Assembly (NCBI GenBank): GCA_033764955.1
Contig: JANRIL010000026.1
Coordinates: forward strand, 1 to 22,930
DNA: 22,930 nt
Direction: 5' to 3'
From: Cyanobacteriota bacterium
GTDB taxonomy: Bacteria > Cyanobacteriota > Cyanobacteriia > Thermostichales > Thermostichaceae
The notes under the pieces were generated by a model. The model saw nothing but the letters and a program-made list of their open reading frames with translations, was not told the DNA's origin and did not search any database. This document shows, in pieces, positions 1 to 22,930 of this stretch; position 1 is the first letter of the stretch, and the number at the start of each line of letters is the position of its first letter. Both the position numbers and the translations under genes were made by a program.

Positions 1-128
1 GGCGACGCCCAACCCCACTTGGAAACACCATAGCAACAGTTGGTCGGCTAGTCCAAATTGTGCGGAGTACGCCGACCCTGGCTATCATCCCGACACCGAC
101 CCTATCGGTTACGGTGCGGGGCTTCCCG
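1..128 (-). mobile_element. Non-autonomous IS200/IS605-family (TnpB-type) miniature element, left-end part, truncated by the window edge
   Basis: Minus strand reads GAAGCCCCGCACCG-TAACCGATAGGGT-CGGTGTCGGG-ATGATAG, an imperfect hairpin resembling cyanobacterial IS605 left ends. It shares TGTTTCCAAG and AGTGGGG(T/C)TGGGCGTC with the element at 3442-3855. A second hairpin GGTCGGC/GCCGACC lies at 42-77. Confidence 0.6.
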
Positions 129-146
129 CCGAGTAAGCTAACCCTG

Positions 147-503
147 CTAGGCGCTGATAGCCGATTCTAGGTAGGCTACATGGGCACGCGCCTGAATCTG
201 AGCCACCGTAAATTGGTTGGTACGCAGTTGCAGTTCAATCTGGGCGGCCTGTAATTGGTGGGAGGCAGATTGTAGCTGGAGGCGAGTACTCAAATAGGGA
301 TCCTGATGGTGCAGTTGCAGCCGACGCGCCTCCCGTTGGGTTTCCTCTGTGATCTGGGGATCCCAGGCCACAAACATCTCGATGCCCGTTTCGATGCTGT
401 CCAGCTCATCTTGCAAAGCCTGCACATAACGGCTCCACTCTAAAACCTGTAACTGTAACCGCTGAATCTCATAGGGAAATTCCGATAAGGCCAAGGATCG
501 CAT
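147..503 (-). CDS. Conserved cyanobacterial hypothetical coiled-coil protein (118 aa)
   Basis: ATG start, helical Q/L/E-rich sequence. The pattern L..FP..I...Q...IE..VA.DP....E.QR.ARR..L...D.Y...LQL..NQF.VA resembles a recurring small cyanobacterial protein (recognised from memory). Confidence 0.7.
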   Translation of the reverse strand: MRSLALSEFPYEIQRLQLQVLEWSRYVQALQDELDSIETGIEMFVAWDPQITEETQREARRLQLHHQDPYLSTRLQLQSASHQLQAAQIELQLRTNQFTVAQIQARAHVAYLESAISA

Positions 504-649
504 AGTTGATGCTCACAAAAACTTGGGTTGATTGAAAACACTTAAGTTGATAAACCTAGCAAGAGGATGAAATCTTTCCCCTTAGGTGAGGAGGCTTCTC
601 TCACTTCAGCAATCGAGCCATCACAGAAGGGTTTGGGTTGAGCCTGGGG

Positions 650-1300
650 TTAGTGGACATGAGAAGACCAAATCACTCGCCCCAACACCGCAAAGTCATC
701 GGGGGGAGCTTGAGCCTGAATGACAAAAGACTCATAGCTAGGATTGTCGCTAATCACTCGAATTTGCTTGCCAGGAAGGAGATGAAGCCGCTTGACAAAC
801 AAGCCTCCATCCAGCCGCAAAACATAAATTCCTTCCGTCACCTCAGTCATGCGGCGATTCAGCAGTACCATATCCCCCGAACAGAGGGTGGGTTCCATCG
901 ATTCGCCCCGCACATAGATCATCTCCAGGTGCTTGGGGTTAGCTCGCAGCATTTGGCGAATCCAGCCCTCATGAAAGGCCACCGAACCCACCTGAATATC
1001 TTCCTCAACCAGGGTGCCACTGCCCGCACTGGCACTCACTTCATACAATGGAATAAACACATAATCTTGCCCGGATCCCTGCTGAGGGCTACCAGGAGGC
1101 AATCCTTCACCAGTGGCTAACCAGTCCAGGCTACACTGGCTAGCTTGGGCAATCAGCACCAATTTATCCAGTCCGGGCACAGAACCCTTCAAATATTTGT
1201 GCAATAAACTGGCTGAGACGCCACAACGTTCGGCAAATTCCGCTAAGGATCCCTCCTGCATTAGCACCTTGAGTCGTTCTGGAAACCCGTTCACATGCAT
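650..1300 (-). CDS. XRE-family HTH / peptidase S24 transcriptional repressor (phage CI/LexA-like)
   Basis: N-terminal HTH (SLAEFAERCGVSASLLHKYLKGSVPGLDKL...SLDWLATG), Ala-Gly cleavage site (ASAG), catalytic Ser (GESMEP) and Lys (VKRL), C-terminal VLGRV. Confidence 0.9.
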   Translation of the reverse strand: MHVNGFPERLKVLMQEGSLAEFAERCGVSASLLHKYLKGSVPGLDKLVLIAQASQCSLDWLATGEGLPPGSPQQGSGQDYVFIPLYEVSASAGSGTLVEEDIQVGSVAFHEGWIRQMLRANPKHLEMIYVRGESMEPTLCSGDMVLLNRRMTEVTEGIYVLRLDGGLFVKRLHLLPGKQIRVISDNPSYESFVIQAQAPPDDFAVLGRVIWSSHVH

Positions 1301-1497
1301 CCCTCTCTGGATGTGGTTTTCATTGGCATGATCTATGGAGATAAGGGTGACTATGGCTGTGATTATAGAACAAATTTATCAACCTGGGTAAATTTTCGAG
1401 AGGGAAGTTGAGAAATAAGTGACATTTATTAACTCAGGTGTTTAGGCGGGGCTAGATTTTCTGCAACCTCTTGGGATCCCCGTTGGGTCTTCCCCAG

Positions 1498-2064
1498 TTA
1501 TCTATCGTGAACCTCGTTCCCCATTGCCTCTGGAGGAAGGATTGGGCTGGGGGAGGGATCCTTAGACTGCCAGAGCACCACCAAACCAATCCCAATAAAG
1601 CCAATGCCGGAGACCATTTGCAGAACTTCTGGAGCTAGCAGTTGGGAAATACCTCCCCCCAACAAAACGCTGATCAAACTGGCAGTCACGAGGGCACTGG
1701 CGGATCCCCAGAAGATCGTCCAGGGGGAGCGGGACTGGGCACTCATCAACATCGTCGCCAACTGCGTTTTATCCCCCATCTCCGCTACAAACACGGTGCA
1801 GAAAGTAATGATCACCAGTTGCCAAGCCGAATCGCCAGGTTGCTGATCGATAGGGGAGACTGGAGGTAAGAGAGAGTAAATTGGGGCTTCGGGCAGGGGC
1901 ACAGGTGGAGCAGGCAAGGCGCAGAGGGAGCGAGGGGCGGCTGTTGCCAGATAAGCCTGTCCCCATAGCAAAAAAGCAATCCCCAAACCAAGCGCCAGCC
2001 CTGCCACTAGCAGTAGCCAAACCCACAGCCAAGGGGAGCCTGAAGAAACCCGCCTGTTAGTCAT
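1498..2064 (-). CDS. TMEM165/GDT1 (UPF0016) family half-size Mn2+/Ca2+ transporter subunit with N-terminal TM and Pro-rich extension
   Basis: Single signature AEMGDKTQLA followed by hydrophobic helices. Confidence 0.85.
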   Translation of the reverse strand: MTNRRVSSGSPWLWVWLLLVAGLALGLGIAFLLWGQAYLATAAPRSLCALPAPPVPLPEAPIYSLLPPVSPIDQQPGDSAWQLVIITFCTVFVAEMGDKTQLATMLMSAQSRSPWTIFWGSASALVTASLISVLLGGGISQLLAPEVLQMVSGIGFIGIGLVVLWQSKDPSPSPILPPEAMGNEVHDR

Positions 2065-2465
2065 TGATCTCTAATCCTGAATATTTACGGCTGCCGTGTT
2101 TACAGTTGCTATCAGCAATCTTGAGTTTGCCATCTTTTGGGTGGCTAGGTTAGGTAGTCCTATGCAAGTAATGCTGCATGGTAGTGATGCAAAAAGTTGA
2201 AGATCAGGTCAATAGGGTTCTCCAGCTTTTTGAAAAAGGATAGAGTTTTTCTGACTAGCCTGCCGCATCTGAAATGACCTTCTGAGAGGAGTCAAGAGTA
2301 AACTGCCTATGGCAATTGGCGCTTCATACCGCTCTCATTAGGCAGAGGCATCATTCCCCGCAAGCAGAGCCGCTGGGTTTTGCGCGCCAGCGTAATTTTG
2401 ATCTTGAGGGTTTTATTGGCATCCTTGATTGCTGTCTCCCAGACCACCGGGATCCCCCTAGTATG

Positions 2466-2479
2466 AAGTCCGCAGCGTC
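2466..2479 (-). repeat. 14-bp direct copy of a tRNA-Leu segment (GACGCTGCGGACTT)
   Basis: aagtccgcagcgtc occurs at 2466-2479 and at 2595-2608 inside the tRNA. Confidence 0.75.
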
Positions 2480-2545
2480 AAAAAACTCTGCCATAGCATG
2501 GGGGGGATCCCCTACGCAAAGGAGGTTCTACGCATTTGGTTGGAA

Positions 2546-2628
2546 TGGGGGCGGGGAGGCTCGAACTCCCATGATCTCACGATCAACGGATTTTAAGTCC
2601 GCAGCGTCTACCATTCCGCCACGCCCCC
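2546..2628 (-). tRNA. trnL-UAA: tRNA-Leu(UAA), no intron, CCA not encoded
   Basis: Reverse complement folds as: acceptor GGGGGCG/CGCCCCC+A, D arm GCGGAATGGTAGACGC, anticodon arm GCGGA-CTTAAAA-TCCGT, long variable arm TGATC-GTGA-GATCA, T arm GGGAG-TTCGAGC-CTCCC. Confidence 0.96.
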
Positions 2629-2757
2629 TCAATGGTCACCCGCTCACCAAAAGCTCAGGATCCCTTTCGGGTGGGTTGCTCAGGTGTAAGGTATGGATGA
2701 ACTAAGATAGTAGATCTAACTGACCTCTTGGATCAACATTAATTATAGGAACGTGGC

Positions 2758-3360
2758 ATGATACCCACCGTCATTGAACAATCGGCTCGTGGTGAACGGG
2801 CGTTTGATATTTACTCCCGGCTTTTGCGGGAGCGCATCATCTTTCTGGGAACTCAGGTGGACGATACCATCGCTAACTTGATTGTGGCTCAGATGCTCTA
2901 CCTAGAATCGGAAGAACCGGAAAAAGACATCTATCTCTATATCAATTCTCCGGGGGGATCTGTCTATGCAGGCATGGCGATTTATGACACGATGCAGCAC
3001 ATTCAACCACAGGTTTCTACCATCTGCATTGGATTAGCGGCCAGTATGGGAGCTTTTTTGTTGGCAGGAGGACAAAAGGGCAAGCGCATTGCCCTCCCTC
3101 ATGCTCGGATTATGATTCACCAGCCCCTGGGGGGAGCCCAAGGTCCTGCCACTGATATTGAGATTCAAGCTAAAGAGATTCTCTATATCAAAAGCAGCCT
3201 GAACTCAATCTTGGCTGATCACACCGGACAACCCCTAGAACGGATCGAGCGGGATACGGATCGGGACAACTTTATGACCCCCGAACAAGCCAAAGCTTAC
3301 GGGCTAATTGATCAGGTTATTTCTAAGCGTCAACAGCCCATTTTAGCCGCCGTTTCCTGA
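2758..3360 (+). CDS. clpP: ATP-dependent Clp protease proteolytic subunit
   Basis: [29 protein letters not shown] start, [20 protein letters not shown] (catalytic Ser), IMIHQP (His), DRDNFM (Asp). Confidence 0.98.
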
Positions 3361-3388
3361 CGGATTGGTTTGAAGATACCCTGAGATA

Positions 3389-3420
3389 GCTCCTTTCCCA
3401 TTGGAGAGAAAGGGGCTTTT
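3389..3420 (+). terminator. Putative intrinsic terminator of clpP
   Basis: GCTCCTTTC-N10-GAAAGGGGC stem (one G-U pair) followed by TTTT, about 30 bp after the clpP stop. Confidence 0.5.
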
Positions 3421-3441
3421 CTGGGGAGAAAAGGATTGCGA

Positions 3442-3855
3442 GTGACGTACTCCCGACGCCGATGCAAGGATACGGCGCGGGCTTCCCCCACGGCGCGAGT
3501 TTTACCTCTGGTTAGCCGATTCGAGCTTTTTATAGTGAGGAAGACGCCCAGCCCCACTGTTGATAGTTCTCTCAACAAAGCAGGCTTGCTTTTGAAAATG
3601 CTCTCTATTGCAACCTTGGAAACAGGGGACTTGCCGCCTTGGCCTACGGGTCGGTCAACTCCAGTTGTCGGTCGAAAGCGCACCGTATCAGGGGGAAATC
3701 AACCCTGTAATGCTTGTCCAATTTTACCAGATTGGTGGCCGCTCGCCTCCCCTCTCCGTCGCCACGCAGTTGCTCAGCATAACGTCGAGGGGGACTCGCA
3801 GCCACCCCCTTTCATCCCCTCACCGTAGCCTTTAGGCTGGGTGAGGGGCTCTCCC
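3442..3855 (-). mobile_element. Non-autonomous IS200/IS605-family (TnpB-derived) element of about 410 bp with both ends
   Basis: Left-end hairpin CCCCTCACC-C-AGCC-TAAA-GGCT-AC-GGTGAGGGG followed by ATGAAAGGGG (3848-3806). Right-end hairpin GAAGCCCGCGCCGTATCCTTGCATCGGCGTCGGGAGTACGTCAC ends in TCAC at 3442, typical of cyanobacterial IS605 right ends. No intact tnpA or tnpB. Confidence 0.75.
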
Positions 3856-3863
3856 CCAAGAAG

Positions 3864-5510
3864 CTAAGCTGTCGGTAGCTCCGTCGGCCAGAGATAAGGG
3901 TGTTGCAGATACGTCGCTTGATAGACCAAAAACGTCTGAACAATTTCCCCAGCTCGCCGCAGCGGAATTTCCCCAATTGGCTCCACCCGTTCAAAATAGT
4001 TGGCATAGGGAGGTAAGGGATCCGACTCTGGGCGATCTTGAAAGAGGCGGGAAGTGATATAGAGGGCATTTTGCCCTAGCCACTGTTGGGGTTGTGACCA
4101 AAAGGCGAACCCCCGCGGATCGGGGCTGAAACAGGTGATTGGCTTTTGGCTAATGGGAGTGAGTGCCATAGCGACTTGTCCTGCCAAGAAATAGTGGTTT
4201 GTGATAACAAAATCTGCTGATTGTAAGGCATTAGCCAACACGGGATCCTGAGAAAACCCTGCCCGTAACTGCTCAATATCAATCAATTGGGTGGATGGAT
4301 CGTCCGCTATCGCCCAAACGCCCTCCCAGGGATAGGAGTTGGGTTTCTGCAAAATTCCCGCCGAGACATGCAGCAATCCCAGGCTCAACAGGCAGGTGAC
4401 CATCACGGCAGAAGCCATCAGCCAGCGCCTCACCCCCCCCGCCCAGCGATCCCACCAGCGATCTGCTTGGTAGCCTAACAGCAGCGTGATCCCCCAAAAA
4501 CCAGGCATCGGCCAGGTGGGGAGCACTTGGCGATATCCCCCCATCAGCGTAAAACCCAGTACCACAGGTAAACAGATAGACAGAATCAAGCCCTGTTTGA
4601 GTTGCGTATCGGTGGGACGTAAGGCGCGCAATGGCCGGAGACAGCCTGCCAGCAACGCTCGTCCCGTCACCCACCAGAGAGGGATCCCTAGGCTGGGGAA
4701 CAAAAACCCTACCCCCATCCCCCAGGCTCCCAAACAAGCTAAAGCACTAAATCCGCTGGCCGGAACCGCCCGTCCCGATTGAAACCGCAGGGATATCCAG
4801 TCGTGCTGACCATTCCAGAGGAGGATGGGGGAGAGAGCCAACCCAAACAACCCCACCCCCAAGAGCGTCCAGAAGGAGGCAAGAGCAGGCCGAAAGCGGG
4901 GAGTCAAAGCACAAAACAGGACTAAACCAAAGCCCAAACCAAAGCCGTGATACTTGCCCAAACAGGCCAAGCCCACCCATCCACTAATGAGGGCGAGCCG
5001 CCAGGTTGGCTGATAGGATCCCGACTCGCTAAACGAAGAGGGCAACCCCGATCGCCGGGGGAAAAACTCAGCCGCCGCCCCAGACAGTGCCGCCGTCCAA
5101 AAAAACAGAAGCGGACTATCGGGCAGGGTCAACACCCCAAATCCCACTTGAAAAATCGGGATGATCGAGGCGATGACCAAAGTGAAGAAGCCCGCCCGTC
5201 TGCCAAATAGTTGTCTGCCCGTTTGATAGAGCCAAAACAAGGATCCCGTGTAGAGGAGAACGGATCCCAAGCGAATGGAAAAGCCTGAAACGGCTCCCCC
5301 CAGCAGCCAGGGGCCAAGAGCCGTGATCCAGGCAACCAAAGGTGGGTGGTCAAAGTAGCTGAGGGCAGGATGGAGGGTATAGAGAAAATAGTAGGCTTCG
5401 TCAAACCCAGGGTTTAGCCAAAAAGCAATGATCATTCGCTCGATCAATCCCGCTGCCAAGATCAACCAGACCCCTAACCCTGGCTGGGATGAAGCATAAC
5501 CATAAGCCAT
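3864..5510 (-). CDS. GT-C / GT39 (ArnT/PMT-like) membrane glycosyltransferase
   Basis: DEAYY, YFDHPPL, TLPDSPLLFFW and LGKYHG motifs; many TM helices; soluble C-terminal domain. Confidence 0.9.
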   Translation of the reverse strand: MAYGYASSQPGLGVWLILAAGLIERMIIAFWLNPGFDEAYYFLYTLHPALSYFDHPPLVAWITALGPWLLGGAVSGFSIRLGSVLLYTGSLFWLYQTGRQLFGRRAGFFTLVIASIIPIFQVGFGVLTLPDSPLLFFWTAALSGAAAEFFPRRSGLPSSFSESGSYQPTWRLALISGWVGLACLGKYHGFGLGFGLVLFCALTPRFRPALASFWTLLGVGLFGLALSPILLWNGQHDWISLRFQSGRAVPASGFSALACLGAWGMGVGFLFPSLGIPLWWVTGRALLAGCLRPLRALRPTDTQLKQGLILSICLPVVLGFTLMGGYRQVLPTWPMPGFWGITLLLGYQADRWWDRWAGGVRRWLMASAVMVTCLLSLGLLHVSAGILQKPNSYPWEGVWAIADDPSTQLIDIEQLRAGFSQDPVLANALQSADFVITNHYFLAGQVAMALTPISQKPITCFSPDPRGFAFWSQPQQWLGQNALYITSRLFQDRPESDPLPPYANYFERVEPIGEIPLRRAGEIVQTFLVYQATYLQHPYLWPTELPTA

Positions 5511-5513
5511 GCT

Positions 5514-6017
5514 TTAACCTAATGCCAGACCCAGTTTTAGCCCCAACAGAGCATGGGCAAACAAAATGCACAAAATCAAACTGCCCAGATAGGCATGCAG
5601 GGTGCGGAGGGTGGCTCGATTGCCCATAAATCCCGTCAGAGAGACCAACCCGTTGATGGTCAGGAGCAGCAAGACCAGCGAACCTGTCCAAAAATGAGGA
5701 CTTTCCAGCAGGGGCTGCTTTTGCATGACCAAAGACAGGATCCCGCCTGTGTAACCCAAGCCAATAAATAGACTCATCCAGGGAGCCAATTGGCGGTGAT
5801 CCAACAAACTTTTTTGAGCTAATTCTCCATCTGCTGTGGCTAAAACCCGCCCGCGCCAACCCGCTAAGCCGACAAAACTACCCATCACCAGCACGACAAT
5901 TGCCATCATTAAAGGATGTCCCCACTGCACGATGGGAGTAGGTATCCCCAATCCGTCAAACCAGCCGGCTATCGGTTCTAAAACAGCGCGCAAGGAATTT
6001 ACCATTATCTTTTCCAT
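5514..6017 (-). CDS. DUF4079 family membrane protein
   Basis: WGHPLMM, H.QLAPW, GYTGG.LSL, ESPHFWTG and LHAYLG His-containing TM helices. Confidence 0.85.
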   Translation of the reverse strand: MEKIMVNSLRAVLEPIAGWFDGLGIPTPIVQWGHPLMMAIVVLVMGSFVGLAGWRGRVLATADGELAQKSLLDHRQLAPWMSLFIGLGYTGGILSLVMQKQPLLESPHFWTGSLVLLLLTINGLVSLTGFMGNRATLRTLHAYLGSLILCILFAHALLGLKLGLALG

Positions 6018-6073
6018 GATTGCTCAAAGCTCCTCCCAATTTTGGATCCCTTTTCTCCGGCTGTCCAGGTAAC

Positions 6074-7633
6074 TCAGGGTATCTCCCCTAACCGTTGGCG
6101 GAGAGCCAGCCTTGCTTCCTCGCGGTCATCAAAGTGGATTTTGGTTTTGCCGAGAATTTGATAATCTTCGTGGCCTTTGCCGGCGATCACCACCATATCG
6201 TGGGGCTGAGCCTGCTCAATCGCCTGCCTAATGGCGGTACGCCGATCCAACTCAACCGAGTAAGGTGTCGAGGTATCCGGCAACCCCGCCAAAATATCCT
6301 GCAAAATCTGTTGGGGATCCTCGGTACGGGGGTTATCGGAGGTGATGACCACCTGATCCGCCCATGTGGCGGCAATTTTGCCCATCAGGGGTCGTTTGCG
6401 GCGATCCCGATCTCCTCCACAGCCAAACACACAAATTAGGCGGGTTTTGACTAGTGGGCGCAGGGCTTTCAGCAGGTTCTCTAGACCATCGGGCGTATGG
6501 GCATAGTCCACAATCACCCGTACATCCTGTCCCGGCAGGGTCACTGATTCCATGCGTCCGGGCACTCCAACAAAATGGGGCAACGCCGCCTGAATAGTTG
6601 GCAGATCAACCCCCCGCTCCACCACAGCCCCAATTGCCGCCAGTAGATTGGCCAGATTAAAGGTTCCGGTCAGGGGGGCTTGCAGATCCACCGATCCAAT
6701 TGGTGTATGAATCCGAGCGGTCAAATCCTGGGATCCCCACTCCACCCATTCGGGCCAGATATCGGCAGATTCTCCGGCGGTCTGGGGCTGCCCACTATAG
6801 CTCCAAACCAACCCAGAGGGATCCGCCTGCCGCAGTTGGGTGAGGAGACGGCGACCACCCGCATCGTCCTGATTGATGATGGCGCGACCCCGCCGATAGG
6901 TGGGACTAAATAGTTGCGCTTTGGCCTGCCAGTAATCTTCCATATCGGCATGAAAATCGAGGTGATCTTGGGTGAGGTTCGTCCAAACCGCCACCGCGAA
7001 GGTACAACCCCAAACCCGCTGCTGGGCAAGGGCATGGGAACTCACCTCCATCACCACCTGTTGGCAGCCCGCCTGCTGGGCAGCGGCTAACCGCTCCTGT
7101 AGTTCAAGAGCAAAGGGGGTGGTGTGATCAGCCACCTGCAATGTGTTTCCCCAACGGCTGTAGAGCGTCCCCATCAAGCCCGTGGGTTGTCCGGCGGCGA
7201 TTAGAAGGTGCTCAATCAGATGGGTGGTGGTGGTCTTGCCGTTGGTACCGGTCACCCCGATCAGCCGTAGATGGTGTCCCGGAAAGCCATAAAAAGCGGC
7301 GGCTAAGCGGGCACAGGCCACGGCTATTTGGGAAGTAGGCAAGGTTATCACCCGTGCATCGAGGGATCCCTCTGCCCCGATACTCTCCTGCGAGACGAGG
7401 GCGGCCACCGCCCCCTGTGCCAAGGCCTCTGCCCAAAACTGCCCCCCATCCACCTGGGATCCCGGCAAGCCAACAAACAGATCCCCCGCTTCTACCCGCC
7501 GCGAGTCGGTCACAATGCGCTGAATCCAGGGATCCGCTGCGGGGGGGGGGAGATGGCTCAACTCCGTTCTCAGATCGGCGAGAGCCAGCAATTCCCCTAA
7601 GCGGATGGAGGGGGGGATAACCTGTCTCGGCAT
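6074..7633 (-). CDS. murE: UDP-N-acetylmuramoyl-L-alanyl-D-glutamate--2,6-diaminopimelate ligase
   Basis: GVTGTNGKTTT, MEVSSH, TNLTQDHLDFH, DYAHTPD, GCGGDRD, DNPR (DAP specificity) and AGKGHE. Start placed at ATG 7633, which has GAGGAG 9 nt upstream, rather than 7684. Confidence 0.96.
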   Translation of the reverse strand: MPRQVIPPSIRLGELLALADLRTELSHLPPPAADPWIQRIVTDSRRVEAGDLFVGLPGSQVDGGQFWAEALAQGAVAALVSQESIGAEGSLDARVITLPTSQIAVACARLAAAFYGFPGHHLRLIGVTGTNGKTTTTHLIEHLLIAAGQPTGLMGTLYSRWGNTLQVADHTTPFALELQERLAAAQQAGCQQVVMEVSSHALAQQRVWGCTFAVAVWTNLTQDHLDFHADMEDYWQAKAQLFSPTYRRGRAIINQDDAGGRRLLTQLRQADPSGLVWSYSGQPQTAGESADIWPEWVEWGSQDLTARIHTPIGSVDLQAPLTGTFNLANLLAAIGAVVERGVDLPTIQAALPHFVGVPGRMESVTLPGQDVRVIVDYAHTPDGLENLLKALRPLVKTRLICVFGCGGDRDRRKRPLMGKIAATWADQVVITSDNPRTEDPQQILQDILAGLPDTSTPYSVELDRRTAIRQAIEQAQPHDMVVIAGKGHEDYQILGKTKIHFDDREEARLALRQRLGEIP

Positions 7634-7679
7634 GGTTTGATTCTCCTCAACACTGGAAAGGGTTTTCAGCATCACAGCA

Positions 7680-7711
7680 TTCATCTGTCCACCGCATTTG
7701 AGTTGTTAGTC
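7680..7711 (-). mobile_element. Truncated attC-like site (R'' and L'' half only)
   Basis: Minus strand GACTAAC-AACTCAA-ATGCGGTGGAC, with the TAA of the upstream gene inside the R''-like box. No matching L'/R' half was found. Confidence 0.45.
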
Positions 7712-8386
7712 TGCTTCGGCACTAGTATGCAAAGTTTTCAGTAATTGCTCGGCGACATCAATTACCTCATATACAGACTCTTGTGTAACTTGGGTTGATT
7801 GGAAGCCATGAGCAATGGCATTACGTAATGAAAGCGCATTCATCAATAACTGATACTCAGAACGCGAAATCACACCCTCAGTCACTAATTGCTTCACTAA
7901 ATAAAGCGGATCAAGTCTTTGCAAACTCAGTTCCTCAAGCTCTGCAACAAGTCTTAAAGTCGCCTCAACAAGAGACCAGGAATAGAGGATGGCTGGCTCT
8001 GGATGTTGTCTTGAAAGCTGTCTCGCTATTTGCAGTCTTGATTCTATCTCAGGTTTTTGAAGAGAGCTTTCAGCATTTAGAGAATAGGCCACGTCCTCTG
8101 GATTCGTCATCACTAACTCAAATCGCCAACCAGGATGCTGCTCTACAGATTGGGCTAGATTCTGTAAATATTGCCCAGTCGAAGAATTAAGTGAATGACG
8201 TGACTTCACTTCAATAATCACAGCTTCATTTCCCTGCCGCACAATCATATCAGGGTGATAATCCTGAAGAAAATCGGGTAGATCTTCAGGTTTTGGATGA
8301 AAAGAGATCTCATATCCTTTATTACGATATTTTTCTGCTAGTTGCAGTAATCGTTCTCTTTCTAAGTTTGCAGTTGGGGTCATCAT
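7706..8386 (-). CDS. PD-(D/E)XK restriction-endonuclease-like domain fused to a HEPN-like domain
   Basis: HPDMIV...IIEVK nuclease motif in the N-terminal half and RNAIAH (RxxxxH) in the helical C-terminal half; AT-rich. Confidence 0.75.
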   Translation of the reverse strand: MMTPTANLERERLLQLAEKYRNKGYEISFHPKPEDLPDFLQDYHPDMIVRQGNEAVIIEVKSRHSLNSSTGQYLQNLAQSVEQHPGWRFELVMTNPEDVAYSLNAESSLQKPEIESRLQIARQLSRQHPEPAILYSWSLVEATLRLVAELEELSLQRLDPLYLVKQLVTEGVISRSEYQLLMNALSLRNAIAHGFQSTQVTQESVYEVIDVAEQLLKTLHTSAEAD

Positions 8387-8791
8387 CAGATAAGCACCTC
8401 TTGATCAGGAGCGTCAATTACAACGATATGCAAGAATTCGTTTCCGCGAGAAAATCCTTCTGCTAGAGTCGAGGTCATGTTCCCTACTGTAAAGTTACCT
8501 AACAAATTGCGTTTCCTGATAAGAATATCGGTGATTTGATCATCATCAATGTAGGCCAATCCAATGATGGCGTCCTGAATTGGCTTGACGATATTGTCCA
8601 AATCTATGGCAACCGCATCATAGAAATAGGTTACTTGTAGCATGATTAAACCAGTAGCTGCTCTTTGTCCGGGCGTCCAATATTTTTCTGCCTCTTGCCG
8701 TACCACTATTTTCCAGGCTCTAAGTCGTTCACGCCTACGGGTTTGTTGTGATATTGGGTGGCCCATCCACTATGAACTCAAATTTAGTCAA
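8386..8791 (-). pseudogene. RusA-like endonuclease/resolvase, frameshifted near the 5' end (or sequencing error)
   Basis: DLDNIVKPIQDA and YIDDDQI RusA motifs. The expected N-terminus TTG-TKFEFIVDGP (from 8791) is one base out of frame with PISQQTRRR. The stop overlaps the next start (TGATG). Confidence 0.7.
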
Positions 8792-9222
8792 CGTGTTTTC
8801 AACTAGAATGCATAAATTATTTTATACGGCTGATAGCAGTGCAACTACTTTTCCAGCAAGGGATAGCAGGCTAACAATGCGGATAGGCTTAGCTTCAGTA
8901 TGCCTCGACACCTTCTCAACAAGGCGGCAACGGGCAAGTAAAAGCACTCATTTTCTGGCGGTTTTGCCAGAAATGGCCAAAGGCGGTTCGGCTGGCTGGG
9001 GAAAAGGATCCCTTCTCAGGTGTTTTACTTGAAATCTGCTAGCTTGGTTGCTAAGTTCTATACCAGAGTGGAGGAAATTCACTGATCCGCTTCGGTCTCT
9101 TTGGCTGGGACTGGGGGTGGCTCAGGCTTGTTAAGAAGCTCTATATTGATTCTTCAGAACCAATACGATTCCTCCCCTGGTTCCTGATTGATTTTTGGAT
9201 CCCGTCGCTTTTTGGTTGCCCG

Positions 9223-11736
9223 TTGTTTCCCCTCTCTCAGCCTCCCAAACCCATGCAGCCCTATAGCTCCCCCTTCCCACCGCCCGGATCTGGGCAGCCA
9301 CCTGCTAAGCCCGTTCCATCCACGGGTAACCAGGCTGAAGCCGACACTCAGGAGCGGGTGCCTGTGGGGCAGCAATTGTTGCGAGCCGGCTTGTTAACCC
9401 CCGCTCAATTGGCTCAAGCTTTGCGGGAGCAACAGCAAACTCACCTCAAATTTGGAGAGGTTTGTCTAGAACATCGGTGGATTTCTCCAGAACAGCTCTA
9501 TCAGATTACCTCCAGCGATTCCCTTTGCTTGGGGGAGATCTTGGTGGCTAGGGGATATATCGACATCGAGCAACTGCGAATTGCCTTGGCTCGTCAACGT
9601 CGCTTTGGACGCAAATTAGGGGAGATTTTGGTTTGGAAAGGATGGATCCAGCCGGAAGTGATTGACCAGGTTTTGCAAGAACAAAAACTCTTACGGGAAA
9701 GTCAGGCCAACAACGCTTGGCAAGCCTTGCAGTCGGCTCCCCCCCTCCTGCCGTCGGCAGAAAATAGTGAACCCTCCTCTTCTCTCGTCTACAATCCCAC
9801 CTCCCTCCCCCCTATTCCACTCTCCTCCCTTGCCCCTATCGAGGGATCCCGTTCCAGTCTGTCGGTGCCGATGGCGGTGCCGATCCCACCGCCCCCCACA
9901 AGCCCAGCGATACCCATTCCTGCCGGGATCCTGCCTGTTGTCCCTATTCCCAGTGCGCCATTACCCCCTGTGCCCGCCCCAGAGGGGATTGACACCACGG
10001 GAACTCAACTGGCTATTTATCGCAACCGCTTGGCCACTCTCGAAATTCAACTGGAGATGCAGCAACGGGAATGGGATGCCATGGCCGCTCAAATGAATGA
10101 GCAAGTGGCGCAATTTCAAACCCAGTATCAACATCGGATTACGCTGCTGGAAACCAAGCTGAAACAACAGGAAACCGAGCAATTAGCCGCGCAACAAGCT
10201 CTCAGCCAAACCTACCAACAACGGATCGAGGGACTGGAGTCTGAGCTAGCCCAGCAACGAACCAGCCTGGAAATGGAACGCAGTCAACAATCGGAGCGGC
10301 AGGCGGCTCAACTGGCCATCAGTGAACAATATCAGCAACGCATCCGCGATCTAGAAGGGGAGTTAGCCTCGCAGCAGTCACTTCTGGAAAAGCGCTCCGC
10401 CGATCAATCCGAATTTCAGATCCTTTCCACCCAATACCAAAAGCGCATCGAGGAGCTACAGGATGAACTGAATCGCCAAATTTTTGCTGAACAGGAACAG
10501 CAGCACGCCCTAGCCACCCAACAGCAACAGATTGACGAACTAGAAAACCAATTGAAACAGCAGTTGCTACAACACCAACAACAGCAACAGGAGATTAGCC
10601 AACGCTATCAGCAACGGATCCAACTGCTGGAGGACAAGCTAGAGGAACAACAGCAGCAGAAGCAACAGGCGCAGTCTACCCATCAAGAAGTAGATCACCT
10701 GCGTTCCGAGATCCATCGCCTGAGTGGAGAACTGCAACGGGTGCAACCCATCGAAGCAAAATATCAAACCCTCAGCCAGCAGGTGCAACCGCTTTTGCAA
10801 AAGCTCAGCCAGACCAAAGCCCACGTTGTGCAGTTAGGACAGGCTCTACAAAAATCACAAGCCTCTCAACAACAATACCAACGTCTATTGCAAACCCAAA
10901 AGGCACAACTGGAAAAAGCTCAATCCACAGCGGTCAAGCTGGCGAAAGAACTCCGGCAAACCCGTCAAGAAATGGCCACCCTGCGCGAACAAGTTCAAAC
11001 CCAAAACCCGCCCGCCGATCTCAGTCCCCAGCCTCCTCAGCCAGAAATGGCGGCATTGCAGACCCAATTACAGGGATCCCATAGTTTGATGGTGGCCTAT
11101 CGCCAGAGCCTAGAAAATCTGCAAAACGAGATCAAAGCGCAACGGGATGAAAACCGTCTCCTCCAGGCCAAATTGGATCGGCAAACCCAGATCACGGAGG
11201 TGATGGAAGGTCAACTTCGTAAAGCAGGGGATGCGAGTAGCGGCTGGACTTCCGTAACCAATGCGGTGCAATCCCAACTGGATCAAAACCTCAGCAAGCA
11301 ATGGGAAACCATCACTGAATCTATTCATATAGATCCAACCCTGCAAAGTGGTCAGACTCCGGTGCTGACGGCCTGGGCACGCCAGTTGTTCTTCCGCCTA
11401 CAAGAAGCTGATCTGATCTCGGATGAGCAAATCCAAGCCGTCTTGCGAGTTTGGTCAAGCCAAGGGGGAAAATTAACCCATGTTCTCTCGGAACAGACGG
11501 GTTTGCAACCTTCAACCATCAAATTTTTTAGTGATGAGGGCTATTCCGCCAAGCTATTTGGGTGTCGTCGCATCGGGGAATATCTCCAGGCGGCGGGGTT
11601 GGTTACTGAAGCGGATTTGCAGGCGGCGCTTCAGGACAATCGCCAAGGGCGGCGCTTAGGGGAAGCGTTAGCGGATCGCGGCTTAATTCGTCCTAGTACA
11701 GCAGACTATTTTGCCCGTACCTTTACCTCCGGTTGA
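9223..11736 (+). CDS. Large protein with MshEN/GSPII_N-like repeats at both ends, a Pro-rich linker and a long Gln-rich coiled coil
   Basis: N-terminal VGQQLLRAGLLTPAQLAQALREQ, LGEILVARGYIDIEQLRIALARQ and KLGEILVWKGWI; C-terminal RIGEYLQAAGLVTEADLQAALQD and RLGEALADRGLI. Start may be ATG 9253. Confidence 0.8.
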   Translation: MFPLSQPPKPMQPYSSPFPPPGSGQPPAKPVPSTGNQAEADTQERVPVGQQLLRAGLLTPAQLAQALREQQQTHLKFGEVCLEHRWISPEQLYQITSSDSLCLGEILVARGYIDIEQLRIALARQRRFGRKLGEILVWKGWIQPEVIDQVLQEQKLLRESQANNAWQALQSAPPLLPSAENSEPSSSLVYNPTSLPPIPLSSLAPIEGSRSSLSVPMAVPIPPPPTSPAIPIPAGILPVVPIPSAPLPPVPAPEGIDTTGTQLAIYRNRLATLEIQLEMQQREWDAMAAQMNEQVAQFQTQYQHRITLLETKLKQQETEQLAAQQALSQTYQQRIEGLESELAQQRTSLEMERSQQSERQAAQLAISEQYQQRIRDLEGELASQQSLLEKRSADQSEFQILSTQYQKRIEELQDELNRQIFAEQEQQHALATQQQQIDELENQLKQQLLQHQQQQQEISQRYQQRIQLLEDKLEEQQQQKQQAQSTHQEVDHLRSEIHRLSGELQRVQPIEAKYQTLSQQVQPLLQKLSQTKAHVVQLGQALQKSQASQQQYQRLLQTQKAQLEKAQSTAVKLAKELRQTRQEMATLREQVQTQNPPADLSPQPPQPEMAALQTQLQGSHSLMVAYRQSLENLQNEIKAQRDENRLLQAKLDRQTQITEVMEGQLRKAGDASSGWTSVTNAVQSQLDQNLSKQWETITESIHIDPTLQSGQTPVLTAWARQLFFRLQEADLISDEQIQAVLRVWSSQGGKLTHVLSEQTGLQPSTIKFFSDEGYSAKLFGCRRIGEYLQAAGLVTEADLQAALQDNRQGRRLGEALADRGLIRPSTADYFARTFTSG

Positions 11737-11847
11737 GGGGATCCCCATCCAGCGGTGGATCTGGGAGGCAACCGAGGACTTTTCAAGTTCCGCCAACGCT
11801 TACGATCTTCTCAGGGGGAAATCAGCTTTACCCCCTAAAATATCCCT

Positions 11848-12666
11848 ATGACCACGATTCACAAAGCCGTTATTCCAGCCGCCGGACGGGGAACACGATT
11901 ACGTCCTGCCACCCGCCTCTTGCCCAAAGAGTTGTTGCCCATCGGCAATGTGCCAATGATTCATCGGGCTGTCAATGAACTGGTACGGGGAGGCATCGAC
12001 CAGATCGCCCTGATTATCAGTCCTGCCAAAGCTTCCGTCTGGGATTATTTTGCCGAAATTACCCCCGATCTCAACTGCCAATTGGAGCTACTGATTCAGC
12101 CAGAGCCAACGGGCACTGCCGATGCGATTGGGTTAGCCAGCAGCTTTTTGCAGAGGGATCCCTTTGTGATCTATATGCCGGATGAGGTTTGCTTCTGCCC
12201 CACATCTCCGATTCGCCAACTGGTAGCCACCTATCAACGCTATCAGCAATCGGTTTTGGCACTCACCTGGCTGACCCCCGAATGGGCTTCCTATTTCAAA
12301 GGAACGGGGCGGATCACCACCGAATTAATCGAGGATCCCACCTATCGGATTACGGCGTTGCTCAATAAAAGTGTGGATCCCTTTCCCGTCAACCCGCAGG
12401 GCAGTCTAAAAGGGGTGGGGATTGGGGTGATCGATCACGAGTTTATGGATCTGTTGTTCTCATTCGCCTCCCACATTAAACGACCGGCAGAATTTGATGA
12501 CATTGTGATTTGGCAACACTTAACTCGCTCCGGTCGATTGTTGGGATCCCTGGTGGAGGGGATGGTTTTTGATGCTGGGCAACCTCAGGGGTTTGCGGCG
12601 GCTAATCGGTGGTGGTTAGAGTTTTGTCAAGACAAAGATCCGATCTTATTGCCAGAAAGTTCATAA
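11848..12666 (+). CDS. GalU-like sugar-phosphate nucleotidyltransferase
   Basis: KAVIPAAGRGTRLRPAT..LPKELLPIG, Q.EP.GTADAI and FDAG motifs; substrate uncertain. Confidence 0.85.
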   Translation: MTTIHKAVIPAAGRGTRLRPATRLLPKELLPIGNVPMIHRAVNELVRGGIDQIALIISPAKASVWDYFAEITPDLNCQLELLIQPEPTGTADAIGLASSFLQRDPFVIYMPDEVCFCPTSPIRQLVATYQRYQQSVLALTWLTPEWASYFKGTGRITTELIEDPTYRITALLNKSVDPFPVNPQGSLKGVGIGVIDHEFMDLLFSFASHIKRPAEFDDIVIWQHLTRSGRLLGSLVEGMVFDAGQPQGFAAANRWWLEFCQDKDPILLPESS

Positions 12667-12678
12667 AAATAATAGTTC

Positions 12679-13038
12679 TTGATCATGGAACGGATCCAAT
12701 TTAGCGCCGATTATATTCAAAAGTTGTCCCGTACCCTACAGCTTTTGGGTGATGAAACTCGCCTGCGAATTATTTTATGTTTAGCTCAGGGGGAAGCCAA
12801 TGTTTCAGAACTTTGTAGTTTTTTAGAACTTCCCCAAAGCACCGTCAGCCATCATTTGGGGCTTTTGCGCTTGGCTGAATTGGTCACGTTTCGGCGGGAT
12901 GGCAGACAAATTTACTATGCGATTCATCAACCGGTTTGGCGGATGGTTGCCTCTGGTTTTTTTGATCAACTTCCCCTCGGATCGGAGCGTTCTATTCAGC
13001 TTGATCACTATCAAATTACGGAGATGAGGGACTATTGA
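12679..13038 (+). CDS. ArsR/SmtB-family transcriptional regulator
   Basis: LGDETRLRII..L..GE.NVSEL...L..PQSTVSHHL..LR...LV..RRDGRQIYY. Confidence 0.9.
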   Translation: MIMERIQFSADYIQKLSRTLQLLGDETRLRIILCLAQGEANVSELCSFLELPQSTVSHHLGLLRLAELVTFRRDGRQIYYAIHQPVWRMVASGFFDQLPLGSERSIQLDHYQITEMRDY

Positions 13039-13077
13039 TGATGGTTGATCAGGTTCCGATGACCTTCAAGATTGCTT

Positions 13078-13368
13078 TTAATCGAGTTCTGAAAAATCGT
13101 AATGGCGTAGTTTCTTTTGCTCAGCCACTTGCAGGGCGAGGTCTAAGGCGACTTGATGAGATTTTACGAGAGAAATGACGCGACCTTTGAGGCAGGCAAT
13201 ATAACTTCCCTGATGGATTTCAATGCCATTGGGGGTTTGCAGAACCGTGTAGAGGGAGGGTGGAGAAGAAGGGTCAATAATATTTTCGGAAAGCGTTTCG
13301 GAAATATCGGGAAACCGATCGGAAGGAGGGGAGAAGCGAGGAGCATGGGCAAAAAACAGTCCAGCCAT
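13078..13368 (-). CDS. Hypothetical protein (96 aa)
   Basis: ATG start, fills an otherwise empty gap, plausible composition; no recognisable family. Confidence 0.45.
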   Translation of the reverse strand: MAGLFFAHAPRFSPPSDRFPDISETLSENIIDPSSPPSLYTVLQTPNGIEIHQGSYIACLKGRVISLVKSHQVALDLALQVAEQKKLRHYDFSELD

Positions 13369-13520
13369 AAAATCGCCTAGAGAAGTGGGGGAGGGTTGCT
13401 GCGATTAGCTACCTGCCTAGCAAGTTAGCAAGCAAAAGAGCAAAACTCGTGAAAGCCGTCCATGCCTCTCTTTTTTCAGCAGTTGAACTTCTCTTCATCT
13501 ATGCAAAACCTATGGACAAT

Positions 13521-13895
13521 TCACCAGTTCAAAATAGCGCGGATCTGATCCGCTAGCGTCACCGCATCAAAGGGTTTGCCGATCACCCCGTTCACCCCCA
13601 CCTGAGCAAAGATGGCCTGATCAGATTTTTGAACCTTCGCCGTCAATAAAATCACCGGGATCCCTTGGGTGGCGGGATTGGCTCGTAACTTGCTGAAGGT
13701 GGTCGGGCCATCCATACCGGGCATCATCACATCCAACAAAATGGCATCCGGTTGCAGCACTTCTGCTATCTGGATCCCTTCTGCCCCTGACCCTGCCCCT
13801 ACCACCTGCCAATTGGCTAGGGCTTCTAGGGTAATTTGGGTCATTTCCCAGATATCCGGCTCATCATCGATGATCAGCAGTCGTTTAGGGGGCAT
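13521..13895 (-). CDS. Single-domain response regulator (CheY/RcaF-like)
   Basis: LIIDDE, ILLDVMMPGMDG, LLTAK and IGKPF. Confidence 0.93.
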   Translation of the reverse strand: MPPKRLLIIDDEPDIWEMTQITLEALANWQVVGAGSGAEGIQIAEVLQPDAILLDVMMPGMDGPTTFSKLRANPATQGIPVILLTAKVQKSDQAIFAQVGVNGVIGKPFDAVTLADQIRAILNW

Positions 13896-14325
13896 AGGTA
13901 TCTTTGGGTATGGATTGGAGCTGGCGAATCAAAGATAAAACATGGGCTTGAAATTGAGGCGGAGAGATGCGACTTTTTGTAAAAAACTGAGTTTGCCCCA
14001 ATTGCAATCGCTGGCGATCCTGCTCAGTAAAATCTCGCGCTGTATAGATAATAATCGCTAGATTTGGCCATTGGCGGGAAGTTCGCAACCAGTCCACAAC
14101 AGCAAACCCATCAATCTGGGGCAACGAGAGATCTAAGACCAGCAGCAATGGAGGACAAGCCTGCTGCAAGAGAGCAATCGCTCTTTCTCCATTAGCCGCA
14201 TGATAAATTTCAAAATCTTCACTATCTAACAAAACGGTCAAGACACTGGCCAGATCCGGATCATCTTCGACAATCAACAGGTAGGGCTGGGTAGGAGGTT
14301 GCAGAGAAGGCAGATCCGTTGACAT
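13885..14325 (-). CDS. Single-domain response regulator
   Basis: LIVEDD, LVLDLSLPQIDG, IYTA and FFTK; overlaps the next gene by 11 bp. Confidence 0.88.
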   Translation of the reverse strand: MSTDLPSLQPPTQPYLLIVEDDPDLASVLTVLLDSEDFEIYHAANGERAIALLQQACPPLLLVLDLSLPQIDGFAVVDWLRTSRQWPNLAIIIYTARDFTEQDRQRLQLGQTQFFTKSRISPPQFQAHVLSLIRQLQSIPKDTYAP

Positions 14326-14535
14326 CGTTAGATCAGCAATAATTGGCGTAGATTCAGTGGCAAAAGTTAGTCCTTCCTAAGGTGCTTATCAATTTTCTTC
14401 ATGCGCCTCAGAGGACGGGACATAAAGCCGACAACTCCGTATTTTCCTCAGTTTAAGGGTGAAGGGCTTGGAATGGTGGGCTTTTGGGCAGACACCCTTT
14501 ATCAAAGCATCCTTGGCGCTGCCGTTAAGAAAAAC

Positions 14536-14564
14536 TCATCAAATATTCATCAACCTTTCATCCG
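14536..14564. promoter_or_regulatory. Triple 11-bp-period direct repeat, candidate OmpR-family binding site
   Basis: TCATCAA-ATAT-TCATCAA-CCTT-TCATCCG, with copies at 14536, 14547 and 14558. Confidence 0.4.
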
Positions 14565-14571
14565 CGCCGAT

Positions 14572-17500
14572 CTAGCAGGGCTGGGAGGGATCCGGTGAGA
14601 GGGGCAAGGAAATGCAAAACCGACTGCCCTGTCCTTCGCTCTCCGCCCAGATCCAGCCTCCGTGATTGAGAATAATGCTGCGGCAGATGGCTAGGCCTAA
14701 GCCTGTGCCTCCTTTTTGGCGAGAGTCAGAAGCATCCACCTGTTGAAACCGTTCAAAAATCAGATCCAGCTTGTCGGAGGGGATCCCTCGTCCCTGATCG
14801 GTGACGGTGAGGCGGCATTCCTGTCCCTGCACGTGGGCGGAAAGGGTGACGGTGGTATGGGGGGGGGAAAATTTGATGGCGTTGCTCAACAGATTGGTCA
14901 AAACCTGGATGAGTTGATCAGGATCCCCCCAGCATTGGGCGGAACAGGTGTGGAGGATCAGGCTGATCTGATGTTTATCGGCCATACTTTGCATGACATC
15001 GCGGGCGTTGGTTAGCAGATCCGCCACAGCGCAGAGTTGCTTGCTGAGGGTAACTTGGCCGGATCCCAGCCGCTCTAGGTCGAGAATATCGTTGATCAGC
15101 CGTACCAGCCGAGCTGTATTTTGTTCGGCAATTTCTAAAAGGCGTTGTCCTTTGGAGGTGAGGGATCCCAGCTTACCTGTCACCAACACGGAGAGGGATC
15201 CGTGGATGGAGGTGAGGGGGGTTCGCAGTTCGTGGCTGACCATCGAGACAAATTCCCCTTTCATTTTTTCTAGGGCTTGCTGTTCGGTGATATCACGGGC
15301 AATCCAGGAAATACCGATCAGATCCCCAGTTTGGTTACGCAGGGCAGAAACCGTCAGAAAGACATCCACCAGTCGGCCATCTTTGCGCTGATGGCGGGTA
15401 TGACGGAGATCTTGGCGAGCCTCTCTATTTTCTCGATTTTTGAGTGGGTGGGTCCAGGTCACCTCTGCCCCACGTCCCACCAAATCGATGAGGGCTTGTC
15501 CGATAGCTTCAGCGGCGCTATAGCCATAGGTACGTTCGGCTCCCGCATTCCAACTCAAGATCACTCCCTTGAGGTCGGTACTGATAATGGCATCAATGGA
15601 GGACTCCACAATAGCGGCCAGTTGCGCCAGTTGTTGTTCGGCCTGTTTACGCTCCGTGATGTCCATGACCACGCCGATCACTTTGATGGCTTGTCCCTCT
15701 CCATTGCTTAAGACCTGCCCCTGCCGCGATACCCACCGTTCTTGACCCGTCGCACTCCGGATGCGGTGTTCGTAGGAGAAGGATTGATCGCTGGTGAGGG
15801 TTTCCAAAAACTCTTCCCACTCCTCTTGGTCGGCGGGATGCAGGAGGGAAGTCAGTGAAGATCGCTGGGGATAGCCCAGGGAGTCCAGAAATTCGGCGGA
15901 AAAGGTTTCAACACCGCTTTGCCAATCTCGCTCCCAGGATCCCATGCCAGCGGCTTGCAGAGTGAGTTGCAACTGAGCTTGGCTGTTGTGGAGGGCGGCT
16001 TCGGTTTGTTTGAGGGAAGTGACATCGGTATAGCTGTCCAAGATGCCGACAATTTTTTGATCCGCGTCGTGGAGAGGAATTTTTTCCCCAATCATCCAGA
16101 GGATGCCACCATTGACACAGGGGATTGGCACCGGTTCTTGATCCGAGAGGATTTGGTTTTGGGTTAGAACCTGCTGATCGCTGGCTTGAATTCTGGCTAG
16201 AAAATCCCTTGGCCAACCCAGGTCTTCATCCCGTTTGCCGATAATCTCGGAGGGGGATCCCAGGCCGACAATCGCTGCCGCCAGAGGATTACAGCCTAAA
16301 TAGGTGAGGGTGTGATCCTTCCAAAACACCGCTTGCGGAACGGTATCGAGAATTAACTGCAACATGGCTTGAGAAGTGCGTAGCTGCTGCTCGATTTGCT
16401 GCCGTTCTTCCACCTCCTGTTGCAGTTGCACCATTTTTAATTGATAAATTTCAGTTTCTTTGCGACTGATTTCAATCTGGTAATCGATCTCAACCGTTTT
16501 CAGTTGCAGGCGCATCCGTTCTCTGCTGACTTGGCTGTGCAGCGTATGAAAGTGCTGAAAGTGAGCTAGGGCTTTTTCAAAGGATCCCTGTTGCTGATAA
16601 AAGGTTGCCAACTGTTGATGGCAAAGGGATTCTTCCCGTTTGATCTCTAGTTTTTGAGCTAGGGGCAGGGCTTGCTGCCAACACAAAGCCGCTTGTTGAG
16701 GGGAGGCTGACTGCACCTGAGCTAGGGATATCCAGGCTTGCATTTCAACCATCGGATTCCCTTCGGTTTTGGCCAGTTGAATGGCCTGTTCTAGATAGTG
16801 AATGCCCAGCGTGGGCTGACGCAGTGAGGCATAGATTCGCCCCAAGTTCCGCAAAATCCAGGGTTCCTCCCGTCGATATCCAATTTGGCGGTGCTGATCG
16901 AGGCTTTTTTGGGCATGGTCGAGGGCTGTCTGATAGTGACCCATTTGCCAGTAGGTGTCTGAGAGGTTGGCTAAACTGTCGCCAATGCCGCGCCGATAAG
17001 CCTGCTCCTCAAACAATCGCAAGCTGCGATGAAAATACTCCAAGGCTTGGGGCCAGTTTTCCAGTTGCTGGTGAATTAATCCTTCGATATTGAGGGCGAT
17101 GGCTTCCCCCAGGGGATCCCGACGGGTTTGGCTAAGGCGGTGGGAGCGCTGAATCAGGTCGAGGGCTTCGCTGTAGTGTCCCAGCTCCATTTGGCCTAAA
17201 CCCAGCAGATAATAGGCTTTCTGTTGTCCGGCCTGATCTCCCACGGCCTCATAGTGAGCCAATGCCTTTAGGATGTGAGGGATCCCCTTTTGATAGTGCC
17301 CCAGTCGCAGATGGCAGTGGCCTTGGTTGAGGGAGCTGTCGGCACTGATGGTGAGGGATCCCGGTGGGGCTGCTGCCCATTGCTGAGCGGTTTCCGCCAG
17401 GGTCAAGGCTTGCTGGGGTTGATAGTAGGCTAATTCCCAAGCTAGGGCATTCATCGCCTCGGTCTGAGCCTGTTCCCCAACGGCTGTCTCAACCTGATGG

Positions 17501-17598
17501 TGGAGATCGGCGATCAGGGGGGGAATCGGATCCGAACCGGACATAGCCATGTTGAAGGGGAAGGCGGAGGCAAGCGGAGAGCCAGGGATCCTGACCAA
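14572..17598 (-). CDS. Soluble sensor histidine kinase: TPR array - 3 PAS/PAC - HisKA - HATPase
   Basis: TPR repeats over about aa 45-360; PAS/PAC motifs (VFWKD..YLGCN, GMGSWE, SWNAGAERTYGY, DITE); H-box SHELRTPL; N-box NLLSNAIKF; DQGRG and GGTGLGL. No obvious TM segment; start codon uncertain. Confidence 0.93.
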   Translation of the reverse strand: MVRIPGSPLASAFPFNMAMSGSDPIPPLIADLHHQVETAVGEQAQTEAMNALAWELAYYQPQQALTLAETAQQWAAAPPGSLTISADSSLNQGHCHLRLGHYQKGIPHILKALAHYEAVGDQAGQQKAYYLLGLGQMELGHYSEALDLIQRSHRLSQTRRDPLGEAIALNIEGLIHQQLENWPQALEYFHRSLRLFEEQAYRRGIGDSLANLSDTYWQMGHYQTALDHAQKSLDQHRQIGYRREEPWILRNLGRIYASLRQPTLGIHYLEQAIQLAKTEGNPMVEMQAWISLAQVQSASPQQAALCWQQALPLAQKLEIKREESLCHQQLATFYQQQGSFEKALAHFQHFHTLHSQVSRERMRLQLKTVEIDYQIEISRKETEIYQLKMVQLQQEVEERQQIEQQLRTSQAMLQLILDTVPQAVFWKDHTLTYLGCNPLAAAIVGLGSPSEIIGKRDEDLGWPRDFLARIQASDQQVLTQNQILSDQEPVPIPCVNGGILWMIGEKIPLHDADQKIVGILDSYTDVTSLKQTEAALHNSQAQLQLTLQAAGMGSWERDWQSGVETFSAEFLDSLGYPQRSSLTSLLHPADQEEWEEFLETLTSDQSFSYEHRIRSATGQERWVSRQGQVLSNGEGQAIKVIGVVMDITERKQAEQQLAQLAAIVESSIDAIISTDLKGVILSWNAGAERTYGYSAAEAIGQALIDLVGRGAEVTWTHPLKNRENREARQDLRHTRHQRKDGRLVDVFLTVSALRNQTGDLIGISWIARDITEQQALEKMKGEFVSMVSHELRTPLTSIHGSLSVLVTGKLGSLTSKGQRLLEIAEQNTARLVRLINDILDLERLGSGQVTLSKQLCAVADLLTNARDVMQSMADKHQISLILHTCSAQCWGDPDQLIQVLTNLLSNAIKFSPPHTTVTLSAHVQGQECRLTVTDQGRGIPSDKLDLIFERFQQVDASDSRQKGGTGLGLAICRSIILNHGGWIWAESEGQGSRFCISLPLSPDPSQPC

Positions 17599-17622
17599 TG
17601 GTGAAGATAAGCCATCTCTGCC

Positions 17623-19446
17623 TCAACGGTAACGTTTTTTCTGACGGCGTTCCAGCCGATTCAAAATGCGAGCGATCAACTCTGGCCCCACCACAGGTTT
17701 GTTGACATAATCATCGCCACCCACGTTAAACACGTGAATGATGCTGGCGGGGTCGCGGTGGGCAGTCAGAAACAAAATCGGTAATGCCTCAAAGGTGGTG
17801 GACTGTCGTACTACCTGGCACAATTCAATCCCCGATACCTCCGGCATCTCAACATCCAAAATCAAGAGGTCAGGTTGTGTTTGTTGCAGGGTTTCCCAAA
17901 ACAGCAGGGGTTGGTTGAGGGTAAGGATCTCAAACCCCCAGGGCTGGAGCAGTTCCACCAACATCTCCAAAAAGCTGGCATCATCATCCACCAGCAGCAA
18001 CTTGGCGGGGGCGCTATCCCGTGAGCGATACAGGTCTCGCACTGCCGCCAGCATGTCGTGGCTAGGAGTGGTGGCGGCCACAACCCCATGCCCCCCCCAC
18101 TTGGCAATCTGTCGCCGCTCCGCCAGGGTATCTTGGGTGGGGATGACGATAATGGGCAGAGGAAAGGGATCCCACAAGCTCTGCAACTGTTGGAGAGGGC
18201 TAGGGTCGCCCTGCCAAGCCCGCAAATCCACTAGCAACACATCCGGTTGTAGGGTTTGGATCCACGCTGGCAGATCGTCCTCTTGCTTGAGTAAGGGGGT
18301 TAAGTGGATGGCTTGGACGGGGGCAGCCAGCCGCAGGGATTGCTCAAGGTCGGTGGACAATCCCCAGGTCAAGAGGCGGATCCAGAGGGGGGATCCTATC
18401 GTGGCTGGAGTGGAGGGTAGTGGGGAATTATGGCGTGGCTCTTGGGCTAACTCGGCTTGCAGTTGTTGGCAGAGGCTTTGCAGTTCTGCGAGGGGACGCG
18501 GTGGAGATTGGATCCCAACTTCCAACCGGCGAGCCAATGCGGATCCCTGAGTAAACCCCAATGTGCCCAGGGATCCGGCTAATTTGTGAGCCGCCTGTTG
18601 CGCCTGCTGCCGTTCTGCTTCCGGCAGATCTGCGATGGCTAAACGATGCAGAGCCTGCTCAATAATCTCCAGTCGTTCTAGCATCTTGGGCTTAAAGCGA
18701 GGCCAAGCCGCGGTCAGAGCAACAATAGCTGGGTTGGGATCGGAGGGAGGAGCGACGGGAGCAACCTGTTCAAGAGCGGGGTTGAGACGATACCCCAGCC
18801 CATACACGGACTCGATCAGATCGGGGGGAGCACCCCCAGCCTTCAGATTTTGGCGCAACCCTTTGATGTGAGCCTTGATCGTGTCTTCGTTGGGAGAATC
18901 CTCTAGAGTCCAGAGTTGGTCGAGGATGGCACCACGGCTAAACACCCGCCGCCCGTTGCGAAGCAGCAGTTCTAATAAGCTATATTCCTTGGGGCGCAGG
19001 GTAATCGGCTTGCCCCCATAGGACACCTGGCAGGTGGTGGGATCCAGGCGCAGCTCTCCCCAACTTAAGACAAGAGATGGGGGAACCTGGCCCCGCCGAG
19101 ACAGCGCCCGCACTCGTGCCGCCAACTCTCCTAGGCTGACGGGCTTGACCAAATAGTCATCGGCTCCGGCATCCAACCCAACAATTTTGTCGCTGTCGGA
19201 AGCATGGGCGGTCAACAATAAAATCGGGGTATGGGATCCCTGGCTACGCAACTTTTTACAGAGACTAATGCCATCTAACTTCGGCAGGTTGACATCAATA
19301 ATGATGAGGTCCGGTTCCATTGACTGAGCCAAATCCAACCCCAGCAGACCATCTCTGGCTAGCTCTAGGATATGGCGCTGTTGTTTGAGGCTATCAATCA
19401 ACAGTTCCGCCAGCGGCTCATCGTCTTCAACCAGTAGGATTTTCAC
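17623..19446 (-). CDS. Multidomain response regulator REC - OmpR wHTH - HPt - pseudo-REC - REC (RcaC-like architecture)
   Basis: KILLVEDD/IIDVNLP/KP; wHTH with IESVYGLGYRL; HPt AHKLAGSLG; C-terminal LLVDDD/ILDVEMP/NKP. Confidence 0.93.
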   Translation of the reverse strand: MKILLVEDDEPLAELLIDSLKQQRHILELARDGLLGLDLAQSMEPDLIIIDVNLPKLDGISLCKKLRSQGSHTPILLLTAHASDSDKIVGLDAGADDYLVKPVSLGELAARVRALSRRGQVPPSLVLSWGELRLDPTTCQVSYGGKPITLRPKEYSLLELLLRNGRRVFSRGAILDQLWTLEDSPNEDTIKAHIKGLRQNLKAGGAPPDLIESVYGLGYRLNPALEQVAPVAPPSDPNPAIVALTAAWPRFKPKMLERLEIIEQALHRLAIADLPEAERQQAQQAAHKLAGSLGTLGFTQGSALARRLEVGIQSPPRPLAELQSLCQQLQAELAQEPRHNSPLPSTPATIGSPLWIRLLTWGLSTDLEQSLRLAAPVQAIHLTPLLKQEDDLPAWIQTLQPDVLLVDLRAWQGDPSPLQQLQSLWDPFPLPIIVIPTQDTLAERRQIAKWGGHGVVAATTPSHDMLAAVRDLYRSRDSAPAKLLLVDDDASFLEMLVELLQPWGFEILTLNQPLLFWETLQQTQPDLLILDVEMPEVSGIELCQVVRQSTTFEALPILFLTAHRDPASIIHVFNVGGDDYVNKPVVGPELIARILNRLERRQKKRYR

Positions 19447-19815
19447 AGCACTCTGGGGGACAAGGTTGCGGGCTAGCCTCCTGCAAGGCTCTCCATTTGA
19501 GAGAGTTGAGCCGTCAAACTCTATGGGAAAGCTGGGGATCCCTCTCTTTCTCTTCCATTTTAGTTAGGAGTGCCAGAAATACCCCATCTCCCAGTCTTTT
19601 TATATTCTCAACTTTCTATTCTCAGTAGAATCATGCTTCCGATAAGCCGATATTCATCGAGGTAGCCTAGCGAAAGTTACTATCGACCGTAAACGGCGTG
19701 ACGGGTGGAGTCGTTTTTGTCTGTTTTGTGGCTAACATCCTGCTCTCGCGGATGCTCTGGGCACACGGCTCTTGGTTATGGTTTGATCAATTGCAGGCCG
19801 CTACGTTTTGCTGTT

Positions 19816-20610
19816 ATGGGACTGATTTTGGAATCTCCAGGGCCAATTTTATGGCAATGGGGTTGGCTACAACTGCGTTGGTATGGAGTCTTGATTGGGG
19901 TAGCCATTCTCTTGGGTTTATGGCTAGCTCAAGCGGCAGCACGGCGGCGGGGTTGGGATCCCGCTCTCATGTCAGAATTGCTGGGCTGGTTGATGATCGG
20001 GGCGATTCCGGCAGCCAGACTCTACTACGTGCTGTTTGAGTGGCCGATCTATCGGCAGCAGCCTTGGTGGAAGGTGCTAGCCATTTGGCAAGGAGGCATC
20101 GCCATTCATGGGGCTTTGTTGGGGGGGATGCTAGCCATTGGCTGGTTTGCCCGCTACCGTCAGCTTAACTTTTGGCAACTGGCCGACACGATTATCCCCT
20201 CTGTCATCTTGGGACAAGCCATCGGGCGCTGGGGAAATTTCTTTAATAACGAAGCCTATGGAGGAGCGATTGCGGCGACTAGCTGGATTCAACTGCGGCT
20301 ACCTAATGGATCGTTGGTTCATCCCACTTTTTTCTATGAATCCCTGTGGAATCTGGGAGTGTTTGTTCTGCTGCTGAGGTTAAGTAGACGGCCAGTCCCC
20401 CTGCCAGCGGGGAGTTTGTTGGCGGTTTATCTGATTGCTTATAGTCTGGGGCGGTTTTGGATTGAAGGGCTACGCACCGACAGCCTGATGCTAGGACCTT
20501 GGCGGGTAGCGCAGGGGGTTAGCCTCCTCCTGATCGGGCTGGGATCCCTCTTGCTCTGGCAGCGCCGCCGAGCCGCCCTAACGTCAGCCAACAACTCAAG
20601 CTCAACATAA
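19816..20610 (+). CDS. lgt: Prolipoprotein diacylglyceryl transferase
   Basis: LRWYG, ARLYYV, WQGGIAIHG, QAIGRWGNFFN.E, HPTFFYES and RFWIEGLRTD. Start more likely ATG 19816 than 19705. Confidence 0.96.
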   Translation: MGLILESPGPILWQWGWLQLRWYGVLIGVAILLGLWLAQAAARRRGWDPALMSELLGWLMIGAIPAARLYYVLFEWPIYRQQPWWKVLAIWQGGIAIHGALLGGMLAIGWFARYRQLNFWQLADTIIPSVILGQAIGRWGNFFNNEAYGGAIAATSWIQLRLPNGSLVHPTFFYESLWNLGVFVLLLRLSRRPVPLPAGSLLAVYLIAYSLGRFWIEGLRTDSLMLGPWRVAQGVSLLLIGLGSLLLWQRRRAALTSANNSSST

Positions 20611-20690
20611 CGACCAAGTTGAGCGGCTGCAGATAGCCTCTGACTCCTACAGATAACCTCTCGGCGGTCGGCTCCAACGACTTGTTAGCT
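20605..20690 (-). mobile_element. Integron attC-like recombination site 1 (86 bp)
   Basis: Minus strand: R'' AGCTAAC, AAGTCG, L'' TTGGAGCCGAC ... L' GCCGCTCAA, CTTGGTC, R' GTTATGT. L'' has the extra unpaired base (TTGGAGC vs GCTCAA). Confidence 0.85.
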
Positions 20691-20726
20691 CGTCGCACTC
20701 ACCAGAGAGCTATCTGAACAATGCGT

Positions 20727-22472
20727 CTAACCTAAAAGTTGACTCAATTTGTTAAAGAATTGATGGACATCTTCGTGAATTTCATCTGCAATCATACTAG
20801 CTGCAACTATTTCGCGAGTTAACTCTAATGCAGAAGTTGATTGTATCGGAAGCTCGCAAGATTTAAGGCGCTGAAAAAGGGAGTCTGGATTCTCAAATAA
20901 GAGCCTTTTACCATTTACAAGTTGAAAGATGTTTGCCTTGACATTCCTCCAAGATTGACCTAGTGGGAGAGTAAGATTTTCGCCAGCAAAGAAATTTTCA
21001 ATCATTTCTCTAATTGGAGATGAAAAAATATCATTGTCACTAACACCAATTTTTTGTAGAGCTACCCTTATCCAGGCATCTGGCACAAGCAAATAATTCT
21101 CAATATTTTTACGTCGCCATTCATACAGAACCGGATTATTATCCTCTGGATGGAAAGTTTCGTCCTCATCATAATCAAATAACACGAGTCGCTTTGTAGA
21201 AGGAATGATTTGTTTTACCCCATCAAAGTGGCGCTTACTATCATCCTTCATTTTTTCTTTTGAGCCACCCCGCATAACGCGAAAACAAGCCTGATTTAGG
21301 GGTTCTTGCATATTCAAAGCAGTAGCCCAACCTCTTAAGAGACGCTCATCAGTTTCTCCCTCAACATATAAAAGTATAGGTACAGAAAGCTCTGAAAGTT
21401 GAGTGATCTCCAAATTAGAAACATCCGCCATTGCAGTCAAAATAGCTGGGGTTGATTCTACCCGTTTAGGGACTTTATCAAGTAGCGAAATGATTTGGCG
21501 AACATCAACTCCTTGAATGAATTCCTCAGCATGTGTCGCGATCAGAAACTGAGTATTTCTCTGGATCGCTTTCTGATTTTTAAAGTAGTCTAAAATTTCT
21601 CGTTGTAAATTAACGTGAAGATGTGCATCAGGTTCATCAAGCAAGATAGTAGTAGGCTTATACCCATAAAAAAATGCCAAGAGAGTTAATGTTTGATGAA
21701 AACCACTCCCTCCGGAAATGATGTCGTAAGACTTCTCTCCTTGTCTATATTCACAAATTATCTGTGTATCGACTCCTCTCTCATATTGGGGATCTCTTAA
21801 ATCAACACTGAACCACTGCTTGATAACTCGTTGAATCTCAGACCAATCTTCTCGGTTTTCTTCCCAAACCCGGAGCAGAAGATTTCTTAGCACACTGCCT
21901 GGTTGGGCTTTACCAATCTGCTTACGTAAAGGTCCATCATCTCGCCACTCTTCATTAGGCTCCAAACCAGAGAAAGGTGGAACATAAGCAATAACAGGTA
22001 AAAGCGAGACTGACTGATCCGGCTTTCCTTCCAGATCTCGAAAATGCTCCCATCCCTCCGAAGGAATAGCGTAGATTGTTTGAGGGGAACTGTAACGTAA
22101 TTTGACCCCAAATGAGCATTGCTTAGGTTCAGGAGTATCAGTTATCCAAGTAACGTCGATTTCTACTAAGATAAACTCTTGCTTTTTAGACCCATTAACT
22201 TTGGGATATCGGCGGTCAGTTTTTTCTTTCCAAAGAAGGTTGAATTCTGGGACGGGGAGCGCCGTGAAGTTAGGAAGAACGACTTGCTTTCCGGTGTTAC
22301 CCTGACGCTTAACTCGGCGGAATTCATCAACACAAAACTGCCAGATGGCTAAAGCTTGCAAGATAGTGCTTTTACCACTATTATTACGCCCCACTAGAAG
22401 ATCAAATTGAGCAAACTCGTAGGTTTGCTCCTCAATGCTCTTAAAGTTTCTTAAGGTTAGTGTAGTTATCAC
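20727..22472 (-). CDS. ABC-type ATPase + TOPRIM (OLD-family-like ATP-dependent nuclease), cassette-borne
   Basis: NFKS, Walker A GRNNSGKST, signature SGGSGF, Walker B LLDEPDAHLH, ATH, TOPRIM YVEGETD and FDYD, IENY. AT-rich, no GGGATCCC. Confidence 0.85.
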   Translation of the reverse strand: MITTLTLRNFKSIEEQTYEFAQFDLLVGRNNSGKSTILQALAIWQFCVDEFRRVKRQGNTGKQVVLPNFTALPVPEFNLLWKEKTDRRYPKVNGSKKQEFILVEIDVTWITDTPEPKQCSFGVKLRYSSPQTIYAIPSEGWEHFRDLEGKPDQSVSLLPVIAYVPPFSGLEPNEEWRDDGPLRKQIGKAQPGSVLRNLLLRVWEENREDWSEIQRVIKQWFSVDLRDPQYERGVDTQIICEYRQGEKSYDIISGGSGFHQTLTLLAFFYGYKPTTILLDEPDAHLHVNLQREILDYFKNQKAIQRNTQFLIATHAEEFIQGVDVRQIISLLDKVPKRVESTPAILTAMADVSNLEITQLSELSVPILLYVEGETDERLLRGWATALNMQEPLNQACFRVMRGGSKEKMKDDSKRHFDGVKQIIPSTKRLVLFDYDEDETFHPEDNNPVLYEWRRKNIENYLLVPDAWIRVALQKIGVSDNDIFSSPIREMIENFFAGENLTLPLGQSWRNVKANIFQLVNGKRLLFENPDSLFQRLKSCELPIQSTSALELTREIVAASMIADEIHEDVHQFFNKLSQLLG

Positions 22473-22661
22473 AGGGCTATATTGACAGACAGCTTATATA
22501 TGAAAATCTTATCTTATGTTTTGCCATTTAAGCTCTGCCACATTCGATATGTGTTATCGCAAGATTTTAGTTAAGTACGCTTGCACTAGAAATATATCAG
22601 GTAAATAAATATTTTGGTTTGGAACAGCAATTTTAAGATCTGCTTCAACCAGTAGCGTGAG

Positions 22662-22747
22662 AGCTAACGGTTGAATTGAGCGGACGCAAATGCTTTTTGA
22701 ATCAACGATAGCGTTTACCGATGTTCCGCTCCAATGAAGTGTTAGCT
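22662..22747 (-). mobile_element. Integron attC-like recombination site 2 (86 bp)
   Basis: Minus strand: R'' AGCTAAC, ACTTCA, L'' TTGGAGCGGA ... L' TCCGCTCAA, TTCAACC, R' GTTAGCT. Confidence 0.88.
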
Positions 22748-22930
22748 GGCTGAGTGCAACTGCTGGAGGAATTCTTGATAAATCGGCTCATGTGACGCTG
22801 AAAAGTTCTCCATGCCTGTCTTTGTTAAGTTTCCGCTCTTTCCAGTATGCGGATTCTTTACATAGCTAGAAATCACTTTTGGGCGTTCTGGATTCTCATG
22901 CCAGGTAATGTTGAAAGCTGCGTATTTTGG
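22742..22930 (-). CDS. 3' end of an unknown cassette ORF (window-truncated)
   Basis: Open frame PKYAAFNITWHENPERPKVISSYVKNPHTGKSGNLTKTGMENFSASHEPIYQEFLQQLHSAS*, with its TAA inside the R'' box AGCTAAC. Confidence 0.65.
   Translation of the reverse strand, partial: PKYAAFNITWHENPERPKVISSYVKNPHTGKSGNLTKTGMENFSASHEPIYQEFLQQLHSAS

Follow-up and report, generated by a model that had tools for sequence, protein, structure and literature searches.

Clusters of attC sites that lack an integron integrase have been designated CALINs in the work on IntegronFinder (Cury et al. 2016, PMC4889954), and single attC sites lacking an integron integrase are referred to as SALINs by Loot et al. (10.1101/2022.09.11.507474). 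The attC sites themselves are described as having AAC and GTT triplets in their outer boxes, a stretch of 5-6 unpaired nt separating the R from the L boxes, and extrahelical bases separated by a 6-bp stem, of which the one at position 16 is usually G and the one at position 23 or 24 is a conserved T (PMC5027507). Sedentary chromosomal integrons or integrase-less clusters are on record for Cyanobacteria (PMC4889954, PMC2426708, PMC8618304), and integron cassettes that encode phage-defence systems have been reported (10.1101/2024.07.02.601719, PMC12614218).

Here, we analysed a 22,930-bp stretch of cyanobacterial DNA (the window), which is an entire contig (C31) of its assembly and ends 183 bp to the right of the second of two attC sites. 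We conclude with high confidence that the stretch is the integrase-distal end of an integron-type cassette array that reads on the minus strand in a Pseudanabaena-like cyanobacterium. The array resembles a CALIN in that it has two co-oriented attC sites, each following one of two co-oriented ORFs, and in that intI is absent from the 20.6 kb to its left, but the 4 kb without intI by which CALINs are delimited is found on one side of the array only. Two cassettes is the commonest CALIN size reported (10.1101/2022.09.11.507474), and the genome also contains complete integrons, as do about half of CALIN-bearing replicons (PMC4889954).

Results

Two attC Sites at the Right End of the Window

The preliminary description of this DNA had pointed to two imperfect palindromes of 86 bp and proposed that they delimit a cassette. 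Both were recovered when the sequence was read, and both have the geometry of attC sites (Table 1).

Table 1. Features of the window. Site scores and E-values are from a run of covariance model R1 over the whole genome.
Feature	Position	Strand	Basis or detail
lgt (prolipoprotein diacylglyceryl transferase)	19705-20610	+	Pfam LGT 1e-71
attC site 1	20605-20690 (86 bp)	- (top strand; recombined bottom strand, +)	R1 68.3 bits, E 1.3e-14
Cassette 1, complete	20611-22667 (2,057 bp, between predicted cleavage points)	-	Boxes read in sequence
Cassette 1 ORF, 581 aa, GTG start	20727-22472	-	ORF list and Pfam
Cassette 1 leader, AT-rich	22473-22661	-	33.9% G+C
attC site 2, part of cassette 2	22662-22747 (86 bp)	-	R1 75.1 bits, E 1.7e-16
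Cassette 2, 3' part	22668-22930	-	Last 62 codons of a ~218-aa protein and attC site 2
5'-open ORF of cassette 2	22742-22930	-	Stop codon TAA within AGCTAAC of site 2

On the plus strand, site 1 runs from ACATAAC to GTTAGCT and site 2 from AGCTAAC to GTTAGCT. Both carry the AAC and GTT triplets, and their bottom strands present the inverse core boxes 5'-RYYYAAC-3' (R') and, paired with it, 5'-GTTRRRY-3' (R''), with one of the four degenerate positions in each box departing from R/Y. The outer boxes found here (AGCT, AGAC, or ATGC) differ in this respect from the strict RYYY/RRRY of canonical attC. The R boxes pair at all seven positions in site 2 (AGCTAAC/GTTAGCT) and at five of seven in site 1 (ACATAAC/GTTAGCT), whose outer box, GTTATGT on the minus strand, is partly chromosomal in sequence; pairing at five of seven positions is normal inside arrays (mean 4.8/7). 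In both sites, the arm carrying AAC contributes 6 nt to the central spacer and the opposite arm 5 nt, and the length of 86 bp falls within the attC range of 57-141 bp. Opposite the AAC, one arm carries two extrahelical bases, at positions 16 and 23, which enclose a 6-bp stem; in the bottom strand of site 2, these are C and T, respectively. The T was invariant in 30 of 30 aligned sites of the genome's own family. The base at position 16 was C in at least 90% of them instead of the usual G (PMC5027507), which we counted against the integron reading. In its triplets, its 5-6-nt spacer, the placement of the extrahelical bases (16 and 23, the latter a T), and the presence of a variable terminal structure, the family is like canonical attC sites and the Vibrio VCR (PMC5027507).

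The bottom strand of site 2 folded into an attC hairpin at -17.2 kcal/mol (z -4.09; top strand, -14.3). Site 1, which has one G-G mismatch in the L stem, behaved differently: its lowest-energy structure is not the attC hairpin (canonical attC fold, -4.5 versus -9.6 kcal/mol for the lowest-energy fold; z -0.3), and excision of cassette 1 may therefore be poor. Of the observations that had been named as able to refute the reading, only a lack of attC-type folding was seen, and this in part, at site 1. A search of the whole window against Rfam returned a tRNA (2546-2628) as the sole match and nothing at either attC site.

Cassettes as Permuted Circles

The cassette between the two sites had been read as a possible former excised circle, as on the minus strand it starts with TTAGCT (22667) and its attC starts with AGCTAAC (20690). 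Both motifs were found as described, and the inner box of cassette 1 (AGCTAAC) is complementary at 7/7 positions to the start of the same cassette (GTTAGCT), compared to 5/7 for the adjacent outer box. Over the genome, the inner box was complementary at 7/7 positions to the half-box at the start of its own cassette in 15 of 21 adjacent pairs; the corresponding controls gave 1/21 for the adjacent outer box and 2/21 for the reverse direction. The cassettes are permuted circles, and cassette 1 is one of them. No sequencing run contained more than 0.36 of the sampled words, and excision joints were absent from the four runs compared, all of which consisted of contigs and were thus uninformative on excised circles. 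One contig in run X1 diverges from the window at 22669, which, with the L121 locus and the two copies of cassette 2 described below, was counted in favour of cassette mobility.

At the left end of the array, the last base of the lgt stop codon TAA (20608-20610) is also the last before the predicted crossover point (A20610/C20611) of site 1, the terminal site of the array. This junction fits insertion of cassettes at a non-attC genomic GTT site, and it is also compatible with the end of an older array. Model R1 found no site within 1.5 kb of lgt orthologues in 11 relatives; a comparison of this locus had been suggested in the preliminary description, and the relatives available for it belong to other genera, with Lgt identities of 55-68%. 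A paralogue of lgt lies ~4 kb from one of the integrase genes described below (on contig C38). A link between lgt and integrons was considered and dropped, as there was no lgt in the intI loci of other genomes (L033-L112).

The array also stands apart in composition, with a G+C content of 40.1% (20691-22661) against 52.7% at positions 1-20604. This foreign composition was counted in favour of an integron array. The AT-richness noted earlier is accordingly confirmed, as are the common orientation of the two ORFs, both on the minus strand, and the TAA of the second ORF inside the box of site 2. The ORFs had further been called free of the host palindrome, which is GGGATCCC, with 4915 copies genome-wide and 25 in positions 1-20604. 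No copy indeed occurs past 20541, but taken alone this is weak evidence, because the expectation for those 2.3 kb is only ~2.8 copies. HIP1 (GCGATCGC) was rejected as the host palindrome: the genome contains 109 copies of it, and the window lacks it altogether.

A Genome-Wide Family of Sites

Sites across the genome were located with R1, a covariance model built from the genome's own repeat family and trained on its own sites. It scored both sites of the window, and in the 3.8-Mb assembly gave 78 matches, corresponding to 77 sites at 47 places, of which 32 are single sites and 15 are clusters. Within every one of the 15 clusters, the strand is uniform. Forty-five places (the 32 single sites and 13 clusters) have no intact intI alongside, compared to the ~1.4 SALINs per SALIN-bearing genome implied by the totals (3400 in 2469) of Loot et al. 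(10.1101/2022.09.11.507474), though the lineage-specific R1 is probably more sensitive than the tool used in that preprint.

Thirty family members were examined for covariation. In the proposed structure, 82.7% of cells pair, versus 27-40% when the partners are slid; 17 of 22 pairs vary on both sides, and none of 500 shuffles attained the observed values. The family members conserve a structure and little sequence. RNAalifold, run on a MAFFT alignment, recovered the inner L stem only, because the register of the outer stem varies, and the full structure was therefore supplied by hand. R1 matches were present in 19 of 21 related genomes (own genome included), and one complete related genome contains 36 sites, which are dispersed.

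Integron Integrases and Their Arrays

The preliminary description had found no integrase in view. This holds for the window, as no TIGR02249 match was obtained anywhere on contig C31, but not for the genome, which encodes two full integron integrases (C9:19-960, 463 bits; C38:63588-64529, 451 bits; curated cut-off, 265 bits). Both reading frames are open, and the cut-off was exceeded in none of 14 control genomes. Each gene has its own array directly upstream, on the intI strand and short (~5-8 sites), and the two share an attI region. The likeness between the two intI-attI regions runs to TAGTTAG(G/C)C and then stops, and the attI junction ends in GTTAG(G/C)C, ~240 bp before intI; the two intact platforms are ~87% alike in DNA. 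Fragments of intI were found at C36:180-860 (two TAG stops), C30:655-831, and C38:182627-182934, and at least one further cluster of sites, at C11:33779-36613, lies ~1 kb from a remnant that resembles the 5' end of the C9 intI gene and its attI region.

The same association was seen in other genomes, where R1 sites occurred at 22 of 40 intI loci. All 43 distinct sites at these loci are upstream of intI and on the intI strand, with none downstream. Co-oriented arrays that adjoin intI and diverge from it are a feature of the C9 and C38 platforms and of the 22 foreign loci alike.

Cassette 1 and Its Predicted ATPase-Nuclease

In cassette 1, the ORF follows an AT-rich leader of 195 nt and is separated from attC site 1 by a 36-nt spacer. 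The ORF has an N-terminal ATPase head of the ABC/SMC type (Pfam AAA_15, 6.6e-19; AAA_21, 1.8e-17; SMC_N), with PDB profile matches to Rad50, SMC, and retron PtuA-type ATPases. Matches in PADLOC were to NsnB (1e-24), AriAB (1.6e-21, spanning residues 276-480 only), PtuA, Old, and GajA. For residues 335-581, the language-model neighbours included DUF4435 (0.94) and OLD-like TOPRIM (0.91), and residues 369-376 contain an invariant Y-V-E-G-E-x-D-E motif; no Pfam match was obtained for the C-terminal part at E <= 0.01. Judging from these comparisons, the C-terminal domain appears TOPRIM/DUF4435-like, and the protein, homologues of which are named "ATP-dependent nuclease" in sources, resembles the defence ATPases OLD, PARIS (AriA/AriAB), PtuA, and GajA. 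We infer that this predicted ATPase-nuclease acts in phage defence.

A promoter scan of positions 20400-22930 gave sites no more numerous than in shuffled sequences, and no consensus promoter was found on the minus strand of the leader. The missing cassette promoter was counted against the integron reading. Across the phylum, 401 genomes were sampled, and the ORF was present in three, its own genome among them. R1 detected no sites within 3 kb at 80 metagenome loci encoding relatives of the ATPase, and none within 1.5 kb of the gene in two other cyanobacterial genomes, from which it follows that the gene travels mostly outside recognisable cassettes. At one metagenome locus (L121), homology to cassette 1 begins exactly at GTTAGCT. 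No other locus has this 5' boundary in common with the cassette, and no attC site can be recognised in the 3' flank of L121.

Cassette 2 and the Contig End

Cassette 2 is cut off by the end of the contig. Its protein belongs to a family labelled "peptidase M15" in some sources, with 41 longer homologues of 135-223 aa that are 66-88% identical; within the order, the gene was found in three of 30 genomes, one of them its own, and R1 gave no match at the two foreign loci. Of this protein, the assembly itself encodes residues 158-217 only. The cassette is duplicated on contig C32 (16444-16708), with 99.2% identity over 265 bp that begins at the AAC triplet, i.e., breaks at the crossover triplet, and the two copies precede different cassettes.

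Within the assembly, the last 265 bp of the window match nothing but C32, and an exact 41-nt pattern from the window end had no match in metagenome contigs. The end of C31 sits inside the repeat that it has in common with C32. Elsewhere, contig ends share 141-nt overlaps (C4 with C9, for example), and no partner for the right end of C31 was found among the contig ends of the assembly. Both C31 and C32 enter one repeat node that is absent from the assembly. An array running off the right edge, as originally proposed, is supported.

Discussion

By the published integron mechanism, from which the following steps are taken, the integron integrase, of which the genome holds two intact copies, would bind the folded bottom strand of attC (the plus strand of the window) and cut between A and C of 5'-AAC-3', at 22667/22668 and 20610/20611. 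Recombination of site 1 with site 2 would yield a 2,057-bp circle with the nuclease-like gene and a rebuilt attC site, and the reverse reaction would lead to insertion of the circle. We infer that the resident integrases act on the sites of the window.

What lies beyond the right edge bears on the origin of the array. One account, to which we give nearly an even chance, is that the array is a genuine CALIN: an integrase encoded elsewhere would have inserted a circle with one or two cassettes at an attG-type site immediately following the lgt stop codon, with no attI or intI past the edge. The site 1 junction, placed exactly after the lgt TAA and having a hybrid outer box, agrees with this, as do the lack of R1 sites near the 11 lgt orthologues and the prevalence of small attC places far from intI. 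An exact complement of the first cassette's inner box was, moreover, found within 3 kb upstream in 18 of 37 testable clusters, compared to 7/37 downstream and ~18% for 7-mers of other sites, and both insertion at attG and SALINs have been reported (10.1101/2022.09.11.507474). However, the right boundary lies outside the assembly, C31 and C32 both running into the missing repeat node, and no empty site was seen among the relatives compared, which belong to other genera. Alternatively, the array may be the distal portion of an integron, either complete or decayed, and in that case attI and intI, the latter intact or reduced to a pseudogene, would lie past the contig end. The polarity of the array, which puts attI and intI to the right of 22930, the further intI fragments on C36, C30, and C38, and the C11 cluster beside its remnant make this a realistic possibility, if short of an even chance; against it, no contig end could be linked to C31, and the arrays of both intact integrons end within their own long contigs, so neither is the missing part.

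That the palindromes are repeats of another kind, such as REP- or MITE-like elements or terminators behind ORFs, is very improbable. In its favour, the sites are located at ORF 3' ends, many of the copies occur singly and dispersed, and the energetically best structure of site 1 does not resemble attC. Yet no T-run follows the sites, neither is listed by a terminator scan, and this explanation is already contradicted by the co-oriented clusters directly upstream of intI, here and at 22 foreign loci, by the break of cassette 2 identity at the AAC triplet, and by the circle test.

With its TIGR02249 integrases, attI junction, divergent arrays, and homogeneous, lineage-specific attC sites, the genome's integron system is like a sedentary chromosomal integron. 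It is unlike one in that the intI arrays are short and most sites are scattered, and two intact platforms plus fragments are present rather than one large array. Cassette 1, for its part, is like the reported defence cassettes in carrying a single gene, for what is predicted to be an OLD/PARIS/PtuA-like ATPase with a TOPRIM-like tail; it differs from them in its length (~2 kb, long as cassettes go) and its cyanobacterial host, and its defence role is predicted.

The window array is a known kind of element and leaves the knowledge of integrons unchanged. It provides a cleanly delimited example of a cyanobacterial cassette, for which the polarity and the two cleavage points are defined, as is a duplicated cassette next to it, in a host genome with two integron platforms that appear intact and attC sites that are scattered to an unusual degree. 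The example also lends itself to testing whether cassettes are the vehicle of a defence-like nuclease. The genome, together with related ones, is a reasonable setting for studies of how cassettes exit from an array and settle elsewhere in the chromosome. A bolder and, in our view, rather unlikely reading is that the lineage presents natural genome-wide dissemination of cassettes, with two integrases scattering them into dozens of chromosomal sites, one of which is behind the lgt stop codon, and with an attC variant that has C as the first extrahelical base. If the system is active, it would represent in nature the insertion into attG that experiments have so far demonstrated in E. coli.

attC-Type Sites and Their Setting in the Window

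The window is the whole of contig C31 (22,930 bp) in the assembly of its own genome (G000; 3.8 Mb, 48 contigs, 89% complete). Reading of positions 20000–22930 bore out the coordinates given in the preliminary description for two palindromic sites, here sites 1 and 2, which delimit cassette 1; cassette 2 lies to the right. As had also been claimed, the ORFs of the two cassettes are co-oriented, that of cassette 2 ends with TAA inside a box of site 2, and the block has a raised AT content (20691–22661 has 40.1% G+C, 1–20604 has 52.7%) and is free of the host palindrome GGGATCCC, whose 25 window copies lie within 357–20541, with none afterwards. This palindrome, present in 4915 copies in the genome (about 1.3 per kb), looks like a HIP1-like variant of this lineage; HIP1 itself (GCGATCGC), with only 109 copies, was rejected as the host palindrome. 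The opposite edge of the window, 1–141, is occupied by a dispersed repeat that interrupts the assembly and recurs at 97–100% identity at numerous contig ends and internally at C28:49657-49797, C22:30593-30733, C18:16799-16939, and C23:12975-13115.

Features of the window (C31) and integron-related loci on other contigs of the same genome
Feature	Position	Strand	Remarks
tRNA gene	C31:2546-2628	-	Rfam RF00005, 57.6 bits
TPR-PAS-PAS histidine kinase, then hybrid response regulator	C31:14572-19446	-	1008 aa and 607 aa (receiver, Trans_reg_C, Hpt); directly upstream of lgt
lgt	C31:19705-20610	+	Pfam LGT 1e-71; stop TAA 20608-20610 within site 1 outer box
Site 1	C31:20605-20690		86 bp; + strand ACATAAC ... 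GTTAGCT
Cassette 1 ORF	C31:20727-22472	-	581 aa, GTG start; sole ORF between the sites
Site 2	C31:22662-22747		86 bp; + strand AGCTAAC ... GTTAGCT
Cassette 2 ORF, 5'-open	C31:22742-22930	-	stop TAA within AGCTAAC of site 2
intI	C9:19-960	-	TIGR02249 463 bits
intI	C38:63588-64529	+	TIGR02249 451 bits
Complete integron platform (L009)	C9:1-8500		intact intI, about 5-8 attC sites
Complete integron platform (L010)	C38:53300-64529		intact intI, about 5-8 attC sites
intI fragment/pseudogene	C36:180-860		two TAG stop codons
intI fragment/pseudogene	C30:655-831
intI fragment/pseudogene	C38:182627-182934		TAA and TAG stop codons
intI fragment/pseudogene	C11:37538-37811

Seeded with the window's two sites, a motif search plus three nhmmer rounds revealed ~80 related sites across the genome, 30 of which were aligned. 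The R-box and L-stem structure was written by hand, because RNAalifold gave just the inner stem. In the alignment, 82.7% of cells were paired, vs 27–40% when partners were slid by 1–3 columns; two-sided changes occurred in 17 of 22 pairs, and none of 500 shuffles reached the observed values. A covariance model built from this family (R1) gave 78 matches in the genome, corresponding to 77 sites, with the opposite strand also matched at one site only; site 2 scored 75.1 bits (E 1.7e-16), and site 1, 68.3 bits (E 1.3e-14).

The attC rules as listed in PMC5027507 comprise AAC/GTT outer triplets, an unpaired spacer, extrahelical bases, a conserved T, and a length of 57–141 bp. In the window's sites, the outer boxes contain AAC and GTT triplets; both sites have a central unpaired spacer of 6/5 nt, carry extrahelical bases at 16 and 23 in the arm opposite AAC with a 6-bp stem between, and, at 86 bp, fall inside the length range; the conserved T is present in 30/30 aligned sites. 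The sole departure from these rules is position 16, where at least 90% of the 30 aligned sites have C instead of the usual G. The preliminary description had made its reading depend in part on bottom strands folding as attC hairpins. Site 2 does so (−17.2 kcal/mol, z −4.09; top strand −14.3); site 1 does not: its L stem contains a G-G mismatch, and the canonical fold lies at −4.5 kcal/mol vs a lowest energy of −9.6. Overall, the attC-type interpretation is supported by geometry, model scores, and pairing.

Integrases and Polarity

Two intI genes, both with open frames, exceeded the curated TIGR02249 cut-off (265 bits); none did in 14 control genomes. Arrays of R1 sites lie directly upstream of both, on the intI strand. 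The two intI-proximal regions are similar as far as TAGTTAG(G/C)C, which lies ~240 bp ahead of intI; beyond it no similarity remains, a break that is the expected attI/first-cassette junction. In the shared region, this motif is preceded by the palindrome TATACGGAAA/TTTCCGTATA. Among 599 candidate stretches scanned with the C9 integrase, 575 were relatives; the best matches (78–80% identity) came from Pseudanabaena MAGs and Tumidithrix, making the host a probable member of this group. When 40 of the 80 retained foreign intI loci were searched, 22 contained R1 sites (43 distinct), all upstream of intI and on its strand, and none downstream. The upstream sequence was short in most of the other 18; it reached at least 4.5 kb in eight, three of them labelled non-cyanobacterial. 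Since R1 sites lie upstream of intI on its strand, the + strand of the window corresponds to the attC bottom strand. The window's cassettes run on the − strand, and attI and intI, if present, would be located past the window's right end at 22930.

If a cassette derives from a circle, its start should be complementary to its own inner box. Adjacent sites whose AAC/GTT boxes are intact form 21 pairs; in 15 of them, the own inner box was complementary to the cassette start at 7/7 positions, compared with one pair for the physically adjacent outer box and two in the reverse-direction control. At the four variable positions, mean matches were 3.48, vs 1.81 and 1.95 in the controls. The window pair scored 7/7 vs 5/7 for the adjacent outer box, in line with the earlier suggestion of a former circle. 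The test confirms the array's polarity as well as its assembly through recombination at G|TT. Predicted cleavage at A22667|C22668 and A20610|C20611 makes cassette 1 2,057 bp long and places the array's far junction directly behind the lgt stop codon.

Cassette Contents and Mobility

The head of the 581-aa protein is an ABC/SMC-type ATPase (Pfam AAA_15, AAA_21); the protein matches the PADLOC models NsnB, AriA/AriAB, PtuA, Old, and GajA and has >100 cyanobacterial homologues (66–96% identity), some named "ATP-dependent nuclease". Its C-terminal 250 residues contain an invariant Y-V-E-G-E-x-D-E motif and resemble DUF4435 and OLD-like TOPRIM clusters in language-model features, a likeness that Pfam and PDB sequence searches did not confirm. 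The protein probably acts as a defence nuclease; integron cassettes carrying defence genes are under current study (preprint 10.1101/2024.07.02.601719, PMC12614218). The cassette 2 ORF covers the C-terminal part of a protein from a ~218-aa family, called peptidase M15 by some sources.

The last 265 bp of C31 and of contig C32 are 99.2% identical. The identity begins with site 2's AAC triplet, the preceding sequences differ, and cassette 2 is therefore present in two arrays; the next cassette on C32 carries another ORF (272 aa). At graph joins such as C4/C9, contigs share 141 nt, so C31 and C32 enter one common repeat node, and because this node is missing from the assembly, the right side of C31 is not traceable. 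C4:4-123 was rejected as a separate intI fragment, being merely this overlap with the C9 intI.

The closest metagenome DNA relative of cassette 1 (L121; 84% over 1,965 nt) starts its homology exactly at GTTAGCT, and one 624-nt contig of sequencing run X1 departs from the window at 22669. Counterevidence comes from the ATPase gene elsewhere: it was found in 3/401 sampled genomes of the phylum, own included, with no R1 site within 1.5 kb of it in the two foreign ones, and 80 metagenome loci with its relatives had none within 3 kb. Beyond this context, the gene thus mostly lies outside recognisable cassettes. In many clusters of ATPase homologues, the longest contig measures 1.9–2.4 kb, near the cassette length, which would fit assemblies broken at flanking repeats; the 80 loci lacking R1-type attC sites speak against this.

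Origin and Spread of the Clusters

The genome's 77 sites are distributed over 47 places: 32 are single sites and 15 are clusters, two with an intact intI as neighbour and 13 without one; strand is uniform inside every cluster. Clusters without integrase (CALINs) were defined in PMC4889954, and cassette insertion at attG sites and single attC sites without integrase (SALINs) have been described (preprint 10.1101/2022.09.11.507474). In 18/37 testable clusters, the 3 kb upstream include a perfect complement of the inner box of the first cassette; downstream the same holds for 7/37, and the background with other sites' 7-mers is about 18%. This upstream excess fits insertion of whole cassettes at non-attC sites. 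A remnant of an intI 5' end and attI region lies ~1 kb from the attC pair C11:33779-36613, so some clusters are decayed integrons, and both routes occur.

R1 sites are present in 19/21 related genomes, own included, with 36 scattered sites in one complete genome and none in two others (94% and 99% complete). In 11 relatives, all of other genera, the lgt gene had no R1 site closer than 1.5 kb. A second lgt paralogue (C38:68580-69437, − strand, 49% identical) lies ~4 kb beyond the C38 intI; a link between lgt and integrons was rejected, this proximity being probably coincidence, given that no lgt was found in foreign intI loci L033–L112.

Integrons in Cyanobacteria are on record in genome surveys (PMC4889954, PMC2426708, PMC8618304). 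The literature matches listed included no study dedicated to cyanobacterial integrons, which agrees with the earlier remark that such systems are little characterised experimentally there. The initial observation is confirmed and its interpretation as an integron cassette array supported; this kind of element is already known, and the window's array is a further example.
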